Part shown: in pieces, positions 1-64,000 of the stretch | How the letters are laid out: every line of letters starts with the position of its first letter | How positions within the stretch are numbered: position 1 is the stretch's first letter | Assembly: GCA_052426225.1 (NCBI GenBank) | Contig: JBNJNM010000012.1 | Span: 1-64,000, forward strand | DNA length: 64,000 nucleotides | Direction of reading: 5' to 3' | DNA from: Zancudomyces culisetae HAW-14-8 | Lineage: Eukaryota > Fungi > Kickxellomycota | The notes under the pieces: model-generated | Database searches by the model: none | Told to the model about the DNA's origin: nothing | What the model saw: the letters and a program-made list of their open reading frames with translations, nothing else | Made by a program: the position numbers and the translations under genes

Positions 1-1269
1 CCCCTCTAACCCTACCCTAACCCTAACCCTAACCCTAACCCTAACCCTAACCCTAACCCTACACCCTAACCCTAACCCTAACCCTAACCCTACACCCTAC
101 CCTACCCTACACCCTAACCCTACCCCTAACCCTAACCCTACCCCTAACCCTAACCCTAACCCTAACCCCTAACCCTAACCCTAACCCTACCCTAACCCTA
201 ACCCTAATCCTAACCCTAACCCTAACCCTAACCCTAACCCTAACCCTAACCCTAACCCTAACCCTAACCCTAACCCTAACCCTAACCCTAACCCTAACCC
301 TAACCCTAACCCTAACCCTAACCCTAACCCTAACCCTAACCCTAACCCTAACCCTAACCCTAACCCTAACCCTAACCCTAACCCTAACCCTAACCCTAAC
401 CCTAACCCTAACCCTAACCCTAACCCTAACCCTAACCCTAACCCTAACCCTAACCCTAACCCTAACCCTAACCCTAACCCTAACCCTAACCCTAACCCTA
501 ACCCTAACCCTAACCCTAACCCTAACCCTAACCCTAACCCTAACCCTAACCCTAACCCTAACCCTAACCCTAACCCTAACCCTAACCCTAACCCTAACCC
601 TAACCCTAACCCTAACCCTAACCCTAACCCTAACCCTAACCCTAACCCTAACCCTAACCCTAACCCTAACCCTAACCCTAACCCTAACCCTAACCCTAAC
701 CCTAACCCTAACCCTAACCCTAACCCTAACCCTAACCCTAACCCTAACCCTAACCCTAACCCTAACCCTAACCCTAACCCTAACCCTAACCCTAACCCTA
801 ACCCTAACCCTAACCCTAACCCTAACCCTAACCCTAACCCTAACCCTAACCCTAACCCTAACCCTAACCCTAACCCTAACCCTAACCCTAACCCTAACCC
901 TAACCCTAACCCTAACCCTAACCCTAACCCTAACCCTAACCCTAACCCTAACCCTAACCCTAACCCTAACCCTAACCCTAACCCTAACCCTAACCCTAAC
1001 CCTAACCCTAACCCTAACCCTAACCCTAACCCTAACCCTAACCCTAACCCTAACCCTAACCCTAACCCTAACCCTAACCCTAACCCTAACCCTAACCCTA
1101 ACCCTAACCCTAACCCTAACCCTAACCCTAACCCTAACCCTAACCCTAACCCTAACCCTAACCCTAACCCTAACCCTAACCCTAACCCTAACCCTAACCC
1201 TAACCCTAACCCTAACCCTAACCCTAACCCTAACCCTAACCCTAACCCTAACCCTAACCCTAACCCTAA
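1..1269. repeat. Telomeric array (CCCTAA)n = (TTAGGG)n, chromosome end
   Basis: Continuous CCCTAA hexamers from base 1. There are a few indel variants in the first ~220 bp and the array is perfect thereafter. Confidence 0.99.
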
Positions 1270-1560
1270 CCCTATCCCTATCCCTATCCCTATCCCTATC
1301 CCTATCCCTATCCCTATCCCTATCCCTATCCCTATCCCTATCCCTATCCCTATCCCTATCCCTATCCCTATCCCTATCCCTATCCCTATCCCTATCCCTA
1401 TCCCTATCCCTATCCCTATCCCTATCCCTATCCCTATCCCTATCCCTATCCCTATCCCTATCCCTATCCCTATCCCTATCCCTATCCCTATCCCTATCCC
1501 TATCCCTATCCCTATCCCTATCCCTATCCCTATCCCTATCCCTATCCCTATCCCTATCCC
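1270..1560. repeat. Variant telomeric block (CCCTAT)n = (ATAGGG)n, 48 copies plus CCC
   Basis: Abrupt in-register switch from CCCTAA to CCCTAT at 1270. The block is homogeneous to 1560. Confidence 0.97.
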
Positions 1561-1816
1561 GTTCCATATCCCAAAATCAATCGAATCTTCATGAAAACTG
1601 CTAACATAATCGCTTCTTTGACTGCAAAGTTATCAACCTGAATGAGAAACTCTACTAAAGAAGCTGAACTTGATAATAATTAGCAAAGTCCTATCACGCT
1701 TAAATACATTGCAGTTAAAAACAGTAACGCTCCTGGAACTCAAAAGCTAGCTAAAATCATTGAAGCTCGCTGTTTTACAATAATTTAAAATGCCATCAAT
1801 GAATAAATAAACAGAA
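1561..1816 (+). pseudogene. Decayed coding relic abutting the telomere; putative 5'-truncated ORF1 of a Penelope-like element (continues at 7816)
   Basis: One codon-like frame with 4 stops (VPYPKINRIFMKTANIIASLTAKLST*MRNSTKEAELDNN*QSP...KLAKIIEARC). Composition matches 7816-8300, the other flank of the LTR insertion. Confidence 0.45.
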
Positions 1817-2146
1817 TGTCATAAACTAATATTAAACAGTTTAATTTAAATTAACAAACAATATCAAACATGATTTGGATGAATCAGAAATATATTTTTA
1901 AACATGTTTAATATTGAAACTAGCACAAAACACAACTTTAAATTATATAGTTCATAATTTAACTACTTTCTATTTATGCAACATTTTAGTCTTTAATATT
2001 AAATTTATATATTACAAACAAAATATTTAAATTGCATACGTTATTATTTCAGAAAAACTTATCTGACATCAATTGTCAACATTAAATATATTTTATAGTA
2101 GTGCTAAATAATCACCAAATTACACCAAAATAGATAATTTCATGAA
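1817..2146 (+). repeat. 5' LTR of element 1
   Basis: Starts TGTCATAAACT and aligns along its length with 7492-7815. The 3' end is eroded. Confidence 0.9.
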
Positions 2147-2157
2147 GTTTGTCAGAT
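2147..2157 (+). promoter_or_regulatory. Self-priming primer-binding site (Tf1-type)
   Basis: GTTTGTCAGAT directly follows the 5' LTR. It is complementary to ATCTGACA(A/T)C inside the LTR (~2061 and ~7729). There is no TGG tRNA-type PBS. Confidence 0.7.
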
Positions 2158-2264
2158 CAATATATAATATCTTATACTATCTTGTCAGAGAATAATTACA
2201 TAGACCTAAATGCACTAGTAACAATGACTGTAAGTCATTTTAATTAATTAAATAAGATGGCAAT

Positions 2265-2652
2265 TGTCACGACTTGACACTAAGTACTATATGTTTACTT
2301 GGCTATGATTTATTTAATAATACTACGAGATGAAAAGTATTTTATTGCTAAAGTTTCTTAAAGCAATAAAATCTTTGTCCATATATAGTTTTACAATATA
2401 CAAAAATAATTGTAAAACATAATAAAATCTACACTTAAGCTATAACTTAAAACTAAATATTATTAATTGTCAGCTCCACAAATAACATATTAATATGGGG
2501 TAAAACCAAATTTTTTAAAATTATTAATTCTTACTCCATATTAATAATTTATTGATTATTAATTAAAAAGGAGAAAACGTTAATAAATTTAACATTTGCT
2601 ATTTTTAATAACATATTGTAAATAGCAATAATGTCATGAATGGATCATGACA
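2265..2652 (-). repeat. Solo LTR, family B, inserted at the start of element 1 gag
   Basis: Termini TGTCACGACTTGACA...TGGATCATGACA. Homologous to 43381-43741 and to the copies at 51.3-52.5 kb. Flanks GCAAT/GTAAC. Orientation inferred from the similar terminus next to a PPT at 44277. Confidence 0.8.
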
Positions 2653-3553
2653 GTAACCCAATTAGACGATCCTCATCTCCGTTAAATATGTTAAGAATTA
2701 ATCAAGCAAACGTGTTACCAGTGGCTAGAGAACCAAGAGTAGCAGATCCTGAATACTTTAGTGGCAATAGAGACCAACTAAGAAACTTTATAGCACAAGT
2801 CCAACTAGTCATACAAGCTCAACCCTCAAGATTTTCAACAGATACTCAGAAAGTCGTTTTTGCTTCTACTTTCCTTCGTGGTCCTGCTTTCTCGTGGTTA
2901 CAACCGTTTCTAGAATCTGATGATCATGAACCAATCCTGGAAAATTTTGACATTTTCATAAACAAACTTCATCGTGTTTTCGGAAATCCACACCAATCTT
3001 CAACAGCTGAACGTCAACTCAGAAAACTTCGCCAGTTGGGATCCGCAGCCACCTATGCTACTGATATTCGTCGTATTTCCACACTTATGTCCTGGCATGA
3101 CGCAGCACTCTGTAGCCAATTTTATGAAGGACTTAAAGAAGAGATTAAGGATTTATAAGCCCGTTTTGATAGATCAAACAACTTTTCAGAATTTATTGAC
3201 CTCGCCATAAAAATTGACAATAGACTATTTGAAAGAAACCTTGAAAAATCGTTTTGCCCTCGCCCAATGCACACTCAAAATTTGGATAACTCTACACCAT
3301 CAATAAACAATTTATTAACATAACACAGCCTCGGGTGCAACAAATGGAAATTGACGGAACTTCATCTCGTCGCCCACCACTCACTCAGACTGAAAAACAA
3401 CGCCGCCTCGATCTTAATCTTTGTCTATACTGTGGTAATCCTGATCATGTCATTTCATCTTGTCCTCGTCGCCCGCAAATAAAGGTACCAAATACTATAT
3501 TTGCAAGCATTATTAAGGAAAACAATTTAGCTCAAGTCAATTTTCGGACGTAG
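2653..3553 (+). pseudogene. gag: gag of element 1 (retrotransposon gag domain plus CCHC knuckle), interrupted by stops
   Basis: ORFs 2640-3158 and 3335-3553: PEYFSG..FLRGPAFSW..LRQLGSA, MEID, CLYCG..H..C. The first codons of the 2640 ORF come from the inserted LTR. Confidence 0.9.
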
Positions 3554-3769
3554 TCTTGAGTGTATCTAATTAACCCAAACCTTCCCTTACAACCAAAAAT
3601 CTTTATCCTTTAAGTATTGCCGGTAATGAAACATCCGGAAGTTTATATCAAGCTGAAGTAAATTTACCTTTACAATTTATCAATAAAATACACACTACTG
3701 AAATAACCAATCTAACACATATATTAAATGTAAAAGATTCATTCTACCAATCTAACTATAACTCTGAAA

Positions 3770-3980
3770 ATAAACCTGAAACCAAATCTGAAGTCAAACC
3801 TGAACTTAATACTGAAATCAAACCTGAACTTAAACCTGAACTTAAACCTGAACTTAAACCTGAACTTAAACCTGAACTTAAACCTGTAACCATATCTTAA
3901 CTTATAATTAAAAATAATCCCGTAATTCACTCATAACCTGAACTTAAGCCTGAACTTAAGCCTGAATTTAAGCCTGAATC
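3770..3980 (+). repeat. 12-bp minisatellite AAACCTGAACTT (KPEL repeats) in the gag-protease spacer
   Basis: Perfect copies at ~3820-3885 with degenerate copies on both sides. Confidence 0.85.
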
Positions 3981-4046
3981 TATACCTGACTGCAACTTAT
4001 AAATTAATTCCACAATCAATAAGAATCTGACCTGGAACATTTAACT

Positions 4047-7000
4047 ATGTCAACAAATAAAGTATACTCTCACCTTATAGTATCTGTAACCCTTCGGGTA
4101 AACAATAACCCGATAAAAATCGTTGCCATGATTGATTCGGGTGCAACTAATTGCTTCATTGATTCTACTTTTGCCAAGACTAATAACATTCCGTTAGTAT
4201 TAAAAAAATTATCAATTCCACTACTAGTAATTGCCGGAAGATTTATTTCGTTAGGCTCCATAACACTCAATACAATACCAATTCAACTTAACACCTATAA
4301 TCATCACAAAACTATATCTTTTGATGTAACCAAATTGGGAAAATACCCTGTAATTATTGGAATAAACTGGCTGAGAACCCATAATCCACACATAGAGTGG
4401 GATTTAGATATGTTGTATTTCATATCTGAATATTGCCAAAATAATTGTAGTAAACAACAAAATCTATGTTCTACACACACAATAACTTGCACATTAATTC
4501 CAGAAAATTCAGAAATAACACATATACCATCGAGATATTCTGAATTTAAAGATGTATTCGACGAAAAAGCAGCTAATAATTAACCATCTCATCGTACATA
4601 TGATCATAAAATTTCGTTAACACCAGGCTCACAACCACCATTTGGACCAATTTATTCAATATCTGTAACATAACTCGCAGCACTTCGTGAATATTTGAAA
4701 GAAAATTTAGACAAAGGTTTTATTCATCCTTCATCATCTCCTGCTGGCTCGCCTATACTTTTTGTAAAAAAGACTGATGGATCTTTAAGATTATGCGTTT
4801 ATTATAGAGGATTAAATAACTTGACAATTAAATACAGGTATCTCTTACCTTTAATCGGAGCGTTACTCGACAGATTCAGTCAAGCGAAAATGTTTTCTAA
4901 AATCGATTTAAGAGGCGCTAATAATGTATAAGAATCGCTAATGGAGAAGAATGGAAATCTGCATTTTGTACGAGATACGGTCACTATGAAAATAGAAATA
5001 TGCCATTCGGACTCTGCAATGCTCATGCATCGTTTTAATATTTCATGAAAGATGTATTATCTGACTGCTTAGATAGTTTTGCAGTAGTATATTTATATGA
5101 TATACTGGTATATAGTACAATTAGAATACTATATTAAGCATGTAAAAGAGTTATTAAGAAGACTCCGAAATAATTCACTATATGCTAAACTGGAAAAATG
5201 ACGAATTCACAAAACAGAAGTCGAATTTTTGGGATATATTGTTTCCGATAAAGGGGTAAGTATGGATATAACAAAGACAATAGCTGTAAATGCATGGCCT
5301 GCACCAACCTCAATAATAGTAATTCAAACGTTCCTTGGTTTTGCAAATTTAAATAGAAAATTTATATTGTATTATTCAAAGATTGTGACACCTATAACAA
5401 AATTGTTACGAAAAAATGAAAAATGGAACTGGAGCACTCAAGCACAAAACTCTTTCGATCAATTCAATAATGCATTTACAACTGCAACTATTTTAAAATA
5501 TTTTGATCTGAATAAATCAATTACTATCGAAACTGATGCATCAGACTTCGCAATTCAAGGAGTTATATCACAACGCAACGATAATAACAATTTACATCCT
5601 ATAGCATATTATTCCAGAAAGTTACAACCTGCTGAAATCAACTACGAAATTTATGATAAAGAAATGTTAGTCATAATTGAGGCTTTTAAAGAATGGAAAT
5701 CATACCTCGAAGGAGCATTACATCAAATTACGGTTTTAACTGACCATAAAAATCTAGAATATTTTACTACCACTAATACTAAGAATAGGCGTCAAGCACG
5801 ATGGGCTGAATTATTAGGAAATTCTAATTTCATTATTAAATACGCAACTGGTTCATCTAACGGGATACCCGATGCTTTGTCCCGACGCCCGGATCATTTT
5901 CCTAAAGAGGGGGGTGACGCTCTACGTAATAATAAAAGTTTGCTAAAGCCAGAACAATTGATAATTGCAGCAGTAGAACCATTGGTTGCTTATAAATTTG
6001 ATAAAAATATATTAAATAGTAGCTACAAAAAAGATATTAAAGTTAATTTCATTATTTCTAAATTGAAACATATGAACAATTCATTTAACTCTGAATATCT
6101 AAACATAAAGAATTATAAATGCGACAATGAAATATTTACTTTTAAATGTAAAACATAAATTCCAGATAACATTGAAATCAAACTACTACTACTCAACCAA
6201 TTTCACGATTCGTCTATTGCTGGACACTCGGACATTCTAAAACCTTTGAACTGATTTCAAGATACTATTATTGGTCAAAAATGAGAATAATGATTAAAAA
6301 TCATATTAACTCATGCGATCAATGTTGCAGATGTAAACCGATATGACACTAACCAAATGGTCAACTACAACCTTTACAGATTCCAGAAAAACCGTGGGAA
6401 TCAATTTCTATGAATTTTATTGTTGGGTTACCATTGTCACAAACTTACGATTCAGTATTGGTTATTATAGATAGACTAACAAAAATGGCGCATTTTATTC
6501 CAACAAATAACAATATCAACGCACCACAAACAGCAAAACTATTTATCAATAACATATTTAAACTTCACGGACTGCTAAAAGATATCGTCTCTGATAGTGG
6601 TTCTATCTTCACTTCAAAATTTTGGAATACTATTACCAAAGTATTAAATATAAAATTAAATATGTCAACAGCATACCATCCACAAACGGATGGTCAAACG
6701 GAACGAGTAAACCAAGTTTTAGAACAGTATATCAGTTTTATTGTAACTACAACCAAACATACGGGCATGATTTATTAGCACTTGCAGAATTTGCATATAA
6801 TAACTCAGAACACTCAACTACAAAATTTTCACCATTCTACGCTAATACTGGATATCATCCTTCAATATTTCCATCAAATATTTTGACTTCACCCAGTAAC
6901 TCGCCCATAATCACAGATTTAACTCAGAAAATGTCACAAATTTACAAGGAACTTATAAAAAATATTAAAAAATGCAAATGAAAGATATGCTAAAGCATAT

Positions 7001-7479
7001 AATAAAAACAGACAAACAGAACCCGAGTTTAATATAGATTCAAAAGTGTGGATAAATATAAATATATTAAAACTAACAGACCAAATAACAAACTAGATTA
7101 TACTAAATTAGGTCCATTCACAATAGTTATATAATTAAGCAAAGTAGCATACGAACTTCAACTTCCTACGACTATGAAAGTACATCCTGTCTTTTACGTT
7201 TCCCTTCTAGAACCAGTAACTAACAACACTATTGAAGACCGAATTCATGAAACTCCATTACCGGTACTAGTTGATGGAATATCAGAATACAAAGTCGAAC
7301 AAATATTAGACAGTCGTATTAAATATAATAAACTACAATATCTAGTGGACTGGAAAGGGTACGATGCAATCGAAAAAACTTGGTAACCAGCCGAACATCT
7401 AACAAATACAAAAGAACTTGTGGAAAAGTACCATAATGAAAACCCGAATAAACCAATGTCGCTCAGAGATCGACACTAA
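4047..7479 (+). pseudogene. pol: pol of element 1 (PR-RT-RH-IN-chromodomain), fragmented
   Basis: ORF fragments at 4047, 4695, 5229, 6410, 6622 and 7174 in gypsy domain order. Confidence 0.93.
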
Positions 7480-7491
7480 GAGCGTGAATAC

Positions 7492-7815
7492 TGTCATAAA
7501 CTAATATTAAACAGTTTTAATTTAAATCAACAAACAATATCAAACATGATTTGGATGAATCATAAATATGTTTTTAAACATGTTTAATATTGAAACTAGC
7601 ACAAAATACAACTTTAAAGTATTTTAATAATAACTACTTTCTATTTATGCTACATTTTAGTCTTAAATATATATTTATATATTCAAACAAAAAGTTTAAA
7701 TAGCATATATTATTCTTTCTGAAAACTTATCTGACAACAAGTGTCAACAATAAATATATTTTATAGTAGTACTTAATAATCACCAAATTACACCAAAATA
7801 TACAAGTTTATGACA
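7492..7815 (+). repeat. 3' LTR of element 1
   Basis: TGTCATAAACT...AGTTTATGACA (11-bp terminal inverted repeat), preceded by a purine-rich tract. Confidence 0.93.
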
Positions 7816-9421
7816 CTGATAAACAAAAAAAGTAAAGTACTCTATACTAACATCACTTTAGATTTAAAATCATTGCTTCTATTACTTCACTTGCTGATAC
7901 AATCACAAAATTTGAAGCTGACCTCCTCAATATCTTTTAAATTTAACTTCAAATTTTTAAGATTAATTTCAACTCAGAAAACTAAAAAATCGGAAAATTG
8001 CTGAAGCTAAGAAGGCTATAAAGAAACGAGAACTAGAACATAACTTGTTGACCGTAGATACACAAGATAGTTTAAAAGACAAAGATATGTATATTATGGC
8101 AACAAATTGCGTCGAAACCATCAACCAACAAAACCAAAATATCAAAGATTATTGCAGAAGTAAAATCACAAAGGATAGCTAAAAAACTACAAATCCAACA
8201 AAAGACATTCAATTAACAATAAATAAAGAGTAATTAACAACACAAATCTATACAAAAGTTTACATGGCGCCAAAGAAGGAATCACAACATAATATTCAAA
8301 AAGAAAGTAAAACACAGTTTTTACTTCAAATATCATTACCATCAACAATTACTAAGTAACTTTACCAAAAATACAACAAAGTCAACTAAAAATTATTCAG
8401 CTATATTTACTTTTGTTCACAACATGACTTCCAAATCTGATAGTAAACAGCTTATATTAAAAAATTGAATTAAACACATATCTCAATTACTTAACAATGA
8501 AGTACATTACATTGACCTTTCTTTTTATAATACCACTCTTCTTTTTACCAAAAGTTATATTACTTTAACAACTTTGATGACAAATTTAAGAAATTAAACT
8601 GAAATGCTTGAGTAAAAATTTTTAATACCATCACTCCTAAACTCACAGTGAAAATTAAATCTTTATACCAAAAGTTATCAATGATATCACTATGACGGAA
8701 GTATTAACATAATATAATAATATCACATGGCCCTGTAATTATGGATACACTAGAATATCACAAACAAGTATTGATAATATTAAACAACAATAACAATAAT
8801 GTACAAATTTGTGATAACTCAGATGACATCGATGATCAAGTATTTAATAATACATCTATAAATACTAATTAACTTCTTTTCTACAATTTATTATCGAAAA
8901 AGCTAAAAAGTCTACTACATAAAGACAATTAATCTATTACCGAATAACTACATATTAATTAAAATCCATATAACGCTAATTGAATTTCGACCAATTACAT
9001 CTGCTACCAATTGGATAATAAACATTCTATATAAAACAATAGAATATATTAATTGGTTAAGAAAACCCAGTAATCTAAAAATTATCTAGAATTGATCAAA
9101 CACTTGAAAACAAAGTTATTCCTAATAACTACATCATAGGATCATTCGATGTTGATACTTAAAATCATTAATTAGAATCAAAACTATGTCAGTACTATTA
9201 TTATATTGACCAAATCTCAATAAATAACTCATGCCACAAATATTATTTGTGAATCCAACTATTTTATGTATCATAAAACTGTATTTAAATATATTATTGT
9301 TATCAAAATGAGATTAATGCAACAGACCTATGGGCAATGTTTATATTTCAACCGCAAGATATTATTTTGAAAAAATATTTCATTCATTAATACAGAAATA
9401 TTAACAATAATTCTTGATAAC
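7816..9421 (+). mobile_element. Decayed Penelope-like element (PLE): coiled-coil ORF1 relic (7816-~8300) and reverse transcriptase relic (~8320-9421)
   Basis: Hand translation gives GPVIMDTLEY..L (8729), PNNYILIKIHITLIEFRPITSATNW (8940-9014), IIGSFDVDT (~9133), ICESNYFMY..IKMR (~9245), PMGNVYI, and YRNINN = eroded YRYIDD (9391-9408). Order and spacing fit PLE RTs. Upstream are helical K/E/A-rich stretches (RKIAEAKKAIKKRELEH). It appears cut at 9422 by a TGTTA-starting sequence. Confidence 0.75.
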
Positions 9422-9710
9422 TGTTAATAACAACGAGATGTTTATAACTGAGACTATGGGTTTGTTATTCTTATTATGAATTTATTAGTAGATGTATGTA
9501 TTTAAAATAATATATTTTTAGATGAGTTATTAAATTTATATATTTCTCTGATGAATACAACGGAATTTCGATGTTTATATAATTTATTATACAAGAAATT
9601 TACTATGATGAAAAACTAAAAGACAATATATTTTAGCAATAAAAATTTGATTATGTATAATCAATTTAGAATAGATATCTACTTATCGTTTAACTTATAT
9701 TTTCATTTGT

Positions 9711-9835
9711 TGATTTTAACATGGATGTAGTTTATCGATTTTAACATTGATTTAGTATATAAATTTAAACATTGATTTAGTATATAAGTTTTAACATTCA
9801 TTTTGTATATCGATTTACCATTGATTTTATTTATT
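9711..9835. repeat. ~25-bp minisatellite, ~5 degenerate copies (GATTTTAACATTGATTTAGTATAT-like)
   Basis: Direct tandem copies visible in the sequence. Confidence 0.75.
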
Positions 9836-9854
9836 ATTTTCGCATAGATATTAT

Positions 9855-10063
9855 TGTCGTGATATCGGTAACTATATTATGTATCTTTACTAACTTAACC
9901 ATATGGCTATATGATTACTTAACTTAACCTTAACTAACTACTTTACTGAATACCCTATTTCACTTGTGCGTCTTTAAGCACTTATATATATTTAAATATG
10001 TATTGAATTAATTATGCTCCTACTCCGTGTTTCATGTTTCTGAATGTGAACGGTGTCACGACA
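9855..10063 (-). repeat. 3' LTR of element 2 (209 bp)
   Basis: TGTCGTGA...TCACGACA inverted termini, adjacent to the PPT. Confidence 0.85.
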
Positions 10064-12263
10064 TCATCTCCTCCCTCAATTAAGAGGTCCACTTCACTGT
10101 TTCTAAATTTGTTCCATGGTCTTCTTATTGTTTTTTTGTTTCTTTTATTCGCTCGTTTTAATCTGTCGTGATGTACTAAATATTCGAATATTTCACCATT
10201 AAGATGAGCGCAGTTTAAATGTGTTAAATGGTGTTTTTTCAATAATTTGAATGAGCCAGCAATCTAAGGTTCCAATTTTTTCCTGTTAAATTTTTTTACT
10301 AGTACCCAATCGTTGATTTCCAATGGTTGAAAATTTATTTTCTTATCGCAAAAATTTTTCATTTTATCAGCAAAATTTTTTTGGTTTTTTATGGCATTTT
10401 TCCTGACTTTATTTTGTTCGCGAATTCAGTTAATTACCTTATCCCAAGCCTTATTCAAATTATTTTTTGACTTTATAAACGGTGGTTCTGTATCTCCTGG
10501 AAATTTTGGTATTTGTCCGAAAACTAAGTAATATGGAGATATACCGGTCGATCGATTTATGCAATACGTGCGGCCCATGTGGCTTGAGGTAGGAATATAT
10601 CCCAATTAGTTTTTGTATTGTTAACCATTTTTGCTATTGCTGTCGAGATGATTCCATTCACTCGCTCGGTTTTTTTATTCATTTGTGGATGGTAAGCGCT
10701 AGTGAGTTTGTGATTTACTTCTAGTATTCTTAAATATGTTCTTAATGTTTCTGCTGTAAACTGTTTACCTCTATCACTTATAATTTCTTTTGGGCAACCA
10801 AACGTTAACATAATATTTTTAAATATAAATTTGGCAGTTGTCTCTGTAGTTGCATCGGTCGTAGCTTGTGTTATGACCCACCCTGTTAGGTAGTCTACCG
10901 CGACTAGAATCCACTTGTATCCTCTCTTTGTTTTCGGTAGGGGGCCGATAAAATCTATCCCCCATCTGGAAAAACCTTTGTCTGCTGGTTTCAATGGGTG
11001 TAGTGGTGCTAATGTTCCTTTGCCTTTAGCTGATAATTGGCAAGCCTCGCACTTTGCCAATTCCGCTGTTATCGTTTGTCGCATATTCGGCCACCAGCAA
11101 CGGAGCTTCATCAGGTTGTACACGTTGTTTATTCCTAGGTGTGCTGCACTTACATGGTAAGCATTTATTAAATCTTCTCTTTGATTTAGATGTATATACG
11201 GTAAATATTGTTATTTACCTTCCTATATAAAATGTTTTTAACGTATTCAAATTTGCTTCTTTATTTATCGAATTGGTGTCAATATTATCTGGTTTTTCGT
11301 TATAGCCATCCTTTATACAATCTATAACTAGTTCAGGCCATTCATTGTTTCCATACTGTTAATAAACTCTTTTCTTGATAACGCATCCGCTCCCACAATT
11401 TCCTTTCCCTTGATATATTTGATCTCCGGGTTTAGATATTGCCATTCTTCTAGCCACCTAGCGATCCTTCCTGTTGGTTCTTTTTTTTAAAAATCGATCT
11501 CAGTGTCCTATGGTCTGTATGTACTGTTACTCCGTTAATAAGGTAATGTTACCATGTTTTAAATGCATGAATAATTGCTAACATTTCTCTTTCATTTACT
11601 GAATAATTTTGTTCCGCTTTATTTAACACTCTAGATTCGAATGCGATGGGGACTCGACCTACTTCCTGATCTTGTAACAGAACCCCTCCTATTGCTACTC
11701 CGCTGGCATCCGATTCGATAACGAACTTTTTATCCCTTCAGGTGGATACAATCTGTCTGCATTAGTTATTGCTTCCTTTATTTGACTATTTGCTTTGTTT
11801 CTTCCACTGTCCAGGTAACCTTTTCATTAATGTTTTTATAACCATGACTTAGATTGTACAGAGGTTTCGCCATGTTTGCGAATCCTGCAAGAAATTTTCT
11901 GTAATAATTGCTTAGTCTTAAATATTCCAATAGTTGTCGAATATTATTATGTTTTTCCCATTTTATATTTCTTCGGCATTATCTTTGCATGGACTAATAA
12001 TACTGTTATTAATTAGATGACCTAAAAATATAATTCTTTTGACTCCAAAACTACATTTTTCTAGATATAAATTCAACTTGTGTTCAGACAGTTTATTTAG
12101 TACTACATTTAGTTGATTTCATGTTCTTCCATTGTCTTGAATAAATCAAAATGTCATCTAAATATACCAACACAAATTCATTCAAGATTCTCTTAAAATA
12201 TTGTTCATCAGTCTCTATAAAGTGCTCGGTGCATTGCACAATCTGAACGGCATCGCTAGTTAT
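9855..12263 (-). mobile_element. 3' half of a non-chromoviral Ty3/gypsy element (element 2): RT-RH-IN, PPT and 3' LTR
   Basis: Integrase ORF 10557-11123 (WGIDFIGPLP, ISDRGKQF, YHPQ); RNase H SDASG; RT YLDD relic; PPT GAGGGAGGAGATGA at 10064-10077. The 5' part is lost. Confidence 0.92.
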
Positions 12264-13282
12264 TGTAAGATACCATTATTATACACAATAATTGTTAGAA
12301 ATTGTTTTAAATTAAATTAAATAAATTCATGTTTAATATAATTCTCCATGACCAAATCAAGTAGGTTACAAAATGAAATTGTAACCATATACAAATTACT
12401 ATAATGTAACTAAGTACAAATTGATTAAATGTAACTAAGTACAAATTATTAAATTAATCTAACCAAGTCAAGTAAAAAATGAATTTCGCGATGAAATTTG
12501 TTATAAAAATATTCACATACCATTTTAGGAAATAAGAAACCTAGAAAGAAATCCGAAACTAATAATTCAAAGAATCGTCAGAATAACATGAATGACGCAA
12601 TCATTGACACACTAAACTCGCGGTAGTTAATCACATCAGTTACTCATAAGTTAAATAGTCAAATTTATAGTTTGATAGCAACTTTACTTAAGAAAATTTT
12701 ATATGGAAAAATCTCTGGAGTAAAAGTATAAAAACCCTTTCGAAATCCATCGAAAGAGAACTTCAGAGAAAAATATCTTATTCTATAATGAATATCATAT
12801 TTTTCTAAATACTATAATAGTAATAAATAAATAATCTTAAAATATTCAAGTCTTAACAATAATGATGTTATTAACTAATTAACACACAGTTGATTTATAA
12901 AAGTTATTATTAATTATACTAGTTTAAAACACACAGTAATAATATAATATTAGTTAATAATATCTTTATTATTGTTAAACGAGATTGACAAACTTAAATG
13001 TTCATGAAAGGGATTAGTATCACCTTTTATACAATTAGTTTGTTATAAACTTTAATATAAACTAAAAATATTAATTAACATATTATTAAACAAATAAACA
13101 ATATCATTTATATACACAATTTAATGATGATACATTAAATATTGATCATGTGTATCAATATTAATGAATTAAACTATTAAATATATAATAATTAAATAAT
13201 ATAACTTAAAATTTTATAATATTAATTAATTAATATTGTATTAAATATACAAGATTATTATGATACATGTGTATATATAACA
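12264..13282 (-). repeat. Solo LTR family D, interrupted by a family C solo LTR
   Basis: 12264-12292 plus 12864-13282 is the reverse complement of 22707-23189. Flanks GTTAT/TAAAC do not match. Confidence 0.88.
12293..12858 (+). repeat. Solo LTR family C (566 bp) with perfect TSD ATAAT
   Basis: TGTTAG...TTAACA with ATAAT on both sides. A highly similar copy lies at 45191-45756. Confidence 0.94.
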
Positions 13283-13304
13283 TAAACAGAGCCACAAACA
13301 ACGT

Positions 13305-13321
13305 TGGCGTTATCAGCACCA
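13305..13321 (+). promoter_or_regulatory. Primer-binding site of element 3 (TGGCGTTATCAGCACCA)
   Basis: TGG-starting sequence 4 nt after the LTR end. Complementary to a tRNA-Ile(IAU) anticodon arm; a tRNA-Ser 3' end is the alternative. Confidence 0.75.
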
Positions 13322-16300
13322 AGGGGGAAGTGGATAAATCCAAACAGATGTACAGTTAAAAAAATTCTTGTTCTAAAACCCCAATAAAAGAATTTAAAAT
13401 ACGGACAAAATCGAACCCACATTGCTACCACCTAAATGGGAAGGTGAGGAAAGTACCGGCATTGAACAATGGACAAGAAGGTTTTCGATGGATATAGATA
13501 TTATGGGAGTATATGAGAAGAAAGCCATTAAGTTTTTAGGGATATGGTTACAAGGAAGAGCTAATGACTGGATGTTATATGAAATGAAAGAAGAAATGGC
13601 AAGAGAAAGGAAACTAACGGAATGGTTAACGCTTCTTATTAAAGAAGTCAAGAGTTGGATAAACCCCAGCTGGCAGCATAGAGGGACTGGCAAGAATGTA
13701 GTAAGAGATCTCAGAAGACATTGGCGAGTTCACTGACGGTTTATGAGATATGCAGATACCATCCCTGAAGAAATGAATACAGAAATGCAGGTGAGAAAAA
13801 TATTCATAAACTGTTTAGCTGCTTGGGATGAGGCTATTCTGTGGAAAATAGCCGAAAATTTGATAGTATAAAGCTGAAGGAGCTAGTGGATAAAGTAATC
13901 AACCTGAGTAAGGTGAGACAGATCTGGAAAAATCATGGTGCCGAAGAAACACTGAGTACTAGGAAAGCCAGTTTGAAAGTAAGTCAGAAGTTCCAGAAAC
14001 TGAATTATTACAACAAAAATTAGAGGATTTAACTGAGACGGTGAAAACCTTACTAATTCAAAGTAAGTAGGAAAGACCCAAGGTCACTTGTTATAATTGT
14101 GGCAAAACTGGATACAAGGCGAGATTTTGCAGAAGTCAACCCAGTACTCAACCAGCATTGGTAAAAAATAACTCAGTGGACGTCAAAAAGCATACTGATA
14201 ATCGACTACCCGTTCATAAGTAAAACTCAATGTAGCAATATCCGCTGCCGCTACCGCCCACACATTAGAACCACACTATCTTAACTCCGAGGATTATCCA
14301 CACAAGTCACCACAGTCTCAGTCATCAGGGAATCTAATAGACAGAACTATCAAACCAGTGCGTTCTTTGAAGTTAAAGGTAAAGAATAAGACCAAGAAGA
14401 AGGTAAAGAAAAAGCCGGCAAAAGAGTGCATTTTATTTAACAAATTGTTAGGTACACCTGTTCCTGTATCATGGCGTGAGTATTTTGACTCACATCCGAA
14501 AGAGAAGAGGCCCGTGTATAACTCTTTCAGATAATACATTCGGAAGAGAACAAAGAAGAAAGCTATGTTAGTAGATACAACAACTAGTGAAAGAACTAAT
14601 ACAGACCCTTGCTATTTATGGACTAGGATAGTAAACAGGAATGTACCACTATTTGTATATTCATAAGCAATAAATTCACTCATGAGAACATCACTGGTAT
14701 AAGAGTTAAGATTAAAGAAAAAAAAATTAGAAAACCCAATTTTACTAACACAAGTAGGTGGAACTAGCTTAGAAGTCACAGTGACCGCAAATGCCAGAAT
14801 AAATTTGGACGACGACGTCAAAGTCAAAGTCAGATTCTTAATAACACAAGAGTGCGCCGTGCCTGCGATTCAGGGTCTAAACACTAGCAAGGATCTCAGA
14901 GCTACATTGAACTACAAAGACAATACTATCGACATCATAATCGACAGGGATAGATACCGTTTTCAACTTATGAGCCAAGAGGACTTAAACCATATAGGAA
15001 TGTCCGATGAGGAGTATTCAGATGTCCAAAGTGATATCGAAGATACTTGTGAAACTTCTGCATCCGAGGCGGAACACGAGATAGTGAATAAACCTATGTT
15101 TATTCATTAATGAGTGCAGATTTAACTGAATCAGGGTTTCCAGGCGAACTTAACAAAACCAAGGAGCAGCGATTCGATCTTCACCAGATATTGCCCCAGA
15201 GATTTTAGAAGTTGTAAATTCATTTACAGACATTATTGAAAATAAAGTAGGAAAAACCACAATATCAAACGCAGAGATTGACATCAAAATAGAACAAAGG
15301 AAAGGGCCAGTAGCAACGAGATTACGATGATATTTGGAGTACAAACGAAACGAAATAGGCAGACAAATACGGGAAATGAAAGAAATGGATGTAATAAAAG
15401 ATTCGTTTTCAAACTGGGTATCGACAATTGTGTTAGCGAAAAAGACAGACGGAACGGCAAGATTCTGCGTCGACTATCGAAGGGTTAACGAGATAACTGT
15501 AAAAGACCGTTTTCCAATTGTTCGTATCGACGAATGCTTAAATTCGCTTACGAGAGGTAAAGTATTTACTACTCTTGACCTTAACTCAGGATATTGGCAG
15601 TGTAAGCTCGCCAAAAATCCAGGTTCAATGACGGCATTTATTAGCCCATGGGAAATATTCGAGTTTTGTGTATTTCCTTTTGGCTTATCGAACGCCCCAG
15701 CACATTTTAGCAGGATTATGGAAAGAATTTTATCGTCAATTATGTTTCAATATTTAGTAGTGTACTTGGACGATAATTCAGTGTTTCAAATAACTTGGAC
15801 AAACATTTGGATCATTTAAAACTAGTATTAGAAACTCTGAGTGAAAATACCGTCTCTCTGAATTTTCATAGTGCAAATTTGGAACAGACTCTTTTAAATA
15901 TTTAGGGCACATAATACTCCTATAGGTATCAAACTATACGCGGAAAAAATAGATTGATTGGATATAAAGACTAACCCAAAGAACATCAAACAGGTACAAT
16001 TGATTCTAGGCTTAATTAACTATTTTGATTAATTTATAGATAATTACACTACAATAATTAAGCCAGTACAAGATTTGATAAAGCATGGGAAAAGATACAA
16101 CTGGAAGAAAGATTGCACAACCGCAGTAGAGAAAGTAAAATATGTCTTGTCAACAAACGCAGTACGCGCGCGACCGGACCAAGAAAGGGAGTTTATACTT
16201 TCGACAGATGCATCGTCGATAGCGGTTGGTGCCGTTCTATAACAAGAGTTCAGCTGGAATAAGAGACTAGTGGCATACTATTATAGAAGACATACCGATG

Positions 16301-17772
16301 CAGCAAGCCGATATTCAGCGTACGAGCGAGAAGTTTACGCAATCATATTAAGCTTAAAACATTTTTGTCATTTCCTGATTCCAAAACCATACGTAATATA
16401 TACCTCTAATTCAGCAGCAAAATATGTTCTAACTCGAAAGGAACCTTCGACTAGAGTGGCTAAGTGGTTAAGTTCGTTATCGGAATATAATTTTATTTAC
16501 ACCATAGAAAAGGAAAGGATAACAATGTAGCTGACTATTTAAGTAGACAAATGTTCGTTTTAATAAGGATTAAGGTTGCAGACTTTGCAAATACGTAAAG
16601 AAGGCTATAGTGGATATGTTGATTTCTTTTAAAATTATTTTACTGAACAATATGTCGCGTCTTTAATTAAAAATTTTACTATCTTAAATTACGTACAAAT
16701 AGGAAAACTAAAATAAGATTTATAGAGGTAAAAAAAGTAAAGAAAATGCTTTTAAGATAATTCGACGCTGCATGACAAGTTAGGATACTTATCCGCCGCA
16801 CCGATATATGAGTGGATACGAGAACGATTCTGGTTCCCCGAGATGTTCAAAACCCTGAGAGCGTTTATATATTCATGTCACCAATGTCAAACTTACAGTT
16901 TGAAGAAACCCAACTTTGTATTTAATGGAAGGATGGCCACTTCGGGAATATTTGATCAGTGGGACTTGGATCACCTTGGACCTTTTCCAATATCGAAAAG
17001 TGGGAATCGGTATATCTTTGTAGGAGTCGAGAGGCTAAGTCGACTCCCCGTAGCTTTTCCTACCCCGGATACGACAGGAATGACAACTAGCCATAAAATC
17101 AAGAATATAATATCCATGTTTGGAGTACCGTCTGTGTTGCGAGTAGATTTTGCTACGAGTTTTCAGAATGTAAAAGTTAATCGTTTATGGATACTTATAA
17201 CATTAGTCTTTATTTTAACGTACCGTATCAACCGGAGTGGATGGGACTTGTAGAACGAATGAATAGTAGAATCCGTTACGTGCTTGCAAAAATTTGTGAT
17301 GGAAACTATGATACCTGGGAAGATTATTTACTTGAGATTCTATTGGGGATCCGTAGCTCACGAAATCGTTTGACAGGAAAAACGCCCTATGAATTATTAT
17401 ACGGTATACCACTAAAGACAATAGGAGGAGAAATATTCCCAACGTCGAACGAAGTTCGAGTATTAGAGCTGAGTGGAGTCAGAGTAGAAAGGTTGGAGAC
17501 GGTTAATACTGCAGTGCCGTCGAAGAATTGTACTACTTATGATGTTGGAGATCTAGTACTTATATTGAACGGAAGAATTAGAAAAAAGCAACCACACAAC
17601 AAATAGTTACCTCGATATACTGGTCACGGGAGAATAAAATCTGTTTTAGCACATTACTTATACTCTGTGGAAAATGAAGCAGGGAAAGAAGGAGTATACC
17701 ATGCAATAAGAATTTTGAAATACGAACTGAAAAATTCAGATTTAACTTCAAGAGACATTCGGGAGGGGAGAG

Positions 17773-18342
17773 TGGATATAATTTTATAATCCAGCTTTGC
17801 CCCTGTTTCATCTACATTTTTATTTTTTTTAAAGTTAGTTTAACATTATGTGTTATAGCCAATAATATTACTTCTTAATACCCATAATTAATCTTCATAT
17901 TTTATCTTATATTTAATCATGTTATGTCCCATAACCCAATTATTATATATATCACCCAGAATCCTTTATTTAACCAATAGAATTATATTAATTTGATACC
18001 TTAAGTTTTCCAATCTTGTTAAATAAACCCAGTATCATCCAGCCCGTAACAAATCATTTGTTTATGCTTCGTTGTAATTCTCTAAGAATTACAACTTGTT
18101 TATTCAATATATCTCGTTCTGTGACATTATGATTAGGTATTGATGGAAGTTTTTGTACGAGGCGACTGGAGTTTTAGGAAGTAATTTCTTATATTTATTA
18201 TTATATTATTATTATTAGATTATAGATATACAATTAATAATGAAACAATAATATATTGGGGTTAACTGAAACAGCGAAGATAATAATATATTTATTAAAT
18301 TAAAGATATTAAAACTAACACCCTTAAACAGAGCCACAAACA
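17773..18342 (+). repeat. 3' LTR of element 3
   Basis: Starts TG after the PPT. The end is defined by identity to the 5' LTR remnant. Exact boundaries are uncertain by a few bases. Confidence 0.7.
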
Positions 18343-20760
18343 ACTGTTGTTACAAGTCTGTTTTTTAGCTCACAAACCGCTGATTCTTGCTCGTCTCCCC
18401 AGTTCCATGTACTGTCTTTTTTTAGCAGTAATGTAAGTGGTCTTGCTATAACTGAGTAGTTTTTTACATAATTTTTATAATAACCTACATATCCAGAAAT
18501 GATTGAAGTTCCTTCACATTGGTTGGCTGCTTTAGTTTCACAATAGTTTTTAGCTTACTTTTGTTGGTGCCTATTCCCTCACTAGATACTGTTTGGCCCA
18601 GGTAATCCAATTTATTAAATCCTAATTACATTTGTCACTGTGTAATTGTATTTTATTTATCTTTAATAGTTTAAATCATTCTTATAAATGTTTTAATGTT
18701 CTGCAACTATTTAAATGGAATATATATCTTTCATAAAAACCATAGCCGTTTTCCAGAGAACAGGGGCTGAACAGTTTCCATGGTACGCTAGAAAGTAGGA
18801 GGACTATTTGTTAGGCCGAATGACATAACATTTAATTGGTAACTTCCGCAACCAGGGATAGCAAATGCGGTTTTGTTTTTGTCTTCAGTCCTTATTCTAA
18901 TCTGTCAATTACATGTAAGGGGTACGTATCTATTCTAGATATTTGATTAATATTTCTATAACCAACTCATACCCTCAACTTATTATTCTTTTTATAAACA
19001 AATCAATAAGGAAATACCATTCTAATACACAAGGCGATATAATACCCACTTTTAAATTTCTGTTATCTCCAATCTAACATTCAATAGCATCCTATGCGAA
19101 ATGCGACACTGCATTCATTTTATTGACTTCTCTTCAATTAAATCGATCATGTGCTCGGCCACGTCAGTACTAGTTAGCTGGGTAATGTCGTTTACAAATA
19201 TGTCTTAAAACTATTCAAGTACCTCGTTAAATATTGGATTTTCAGACACCCCTAATAAGATAATTGGATCCTTTCACAAGGTAAATTTCTGCTTCATGTT
19301 CGTATAGTGACTTGATACTAGTTGTTAAAATTTTTGTAGAAACTTCTGCTTGTTCTATAGGTATCCGCATCTCCTGAGCTTTATATTCAGAATTATATGA
19401 TGTCTGAGCATCCAGTCAGTCCCCAAGATGCGAGTGTCATCATTTCTGTCCATAACTACAAGGTCAGTAGGGAATTCTATTGTTGAGATTTTGAGCGGGA
19501 CTCCGTAAACTTTTCCTAATGTGGGATGCTTTTTCCCGTCCGCCGTCACTACCATTTTGACTGGTTTGCTCCTGGACCAGTAATCCCAATTCTACCAGCA
19601 AACTAACAGTTATAACCGATCACGCTGCACCGGTATCGATAACAGACCACAAATGTCTATTAAAGATTTAGGTTAGTACCTTACAGTTGGTTTCCTTCTT
19701 TTCCGGTATTTTTATTATATTAACTTCACGAATATCATCTATATTTAGTAGTGTAAGTAATTCTTTTGTTTGCTTTGGAAAATCCACTAGTAACTGCAAT
19801 AATATATATTAGGGTACATTTTTTCTAATTCTTCAACTAAAGAAAAGTTTTTGGTTTTTAAAGTTTCGACTTGGTTGGATGTCTGTTATAACAGTTTGGG
19901 ATTTGTGACGCTGTTGGGGTATTTTAAGCTCGACGTACTTCGGTTTCGTTTTCATCTAACCTTGGCCTACCTACTCGCATATTTGAATTTCTTTCTGAGA
20001 CATAGGTGTCATAACCATAAAATATAATTAAATTCTAGACCGTTGTGTCTATTTATATTTATTGGTAAGTTTAAATTACGAATTTTAATTAATAAATTCG
20101 TAATCATCATTTCTTGATTTTCTAAGAACATTCTAGAAATTTTATATTACTTAATGATTTTAATAATAAGTTCCTGTCTAGAACATTTTGATTAGTAATC
20201 AAGCGATAGAAGCAATAATTTTTATTCAAGTTTCTAACTATTTTATAAGTATAAAACCCTAGTTTTTTCCTTAAAATTTCTATTCCTTATCTGACAACAA
20301 TTGTCTTATATAAATAAATAAAATAGTACTAAGCTAAATATTCCTAAACCAGTTTTGTCAATAGGCTATCTTCCGCTTTTCAAGTGCAATAATTTCCATA
20401 GATTAATAATCCTTCAGCTACAATGTCAAGCAGATTAATTTGATAATTCTTTACAGTTGAGCAGTCCGGCTGCTGTTGAGTCGCCTTCATTTGGGGCAGT
20501 CATATTTTTTATGGTATCCGCTATGGCAAATGTAGAACTTTTTATTCGTGATTGACTGTACTATTTTTGTCTGTCTTCAGCTTTTTTTAATCGCTTATCC
20601 ACGATTTCATCGACTGTAGAAATGTTATTGACTGATCCTCGTTAATATCATCATCAACTGTGTATAGGTAAACGTATCTTTGATGATGACCTTGAGTGAT
20701 TTATTCGAATTAAATGCGATTTCCAGTATCTTTTTATATTTGGTAGTATCTGTTAATTAG
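18343..20760 (-). mobile_element. Fragment of another Ty3/gypsy element (element 5): gag end, protease and RT
   Basis: Minus-strand relics: knuckle FYICHSGYHKKYDCP, protease SVIDTGA / ILGTDW (ORF 19355-19555), and RT to ARPLTLLLKK..WNWG. Cut by element 3. Confidence 0.85.
20007..20360 (+). repeat. Solo LTR related to the element 1 LTR, with perfect TSD ATAGG
   Basis: TGTCATAAC start and the internal CTTATCTGACAACAATTGTC motif. ATAGG on both sides. The host reading frame rejoins across it. Confidence 0.88.
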
Positions 20761-21135
20761 TTAGCATTATAAAAAATAAAATATACAAAAGTTTCTCCTT
20801 GCGCAGCTTTTAAAACCACATATCTGGTTACATAAATTTTTTTAAAATACACGCTTCATGAAGCGTATCTTACGAATTTAAAATTTTTCATTTTAAGAAT
20901 AATATCTGTATTTTTTGCACATGATTGAGTTTAATTTTCTCTCGTATGCTATAATACTATTTTAATCGTTTGCTTTTAATAAAATATAAATACAAATCTA
21001 GTTATTTATTAAGTTTGCCCTATCCGTCGTTGAGTTTTTAATTAGCAAATTAATTTAACATGAAATGCGAAAATGGGTCTATGATTTTCAGTAAAAACTT
21101 TAATAGTTGTTGCTCAAGAACGATCAATATAGATA

Positions 21136-22695
21136 CAGTGAGTTTCAAAAATGTCTCAAAATATTGAAAATATTTTGCAAAATGTAATATCTCGCTCAAT
21201 AATATCCAGAAATTATATGTTTTTTATATTATATAATGCACAAATGTTATACTCAGATTAATATAAACTGTATTTTTATTGGTTAAAAATTCATTATGAA
21301 ATTATAAATGAAAAAATTTATAAAAATGAGACAATTTTGGGAATTTTTCAAAAAAAAACTTTAAAATTCTGTCCACCTTCCTTTAGACTTGATAACTGCC
21401 TCAACGCTTTTGGGCATACTATCTATAAGACCAAGTATTGTTTCCACTGAAATTAAATTCCATTCCGTTTCTATTCGCTCCCATAATTCGATCATCCCGG
21501 ACGGAGGTTTAATGTATCTATTTAGGCGTCTTTTGATGATTGCCCATATAGTTTCGATTGGGTTTAAGTCTGGAGATTGTGACGGCCAGTCCAATGTATT
21601 ATATTCCTGGTTTTCAAGCCAGCATGTAACTAACTTTGAGGTATGTTTAGGAACATTGTCATGTTGAAATATTATTGTCTTGGGATCCAACTTGTAGTAC
21701 TTTATTGTATTGCTAAGCTCGTCTATTAAAATGTTTAAATAACCTTCCTTGTTTAACATTCCTTCTATTTGGCACATGTAGCCAGTTCCAAATGCTGTGA
21801 TGCATCCCCAAATCATTAATGATCCTCCACCGTGTTTTACGGTCTGGTTAATATTGTGCGGCTGTAGACTCACACCATCACGAACCCAAGTCCATTCATT
21901 TCCATCAGATCCAAATCAATTGATTTTAGTTTTGTCGGACTAAATTACTCGTCTCCAATCATCAGTAGTCCAGTGGCGATGAGATTTTGCGAATCTCAAC
22001 CTTTTTGCAATATTTTTAAGGCTCAGTTTCGGTTTGGAGGCCTTCTTTATTGCAACAGCATTTAGATCATTAAAAGCCCTATATATTGTAGACTTACTAG
22101 CACTAACAATATTATCCATTTCTAACTTCTTTTGTACCGAAGTAGCAGAACGATACTTTCCAGATAATATCATCCTAGTACATATTCGCTTGCTTTGGGG
22201 TGAAAGCTTCGCAGGACGACCGCGTTTATTAGCCGGTAAATTGATATTCATTGCTGCTTTTATTCTGTATTGTTGCTTTACTAACTCCATTTTCTATAAT
22301 TATTTGGTCAATGCTTCTCACTTCAAGTATCGAGTTTTTAATTTCCAGATTATGTTTTTCAGATATCAATATTAAATAGATTTAATTTTTAATTAGTATA
22401 ATAATTATATATATATTTATATGAAAATGTATACTAATTTAAAATTTGAATTCATAAAGTTATGATAGTTTATTTATTTTATTTGAAAAATTCTTAAATT
22501 GTATCAATTTAAAAATTTTCAATTTATAATTTCATATTGAATTATTAACCAATAAAAATACAGTTTATATTTAATCTGAATATAACATTTGTGCATTATA
22601 TAATATAAAAAACATAAATTTCTAGATATTATTGAGAGTGATATTACACTTTGAAAATTATTTTCAATATTATGAGACATTTTTGAAACTCACTG
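21136..22695 (-). mobile_element. Tc1/mariner DNA transposon (DD34E) with ~220-bp TIRs and TA target duplication
   Basis: TA|CAGTGAGTTTCAAAAATGTCTCA...TGAGACATTTTTGAAACTCACTG|TA. TIRs at ~21136-21355 and ~22480-22695. Confidence 0.96.
21361..22290 (-). pseudogene. Tc1-type transposase with in-frame stops
   Basis: GRPAKLS HTH region; WRRVI*SDKTKIN*FGSDG; QHDN...SPDLNPIE with 34 residues between D and E. Confidence 0.93.
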
Positions 22696-22706
22696 TACAT
22701 ACACAT

Positions 22707-23189
22707 TGTTATGAATACACATGTATCATAACAATATTGTATTTTTAATACAATATAAATTAATTAATATTAATGACAATACATGTGTATCATTAATATT
22801 ATTTAATTATCAGTTATATTATTTAATTCTTATATAATTATTAGTTTAAAACATTAATATTGATACACATGATCAATATATAATGTATCCTCATTAATAT
22901 TGTGTATATTAATGATATTAGTTTATTAGTTTATTAATATTAGTTATATTAATAGTATTAGTTTTATTAAAGTTTTAGTACAAACTTAAATGTATAAAAG
23001 GTGATACTAATCCCTTTCATGAACATTTAAGTTTGTCAATCTCGTTTAACAATAATAAAGATATTATTAACTAATATTATATTATTACTGTGTGTTTTAA
23101 ACTAGTATAATTAATAATAACTTTTATAAATTAACTGTGTGTTAATTAGTTAATATCAATATTATAGTGTATAATATTGGTATCTAACA
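22707..23189 (+). repeat. Solo LTR family D (483 bp) with perfect TSD CACAT
   Basis: TGTTATG...CTAACA flanked by CACAT. Inserted just before the protease active site of element 4. Confidence 0.93.
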
Positions 23190-26100
23190 CACATGCTCTG
23201 ATTGATTCAGGAGCATCAGGTAATTTTATAAATTCTGAATTTGTAAAGCATCATGACATTCACAAAGCCAGGAAATCCAGCCCATACCAACTCCTACTAG
23301 CTGACAACTCCAGTCCTAAAGGAGGACTAGTAACTGAAGAGATCATTGAAACACACATAGCAATCAAAGACCACTCAGAGAAAATAAATTTCAATATAGT
23401 TCAAAACCTTAGCTTCCAGTAATACTCGGTCTACCATGGTTACAAAGAAACAATCCTCAAATAAACTAGGAACAAATGAAACTAAATCTACCAACCAATA
23501 ACCATAATCAAATACCATTAGCATCTACTGATCTTGAACCAATAAATATACTACCTAGCAAATATTCTGAATTTAATGATGTTTTCTCCAAAAATATATC
23601 TGAAATACTCCCCGGACTAAGACCTTACGATTGCGAAATCCCGCTGAAAGACAAAAACAGTATACCACCGTTCAAACCTATATACAATCTTTCAGGACCA
23701 GAGCTTAAATCGCTTGAAGAATATATAAAGAAAACCTACAAAAGGGTTTTATCAGACCAAGCAAATCGCCTGCAGGTGCACCAATATTTTTTGTGAACAA
23801 GAAAGATTGAGGGCTAAGACCGTGTGTGGAATACCGAGAACTCAATGAAATCACAGTCAAAAACAGATATCCGCTTCCTCTGATCACTGAACTACTAGAT
23901 CGATTATCATCAGCTAGAATTTTCACCAAGATCGATCTCAGGGGAGCCTACAATCTTGTTAGAATGAAGCCAGGTGAGGAATGGAAAACAGCATTGGGTC
24001 TAGATACGGTCACTTTGAATACTTAGTAATGCCTTTCGGTCTTACTAATGCTCCTGCGATATTCCAACACATGATGAACGACATTTTTCGTGACATGCTT
24101 GATATCTTGGTGATAATCTATCTTGATAATATTTTGATCTTTTCTCCTGATCCAGAGATTCACACAAGGCATGTCAATGATGTACTAGTCCGGCTCCGGC
24201 AGCATGGACTATACGCCAAACTCGAGAAAAGTCTATTTGATCAGAAATCGGTCGAATTCATAGGCTTTGTCGTATCTGATAAAGGAATATCTATGAGTAA
24301 TGACAAAGTAATAAGTATTCTAGACTGGAAGACCCCAAATAACGTAAAAGATGTTATGAGTTTACTTGGGTTTGCAAACTTCTACAGAAGATTTATCAGG
24401 GATTATTCAAAGGTGGCAAAACCACTTACTAATCTTACTAAAAAAGACATCAAATTTGAATGGTCAGGAGAATGCAATACCGCTTTCAAAACCCTAAAGA
24501 ACCTGATAACATCAGCTCCAATACTACATCATGTCGATCCCAATCTACCGTTCACTCTAGAGACCGACGCTTCAGATTTTGCAATCGGAGCAGTTCTGAC
24601 ACAACCAGATCCAACATCCAACGACAAACAACATCCTGTAGCATTTTACTCCAGAAAGCTGGTAGACGCAGAAGTGAACTACGACGTTCATGACAAAGAA
24701 CTTTTAGCCATTGTTGACTCACTCAAGCATTGGAGACACTACCTATCAGGCGCAATTCACCCTATATCTATCTACTCAGATCACCGAAACCTCACCTTTT
24801 TCAGGTCAAAACACATCTTAAAACAAAGACATGCCAGATGGGCAGGAACCCTATCTGAGTATGACTTCAAACTTTGCTACAGACCAGGAGCCTTAAACCC
24901 AGTGGCTGATGCTTTGTGTCGGAGGACCGACTTACTCCCAAAGGAGGGGGAACCGTACACTAATCCGCAAAACTTTGAATTGACACTCTTACCAGACAAA
25001 CTTTGGATTAACAGACTCAGAACAAAAATTAATCTGGTCAGAGAAGTCAATAGTGATCAAGAAAAGCTTGAAATTCTAAAGATCAGGCATGATTCAGCAA
25101 TAGCAGGTCACCCAGGGCAATACAAGACTTATAATCTAATTGCAAAGGATTTTTATTGGAAAGGGATGAGAAAATTCATTAACGAATATATCAGAAGCTG
25201 TGATACCTGCCAACGCACCAAAATTCCTAGACACAAACCGTACGGTCTGCTCTCACCATTACCTATACCCAAAAGACCATGGCAGTACACATCAATTGAT
25301 TTTATAGTAAAACTACCCCTATCTAGAAGTTTTGATTCAATACTCGTAGTAGTATGCAGATTGACAAAACAAGCCCATTTCATCGCTTATAATGAATCAA
25401 TCGATGCAGCAAAAACCGCTAAACTTTATCTGGACAATGTCTTTAAACTTCATGGCCTGCCTGAAGAAATAACATCAGATAGAGGACCTCAATTTAGGTC
25501 AGCCTTCTGGAAGTCACTCACTTCAAACCTAGGTATCAAAGCAAACTTAACTACAGTATAACATCCAGAAGCTAATGGTCAGGTAGAACGCGTAAATCAA
25601 ACGCTTGAACAATACCTAAGATGTTACACAACTTATAATCAGGACAATTGGGCTGAACTACTACCACTTGCAGAGTTTGCCTATAACAACTCAACAAACA
25701 ATAGCACCAAGCATACTCCATTTTATGCTAACTCAGGCTACCATCCAAAAGCAGATCTTTTGAAGCTAAACAACTTCAGCACAAATGTACCTTCGTTGGA
25801 ACAGAGACTAAATTCAATCAAGAAAATTCAGGAAACAATCAAGGATAACCTAAAAAACGCGCAGGACGCCGCCAAGAAATATTCAAACACGAAACGTAAA
25901 GATCAGGAATTCAAGGTTGACGACATTGTATGGTTACTCAGGAAAAACATCAAAACCACAAGACCATCAAGCAAACTGGACTACCAAAGGCTAGGGCCTT
26001 TCAGGATATCCGATAAGATTAATCAGGTAGCATACAAACTAGATCTTCCAGACACTATGAAATCTCATAATGTATACCATGTCTCCCTATTAGAAAGATA

Positions 26101-26370
26101 CTACAAGCCGACCATACCAGGACAGACACAAAGACCGCCAGAACCAATCATTGTTGATGATAATGAAGAATGGGAAGTAGATCAGATCCTAGACAGAAAA
26201 ATCAAAGGAAAAACCAAGTATTACCTTATCAAGTGGAAAGGTTTCAATGATAACGACAACACATGGGAACCAGAGGAAAACCTAGTAAACAGTCAGGAGT
26301 TATTAAACGATTATGAAGACAGTCAGAAACAAACTCATCTCGCAGAGCTCGATCTTAAAGAGGAGGATGA

Positions 26371-26832
26371 TGTTATGAATAGAACGTAGTTCTATAATTT
26401 ATTTTTAATTAATTTTATTTCTATTTTAGTTTAATTAAATTAGTAAGTTGAATTTCCATATTAGTAAAGTTACATAAATTGATTTAGGTAATCATCAAAT
26501 TAATTTATTACCAATTCGATTTTTAGTAACTGTTTTTATTTTACATAAACCAAAACAACACAATGTTGAACTAAACCCCAACATTGAAAATCATGAAACT
26601 AATCAAGGGTCAAACTCCTTGAATGTTTATCGAAGTAAGAAAATATTTTTTCTTCGATAAACAAGGTCTTGCGACCTTGGGTTTTTTCATGAAATTTTTG
26701 CTGACGAAAAAGTATATAAACCCAACGAATTTCGTTGTGGAAATCGTCAGTGAAAAATATTCTCTTTAGTTTAATAAAGTTAATATTTTTCTTAAATCAA
26801 GTTCATTAAATAAAATATATCTAGTTCTAACA
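26371..26832 (+). repeat. 3' LTR of element 4
   Basis: TGTTATG...CTAACA directly after the PPT. A related reverse copy lies at ~42790-43204. Confidence 0.87.
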
Positions 26833-27984
26833 GGGTCGAGTATCGTAAGTGAAGCGATGACCGAAGTTTTTAGTGATCAGGAATAGATCACTGCCCTACA
26901 AATCATTACCGACTACAAAGTTATGGTCAGGTTGAAAGGTTAAACTTGAATTTTTTAACTTGTTGCGTAAATGTCAGGAAACTAATTTATTTAAGTTGGG
27001 AAACTTAATTTCCCAAGTTAGGATTCATAGGTTATTAAATATGATTAAAAATTAATATTAAAACTTATGGGTAAATAATGCGATTCTGACAGCAAACTGA
27101 GTTGGCACTACAATCAAAACTGGGATGGGCATTTATAGACGGCAATGATAATTCTTAGAATCATGCAGAGCAAGTCGACGCAATTCAGCCCCTCACAAAT
27201 GTTGTATGGAATACAGGTAACACTGCCAAACGCATGGAAGACAATAGAAACATCGAAAACGTAGTAGAACATGTTTTATAACGATAAAGTTGATAACAAC
27301 TGACTTCCCTCAAATCAGAGATTTGGGATTAGTAAAGCGCTAACCTCAAAAAAACGGAACGAGTATAGGTACAACAAAACTGTAAAGAAGCAGCACTTTT
27401 CCGTAGGAGAGAAGGTGTTGAAGTTGGTAAAACCTGAGAAAGGTAAACTCGAAGACTTATGGGAGGGACACTATTTGATACTTAGGAGACTGGACAAAGA
27501 GACTTATTTCAAAACAGACGAGATAGGAAATAGATATTTAATCAACGGGAATATACTTATACCTTATTAAGAGAGTAGTGGGAATAATTATCATATTCCT
27601 GTATCGATCCCTGTTTTAAATTACTATTTACCTATTATTATTTATTGCTATTATTATTATGATTATAGATATTTATAGTAAGGAAGGATGTTTTTTAGAT
27701 AGGACACTCAGAGTTTTTTACAACACTCGTATTATTTAATTATTTAGGAGAACACCAGTTTATTAATATTAAAAAGATTATCAAAATAAATAATGATTGT
27801 TAAAACCAAAAGTACAGTAGAAAATTCTTTACTTCAATCCCATTCGCAGAGCGATTAACGACTAAAGTAAGTACATGATCCTAGGGTGGTTCAAACTCTC
27901 AGACCAAAGATAACGTTTTCAGACAAAAACCGACGCGATGAGAGCATCCGCGCTTAGTTCGATTGGTACTGTAATATTATCACA
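26833..27984 (+). mobile_element. Integrase relic and probable 3' LTR (27579-27984) of a further gypsy element
   Basis: QSYGQVERLN, FSPSQMLYG and KLEDLWEGHY (GPY/F-like). A purine tract is followed by TGGGAATAAT...TATTATCACA. Confidence 0.7.
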
Positions 27985-30062
27985 GGTCAACTATGACTAT
28001 ATAATTATTTTACATACTTTTATATTATAATACATTAATTTATCATTAATCATAGCAAGATAACAATAAAATAATTGAGATAAAAATGAAATATTATAAA
28101 GATAAAAAATAAGCATAATAGATATTTAATAGTATTTTGAATCCTTCACATTAGAAACTTTGACCAAATTTTATCCTTGAGTACTAAAGTGAATAAGTAA
28201 ATACTACCCAAAAAATATAACAGACACGATACTTTTGATAAGGAATAAATCAAAACTAGTCTTTAAGTAGTGGAAAATTTAGTAGAGATATTATATTTTT
28301 AGTTATAATACAGTCTAAAGAATAAAATTTAAGGTAAGTAGTATAAAATTGCGAATAGGCTACAATAGTGTATTTCTCATTATTTGAACAAATCTAGTAT
28401 TGGTATAATAGAAACTCGACTTTGTCGTAACAGTACATGGTCATTATAATATTTCTTTCATTTAAGAACTTGATGTAAAAACAAAGTTGGTAGTTATACA
28501 ATAAATCAATTTATAAATATTGTACATCTAAACATAATTAATTGATATATTTGAGCAGCCAAGCAATTTCATAGCACCATCTTAATTTTAAATTCTTTAA
28601 ATTATGGTATTCTGTACGCACCATCTGGAATAGTTTCTATCTTTATTTATATGTATAATTGTTTTGGTTATATTTTCATTATTTTACTGTTATATTTATT
28701 AACCAACGTATTAACTAATGATTAATATATAAAATCGTTAATCTATGAAAATATTAGAAAAATAACAAAGCGTCGTATATATTACTAAAGTATCTGAATA
28801 GATGTTTTTAAAGAAAATCATACAATTTATACGTCTATTAATTCACTTTATTTTTAATAGGATTTAGAAATTAAACGCAAAGTAAAGAATGTGATTCCGT
28901 TTGCACTGGGGTTACTCCATTATTTAAAAAAACTTGATATGGAAAGAATATCAAAAGAAAAAGGACAAAAATCAAATTCCCTAATTTTTATTGTAATATT
29001 CGACGAATAATGCACTAGTTTTTGATGGGGTGAGAGGGAATTCATATTTCAAGTCTAGGTTATAAAAGGGAGAGGTGTGGAGTATAAATAAATAGGTTTA
29101 TGAATGTCTGTTGGTATAGGTAAATATGAGCGCACTAGGTAGTAGGTGAAACATATACGTAAAACATAATTAAGTGATTATTCTTCTATACTTGGTTATG
29201 TGAATAAAATACTGAGTTACCTAAATTTTTTTCAAATACCTGCGAGTAAATTTGGCATCATAAATGATGAATTTGATCGTTGGGTTGATTATCGGAAACT
29301 GGTGAACAAGTTTAATTAATCTATGGGATCTAAAAACAAAAGCAAAAGCAAACGTTGTTCTATTTTATTTTTTTTCATTGTGCGACACAAAAGCTATTTT
29401 TACATTAAAAAAACATAAATTAAACGAAACTGGATTATCTAGGTCAAGTTCCAAGCACAAAGGAATTAATGCCATTTAGCCCTAAAACTACCCGCAAGGT
29501 GTTAGGCACAAATAAATATAGTGTGGAGTGCTTTTAGATTGTGATTTGTAAACTATTTATCCATCAATTTCGCCTTTTACAAATCTTGATTTTGTTCCCA
29601 ATCCAAAAATTACCATCACAAGTCATGGTAAACAAATGAATAAATCAGATCAACTTGGCGAATGAATACCAAACTCGAATTTGACTTTTTTTGTCATGAA
29701 ATCATGGGTGTGATTGCCTTTGTTGTTGGTACGAAATGAACATAAGCAAATTATAACAAATGCCTATCAAAACCACCGTTTTTTTTAATGGATTTGTTTT
29801 TCAATTAATTCATTTTTTTTATTTGTAGGTTTAATTTAGACCATAAACACACTCCAGAACCAAGCTATATTTGATATAGTTATGCAAACATGAAATGTTT
29901 CGATAAATTACAATTAATAAAAGATTTAATCAAAAAAAAATTCAGAGAGGATGAAAAATAAAAATATTTGGAATTTTCAATCAATTTCACAATAAATCAA
30001 ACTCCGCAATATAGATTATTAAAACAATCTTAAAAAATAAATTGTGAAACCAAATTACAGCT

Positions 30063-32168
30063 ATGCTAATAGTAAGACTAATGGCTACAGAAAAACCAAT
30101 GACCCGAAGGAGTAGAATGATAACCATCAACAAGGTCAGTGACCTTGTTGCTAGTGTGGAGACCAGAGCTACGGAGATACATGCTGTTATAAACAACAGT
30201 AAACGGTTGAAGCTGGAAAACAGTAGGACAGGTGTTAATTTTGATAAGATGTATGAGAAAATTTATGAATATGTACTGATAAAAAAGGTAGATAATGGGA
30301 ATTTTAGTTATGAGGCGTACTATGATGAAATCACCAAAACACACATGATAAAACTGGTGAACTTCATGGTAGAAACCACAAAACTGTGTGTGTTTGCAAC
30401 ACCAAATCTGATGATACCCGTTAGAGTACCCATACTGATAGAAAATATCAAAAGCCTGAGACTTCCCAGATACATGATTTACACAATATTGATTCTTGGA
30501 ACACAACTACTGCCAGAATCCAGAGTAACAAGATTTCTGAGCGCTAAAAAAGTGGGAGAAATGGTGAACTACATCCGGAAAGTGCTTGATGATAGACAGA
30601 ATAAGTTCAAAATGAATCACTTGTGGTGTTTTCAAGCTTTGCTTGAACAAAAACTCTCCAACAGGTTTAGTCATACCACACATACCGATCTAATGAAATG
30701 TTACAGCGCATGTATCATGCTTGGATTGCATAAAGTTGATTCAAGTGCTTATCTAGGGTTAAAACAGTCTGCACAGGAACCTAATGAAATGGAGTTTAAG
30801 CGGAGGATGTTTTGGATGGTATATCTTAACAACAGCGTTCAAGCAGGGCTTGTCAAACATACTATTTATGATGGATTTTTTAAAAGCGCAAATAAACTCC
30901 CAAAAAACGACTATGAATGGAGAAATGGGATTGAATATAAAACCTCAACACTTATACTAGTGGAAAATCGACAACTAATCAGGACCAGCGAAAGCAGAAG
31001 GGTAAACCCGGATATTACAAAAATGAGATGTATAGTATTTGGTATGCATAACAAAATTTGTGCTTTTCGAAACCAAAGAAGCTATATGATTAAACGGGAC
31101 TATCAACTCGACTTTGTAAGGTACACGGATCTCTCGAAGCAACTCAACGTTATTTCAAAGATGCTGAGAAGATATACATTTGACACACTTCAAAAACTCC
31201 AGTTATGTGAGAACGCAAACTTTCTTATAATCGATGAAGCTACTGTCAAGAATCTGGTATTCCAATTGTGCTGCCTGCGCCTCTCCTTAATAAACGCAGC
31301 CGTCCATTTGTGTATGACTGAGATATTGTTTCTAGAGTATTTTTATGATGAACCCTGGCGAGTCCAGGTGGCAAAGATGCTATGTATTGACTACTCTCTT
31401 GAAGGTATAAGGGTCTTGAAGTGGGGTTATGCTAATATTCCAACACAGTATATGGATTTGAATCTTCCTTTTTTGGTTTTTTGGATATCACTGACACTAA
31501 TTAATGCAGCCTATATCATAGATCATTCAAAGTACAAGGATATTATCGAAAGTAGAGATTTTATTCTAATGCTATTACAAAAATTCGAACCAAAATTTCC
31601 GAATAGAGGAATATTCCAAGAATTTTCTACAAAAATCAATAGAATAAAGCAGTATTTTTACAATATCAACAGGATGGTTAGTCCTGTGCCCAGCATTATT
31701 GTAAACAGTGCAATCACTGAGGAAGATATGAACCCTTGGTTTATTATAGCTCATCCTTCATCTGCGGGAAGCAGGTGTTGTCTTTTTTCAAACAATAAAA
31801 TACCTTTACATGTGTTATCGCTAACATATTATATGCATCTTCCTAGCACTCCTGTAGATTTTGGCGATCACGAGAATTATACAAATTTAGTGCAATCAGT
31901 CAATATTTATTTGGATTTCATTTATCAAAAACCAATGATTGAGATGAGAAAAAAAGGTCAGGACAAACGCAAACATCCGAACAGCATAAACATGTTATTA
32001 GGGAAATATGACGATATTGGTATGAATAACTTTCATACACTAAATATTCGTAAACCACCAGAATATTATTCATGGTCAAAGCGGAGTACTAGAGCGTCAA
32101 TCAAATCACTTTTTAGATTGATTTTTCCCGACTATGGAGTAACTGGATGTCAAATAGGCTATACTTAG
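30063..32168 (+). CDS. Fungal-specific transcription factor (middle homology region / Fungal_trans) protein with no Zn2Cys6 cluster in the ORF
   Basis: Intact 701-aa ORF. LGLHKVD..EMEFKRRMFWMVY..KLPKNDYEW matches the MHR signature. Paralogous to 36564-38948. Confidence 0.8.
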   Translation: MLIVRLMATEKPMTRRSRMITINKVSDLVASVETRATEIHAVINNSKRLKLENSRTGVNFDKMYEKIYEYVLIKKVDNGNFSYEAYYDEITKTHMIKLVNFMVETTKLCVFATPNLMIPVRVPILIENIKSLRLPRYMIYTILILGTQLLPESRVTRFLSAKKVGEMVNYIRKVLDDRQNKFKMNHLWCFQALLEQKLSNRFSHTTHTDLMKCYSACIMLGLHKVDSSAYLGLKQSAQEPNEMEFKRRMFWMVYLNNSVQAGLVKHTIYDGFFKSANKLPKNDYEWRNGIEYKTSTLILVENRQLIRTSESRRVNPDITKMRCIVFGMHNKICAFRNQRSYMIKRDYQLDFVRYTDLSKQLNVISKMLRRYTFDTLQKLQLCENANFLIIDEATVKNLVFQLCCLRLSLINAAVHLCMTEILFLEYFYDEPWRVQVAKMLCIDYSLEGIRVLKWGYANIPTQYMDLNLPFLVFWISLTLINAAYIIDHSKYKDIIESRDFILMLLQKFEPKFPNRGIFQEFSTKINRIKQYFYNINRMVSPVPSIIVNSAITEEDMNPWFIIAHPSSAGSRCCLFSNNKIPLHVLSLTYYMHLPSTPVDFGDHENYTNLVQSVNIYLDFIYQKPMIEMRKKGQDKRKHPNSINMLLGKYDDIGMNNFHTLNIRKPPEYYSWSKRSTRASIKSLFRLIFPDYGVTGCQIGYT

Positions 32169-35100
32169 GATAATTAAAGCGAAGAACCTGGTATCAAATT
32201 ATGATAAGCAAGTGATTAGTGAATTTAGTGAATGTTTTTATACTTTTTTTATAGTACAAGTAGCGGATATTACATACTTAATTTTATAGCATATGAAGGT
32301 AGTACTTTTGGTTGAGATAAATTTTATTATACGGTATTGATAAATGGATTAATAAATAATTTGAATCTTAGATCCCAAACATCTTCATACGATGCTGAGT
32401 ACTACTGATCGATGAGCAGTAGGCAATTGTTGTTTTAAATTCGCCATTAAAGTATATTTTGAATAATATTTACAGATTTTAGCTCGGAAAAATTGAAGTA
32501 AAACGATTTTTCAAAGGTTTAAAAACAATAGCACTACTGATATAATTCACAATCGAGCTATCAAATAAACACTACAAAAAAACAACCCTACAAAATATCT
32601 ACCTGAAAAATCACACTTATATCAACCTATAAACTTTGTACCCACCATATCCCGATTGAAAGTATCACAGAAACAAACAAAACAGTAGTAAATTACAATC
32701 CCATCACACATTGTAACTCGTTCCAGGTTATAGAAAGCATTAACAGAACAATTATTATTGCTCTAGTTATTTTTAGTATGTAAACCAAAACTCAACTTTC
32801 ATCAGAGTTAGAGATGTATCAGCGCACAAAATTACATAGGGCAACCTGATAAGCAAAAAAAAAATTAGTAAAAGTAAGTTGGCTGATTATTATTGTTTCA
32901 AAAAGTATTGGCAAGTTAAAAATAATATAACTTTACAGAGAATATTCAGATGCTCACATATAATATACAATCCGATGTGAAACCAAAGAATTACATCAAA
33001 TCCAGAAGTTAAAGCGAATAACCTCGTAATATTCTCAACTTTTTATGCTTTCTAATCCTCACAACACCCTTTCCAAACATCTCGTTAATAGATGAAATAA
33101 TTACTCGTACAGAGTAAACTACATTGAGCAAATATTTCAATATAAATACCAGGTATGAAATTTATCACCAGTTAATTTTATAGACACTTGAGTGCTGAGT
33201 CCCATTTAAATTGCAAATCCTTGTAAAACCAGCACCAGCAACAATATGATTCTTTTTCTTTTTTTCATTTTACGTAATTTAATCTGAGAATTAATCACAT
33301 GTACATTAATATTATTCAAAGTATAAATAGTGCAATCCATCAGTTGAATTAACCATATTTTCATTCCATTTCCTGTTGATATGGCATTTGGTTAAAACTA
33401 ATCCAAGTAAATACAAATTTTTAATAATATTAACATAATACTGATCAATATTCTGTGTTAATATTGAAATAAGAACAGGCAAATGTTAAGAACTAGATAA
33501 CATTGATGTAATCAGCATAATGCAAGAAATTGATAAAGAATTTGGCAAGCACTTGCACTTATTATCTAAATTTAGAACTTGATGTCAAACTAAATCCATT
33601 CTAATCAAATTAATAATGTCTAATTTATTGAATTAAATAAACAAGGTATGGTGATATTTTTATTCTATTCAGCAGCTTTGTGTAGATATATACCTAAAAA
33701 GTATAAAACTTGTAAAAACAACTCTTTAAAAAACTCAAAGCGTTTATTTAATAGCTAATGGTTTGAGGTGCTCTATATAAGCTGATATTAATGAGATGAA
33801 AAGAAACAAACTCAGAAAAAATAAAACAGATTTATAAAAACCTATTCGGTATTTCATTCTAGTAATAATTAAGAAAAACTAATATGTAATGAAAATAAAC
33901 ACAATTAACAGTTATTTTTCATTTGCATTCATAAACTCATCAGTATTAGCTTAGATTATAAAGAGAAAAAAAGAAATCAATACCATTGAATAAACCCTGA
34001 AGACGAGAAGCAGCAAGGCTATTCCGCAAACAAGCCGCTGATTGTACTATAACCTTCCCTGACTTTATAGTCGATAATTTGCCTATTCTTGGTACCTAAA
34101 TCTCAAAATTTATAGTAGCTGTCACACAATAAACCTAACTACAGTTCTAGAATTGACAATACAGGAGTTGAAGCAATAGACGGATTCACATCTACAACCT
34201 CCTCAGCACCAACTACACCCACTCCTGTCTCAACTTTGAGTCAATTATTTTGACTGGACTATTTTGGAATACCAATAGTTCCCACTTTAAACAAACTCAG
34301 TGCTATTAATTGTCGTTCGTTTGTGATTAAGACCTAATTAATCGAATTATTTTGAAATTATGTGTTCAAATAAATTATAAAAATATCAAATTTATAATTA
34401 ATTTTAACAATAATATAAATAATCTAAAATAAACAAATTTAAATCACGAAATGCAGTAACTATTAAAATAAAAGATTCAAGAGATAAATATTCAATGTAA
34501 AACCACCTGAAAAAGAAATTAATGATCATAGTATATATCAATATCATAATAGTAAAAAGACGAGTAATGAAATTGTGACAATCTATTGATGAGGAAATGT
34601 ATCAAGATATTATATAAATGCATGTGGAAGCTACAAATAGGCAGATATTGCAAATTATAATAAATATATAGAAGTTTAAGATAACTCAATAGGAGGTTTT
34701 ACATCTCTTTTAGTAGTTATTTAGTTACAACAAGAATAGGAAATAAAGCAAATATAAATAGTAAAGACTTTGTTTAAAAAATTATTTTGAATTGAAAATA
34801 AATCATCTAATATTATAAATAGTGCTAAGGCTAGTATTTAAGGTAAAATTATTTGTAAAAAATACTAAAATCTCAAATATCAGGTTTGATGAAGCAACTC
34901 TGTTTGACAGTCATTTAACAGTTCCGGGATGATGGTTGCTACTCTTCTGATAGTTACAGATTAGGTGTCTCGTCCATGAATTTAAATCCTGATTGTCACG
35001 TAACGCATTTAAAGATTTTAAATATTTGATAAATCATGAGTTTCTATCCGTCAGAAACCCGACAAACTAATGTTATCTGCTTGGTCACGTCCGAAAATAC

Positions 35101-36563
35101 CATCTTCCTTTATGAACGTAAAACATGAAAACTTAACTCACTATAATAATATATTTTCAAAGGGTTGTCCAATCTGTATAGTTTTTTAAATGTGAGTATT
35201 CCAATCAGCAGAATATCAGAAAAATAAAGACTCATTGAAAGTATATATAACATCTATATATTAAATGAAGAATTGTTCTACTACCCATAACCTAAGGTTT
35301 AACTAAAAAAGTATTTTAGGAATCTCCATCAAATCGAAATATAATTCGTTGGAAAAAATATAATTAGTTTAATTCCAATATCTACACTTCAATTTAACAT
35401 CCCTGATTTTAATTTAAATATAACTATCAATCCGATAAACATCAAAAGAAATGGAACCAGATCAAGTAGAAAATCAAGCTACCACTGCTAGCGGTAGTGA
35501 TTTAGCAAGAATAAATAGGATCCGTTAAAGCATTTATAATTCTTGCCATCTCATTTTAACTGCATATGTGATTAAAGTATAATAATGGATGATTGGAAAA
35601 TGGAAAGTTCTGCACTTTTATATGGTACTGCATTCTATCTTGATTGAACTTTTTATCACGTGGTACTGCATATGTTTGAACGTATGTTATTTTAATTCAA
35701 ATCAGGTCCGCTGAGGCTGCTGCCAAGAGAGAGGATCTGGATGATATATAGCTGAATACGTTTTTACTGTACAGAATCATTAGTTTATTTCTTCGTTATC
35801 AGCATAATCTACTTTTAATTACTAGCTATCCTAGTTGAAAGGCCGATTAACTTTTAAAGTTCTAACTAGCTTGATTTACTTGGCTAATTACTAATTTTTC
35901 ATTATTACACCCTTTAAGATAGTTAATTATTATAATTAAACGCTAAAATAATAAAGATGTTTCAATAACGAATAAAAATATAATCTAAATCGACTATCGT
36001 CATATGCATAACCAGCTACATTACGCACTAAAGTACTGTGATATTGGTATACCATAGTCTGATAATTTTGTACTTTCGATATTTATGTACAGCCAACCAA
36101 TTGGGTATTAAAGCAATGAAACCGAATGGTGATAAGTATTGTATCAACGCCCTTGTACAATGACTATACAGTATCAACAAATACCACGGATATTATCCGA
36201 TTTTGCATTCATTGAGCTAAAAAAAAACCAGAAGTTAGTACAAGTATATAGCCCACTAGTAAAACTAAATCAACTACAATTCGCCTCACTTCCACCAGGG
36301 TTGGTCAGTTTTTGTTTTAATTAAAGAATTGGTTTTTTTATCTATATTTTTTAGGTTTCCACAAATAATCAGAACATGTAATTTATTGACGAATTGTAAT
36401 ACTAAAAGTTAAAAAGCCCAACTAGACAACCTACAAAGCCAAGTCAGGAATTGTGAGTTCAAAGCTAAAATATATTTATAGTATATCGAGATATGTTTGA
36501 TAAAGTTTTTAACAAAAGTAGAGTTCAAAAATCCATGTTAGGGTTTACTACAACTCAATAATA

Positions 36564-38948
36564 TCAAATATCATCCATAGAATTAAGAGTGGATTTGAAA
36601 TTAGCGTGCGAGTTGTTGGTGTTGATGAAATCACACCCATCAGCGAATCCGTATCTTCCTTGTTCTATGGGGTTGTATAATAGTTCGGTAAAGTCAAAAT
36701 CTGACATTGTGTCTTTGTGCCCAAAGTTGAAAAAATAATTGCCAAATACCGGGGGATGACTTGGATTCGTATAGGTGTGGTTCGTCACCAAAATAGAATA
36801 AAAAGTACGTTCAATCATCCTTTTACATTTTTCAAGTAATACAACGTTTTGTGGAATTGTGTCAAAATCAACACTTTTTACATAAAAGTTCTTTGGGTCA
36901 TCATCAAGAGTTGGATCGATATTGGTGTTATGCTTGTGGTTTTTTGGTTTCCGTTTCGATATTTCTAGGCCTTCCAATGTCAACATAAGTTTTTCTGATT
37001 CCTCGATAATTGGCTTCAGGTCAATTTCCAATATGATTCTTTTTCCACTATCATGATTGACTGAAAAATTGAAAAATCCTCTGCTTAAATCCTGAAATTC
37101 TTTTTCAGCGAGCGTACTTAGCAGAAATGGGTCATGTAATTTTGCATTAAATGAATTGTAACAGCATTCCCTCCTATGGTAGTTGGTTCCGTTTGAAATC
37201 AGCCATGGATTGTAGTCGTAAGATGAGATCATCTTCATTTTAAAATCATATGGAATGTTTCTGAATTTTATATTGGCCCTATCATAACTTTTTTTAAGGT
37301 TAGATATGTTGTTGGCGAGATAAATAAATGTTTCGAATATTAGGGATGTTGATTTAAGCCTTTCAAAGTATGTGATTATTACTCTCTTCCCATTTACAAT
37401 TGCATTATGTCTGGTCAAATTTTTGATATACTCCAGATTAGAGAGAAACTTGTAGGTATTTAACGCCAACAATGCAAGCTCTAAATCAAGCTTATCAGAA
37501 GAGAAGTTTGTCATTAGCCAGTAGAAAACCTCTATAAGATAGATAGCATTATCTATCAAAGCAAATTTGGCTGATTTTACACGCTGTGGATGGATATCCA
37601 CATTTTCATAGTGAGCTATTTCTGAACTGATGATATACATATTCGTCATACAAGTATTCAAGATCAATATACAGTGCTGTACTATAAAATACTCAATGTT
37701 CATTGTGTTTACTATCTCTTGATTTCTTATCGAGAACGTCAACACCTTATCCAGTTCATTATGAAACCTCACTACCGCATTATTCAGAAAATTTTTAGCA
37801 TCTGTGAACAACTTCAAGTAGCGTCTATAATCCATTTCCATGTCTTTTGAAATCGTAATTTCCCTTCGGTTAACAAATGTCACAATTTCATATCTTATCT
37901 TGAGCAGCATTGTGTGTGAAGCATATGTATCAAGCTTGAAACCCCCTTGACTGTCCAGAATTATATCATGCCTGTTTATCGGCTTTGTATCTGAAATTGT
38001 AAACTTTGCCCTGCTATGCCATAAATAATCATTGCTGGGCAAGTTTACAAATACATCTTTAAGTTGTATAGGGGGGATAAGAGTTAAACCCTCAGAAAAC
38101 CCTATTGAATATATATATAAACACCACCAAAGTCGCCTTTTAAGTTCTTTTTCTACAATTAAATCCTCACACTCAATCTCAGGGGTACTAATACAATATG
38201 CATCCACCATGTGCAGCTTCATTGAAATTGCTAACCTAGCTGCTAAGTTGGTATATTTAGTGCATTGTGTTACAATCCCAGTAGTAGCATAATATCTAGC
38301 CAATACCATCATTGTCCATATGCCTAAACAATCCGGGTGTCTGAGTACACTTATCATATATTCAGTAGCATATTTCAATACCCTTTTGCGTCTTTCCTCT
38401 GTAAATATTTCAAAAAACTTATTATCCTTTAGCATAGAAGATCCCATCAACAAAAGCGTGTAAATAACGTATTTTGGTACTTGGAAACTCTTTACATTTT
38501 GTATAAAATGAGGAATTCGGAGAACATTTGCAGGAATAGGATAGCGATACGCAAACCTATTCATCAGATCTTCTATCACGTCCTTTAAAAGCCTTGACAG
38601 TAAAATTTCCTCTGAACTCCCACCAACAGTGTTTTCAATGTTTAAATCAATAAGGCAGACATTTGTCAGCAAATTTCCTGTTTGTTTTTTTATGTTTCGA
38701 TAGAAATTTCCTGTGGATGAGGCCTTTCTTTTTTTGGCTTTCTTTTGCAATAGATCAACCTTATTTTCGATACCCCCGATAAGTTCAAGTAAAAGCTGGT
38801 TCATGGGCCTCTTTCGTGATTTCTTTTTTTTAGTAATTCTAAAATTTATTACATGCCTTCTGTAGGACTTGTCAGCATATGAGTTAGTTCTTTTTTCTTT
38901 CTTGCCATCATTTGTAGAGTTGCTATTTCCAGAATCTGTTCGAAGCAT
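36564..38948 (-). CDS. Fungal-specific transcription factor (MHR / Fungal_trans) protein with no Zn2Cys6 cluster in the ORF
   Basis: Intact 794-aa ORF. AARLAISMKLHMVD..EKELKRRLWWCLY..VNLPSND; basic NLS-like KKKKSRKRP followed by a short coiled coil. Confidence 0.83.
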   Translation of the reverse strand: MLRTDSGNSNSTNDGKKEKRTNSYADKSYRRHVINFRITKKKKSRKRPMNQLLLELIGGIENKVDLLQKKAKKRKASSTGNFYRNIKKQTGNLLTNVCLIDLNIENTVGGSSEEILLSRLLKDVIEDLMNRFAYRYPIPANVLRIPHFIQNVKSFQVPKYVIYTLLLMGSSMLKDNKFFEIFTEERRKRVLKYATEYMISVLRHPDCLGIWTMMVLARYYATTGIVTQCTKYTNLAARLAISMKLHMVDAYCISTPEIECEDLIVEKELKRRLWWCLYIYSIGFSEGLTLIPPIQLKDVFVNLPSNDYLWHSRAKFTISDTKPINRHDIILDSQGGFKLDTYASHTMLLKIRYEIVTFVNRREITISKDMEMDYRRYLKLFTDAKNFLNNAVVRFHNELDKVLTFSIRNQEIVNTMNIEYFIVQHCILILNTCMTNMYIISSEIAHYENVDIHPQRVKSAKFALIDNAIYLIEVFYWLMTNFSSDKLDLELALLALNTYKFLSNLEYIKNLTRHNAIVNGKRVIITYFERLKSTSLIFETFIYLANNISNLKKSYDRANIKFRNIPYDFKMKMISSYDYNPWLISNGTNYHRRECCYNSFNAKLHDPFLLSTLAEKEFQDLSRGFFNFSVNHDSGKRIILEIDLKPIIEESEKLMLTLEGLEISKRKPKNHKHNTNIDPTLDDDPKNFYVKSVDFDTIPQNVVLLEKCKRMIERTFYSILVTNHTYTNPSHPPVFGNYFFNFGHKDTMSDFDFTELLYNPIEQGRYGFADGCDFINTNNSHANFKSTLNSMDDI

Positions 38949-40058
38949 TATAATAATACAATTAAATATTATAGTGACCTAATGGAGACCGAGCTTAATA
39001 CAAATAATATACATACCCGACTTCCAGTATATATCTTTTTCTTTTATTCAGAATAGGGGAATTTGAAATTCAGATTTGTGTTTTCATAATAGGATTAATG
39101 TGCCTATTATTTTGTCTACATATTACACTATGCTACAAACTATTTTGTTTTATAAACTGTCTAATTTAATATATCAAAATTTTTAAATGGACGAAAATAC
39201 ACCCAAAATACCAATTCGCCAAAGAAATGTGTGGGAAAAATACAGTTGTAACACCATTTAGTTTTTGGCCAATTACTACAATTGCAATTATGTGAGTTTA
39301 ATAAATTAAATCCCAAAACAACATGGGTATTTGACAGGTACCAGGCTCTTTGATATCCGAACCTGATCCTATTCTCCAAAATTTAAGCCATATGTAACAC
39401 ATATCCTACACACCAATCTTCGGAATCGCTGTCATAGTGGAAATTATAAAAACACTAACAAGATACTGAAAAAAATCTGGGAAAACCAAATCTCAAACTG
39501 TATCGTTGTTTGGGGATGGTTAAAAAATGGCTGAGTTTATCAAAATCTAATATTAACACAACATGGGAATGAACTTATCTAGTTGGTTTAAAGTGAACAA
39601 TAATTCTTGCACTGTTGTGTGCGTTTTTTAAACCCAAAAGCCCCATATTACGTATATTTGCTTTGAATTGATAATTATATGACACATCTTTACCCCTTTA
39701 ATTAACACTGAAAACTATTATATAAGCTTGATAAGATAAATGCTGAACATATTTATTAAGCTATTTTTATTATTCCGTATGATAAATGATGACACACGGG
39801 AACCTTTACACCTTTGCTAAATATACATCCTTTCAAACTGTAAAATCTACTGGATGTTACAATAATATCTAGGTTGTACCGATTTGAAATTTATTCCTAG
39901 CAAAACCACTTTTCAAATCTGCTCCAAACATTATCATTTATTGTTGACGAACTTCACTAAACGTGTTTATTTCATGGATTTTGGCTCTAATATTTAAAAG
40001 ATTTTCTATCTCTACATCAAATATCTATACGTTAAAAATGGACGAATTCAGACTCGGA

Positions 40059-40466
40059 CTATGCTAGGAACCAAATCATAGAGTTGGCGGGGCCTCCAAC
40101 CTTGTCAGCATCCATGTTTTGTGGGTAAAGCCAGGTTTTTCTACGTTCAGTTACACACTTTCCACTGCAGTCATTACTGTGGCACAGTACAACCCACCCG
40201 CGTCCTGGTTGTCCGCTATCAAACTGGAGAGATTGGGCACTTGTTAATGAGACACATCTGTTTGGTCTTATATTTATTGTTTTGGCTGGATTGCGGAGAT
40301 ATTGCTCTTGAAACACTTCAACCTTCATCCTAGCGCTGTGATTTTGGCTAGAATAAAGTCTGTTTTGTCTGATTGAGTTTCTGTTGTGTTGGTGTAAAGA
40401 CAAGTCACCCATGCTGTTTGCAAAGGTTAGTCCCAAAGCTGCAGTTCCGATTATAATAGTTTTCAT
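40059..40466 (-). CDS. Small secreted cysteine-containing protein, possibly beta/gamma-crystallin-like fold
   Basis: 135 aa; signal peptide MKTIIIGTAALGLTFA; 4 Cys; AAAATG start context; TATATAAA ~65 bp upstream; GC-richer than its flanks. Confidence 0.8.
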   Translation of the reverse strand: MKTIIIGTAALGLTFANSMGDLSLHQHNRNSIRQNRLYSSQNHSARMKVEVFQEQYLRNPAKTINIRPNRCVSLTSAQSLQFDSGQPGRGWVVLCHSNDCSGKCVTERRKTWLYPQNMDADKVGGPANSMIWFLA

Positions 40467-42789
40467 TTTGTTAGTTAATAATTCAATTGTTATTCTTCTT
40501 AATTTTTAAACTATTGTCGAAACTAACTGGATTTATATACTTTTTTGTTTTGAACAAGTCTAGAGTATAAACCAAATTATAATGTGTAGAGACGAGTGTT
40601 GTAAAAGTAAAGGTAAAAGCTATTTTGTTAATTTAGTCAAAATAAAAAATTACGATCTACTGCGTTTTAAAACAGTCATGCGTCTTTTGGCGAATGTTGA
40701 GAAATTACTAGTTGAAAAGGTATTAGTGTACATGGTGCATAACTCTAAGTGTGTAAGTCGCTATACGAACATCATATAATTACATTATCAACTCTAATAT
40801 ATTTATATCACTTTATGATATACTAACCTGTTAGGTTTTATGAGCTATCATATTGAAAAAATAGTAACAAATCGTTTATGACATGTAGTTAGTTAGCACT
40901 TAGTGGAGATCAAACTTTGAGAATTGATGAACAGACTGCTGTGCAGCTCAATTTATGAAAAAACATTGCAGTACACATTTGAACTATTTGAGGGGTTTTC
41001 GAAAAAAAAGTAATAAACATGTTTAGCTAAAGTAGCACACACTCCAGAATAAAAAATCCAATACAAAAAACACTAGAACAATAGTTGAGTAAAGTTGCAT
41101 TATAAGCTACCATTCATTCATTTTTAGTTTTTTTGATCAATCAAATTTATAGGCTTATTGTAGCTAAGTAAACTAGACGTAATTATACAATTTCATGATA
41201 TTCATTCAAAATAAATGTAGACAGGCTATAGTTGTAGCATAAAATAGAACAGTTGTATATATAATGGTAGGATGAGAAAAATTAGAGTAATGCTATGAAA
41301 AATAGTGAAAATAATGTCATGGAACTAATGTACATTCAATCATCAATCATCAATTCTCTTTTTTCGGTTTGAGTATTTGAATATTTGATTTGCGCTCAAT
41401 AACACACTTGAAACTTTAATCCTAAAATATGATGTGTTTTTATGCCAAGTCAATGTTCCTCAGTTATGCTTATTGTAATATATAGCAACTAAACTTTTTG
41501 TAAATATTTTATTAGACCATACTAGAATTGTAAACTGCTATACTTCTTTTTGCAAGTAAATCGAAATTACAAACCTTAACTAAATATACTAAAGTACACG
41601 ATATCATTAATATTCAATACTCCTCGTTGAGAACACATCAAATTCAGGCATATTTGATAGCAAGAATTTGGTATTTCACAAAACCTCAATAAATATGCTT
41701 GATCTATAGTTCAAAAGTATCTACAGAATATTTCACAAAAGAATGGCAGTTGAACACTAACAAAAAATTAGAACACTAACAGAAAATGATATAGATATTC
41801 CACGCATTAATTGGGGGAAGGAATAGGTATCTTCATAACCGAAATCATATTACAAAATTTCAAAAATTATACCTTTAAGATTTTATTCTTTTCTAGCAGC
41901 TAGTTTGAGTGTGATAAATTTTATACGGAGCATGAAATAAAAGAGAATTCTATTTTAAAATACAAAGATTTATTTCATTATTTAACCTGTTTCTTTAAAT
42001 TGAAGTTAGATTAGAAAGTAAAGTTAATAGCAATATTTACATTAATAACCATACTTATTATACTACAAAAAGAGGAGTTCGCTTAGAAGAGTATTAGGAT
42101 ACTACACGCTGCGAGATCGATATAATATTTTGTGATATTTCGAATTCTCTTTCTATTTGTTGATAAAATATAAATCATAGATCCTCGTAACGTAGTGGTT
42201 AATTTTACTAGAAATTGACTTTTTAATAACGTACATATTAGATATACACTTAATCACCTTGGAAGTTGATAACAAATAATTTTGTAAAAAAGTTGCGATC
42301 GACTACGACAGACTGATTGTTCTCTATATTGACATGTAAGTTTCTAAGTATGTATAAAATATGATCAAAAAAGATTTCATAATATGAAAATCATAGAACA
42401 ATATGAATAATTTTGATATGCTGTTTTGTATCCCTGATCACTTTATGTAATGTATAATAAATTTTATATATATTTTAATACAAAAGTTAGTGATTTAGAG
42501 TGAATAATACAAGTTAGATAATAAGTCATAAACATAATTATACATGTTGTAATTAAAGTAAAAATTGTTGTTTTAGATTAGTTAAAATAATAAATAATAC
42601 TTTAGTTCTGGGGTATTAGTATTACTAATTACATAGCCCGGAAAGTCCAAAGTACCTTAAATAATAACATTGTACAATTATTGGTTAGAAATAATAAGTA
42701 ATAGTTTAAGTAAGTTTTCTACCATATTTTTTAATTATTATAAAAGTTTAAAATCTAGTATATTAATTAAAATTTAACATTATCTGACA

Positions 42790-43380
42790 TAAATTTCTTT
42801 AAACAAGTAAAAAGTAGAATTTAACTATACACCTATTTCTTAAACTACTGTTGGTATAACCACAATGAATATCAAAGGGTATAGTACTTATTTGTAGGCG
42901 AAAATTTCATGATAAAAAACAAGGTCGCAGATCCTTGTATATCGTAGAATAAACTGACTGTACATCCAATAAATAGTCAAGATGATTATTCACTTAATGT
43001 GCTTAATGGATATCAATGTAGGGGTTAGAACAACATAGTACTGTTTAGATTTTATGTAAAACTAATTTTGTTTTAGTTAATTAAAACGTCATATTAAATT
43101 ATTCGGTACCAAAATAATTTTCCTTACAAAGTTAGATTGAAAAATAAAATAAAAAAAGTAATATCACTAAAATAAAATTATAGTTCTTCGTTCTATTCAT
43201 AATATCATCACCCTTTTTAGGATAGGATCTGCATTATAATTTAGTTCTAGCTGTCTTCGAATTCTTTCAATAGCTCATGACAGTTTATTTGGTTTTATTC
43301 GTCTCTCATGTGTTGTCATTATCTATAAAATCTTTTCCCTTGATAAGAAAATACTGTGTCTCTCCTTTTGTCATAATGTC
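42790..43380 (-). mobile_element. Eroded 3' end (chromodomain, PPT, LTR) of an element-4-related chromovirus
   Basis: The reverse complement matches ~26200-26780 (TATTATGAATAGAACG; GCGACCTTG..TCATGAAATTTT). Confidence 0.7.
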
Positions 43381-43741
43381 TGTCAGGACTTGACACTAAC
43401 TATTATATTTTATTTGTATTGTTTCTACTAGTATTAGAATTAAAAAGTTCATAATTTATTGCAAAAGTACATTATAATATAAATGCTAAATACATATAGT
43501 ATCATCACATTTATAAATGAGAAAATATTATCATACCTATAGAACATAATAAATTAATGAAATAAAATAGTTCAAATTAGATAATTTTAAAGTAGGGGTA
43601 TGGGGAATTGTAAAATAATATTAAAATAGTTTGGTTTACCCGAAATGTGAAATTATTCAATTTAAGTTTTGTCCTAAAAAACAAAATAATGTTGGGTACC
43701 CCAAAATATCATAATATGATCATGAAACCCAGATCTTGACA
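43381..43741 (-). repeat. Solo LTR, family B-related
   Basis: TGTCAGGACTTGACA...TCTTGACA, with an internal match to 51829-52200. Flanks do not match. Confidence 0.8.
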
Positions 43742-44062
43742 GCGCTTCCACATGATTGGTTGCGGATGTGTTATGCATTTGTGGTCAAGTCCCAGACCTC
43801 AGGCAGTAATCCCAGACACGTCGGCAATATGCAGATGGTTCGCAGAGCGCGTTCCTTCATGCTTCCGAACGTAGGCCAGGGTGGTCGTGTTGTCCGCGTA
43901 CACACAAACTGATTTTCCCTTGACCTCTTTGAGCTTGAGAGCAATCTCCACTTCTCTAAACTCATTCTGGTTGATATGGAGCTTGGAATCCGCTTCGTCC
44001 CAAGCTCCTGACCATGATTTCTTGTTCATGAAAACCCCAAACCATGGTCCGAGGCATCTGAG
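43742..44062 (-). mobile_element. RNase H fragment of a DIRS-type (tyrosine recombinase) retrotransposon
   Basis: SDASDHGLG..WSGAW..LHINQNE..VYADNTTTLAYVRKHEGTRS, which is the DIRS1 RNase H pattern (HIN.E, DNTT..AY, GGTRS). Confidence 0.8.
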
Positions 44063-44277
44063 TGTCAAGGCTATGGCTCCAGGTACGTTAGTCGATCTAT
44101 GGTTTATTTATTAATTAAAATTTTATTGCTAAAGATTCAAAAGCAATATAATGATTAATTTCAAAATAAATGAGTTTTGCATGAAAAATTTTACAAAAAA
44201 TTTTAGAAAAAATTTTTGAATAAAATTTAAAAAATGAAATTCTTAAATTTTATTCATGGCATGATTGGTTCATGACA
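44063..44277 (-). repeat. 3' LTR of element 6 (215 bp)
   Basis: TGTCATGAACCAATCATG...CCTTGACA on the minus strand, after the PPT-like AAGGCTGGGGTAA. Confidence 0.82.
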
Positions 44278-44289
44278 TTACCCCAGCCT

Positions 44290-47200
44290 TAGAGCAGCCA
44301 TATGTCTTAGCATGGCTTGTCAGGGTACTTAGCATGGAATTGTTTTATCAGTTTGGTAGCGTGGACATCAGTGGAATCTTCCCAAGTACGATCTTCAGGA
44401 CCATAGCCATCCCAATCAATCAGATACTTGAGTTTTCCCCTAACTATCTTTGAGTCTAGTATTTGACAAACTAAATACTCTTCTTGATTGTTTACTATTA
44501 GTGGAGGGGGCTGAGGCTGTTATCTTAAAGTTTGAATTGATTCTTGAACTGGTTTAAGCAGTGATACATGGAAGATAGGATGAATCTTCATGAAAGGTGG
44601 CAGTGATAATCTTGCTGTAACAGGGTTGATCATTTCTGTGATAGTGTACGGCCCGCTATATTTGTAGTCTAACTTAGTTGATGGTCTTTGGCTTCGAATG
44701 TTGGTCTGAGATAGCCATACTTTAACTCCTGTTCTAAAATCACTCGTATCACTTCTATTCTTGTCAGCATGTTTTTTGTAGCTTACTTTAGCTTTGGTTA
44801 ATTGGATCTGTAGATTGTCTTGTATCATTTTTAGATGTTTTACAAATTCTTGGGCGCTTGGGACATTTGAAACTGTAGTTGTGTCAAGGTATAATTCGGG
44901 GTCATAACCATAGTTAGCTCGGAATGGGCTTATTCCTGTATATGCATGGATCGCATTGTTATATGCGAATTCGGCCAGTGGCAGTAATTGAGACCAATCG
45001 TCTTGTTGGAAGTTAGTAAAACAACGATGGTATTGCTCCAATACTTGATTCACCCTTTACGTCTGACCGTCCAATTGAGGGTGGTATGCCGATGACAGAT
45101 GAGACTTGATGTTTAGAAGTCGAAGTAGTTCCTTCCAAAACTTTGAAATAAACTGTGATCCTCGATCAGAGATAATACTTTTGGGCATTCTGTTAGGAAT
45201 TGTTTTAAAATAAATTAAATAAATTCATGTTTATTATAATTCTCCATGACCAAATCAAGTAGGTTACAAAATGAAATTGTAACCATATACAAATTACTAT
45301 AATGTAACTAAGTACAAATTAATTAAATGTAACTAAGTACAAATTATTAAATTAATCTAACCAAGTCAAGTAAAAAATGAATTTCGCGATGAAATTTGTT
45401 ATAATAATATTCACAGACCATTTTAGGAAATAAGAAACCTAGAAAGAATTCCGAAACTAATAATTCAAAGAATCGTCAGAATAACATGAATGACGCAATC
45501 ATTGACACACTAAACTCACGGTAGTTAATCACATCAGTTACTCATAAGTTTAATAGTCAAATTTATAGTTTGATAGCAACTTTACTTAAGAAAATTTTAT
45601 ATGGAAAAATCTCTGGAGTAAAAGTATAAAAACCCTTTCTAAATCCATCGAAAGAGAACTTCAGAGAAAAATATCTTATTCACTATTGAATACCATATTT
45701 TTCTAAATAATTAATAGTAATAAATAATTTAATCTTAAAATATTCAAGTCTTAACAGGCCTGTTTGAATGTTTCTAGGTTTTTGTGGTCGGTAAGGATTA
45801 AGAATGAAATTTTTGCGTCCTCCAAGTAGTGACGCCATACTTTAAGAGCATAGACTATAGCCAACATCTTGTCGTAGATGTTGTAATTGCCTGTGTCTTG
45901 TCAAATTTGTACGAGAGGAATGCGCAAAGTCTGATATTCCCTTCGTCGTCTACCTGATATAGGACTGCTCCCAGTGCGTAGTCAGAGGCGTCTGTTTCTA
46001 CGATGAACTGTTTATCTGGGTTGAGGTACATGAGAACAGGAGTGGACGTTAGCTTGGATTTCAGTTCCCGGAAGGCTTTTTCTGCTTCGGGATTCCACTT
46101 AAACACAGTGTCTTTTTTCAGCAGGATGGTGATCGGGATAGCTATTCTGGAAAAGTTGGGGATGAACTTGCGGTAGTAATTGGCAAACCCTAAGAAGGAC
46201 TGTATTTCCTTGATACTAGTTGGGGGTTTCCATTCCTTTACGCATTTCACCTTTTCAGGGTCAGTGGAGATACCCTTGGATGAGACTACATGTCCTAGGA
46301 AGTCCACTTCTTGGACATGGAATTGACATTTTTCCAGTTTACAGTACAGGTGGTTTTCCATGAGTTTGCTTAGGACATTGCTGACGTGGACCTTGTGGGT
46401 TTCGAAGTCGTCAGAGAAGATTAGGATGTCGTCGAGATAAGCTATGGCGTAGTGGTCTAGCACGTCTCTAAGGACGTCGTTAATGAAGTGCTGGAAGGTG
46501 GCTGGTGCATTTGTGAGTCCAAATGGCATGACCTGGTACTCAAAATGGCCATATCTACAGCGGAATGCTGTCTTCCACTCATCTCCCTTCTTTACACGGA
46601 TCAGATTGTGAGCACCTTTGAGATCAAGTTTGTGAAAAACTTGGCAGTGCGGAGGCGGTCGAAAGCTTCATCTATACGGGGCAAGGGGTGTCTGTTCTTG
46701 GCTGTAGCATCGTTTAGTTTACGGTAGTCTACACACAGTCTGAGGTCTCCAGATTTTTTCTTCACGAACATGATGGGTGCTCCAGCTGGTGATGATGATA
46801 GGCGTATGAACCCGTTGGCGAGGTTTTCGTCGAGGTAGCTTCTTAACGCTTTCAGTTCTGTTTCTGAGAGCGGGTAGATTGGACCCCAAGCGGGGGATGT
46901 GTTTTCCTTGATCTTGATGTCACAATCGTAGGGGCGGTGTGGTGGAAGATTGGATGCAGCGGATTCGTTGAATACCTCTTTGTACTCCGTGTAAATTATT
47001 GGGATTGGTTCTGGGGTTGTGGGAAGTTTGGGTAAAGGTGGAGATTAAGATGGTTTAGTGTCTTGAGGCGTGGTTTCTGGTGGAATAAGATGTGGTGATT
47101 GTGATTGGCTAGTGGTTTGAGGAGTGGTGATTTCAGTACGTGGTAAATGCTGGATAGGTGGTGGGGGTGGTAGTGATTTGGTAGGAAGAGATGACTGGTA

Positions 47201-48100
47201 AGGCTTTGCAGGTGGTTCAGATGTTTTGGGTGGGGTCTGGGGCGAGTAGTTGGTTGGGTTGAGGAGGTAGTTCATGTGGCCAAACATTTTTGTAATGAGT
47301 GGAGATGGGTTACTGTTGTTGAAGACTTGCAAGTCTGCGAAAGGATCTGTTGTTCGGGTAGGTGTAGGTTTGGGGGTGTCGGGTGGTGAGATTTTGATCA
47401 CTTCCATTTCGTGATCACTATCAGAGTAGTCAGATGCGCTGTCTAGGTTCATATGAGTATCTGGTTCCGATATTTCTGAGTCTGTGTCCATTTCTGCGTC
47501 GGATAGTGCGTTCAAGTCTTCGTTGGCGGAGTACATTTCCTCATCTGAGTCTATTTCGGAATTGGTCTGGGCTGGTTTGAAGAAGTCGGAGAACTGATTG
47601 ACTATGTTTCTTAGCATCTGAGTGTTCTTGGGGGTGAGTACGGAGTCGATTTTTTCTGTTGGTAGGCATTTTCTGCGTCAGTAGGGGGAGCTGAAGATGA
47701 TGTTGAGTGATTTCCAGTTGATGTTAGGTGCGAGCCTTTGGAGCCATGGTAGTCCTAGTATGATGTCGGCATGGGTTGCAGGAATGACGTACAGGTCGAT
47801 TTTTTCGGCGTGGTCATTGGCTATTTCAAGGGTGACAGAATCAACGTATTGGCTTATACCGTTGGGAAGCAGCGGATTACCATTAATTGTTTCGACTGGG
47901 ATGGGTGATGTCAGTGTGAATGGCATGAGGTGGTATTTCTGTACGGCATCGGAGCTAATGAAATTTTCTGAAGCGCCACTATCAATTAGTGCCGCGACGG
48001 AGTGAATTTTATTCAAAACTATACTAATTAGAAATCTACTAGAATAATTTTTATTGGTGGCGGAGCCCAGTAGTAGCTTCCCTTTTACTGCTGGGTCAGG
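44290..48100 (-). pseudogene. pol: pol of element 6 (stops, frameshift, internal deletion)
   Basis: ORF pieces 47678-48016, 47045-47617, 45855-46529 and 44520-45053. Confidence 0.92.
45191..45756 (+). repeat. Solo LTR family C without TSD, replacing part of element 6 pol
   Basis: 566-bp copy highly similar to 12293-12858. Flanks CATTC/GGCCT. Confidence 0.93.
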
Positions 48101-48109
48101 CCTTTTAAA
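48066..48109 (-). promoter_or_regulatory. Programmed -1 ribosomal frameshift signal (gag-pol)
   Basis: Slippery T-TTA-AAA (48109-48103), a 7-nt spacer, then stem CCCAGCAGTA/TACTACTGGG. The -1 frame reads open into LNKIHSVAALIDSG. Confidence 0.85.
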
Positions 48110-49068
48110 TCACCAGTAATGTGATCTTCCGATATGAGTGTGTTCACGGTCTGGCGCGGGGTTCTGAGAGGGCAGTTGCGGATGATGTGACCTGGTTGTC
48201 CGCAATACATGCACAGTCTGTTGGTGATCCTGCGGTTGCGTTCTTCTGGAGTCAGTGGGCCGCGTGGTTTAGAGACGACAGCGTCGATATCCATCATTTC
48301 GGGTGCTGGGAGTGGTACGGGGGGTGGTGTTGGGAATGATGTTTGGCGGGGTTCTGGTGGTGGCTGGTAGAACCTTTGCTGAGATTGGTACTGGTATGGG
48401 AACATGGGTGGCGGTGCGAACTGGCGATATTGGCGGGAGCTGCTGTATTCCCGGCTGGAATCGGCGTAACTCAGGTTCGCTTGGATGGTGTTTTCCATTT
48501 TTACCACATGGGTTATGATTTCTTCTAGAGTCCCTGGTGACTCATAATCGAGGAGGTGATGGTTGAGGCGGGGTGAGAGACCAATCCGAAAGGCGTTGAT
48601 TGCCGCGAACTCGTCGAAACCGCAGGTTTGTACCAGACTGCGGATTTCTACAGCGTATTCAAAGGCTGACCGTCTTCCTTGGCGGCACTGGTTTAGCTGA
48701 TGAAGAGCCCTTGTTGTCCTACCGGGGTCTGAGAAGCATTTTTTGAACAACGCAAGAAATTCTTTGTATTCCTTGGTTTCTATTGATCCTTTGGCTCTGA
48801 GGATGTCAAACCACTTGGAAGCTGTTCCTGATAGGTGGGAGCTGATAAACCATATTTTCACGTGATCCGTTTCAAACATATCGGGTCTCGCCCAAAATTG
48901 ATTTTCTATGGCTGAGAGGAAGTCATGGAATTTTCTTGGGTCTCCATTGAATTTGTCAATATCTGGCACCTTGATTTGGTTGTAGTTGATCATTGGTTGC
49001 TTTGTGGTATTGGCTGGCGGGCTCTTGGTACCGTTTGTTATGTTCTTGGCGCTGGTTGGCTGGCTCAT
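48085..49068 (-). CDS. gag: Gag of element 6 (intact ORF)
   Basis: KFNGD, HLSGTASKWF, CRQGRRS, MDID and CMYCGQPGHIIRNC. First ATG at 49068. Confidence 0.9.
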   Translation of the reverse strand: MSQPTSAKNITNGTKSPPANTTKQPMINYNQIKVPDIDKFNGDPRKFHDFLSAIENQFWARPDMFETDHVKIWFISSHLSGTASKWFDILRAKGSIETKEYKEFLALFKKCFSDPGRTTRALHQLNQCRQGRRSAFEYAVEIRSLVQTCGFDEFAAINAFRIGLSPRLNHHLLDYESPGTLEEIITHVVKMENTIQANLSYADSSREYSSSRQYRQFAPPPMFPYQYQSQQRFYQPPPEPRQTSFPTPPPVPLPAPEMMDIDAVVSKPRGPLTPEERNRRITNRLCMYCGQPGHIIRNCPLRTPRQTVNTLISEDHITGDLKGLTQQ

Positions 49069-49389
49069 TTTTCTGGTTGGTAAAAAAGTTTTCCATAATT
49101 TTACGGGCTGGATGATACTGGGTTTATTTAACAAGATTGAATAATTAATTTCTGTATAATTAATTTTAATTGATTATTAAGGATTCGGTGTATAGCAAAT
49201 ATTTCTATTTAAGTGACATAAAGACTCAGTTACTAATAAATGCAAAACATAATTATGCAATTAATTGGTAATGAAAATAATAATATATCTACTAAGTTGT
49301 GTAAATGATAATCAGTACAAAAAAATTTAATGAAATTCTGCAAAAATGGATCAGAGGGTAATAATTATTTATGTGTACTAATTGTCAGA

Positions 49390-50400
49390 CAACCTCGAAA
49401 AAAGCATATTTACAACCAGTCCTACTTAACGATAAGTTTTATTAAAGTCATAAACACGAATCTGGGGATAATATACTTTAACTTTCACAGAATACAGGAC
49501 GCAAAAATTTTTTGAAAACACACGTACGGGTAAATGACCTAAATGTCAACATTATCGAGACAGTCGAGTACAAGAAGAAATTATTCTTCATAATCCCTGA
49601 CTGCACGGAAATACCGAGCTATGATGTCGTCAGAAGAGCAGACTAATTATGGAACCGTCAGATAAATCATAGATGATGGGATATGTTAGGAACACAATTG
49701 ATATGCGATATACCCATACGACCTCAAAATTGTTTTCGCAAGGAAAGACAAACAAGTCTAACTCCCTAGCTGTCTAGATTTTGAAGGAACCAAGGTTGCA
49801 ATGATGTCGAAATACTGCGACCCACATTTCACCTGGTGTGATGGACAAGGACATTGAAAATCTTCGTGCGAAATTTACAAATTGCATCGAGAAAATAACC
49901 AAATTAAACAAATATAACTACAACAAAAATCAAAAAAAAACAAAAAAACGAAAATAACTCAAAGAAACAACCCCGAGAAATACTTCGAGGAAGAAAAAGA
50001 AGCAAACACCTATGCAGGGGAGATGAACAGGGAAATTAAAAACAGGATGGATGTAGACAACGAGGGAAACATCAACCAAAACAAACACTCAAATGAGGAA
50101 ATGGAAACGAATAGACTAACACAGGTCGAAGAGCATCCTCACAATTGCGGACCTGACAAATATTCAATTAACATAAACACAGAAAATAAGAACTCCAATG
50201 CAGACTCTAAAATGGGTAACATTACAAATCCCACCAGCCCAAATGCCGATAATTACCAACCAGGAATGGAATCAGAGCCAACCCAGAACGACAAAGAGAA
50301 AGTCAACAACATATTTCAAAGCAACACCAATTCGTTTTATACAATAGGGGTCCCAACAATAGATATTCAAGGTAATTTACCCTGTATGTACTTAATATAT
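49390..50400 (+). pseudogene. Relic of a non-LTR retrotransposon ORF1 (gag-like)
   Basis: FTWCDGQGH*KSSC at 49828-49869 is two substitutions from a CX2CX4HX4C knuckle. It is followed by a basic/acidic disordered tail (ORF 50023-50406). Confidence 0.55.
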
Positions 50401-51288
50401 TTATAATTAAATGATTATATATATTTTTAATACAAAAAAATATTTTATGACCTAAATAAAGCGACGGAACTATCCTATTAAATAATATTCAATATAATAT
50501 AAAAATTTATCTATATAATATTTTAACTTATACATTAATTATATCATTATATATCACTAATTTTGAATGAATATAGCAAGTAAAAACATATGTTTAATAA
50601 TTTAAATATATAATTATGATTTAAATATTATTATAATAAATATTATAATCTTAATTATATAATATAATTTTAAAGCTATTTTATTATCGTGTTTAATTCC
50701 TTATATTATATGATAATTTATTTGAAAAAAAAAATTTTTGTTTTGTAAACATATGAGGAAACTAACACTTTTGGACTTTTGGATTCATACAAATAATCTA
50801 TTTAAATTCTTATTACTTGATTTAATTAGATAATAATTTAGATCTTGATTTAAATGTTTACGGTATTGTACTAAAGAAAAATATAAATCAGACGATTTCC
50901 ACTGCATTATTAGTAGGAAGTATCTACCATTAGAATTATACATTTTGATTAAATGAAGGCACTTAACCTTGAAAATCAAGAAATTAACGATATCTATATA
51001 TCTGGTACGATTTCGACCCTATATATTTAAAATATTTTACATCGTCACAGTTATGTTCATCATATTGAGTTTGATTTATAATTTTATGTTATTATCGAAA
51101 TCTAATGTTAATAAATTACTTATGTATTTATTAATCTTTTTAACTAATATAGAATTAGATTATTTTTATATTATGAGAGCAATTTAATTGATAGTAGATT
51201 ATGTATAGCGAAATTTTACCGAAATTGAAAGTTCTGATAAGGATTTAAATTAGAGTATTGTAAATCCTAAAATAATTTAATTTGTGTA

Positions 51289-52455
51289 GTTCATGAACCA
51301 GTAATGTCAATATTGCATGTAATTTACATGTTTAAATAATAGCAAATATCATATTATATACAGTATCTCATTTTAATTCTTTTACCTAAATAACAATATG
51401 ACGTAAGAATTACATTAAATAATACGGGGTAATACACAATTCTAATAATGTTTACTTTGGAGATATAATTTTATATCATAAAGTATGATTACAAGTTATA
51501 GTGTATATTAATTTTTAAAAATATTATGTTGATTATATAATTATTTAAATCTTGTATATGATAAATTGCGTAGATAACTTTAGAATATGATGATATTCAT
51601 CTAATGTAAAATTTTATAATAATCATAGCCAATATAACCAAAAGTCTTATTGTCAAGTCGTGACTTGCTGTATTTGAAAAAATCTCTTATAAATTGTCAG
51701 GACTTGACACTAATTACTATATGTATTAACTATGACTTTAATATATTTAATTAAAATACTATGAGCTAAAAAGAATTTTATATCTAAAGTTTTCTAAAGC
51801 AATAAAGTCCTTGTCATTATATAGTTTTTGTCATGATCCAATCATGACATTTTGGGGAAACCCAAAATTATATTCGTTGTTTGGGCAAAACAAAAATGAA
51901 ATTAATTTTGGGAAAAAGGAAATTATCCACATTATGGGTAAACCGAAATTGGTTTATATTTCATTATACAATTCCCCAACCCCCAACTCCATATTAAATC
52001 ATTTAATATCGAGTTGTCCTATTTTGTTTCATGATTATTATTATCCTCATTAATTATTAACGAATTTGATTGTGAGTTTTAAAACTATACAACTTAGTGA
52101 TTTTATTGATAAAGTTCTTTTGCAATAAAATATCAATTACTTTAACTATAGTTTTCAAACAAAAATTTATTAATTTATCACTCAGTTGTCAAGTCCATAC
52201 TGATATAAATGATTCAAAATTACTTGTCTATCATTAAATTAATTATTATAACTATAACTAAATATCTATATAAAATTAAAAGTCAACTCCAAGTAGATTA
52301 TTGAATATTAAGTTTTTTCCCATTATTAATAATTAATTCTATTCAGTATTGTTAATTAAAGAGTAAGAATTTTGCGGCGAATATGTTATATAACAAATAA
52401 TTGCTTATATAAATTGTTAATTAAAATAGCTATAACGTCATGTATATATCATACA
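51289..52455. repeat. Cluster of three family-B LTRs: ~51289-51665 (+), and 51695-52455 (-) interrupted by 51829-~52200 (+)
   Basis: Repeated TGTCA(G/C)GACTTGACA and TGTCATGA..TCATGACA termini, with internal similarity to 2265-2652 and 43381-43741. Confidence 0.72.
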
Positions 52456-53317
52456 ATTTGTTAGAGCTTTGTTGTATTTCTTTAAAATTATTAAATCATA
52501 TTCATTAAATTTCGTTGTGACATTTTGTAATTCTGCTATCTTCTAGTGAATAGTAGAGTTTAGTTGAAATAAATACTAAATTTTCAAAAATATAGGTATA
52601 ACAGAGAAAAAGACACCTGAAATAAAAAAGTTTTCCGGAGTGGCGGAACAATTTGATATATTCATGTATAATCCCGCAGACAGTTTAAGGAAAAATCCGT
52701 TGCTTTTACTACTTACAATAACAATTTATCCATTACACAAGAAATTTTTGAAAATTGTATAATTTTCAAAATAAAGTGTAAAATGATAACATTCTCTGAA
52801 CTAAATATTAAATATTATAGTAAACTCGCTTAATATATAAGCGAGATTGCTGTAAAATCGTCAGGGAGAAGACAAATCAGCTGGTAAGAATGTGGGGTTA
52901 TAGGCGGCCAATGTGCGCAAGCGCTAGCGAGCACCAAGTGTCCCACCTCTTCTAAATTGCCTTTAGGAAGCCGGTACTGATTCGCGAATTACCGAATGGT
53001 ATGACTCTCAACGTTAGTTTCGATTAAAAATTCAAAGTCGAATTTCCTAATATTCTATAGTTAATTATTTATATAATAACAATATATTAAAAAAAATTAT
53101 TATAATATAATAATTATTTTTTTTGTAAAACCTAAATTGACATGTAGTATAAAAGTAAACTGTTAATACTTCTTTGGAATGGGATAATGAAACATCCAAT
53201 TATGTTACATCTTACAACCCATAATTATATTATACTTTTCTAATTGTATATAATAATTTGATTATGATATGTTGGATTCCAGAAAATTACATTGTGTTAA
53301 ACCAATATATCTATATC

Positions 53318-53747
53318 TGTTACATATATATGAATTGAAGATAAAAGTATTTTTCTAGTATTGTATATTAATATTGTAGAAATTAATAATATGTATATTT
53401 TCATTAATATTTATATTATTAGTTTTTCATAATATTGTTAACAAGATTTAATAATGCAACTTCGTACAAAAAGTATAAATAATAAATGATATATTCATTA
53501 TTGATTAATATGATATTAAGACTTAAAGTATGAAATGAATTATAATTTACTTAATTTTATAAAAGGTAATACAATGACTTTTCATGAACAATTAAGTTTG
53601 TAAATCATGTTTTAAATAAAAAAAAAATGATATATAAGTAATATAGATATATGATTTTTGTAACTAGTAAAATTAATAATAACTTTAAAAAATATGCTGT
53701 AATAAATTAATTATAATAAATATCAATGTATAATATTGGTTATTACA
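53318..53747 (+). repeat. Diverged family-D-like solo LTR
   Basis: TATAAAAGGTAATAC..TTTTCATGAACAATTAAGTTTGT and TATAATATTGGTTATTACA match 22707-23189. Confidence 0.65.
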
Positions 53748-54478
53748 CTAGATATCATTAGAATGTGTATAATTATCAACCATAATATAATAAGAATCAT
53801 TATTATAAACAATTAAGTTGTTTTCATAACTAACTATATACATAAAATTTATTAGTCAACTGATGTGAAGTTTTGTGATATTTATTCAATACAGTTACAA
53901 ATAATCTTGATAATAATTTAATAATAAGGTTGAATGTTTGATACCATAATTACAAATTATTATTGTATAATATACTATAATAATTAATTAATTATAAATC
54001 TAATTATATATTTTTATTTATATCATTTATATTTACAATAAAAATATTATGAAAAATTTTTTCTTAAAATTTAAAAATTTTCCATTTTATATAAATCATT
54101 TGTTTCATAATCAACCAAATATTTTTGTTTAAATATTCTTAAATATTTAATATAAATTATACTCTAAATATGAAACTATAATCGGATAATTTGTAAATCT
54201 AAAATTTACATTTTGATTTTCCATTAAGTCATATATTAATGATTAAATCTATATATAATGGATTAAAGATATAATAGACTATATTCTATTATGTAAATAA
54301 TTATATATTATTCACAAGACATATGCTATGCCATTACATTAATATATTATAAATTATTTGTTTCACGAATTATAAATATGTTAATTATATATTATTATAT
54401 ATCGATATATGTATTAATAAACGAATGTATAAATATTAGATGTTATTCTTTAAAATTCCTGGTATACATTAAAAATAC

Positions 54479-56803
54479 TCATATTATATCAAAAAGCATT
54501 GGTGAGGCTGGGCATCCTTGGCGAACACCTCTTTCGAAGTTCATCGCCTCCGATAATGTATTTCCTACCCTTACTTTTATTTTAACGTTAGCGTATAATT
54601 CTTTAATTACTGTTAGCAATTTTCCATTAATTTTATTCATTTTTAATTTGTCAAATAATAAATTATGCTGTACTTTGTCGTAGGCTTTTTCAAAATCAAT
54701 AAAACAGATTATGGTTTTTGTATTATTGATTTTTCGCCTTTTTATGAGTTCGTATAACGCTGTGGCCTGTGCTACGCATTCCTCCAGAGTCCTGAATCCT
54801 GCTTGTTCTTTTGCCAGTAGGGTATACCTATTATCTATAAGTCTAAGTTTGTTAGCAACTATTTTAGCAATGAGCTTAGTAATTGTTGGGATTAGCGAAA
54901 TCCCCCTATAATTGTTCGGATCTTTTGTATTCCCGTTTTTGAAAATTGGTACAATAACACTGGTGTTATTTTCACAGTTCAATTTTGGATTAGTCCAGAA
55001 CCTTTTTATTACTGTCAATGTAAGTAAAGCTAACTCAGAGTCTGGATCCTCGTCGCTCTGGATTATTTTCCAGATTTCGCTTGGGATTCCGTCCTCTCCT
55101 GCTGCTTTATTTTTTGGTGTTTCTTTGAGTGCTTCTTTTATTTCTGTCCATGTTGGTTCTTCGTCGCATTCTTTAAAATAGTCCATTTCCTCCTCTCTTT
55201 CTTCTGACATTGTGTTTGCGTTGCTATTGTCATTTTTCGACAATTTATAAAAATGTTTTATCCAAACTTTGAGTTTCTCTGCCTCCTCTGTTATCTCCCT
55301 TCCTGATTCATCCAAAACCCCTCCATTATTGAAGACAGATTTTTTATTTAGAGCCCTCATTTTTAACCATCTCCACATCGTCTTGGCATCATTACCTTTG
55401 ATGTGTTCACATAGTTTCACTAGCTCCTTTTTTTTGTGTAATTTTTGGTCGCTTTTTATTAATTTTGTAGTTTTGGACTTCATCTGGACGTAGTCATTAT
55501 AAAACAGCTCTTTCTCGTGTTCATCACAAGTTCTGAGCATTTTTTTGAACAATTTGCAACGAAGTTTGATCATTTTTCGCGTTTTTTTACTTAAAAAATG
55601 TTGATTTTTTTTGGCTTCGGAATTTTTTTCGGCCAATTTCTCATTATTTTTTGGGTTTGGATTATTTTTTTCAGATATCTTATCCATCAGTTTTTTAGTC
55701 TCATTAACGGTTTCACTGATTAGTTCGTCAGTTTCGTTAAGAGATGTCAAAATTGAAAATTTGTTGTGATTTCTAAATAAATCTGATTTTTGGTCCAATA
55801 ATTTCCGGTTGACGATTTATTTTTGCTGCTCTGGTTTAATTTCCTTAATGGTGAAGTTGGCTGTAATAGCCAGATGATCACTGAGGTCAATTTTTTTGTG
55901 TAGTTTTAACATTACGAATTGTCCAACTGTGGGGGTATAAAAGATGTGGTCGATGGTGTTCTTCAGTCGCTTTTTTATTATCCTTGTCCAGCTTCGTTTC
56001 CTTGTCGGGGCTCTCCTGACTATACACCTGAGTTTTTTCAACCATGGTGTGACGATGCTCGTCCTCATGTTGAAGTCTCCGCATAGTATTATTTTTATTT
56101 CTCTGTTTTTACCGTATTCCTTGTTGATGAAGTCCTCTACCTCCTTCTTCATCATAGTTCTTTCTTTTTGTTTGTGTGGCGTGTGTACATTTACTACCAT
56201 CACTTCCAGTCTTTTATGCTCCTTTTCTGTATATCCATGTATTTTTGCGGCCATCCAGGTATTATTATTTTTATACTCCTCTATGTGCCAGCCAATATTT
56301 TTTTTTACCCCTACTAGAAGACCAGAACCCGTCTTTAGTGTCGGCCTTTTTGACTCTACACATGTGTAGCCATTTATGTTCATCCTCCCAGACTTCTCCT
56401 GCAGGTGGGTCTCCTGCAAGCATAGTATGGTTGGGTTGATCTTTGTTAGAAAATAATCTAATTCATGTTTTTTATTTTTTATTGAGCATACGTTGTATGT
56501 CATTATTTTTAGGTTAATTTTTTCATTTTTTTTTTCAATTTTTTTTTGGTATAAATTTTTTGTTTTTTTGTTTTTTAAATTTTTCTCTCTTTCATTTTTA
56601 TTTACTTCAACTTTTAGTATACACTTTAATTTTTTTTCCAACTTCAATTTTTTTAGGGCGGACAATCGAATCAAGGACATATCGATTTTTTGGATTTCGA
56701 AGCGGTAAGATTTATTTTTCTGTTTAATTTTTTTGACGTGTAAATTTTTTTTTTCGATTTTTGTGATGAACGAAAAAAAATATTTTACAGTTTTCTGAGA
56801 CAA
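54479..56803 (-). mobile_element. APE-type LINE ORF2 (endonuclease plus RT), one in-frame stop, truncated within RT
   Basis: TYNV, LQETHL, GDFN, IDHIF and SDH (APE); KAAGEDGIP, YRGISL, QAGFR, DFEKAYD and GVRQGCPASP (RT). The two ORFs share a frame across TAA at 55817. It ends before YADD. Confidence 0.93.
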
Positions 56804-57269
56804 TTCTGGTACGTTTAGTACCAGCAGTTTGTCAGTTTTAATGTTTGTTACTGAATTTATTATTGGTATTGTTATTGTTGTTATAGGGTGATATTGTTTG
56901 ATAACTAACTATATTATTGTTATAGGCATTCAATGTCGATATTATTTAATAATCAGACTGTGTTATGGTTATATATTATATTCAACTTGAGCCTCCACAT
57001 GACAATAATTATATATATATCAATAATACCATAACATGTAACAACATCCATACTATAATTTATTATCAAATAATGTTTAGTTATGTTTTGAATCGCGTTT
57101 TTTTTTTACATTATCGACTCATTGAAAAGTATTTAGTAAACGATTTTCATGATTCAACGTTTAGTTTAACAATGAGTTTAGTCTCGTACATTAATTTTAA
57201 TCCAGTTTAGTAATAAAAAATATATATCTTAGTTCAGATCTGGGCACAAATTTAAAAATATAGCAGAAT

Positions 57270-57430
57270 AAATTATAGCCAAACAACAGAGGTATAAAAT
57301 ACTTATTGCCGTCTTACAAATCAGATGACCACAGAGCGCCGGACATAGTAGCAATAAATGAAACCTTTCAGAGTAACAAAACTTATAGGTGCAAACAACT
57401 GGGGTACACGACCATTTAGTCTACTCAATG
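57270..57430 (+). pseudogene. Short relic of another LINE APE endonuclease
   Basis: PDIVAINETFQSNKTYRCKQLGYTTI* parallels PTILCLQETHL..INGYTCVE of the neighbouring LINE. Confidence 0.5.
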
Positions 57431-58329
57431 TTAGGATGATAAGGCAATATATACCATATAGATTTTTTATTAAAGTTTATAACTGATAGTAGTCATATAT
57501 ACATCATCTATAATCTGAATATTTTAAATTTTTAACCTTGGAATTATAAGTATACATATTTAACCATCGTTTAGTTAGTAGTCACTTTATATATAATATA
57601 GATTTTGGTAAATTATATATCTATAATATCAAAATACTACACGATTTAATGATTTAGTTATGAAATGTAATATATTAGTAAATCAATATAAAACAATTTT
57701 TTAGATTTATAAATTAGTGATATCAAATTAATATTAAAAATCAAAAATAGAAACGTATACATTATATATATTATTCTAACCTCAATCAGCAGTTGCTTAT
57801 TTCTATGTAGATGTATATTTCTAATATCTTTCTTAATTTTTGACTAATAGTACATTAGATAAACAATTAATTAATATTTTATTTTTAATAATGTCTAATT
57901 TAGATGTCACTTTTACATCTACCTAATATCTGTGGATTCGGATTAATAAGATATATAGATATAAGCTCGATTAAAGTAAGTAGGTGGAATAACAAGATTA
58001 TATAGAACCATCATTCTCTTTTATTCAAATTTACAAACTAATATTAAATATTTATTTTATTAAAAAAGTTAGAACATATCGCCCAAAATCACTTTTTTCA
58101 ATATTTATATTTTCAAAATGATCTACTAAATGTTTTGGTTGAGATAAAAATTTAAAGCATACATTGTTTACGTACATTGTACCTACATACGATAATCAAA
58201 CTAATACAAATGTATTTAAATAATGTATTAATCAATAGATTTTTAGTAAACCAATCTCACTAAAAATTAAATTAGAGATCAATACACATCAGTATAATTG
58301 TAGCAATGTAGTTAATATTAGCATTTTAT

Positions 58330-58640
58330 CCAATGATATATTTATCAACCTCTTATTAGAAAGGTTATTCAAATCATATGTTTAATCATAATCTAACACT
58401 AAATTACATTCCAAATGTATGGCTTGCATTGTTAGGTTATGATAGAATTTTGGCAATTTCAATCTAAACAAACAATAGTTTTATTATAGGTGGAAATGCT
58501 AATTGTAGCTACTACGTGTTGAGCTGGAACATATATAGCACCAGACTCTTATATATAAAACAACTAGGCAACTAAATGACAAAGTTTGTCGTTCTGCCTA
58601 GGAACTAAAAATAATTATATTTTGGTATCCATTATAGATT
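58330..58640 (+). pseudogene. Possible highly eroded protein kinase relic
   Basis: NHNLTLNYI, MIEF(G), GTYIAPD and FCLG occur in the order and spacing of kinase subdomains VIb-IX, across frameshifts. Confidence 0.35.
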
Positions 58641-59226
58641 CCAAACATTGAATCACATCTATATTAAACCATCAAATACAATGTAATTCGACAGTTAAAA
58701 GTATGGATTCAATCTGTGAAAAGACAATATACATTGAATCTGCAAAACCATATAGACAAGTTTTTTCAACCCTCTATAAAAATCATACAGAATCAAATGT
58801 ATATCATCAAGGTTGTTGGCACTAGTCTCTCGACTTGATTATATCAAGCTGATACGACATTAAAAGATATTTATATGTTATAGCTTTTTATCACTATAGT
58901 GTGTATTGAATTATGTTTGGTTATTTTTTGATTATTTATTATTAGAGTATAGTTTATATTTTTATAGAAAAGGATTGATCGATTTTTTAATTTTATAGAT
59001 TTAATCAAAAAAAAAATTTTTTTATATACAATACAATTTTCAATTTTTTCAATTTTCAAATTCAATAATAATTGAAAATTCTATGAATTTTTTCATGGAT
59101 CAATTGAGGAAAAAAAAATTTTTTTTTACACCACAGAAATCCAAACTACAATATTTTTTTAGTACTAGCTCAAAAGTTATGAATAGCTTTTTCATTTAAA
59201 AAAACAAATATAGACAAAATTCAAAA

Positions 59227-60174
59227 ATGGATGTTCAGGATATACTAAAGACGAACGCTGCCAAATTCAAAAGCACAAAGGTGGTGGGGAAGGTGGTTCC
59301 AGTACAATTCCAGCTGGATTTGATGGCAGCATACGATAGAAATATGATCGATGCGGAGAAATTCAATGCGGCAAAGGAGAAATCAACACCGGAGGCTGAG
59401 GAGATGCAGGAGGAGTATTTGAAGGAAATCAGTAGGGATGTCACGCAGTTGCTTGTAAACAAGCTGTTTGATCTCCCAATCAAAAAGGGTGATAATGAAG
59501 ATGGTGGAGTCGCCGAGGGACCTATGGCAGTGCTTCCAAAGCCACTTCTTCGGTTGAACAAGAAGAGCAAATCAATGTCAGCTTTGGAATTTGGGTCAAG
59601 CTCCCTGGACGATTTGGTGGTTCTGCCACGTGAAAAGCCGGTTCCAAAGGTCAAACCGCTGACCCGATGGGAGAAATTTGCGAAACTCAAGGGAATCCAA
59701 AAGAAAAAACGAACCAAGCTTGTATATGATGAAGATACCGACAAAATGGTTCCATCATGGGGATATAAGGGTGTCAACAAAAAATTGGAGGAACAATGGC
59801 TTATTCCAGTTCCTGATCACCAGAGCAACGATTTCGATGTTCGTAAACACTTGACTGATAACCGCAAGGAACGAGTTAGCAAAAACCAACGACGTGAAAA
59901 ACGCAATCTGGAAGAGCGGGCTGCTACTGAGGATGGATCAAAGAGCAAGATTGTCAAGTTGAGCAATCATACCCAACGCAAATCTCAGATCCAAAAGGTG
60001 TTGACCCTAACAAAAAATTCGTCAACGGCTAGTATGGGCAAGTTTGATAAGGTACACGAAGGAGAACCTAAAACGGTTAGAAGACAAAAACAGCAATTTA
60101 GACCAGTTGTTACAAAGAATATTAAGGACGAAATTCAACGCAACAAGGAGATTCTTGCCAAAATCAAAAAATAG
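59227..60174 (+). CDS. RRS1: Ribosome biogenesis regulatory protein Rrs1
   Basis: RDVTQLLVNKLF, LPREKPVP, TRWEKFAKLKGI, WGYKG and STASMGKFD. Intact 315 aa. Confidence 0.95.
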   Translation: MDVQDILKTNAAKFKSTKVVGKVVPVQFQLDLMAAYDRNMIDAEKFNAAKEKSTPEAEEMQEEYLKEISRDVTQLLVNKLFDLPIKKGDNEDGGVAEGPMAVLPKPLLRLNKKSKSMSALEFGSSSLDDLVVLPREKPVPKVKPLTRWEKFAKLKGIQKKKRTKLVYDEDTDKMVPSWGYKGVNKKLEEQWLIPVPDHQSNDFDVRKHLTDNRKERVSKNQRREKRNLEERAATEDGSKSKIVKLSNHTQRKSQIQKVLTLTKNSSTASMGKFDKVHEGEPKTVRRQKQQFRPVVTKNIKDEIQRNKEILAKIKK

Positions 60175-60367
60175 TTTTTTGCAACTTTATGATTCCTTTC
60201 ATATTTGTATAAATTTTTGAGTCTGTTTATAGCTTTCTTATTTATGATAAAAGTATATATATTATATTGTGTTTTCTTTTACACCAAGTTTGATAGAAAT
60301 AAAAACAACGAAAACTACAAGATTTTTCTGTATACAATATAAAGATCAAATTTCACTAGAACAGGGC

Positions 60368-61729
60368 CTACTCATCCTTCCTTGATTTTTTCGAAGAATT
60401 GGCTTTTACTGAGGAGTACTTCTCATAAACATCCAAATCGTCCTTGTTGTTGGTTCTAGACGATTTCTGGGGGTTGGGAGAAACAGTTTTACCTTCTTCA
60501 GGAAGGAATTCTTCAGTATAAGCGAAAAAGTCGGATAATTCACCACGAGCAGCAGCGAGGATAATGGTAGACAAGGTGCAAGCTGGTGACAAGTACAACA
60601 AGGCGGGTTGGGCAGCCTTGAAGGTATGCATTACAAACACAGTAGTTATCAAACCAAAGATATAGGCTACAAAACAAGTGTTGAAGTATGGTGTTTCAAA
60701 CTTGAATCCTTTTGACTTTCCTTTTAAAACTGATGGCAATGGTTGTTTTGGCACATAACCAACTTTCTTGAGATACTGGCTTCTGTCAAATCTTAGGCAG
60801 AGGGCAATATAGATTCCAGGAATGACAATGTCCCCCAGACCCAGCATCACAAAGGACTTGATTGGCTTTAGACCAAAGATGCCTGGTGTGTTTAAAATAT
60901 CCTTTGGAAAGAGCAGTTTTATGGGAGCGTCGAGGTTCTTGGCAACAGATACCATGACTTCGGTTCCAAAGACCCAGAAAATATCGTAGAAAAACAGACC
61001 CATGAGCATAATGATTCCAGTTTTGAAGGATTCTAGCTTCATGAGTTTGATTGCACCAAACGAAAAGGCCAGACCAATCAGGTTGGAGAGGATCCAGTTC
61101 TTTTCGAGTAGGAAATAGAGACCAGTGAGCACAGTCGACAGCCCCAATGTGATCAAGTGCAATTTGGTGAATTTGATCAAAAACTGTTCTTTTTGTTTGT
61201 GGACCAGGCTAAGGTAGTAGAGCGGTAGCTTGATGTTTGTTGTACCCTTGGCAATCGTAACAAGAGTGTGGGCGAGGGCGCCTATCCCGGCAACAGAAAA
61301 ATACACAGTCATCAGCATATTTACATAATCGACATTAAAGTATTTGAGAACAAGGTATAGAGAAAGCAGAGTGGCGGACCCGTACACTGGATACATGTAC
61401 GCATCTTGAGTAGTAAGACCCTCGGCTTCTTCATCGTCGCTGTCTTCCGAGTCGGAGTATTCCTGGAAGAATTTGGTTTTTTTCCTTTCGGGTCCCTAAT
61501 TTCAAAATAAAACATATATAAATAAATATAAGAGTTTTAGGTATTTAGGCTAAAAAGTAAAATTATACAAATAAAAAAAAGAAAGATAAAAAAAAACGAG
61601 TGTAAGGTAAGTGTATAGAGAGAAAAGAGTTACCTTTAGTTTTGTAATAGAGTTAAAAGATCCGTAATAAATGGGCAAGAGTGCCATTGAAGCAATGGCG
61701 CCATACGCAACGTACAAACCAGAACTCAT
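60368..61729 (-). CDS. HM13: Signal peptide peptidase (presenilin-type A22B aspartic protease); exons 61729-61634 and 61495-60368
   Basis: YDIFWVF, LGLGDIVIPG and QPALLYL motifs. A phase-0 GT..AG intron at 61633-61496 joins MSSGLY..TKLK to GPERKK..DAYMYP in frame. Confidence 0.95.
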
Positions 61730-62957
61730 CCTTGAAGTATATCTGAATGCTATATGTTTACCAAGTTGAAAAGGATAATGACGAATATAGATTTGAAAAA
61801 CAAAACTAAACAAAGCCAACAATTTTGAGAATATAAATACCCTTAGGAAGAAAAAAAAATGACTGGGATGGAAATTTAGTACTTAAAAGCCAACTAACAA
61901 GCCTCAGGTAACAATGGAATTTTTTTGATGCTCGAATATTGAAATGTTGAATAACCAAAGGCCTATTATTTATTTGGTTTATTTTATATTTTGGGTCGCA
62001 AAAACTCGCTCATTTTTGTTACTTTTATGTTTTATACGTAGTTGTCATTGTACATGAAGTTTAACCATTTGGGAAGAAGTGAGTGGAAGGGAGTGTATAT
62101 CTGCCCCCGTTTTAGAAGCCTAATTTGAAATATTTAACTGCGGCTATTTTAAATTAGTTTTTGATTAGTTGGGACAAAGCCCTTGACTAGTATAATGAAA
62201 ATTGTTTTCTTTCTTTTTAGAAACACAATAATCAGAAAGAACAAAAACAACACCATCAAAGAGGAAATTGTATTACACGGATGATTATCATTTGTCAGCA
62301 ATCATTTATATGATTAAAACATAACTAAAATAACAAAATAAAACAAAATATTCATGATGGACCCTTCTAGGTAACTTTCTTGTTTTGTCTATATAGTAAA
62401 CTAGGAAATGAACATGCACATTGAAATGTAATGTACATACATAAATATAAATATACTGATTCAGGTGAAAAAGTGAAAAGACAAATGTTTGTTAATTTAT
62501 AATTAGAGTGTTATTGATTTATATGGACGTTTGATAAAATATAAAGATATTTTAATGATTAATAAAATGGATAATAAATAAATCTAAAATGTGATAAAAT
62601 AGTATTAAAAAAAACAATGATATTGTATTATAATTGTAATTTAACCCATGTTGTAAATAACCAGGTGGCAATTAATGTGAAATTCAAAATTTGCTATGAT
62701 TGCTATACACACTCATTCAGACACATAGTTTACTCTTGATTAGAATGTGGAAAAGTTATGCAAAATATAGAGACAAAATCTCATCCAAAAATGACAAAAT
62801 GGATAGTTATAAATAGTAGAAGAAAAAAGTAAACAGCATTCAAAGGATTGTAGAATCTGAAGCTAATTTTAGTTGATTGATGGATGCATTTGTGGTATTT
62901 GTGGTATTTGTGATATTTGTGGTGTGATATGTTGTGGCAAGTCTAAAAGTAGGCAAT

Positions 62958-63998
62958 CTAATTATTGGCAGAGAAATAACTTGCACTGCCACTACTAGCA
63001 TAACTAAGATGACTGATTTTGCTACTAGTACTTATAGAGCGTTGTTTGTAACTTTCTGGGTTGATTGGAGCTGAATTATAGTCGTTGCTAAGCTTAGAAG
63101 GTTGAGATTTAATTGAGGGACTAGCCAAGATATCATTTTTGGCGGATGATACAGGTTTGAAGGTTTCGGGTCTGTTGGAAGAGACAGACTGAGGAAATTC
63201 AACAGGAGAAGTAGAAGTAGAAGCAGAAGTAGAAGCAGGTGTGGGAATGGAAGTAACATCAAACTTGGATTTTTTCATGAAAATGTGAGATTTCTCGGGG
63301 TTTGATTGGTTTAAAGACTTGATAGAACCAAGTTTAGAGGAGACTCTGGGCTGGAACATTAGCGATAGTGAGGGTTTTTTGAAGTTAAGTTTAGTGGATT
63401 TTTTGGAGGGAATCTGAATAGGAGAGTTAGAATTGATGCTAAGAGAAGGACTAGAATTGGAATTAGGATTGGGTGTGGAGGTAAAAGAAGGTTTGGAAAC
63501 AGCCAAATAGTTTGGATTTTTAAAAGTAGGAGTGTTCAAGTCAGGAGTTGAGGAAAGAGCAGAAATAGAAGGTTTGGAAGTTGGAGGGAGGGAGAGGGAA
63601 GTATGATTTGAGTTTGAAATGAGATTGGAAAGCTCAATATAATCCAGAATGTTGGAATAGACTTCGTTATTGGAAGAAGAGCCATTTCTAGGTCTGAGGG
63701 ATGAGGTAGATGTAGATGTAGGTGTAGACTGAGGTTGGGATTGAGATTGGGATTGGGATTGAGATTGGGACTGAGATTGAATAGGATCGTTGATAGCAAG
63801 CTTTTGGAATGAATCATTGATCGAATCATCAAGTTTGGAAGAAGGAGAGGTGGAATTATCAGAGTTGTTGAATGAAGAGTCGAGCAAGTAACTAGAGATA
63901 GACATAATGTTGGAGAGAGAAGGATTGGAAGTAGGAGAAGTAAGTGAATTTGCAAATCTCGGGTTTGTTTTTTGAGTGGATACACTATTGTTACTGTG
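62958..63998 (-). CDS. C-terminal part of a Ser/Pro-rich low-complexity protein (continues beyond the window)
   Basis: The frame is open from the window edge to TAG at 62958. Contains QS and ST repeats and no recognisable domain. Confidence 0.7.
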   Translation of the reverse strand, partial: HSNNSVSTQKTNPRFANSLTSPTSNPSLSNIMSISSYLLDSSFNNSDNSTSPSSKLDDSINDSFQKLAINDPIQSQSQSQSQSQSQSQPQSTPTSTSTSSLRPRNGSSSNNEVYSNILDYIELSNLISNSNHTSLSLPPTSKPSISALSSTPDLNTPTFKNPNYLAVSKPSFTSTPNPNSNSSPSLSINSNSPIQIPSKKSTKLNFKKPSLSLMFQPRVSSKLGSIKSLNQSNPEKSHIFMKKSKFDVTSIPTPASTSASTSTSPVEFPQSVSSNRPETFKPVSSAKNDILASPSIKSQPSKLSNDYNSAPINPESYKQRSISTSSKISHLSYASSGSASYFSANN

Positions 63999-64000
63999 AT

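What the first reader, a model, noticed from the sequence alone, without database searches (positions are those of the whole stretch)
1561..9421. Telomere directly caps a hidden Penelope-like retroelement in chromosome-end-priming orientation
Seen: removing LTR element 1 (1817-7815) joins 1561-1816 to 7816-9421. This gives telomere, then a helical K/E/A-rich ORF relic, then an RT relic with PLE-type motifs (GPVIMD..Y, Y.L.KIH...RPI.S, SFDV, NYF..MR, eroded YRYIDD). All are on the strand carrying CCCTAA. None of the RT motifs appears in the ORF track. Established: endonuclease-less PLEs (Athena of bdelloid rotifers, Coprina of basidiomycetes) have a coiled-coil ORF1 before the RT, prime on the 3' G-overhang, and end up 5'-truncated and telomere-capped in this polarity. 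PLE RTs are the sister group of telomerase. Inference: this fungus has, or had, a terminal retroelement system acting alongside telomerase. I do not know of one described from this lineage. The element's 3' part is lost, so absence of a GIY-YIG endonuclease cannot be shown here.
Basis: partly seen in the sequence, partly recalled or inferred. Interest (0 to 1): 0.88.

Follow-up and report, generated by a model that had tools for sequence, protein, structure and literature searches.

The report
Dead Penelope-like retroelement under every telomere
Directly under the telomere lies the wreck of a Penelope-like (telomerase-related) retroelement, but the same wreck, with the same two later transposon insertions, sits at about 20 chromosome ends, so it is a subtelomeric repeat copied as DNA and not a working end-extending retroelement system.

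Summary
Removing the Ty3/Gypsy element (1817-7815, 5-bp target duplication) joins 1561-1816 to 7816-9421. The joined sequence is a decayed Penelope-like element (PLE) whose sense strand is the CCCTAA strand. A profile of its stop-free pieces, searched against 1.84 billion proteins, found only PLE-type reverse transcriptases (best E 3.6e-10, Smittium simulii). An independent PLE profile matches all other copies (i-E down to 6e-17; no hits in shuffled controls); the window's own copy matches only weakly.

The genome is Zancudomyces culisetae. The block lies in fixed orientation at its chromosome ends (5' part at 22 ends, RT part at about 20). Nearly all copies carry the same Gypsy insertion, the same 0.7-kb repeat inserted just after YxDD, the same stop codons and the same 5' junction. 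Homology between ends continues past the element, and no telomere tract lies on its inner side. No intact PLE exists in the genome; a TERT gene does. So a dead composite spread by exchange between chromosome ends.

An ancient telomere-primed arrival is plausible but not shown. Terminal Coprina-type PLEs are already known in other fungi, so this is a new member of a known kind. Other first-stage notes of this scan flagged the same element at other ends.

The parts
1..1270 (+). Canonical telomere array, C-rich strand (CCCTAA)n
   Evidence: Read directly; comparable arrays of about 180-240 units lie at the other ends.
1271..1560 (+). 48 perfect CCCTAT variant telomere units; other ends carry 4-28 units followed by degenerate telomere-like units
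1561..1816 (+). 5' part of the PLE relic (region A), present at 22 chromosome ends with the same junction to the telomere-like repeats
   Evidence: 22 matches, 86-92% identity, + strand at contig starts and - strand at contig ends; same junction; weak colinear match to residues 55-143 of the Smittium simulii PLE protein P0002.
1817..7815 (+). Decayed Ty3/Gypsy LTR retrotransposon nested in the PLE; LTRs at 1817-2145 and 7492-7815; target duplication CTGAT
   Evidence: The same insertion is present at the other ends (spacing, alignments). No fixed differences separate the 5' and 3' LTR sets.
7816..9420 (+). PLE relic: N-terminal ORF region, DKN-type motif (about 8723-8758), RT1-2 (8934-9014), RT3 (9139-9159), RT4 (about 9224-9340) and RT5 YxDD (9391-9411); many stops and frameshifts
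9421..9858 (+). First 440 bases or so of a dispersed 0.7-kb repeat carrying a 25-bp minisatellite, inserted in the RT just after YxDD
   Evidence: internal copies on many contigs at 70-77% identity in both orientations; window 9411-9858 matches repeat positions 1-448; minisatellite at 9713-9812.
9859..11200 (-). Unrelated LTR-element sequence (integrase ORF 10557-11123 on the minus strand) that ends the window's copy of the block; shared only with the C15 end

Best explanation
Positions 1561-9858 hold one copy of a subtelomeric block found at the chromosome ends of Zancudomyces culisetae (5' part at 22 ends, RT part at about 20). The core of the block is a dead Penelope-like retroelement, closest to elements of the related gut fungus Smittium simulii. 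It is Coprina-like in having no detectable endonuclease and in lying under the telomere with its sense strand on the C-rich strand. A Ty3/Gypsy element and a 0.7-kb dispersed repeat inserted into it, and it acquired stop codons. Only afterwards was the composite, together with flanking subtelomeric DNA, copied from end to end. The inferred route is recombination between chromosome ends, by break-induced replication or gene conversion. That exchange continues: some pairs of ends are 97-99% identical. The ends themselves are maintained by telomerase. Shown: the PLE identity, its death before the spread, the uniform structure and orientation at the ends, and the absence of any live copy. Inferred: the recombinational route, and that the founding copy reached a chromosome end by telomere-primed reverse transcription.
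For: PLE identity. A profile of stop-free pieces found 24 proteins with E <= 1e-3 among 1.84e9. All 24 fit a PLE profile, whereas the window's LINE and Gypsy RTs do not. That family carries RVT_1 with PF26215 and, in some members, GIY-YIG. An independent PLE HMM matches the sense strand of all other copies with i-E down to 6e-17 and nothing in shuffled controls. The PLE profile run on the genome hits only the subtelomeric relics and the TERT gene, and none of the hundreds of LTR and LINE RTs. Spread as DNA. Region A lies at 22 ends and the RT part at about 20, always within 27 kb of a contig end and always in the same orientation. They share the same Gypsy at the same site, the same 0.7-kb repeat after YxDD, the same stops in 16-19 of about 20 copies and the same 5' junction. 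Homology between ends continues beyond the element. Some pairs of ends are 97-99% identical against a median of 87%. Telomerase: a TERT RBD and RT are at C8:1866327-1867975.
Against: The mechanism of copying was not observed. A composite RNA copied in trans is unlikely but not formally excluded. 5' and 3' LTRs are no more different from each other than copies are, so insertion and spread were close in time or conversion has blurred the order. Absence of an endonuclease rests on failure to detect a short domain in decayed sequence. Placement among named PLE clades could not be tested, because no labelled Coprina or Athena reference was available.
Confidence: 0.8

Rival explanations
1. One reading: an endonuclease-less PLE family actively or recently extends chromosome ends by priming on the G-overhang, and each end acquired its copy by its own retrotransposition.
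For: Orientation and telomere adjacency fit the Athena/Coprina model. The RT is PLE-type. No GIY-YIG was detected.
Against: All copies share the same nested Gypsy, the same 0.7-kb insertion, the same stops and the same 5' junction. No intact copy exists. No telomere tract lies on the inner side. Homology continues past the element.
Confidence: 0.05
2. PLEs once colonised many ends independently by terminal retrotransposition. Today's uniformity, including the Gypsy insertion, results from later concerted evolution (gene conversion) among subtelomeres rather than from duplication of a single founder.
For: Near-identical pairs of ends show ongoing exchange. Coprina elements occupy almost every end in Agaricus and Tuber according to PMC13159263. 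Relatives occur in Smittium simulii, one with a short telomere-like tract upstream on the same strand.
Against: No trace of independent copies remains: no varied 5' ends and no inner telomere tracts. The present data cannot separate this from a single founder.
Confidence: 0.2
3. The composite (PLE plus nested Gypsy plus 0.7-kb repeat) is a non-autonomous unit. It is transcribed as a whole and copied onto chromosome ends by an RT supplied in trans.
For: The 5' boundary is the same at all ends and abuts telomere-like repeats. The genome holds many intact RT genes.
Against: No PLE-type RT is available in trans; only TERT is. Homology between ends runs beyond any plausible 3' end of the element. 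There is no 3' telomere-complementary tract and no hammerhead. An 8-10 kb transcript would have to read through two LTRs.
Confidence: 0.03
4. The motifs are chance or belong to another RT class (LINE, DIRS, group II, LTR).
For: Pfam RVT_1 did not match any single stop-free piece. The window's own copy scores weakly.
Against. Only PLE-type proteins were found, with colinear matches from the DKN motif to the thumb and no matches in shuffled controls. LINE and Gypsy controls do not fit the PLE profile.
Confidence: 0.02

Closest known systems
Coprina (endonuclease-less Penelope-like elements of fungi and other eukaryotes; Gladyshev and Arkhipova 2007, as summarised in PMC8557442 and PMC13159263)
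   Same: PLE-type RT with an N-terminal ADKNLG-type (DKN/DKG) motif, RT1-7 and thumb. No detectable GIY-YIG. An N-terminal region fused to or preceding the RT. Located at chromosome ends with the sense strand on the C-rich strand. Present at nearly every end, as reported for Agaricus bisporus and Tuber melanosporum.
   Different: Every copy is dead and identical in structure. There is no inner telomere tract, no variable 5' truncation, no hammerhead and no recognisable terminal repeats. The spread is explained by subtelomere duplication. The host is a Kickxellomycotina gut fungus, for which I found no published PLE description. Clade placement was not tested with labelled references.
Coprina-1_Alen of Ascochyta lentis (PMC13159263)
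   Same: A PLE at many chromosome ends of a fungus, in the same polarity, with a coiled-coil N-terminal part, a DKN motif, RT and thumb.
   Different: The A. lentis copies are flanked by telomere repeats on both sides, are nearly identical, are transcribed, and are present in one isolate and absent in another, which are signs of recent activity. The copies here have none of these signs that I could test.
Athena elements of bdelloid rotifers
   Same: Endonuclease-less PLEs at telomeres, with the polarity expected from priming on the G-overhang.
   Different: Athena forms arrays of 5'-truncated copies, each capped by telomere repeats, and has separate ORFs. Here there is one fixed structure per end.
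Shared subtelomeric blocks spread by recombination (yeast Y' elements; helicase-bearing subtelomeres of Magnaporthe, Ustilago and Agaricus var. burnettii; PMC7473861)
   Same: One block at nearly all ends in fixed orientation, with near-identical pairs of ends and end-specific insertions and deletions.
   Different: The core of this block is a retroelement wreck, not a helicase gene. No intact gene was seen in the part studied.
MoTeR telomeric retrotransposons of Magnaporthe oryzae (from my own knowledge, not checked here)
   Same: Variant telomere-like repeats lie at the telomere-facing 5' end of the element.
   Different: MoTeRs are non-LTR elements with a restriction-like endonuclease. Here the RT is PLE-type, and whether the CCCTAT array belongs to the element is unknown.

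Membership tests
Penelope-like elements (PLE) | RT homologous to PLE RTs rather than to LINE, LTR, DIRS or group II RTs | tested here: met
   Only PLE-type proteins were retrieved from 1.84e9. The PLE HMM hits all other copies, while the LINE and Gypsy controls and the genome's other RTs are not hit. The only other hit in the genome is TERT, the sister group of PLE RTs.
Penelope-like elements (PLE) | Conserved N-terminal DKG/DKN motif upstream of RT1 | tested here: met
   The relic's ..HIGPVIMDT.DY.. aligns with ADKNLGPSVVNTLAY of Smittium simulii P0001 and with ADKNLG of the other hits. The D-K-N residues themselves are eroded in the relic.
Penelope-like elements (PLE) | Hammerhead ribozyme motifs in the flanking or terminal repeats | tested here: not met
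   No Rfam family reached its gathering score in the window or in five loci from other ends. Decay could hide them.
Penelope-like elements (PLE) | LTR-like terminal repeats (pLTRs) or tandem arrangement | not tested
   The only long direct repeats seen in 1500-12000 are the Gypsy LTRs. The 3' end of the element was not delimited.
EN(+) PLEs (Penelope/Poseidon, Neptune, Nematis) | C-terminal GIY-YIG endonuclease | tested here: not met
   No GIY-YIG hit in any subtelomere at E <= 1. C-terminal parts of EN(+) PLEs find nothing downstream of the RT. This is weak negative evidence in decayed DNA.
Terminal EN(-) PLEs (Coprina/Athena) | Telomere-adjacent, with the sense strand on the C-rich strand | tested here: met
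   all copies lie within 27 kb of a contig end, + strand at contig starts and - strand at contig ends.
Terminal EN(-) PLEs (Coprina/Athena) | Telomere repeats at the element's 3' (centromere-side) end | tested here: not met
   No perfect or degenerate (>=29 of 36 bases) telomere-like tract in C13:8156-20563 or in window 1701-64000, and none in nine other tails.
Terminal EN(-) PLEs (Coprina/Athena) | Independent insertions: variable 5' truncation, each capped by telomere repeats | tested here: not met
   In the 20 ends examined, the element starts at the same base, CCC|(G/A)AAATCAATCG.
Coprina clade specifically | Groups with named Coprina RTs in a phylogeny | not testable with these tools
   No labelled Coprina, Athena or Neptune sequences could be obtained. 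The nearest relatives are unnamed proteins.

The most novel reading that the evidence does not exclude
A Harpellales-specific endonuclease-less PLE lineage founded the universal subtelomere, and the perfect (CCCTAT)n array kept at every end between element and telomere is still being made or homogenised. Possible sources are a second templating activity or telomerase template heterogeneity tied to the element's 5' cap. The same variant next to a PLE in Smittium simulii hints at this.
Probability: 0.08. Interest if true: 0.7.

Novelty: new member of a known kind. Interest (0 to 1): 0.3.

Why it matters
It adds an early-diverging fungal lineage (Kickxellomycotina, Harpellales) to the hosts of telomere-associated Penelope-like elements. 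It also shows how such an element ends up: as the dead core of a subtelomeric block shared by the chromosome ends. For annotation of this genome, it explains the first 8-12 kb of nearly every chromosome end. It says nothing new about how terminal PLEs work, because no copy is alive.

Tried and rejected
- Pfam on ten stop-free pieces gave no RVT_1 hit; the pieces are too short and decayed.
- MAFFT stacked non-overlapping pieces on top of each other. One chosen set tiled correctly and was used. The profile consensus printed served only to check model length.
- The look-up of sequencing runs listed no run, so expression and read-level checks were not possible and read laying was not used.
- RIP as the cause of decay is rejected. 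Differences between copies are mostly A<->T transversions, and the genome holds many intact transposon ORFs.
- The idea that the shared block ends at the element's 3' end is rejected. The apparent boundary is an insertion or rearrangement in two ends, and the other ends stay homologous beyond it.
- A first PLE HMM run with default filters found nothing. The same model with filters off gave the matches, and shuffled controls stayed empty.

Full report
What is in the window

The window starts with (CCCTAA)n to 1270, followed by 48 perfect CCCTAT units to 1560. From 1817 to 7815 lies a decayed Ty3/Gypsy element with LTRs at 1817-2145 and 7492-7815. Between the LTRs are Pfam hits for gag, protease, RNase H and integrase. 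In the other copies of this region the element is flanked by the 5-bp duplication CTGAT; in the window the left copy has drifted to CAGAA.

Is the relic a Penelope-like RT?

Pfam did not recognise any single stop-free piece. The same region exists at about 20 other chromosome ends, and stops and frameshifts differ in part between copies. I therefore tiled eleven natural stop-free pieces into an alignment of 120 columns, running from upstream of RT1 to beyond RT3, and searched it as a profile against 1.84 billion proteins.

- The search returned 24 proteins with E <= 1e-3. The two best are hypothetical proteins of Smittium simulii.
- The hits carry ADKNLG, PxFYxLxKxHKTPxxxRPI, SxDV, GxAMGTN, RYIDD, FLD and a thumb-like C-terminal region.
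- All 24 fit a profile built from twelve of them. The LINE and Gypsy RTs of the window do not fit it.
- A search with that profile retrieved a family whose precomputed domains are RVT_1, PF28514 and PF26215. Some members add a C-terminal GIY-YIG, which marks canonical PLEs.
- An HMM built from 97 of those proteins, none of them found by the relic itself, matches the sense strand of all other copies. Independent E-values go down to 6e-17 and there are no hits in shuffled controls.
- The PLE profile run on the whole genome hits only the subtelomeric relics and one other place, the RT domain of the TERT gene at C8:1866327. It misses the hundreds of LTR and LINE RTs.
- The window's own copy scores weakly (24.6 bits; tblastn E 4e-6 to the Smittium protein). 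It is 84-89% identical in DNA to the better copies.
- Region 1561-1816 matches residues 55-143 of the Smittium protein P0002. The match is weak (E 0.001-0.02 per copy) but recurs in many copies and is colinear with the RT matches.

The PLE reading stands.

Corrections to the anatomy

The sequence from about 9421 is not the end of the element. It is the first 440 bases or so of a 0.7-kb dispersed repeat with many internal copies in the genome. It inserted just after YxDD. At other ends the RT resumes behind it (FLD, KPxN, SxH, GE..R) and runs to position 726 of the 780-position PLE profile. The window's copy, and the copy at the C15 end, are cut at 9858 by unrelated LTR-element sequence. No GIY-YIG relic was found in any subtelomere and no hammerhead ribozyme. 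Both are weak negatives in DNA this decayed.

How the copies relate

Region A lies at 22 chromosome ends and region B at about 20. All copies are within 27 kb of a contig end and all have the sense strand on the C-rich strand.

- The spacing between A and B shows that the same Gypsy element sits at the same site at most ends. Alignments confirm this.
- No fixed differences separate the 5' and 3' LTR sets.
- In the 20 ends examined, the element starts at the same base, after degenerate telomere-like units.
- Particular stop codons are shared by 16-19 of about 20 copies, and the 0.7-kb repeat is shared too.
- Homology between ends continues beyond the RT.
- No perfect or degenerate telomere tract lies on the inner side, in 12 kb of C13 or in the rest of the window.
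- Median pairwise identity is 87%, but some pairs of ends are 97-99% identical.

These features are what duplication and continuing exchange of a subtelomeric block would produce. They are the opposite of independent telomere-primed insertions, which give varied 5' truncations, each capped by telomere repeats, and telomere tracts on both sides. That pattern is reported for Athena, and for Coprina-1_Alen in Ascochyta lentis (PMC13159263).

Organism and literature

A neighbouring gene product is 100% identical to a Zancudomyces culisetae protein. Terminal Coprina-type PLEs are known from basidiomycetes and ascomycetes, and are said to occupy almost every chromosome end in Agaricus bisporus and Tuber melanosporum. 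I found no report from Harpellales. Two other first-stage notes of this scan flagged the same element at other ends of this genome.

Verdict

The functional inference is too strong. What remains is the fossil of a probably endonuclease-less PLE, now the core of a shared subtelomeric repeat in a genome that has telomerase. Whether the founder arrived by priming on a chromosome end is plausible from its polarity and position, but it cannot be shown from these copies.

Noticed in passing
window 1271-1560; also L002-L020: Every chromosome end carries a perfect (CCCTAT)n array of 4-48 units between the canonical telomere and degenerate telomere-like units. Perfect arrays inside a block whose copies differ by about 13% must be young or kept homogeneous.
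   Followed up: partly
L045:9390-9407 (Smittium simulii contig MBFR01000287.1): A short CCTAA-CCCTAT-CCCTAT tract lies about 1.1 kb upstream of a PLE RT, on the same strand. It uses the same variant unit as in this genome. A second CCCTAACCCTAA tract lies at 4279-4290.
   Followed up: partly
window 7816-9858 and its roughly 20 copies: Differences between copies are dominated by A<->T transversions (about 500 of 1050 majority-to-minority changes). Transitions are fewer. This is an unusual spectrum and is not RIP.
   Followed up: partly
G000:C8:1866327-1867975 (minus strand): This is the telomerase reverse transcriptase gene (Telomerase_RBD, 74.6 bits). Its RT part is the only non-relic hit of the PLE profile in the genome.
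   Followed up: partly
G000 C8 start versus C13 end; C11 start versus C21 start: These pairs of chromosome ends are 97-99% identical over kilobases, which points to very recent exchange between non-homologous ends.
   Followed up: partly
window 9421-9858; internal copies such as G000:C9:1346123-1346866: A dispersed repeat of about 0.7 kb carrying a 25-bp minisatellite occurs at many internal sites in both orientations. Its type was not determined.
   Followed up: partly
G000, whole genome: There are many identical, fully open RT-bearing ORFs of 1225-1532 residues. Several LTR and LINE families therefore look recently active in this 27-Mb genome.
   Followed up: no
window 59227-61396: The first ordinary genes (RRS1 and signal peptide peptidase) appear only about 59 kb from the chromosome end. 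Everything before them that I examined is transposon-derived.
   Followed up: no
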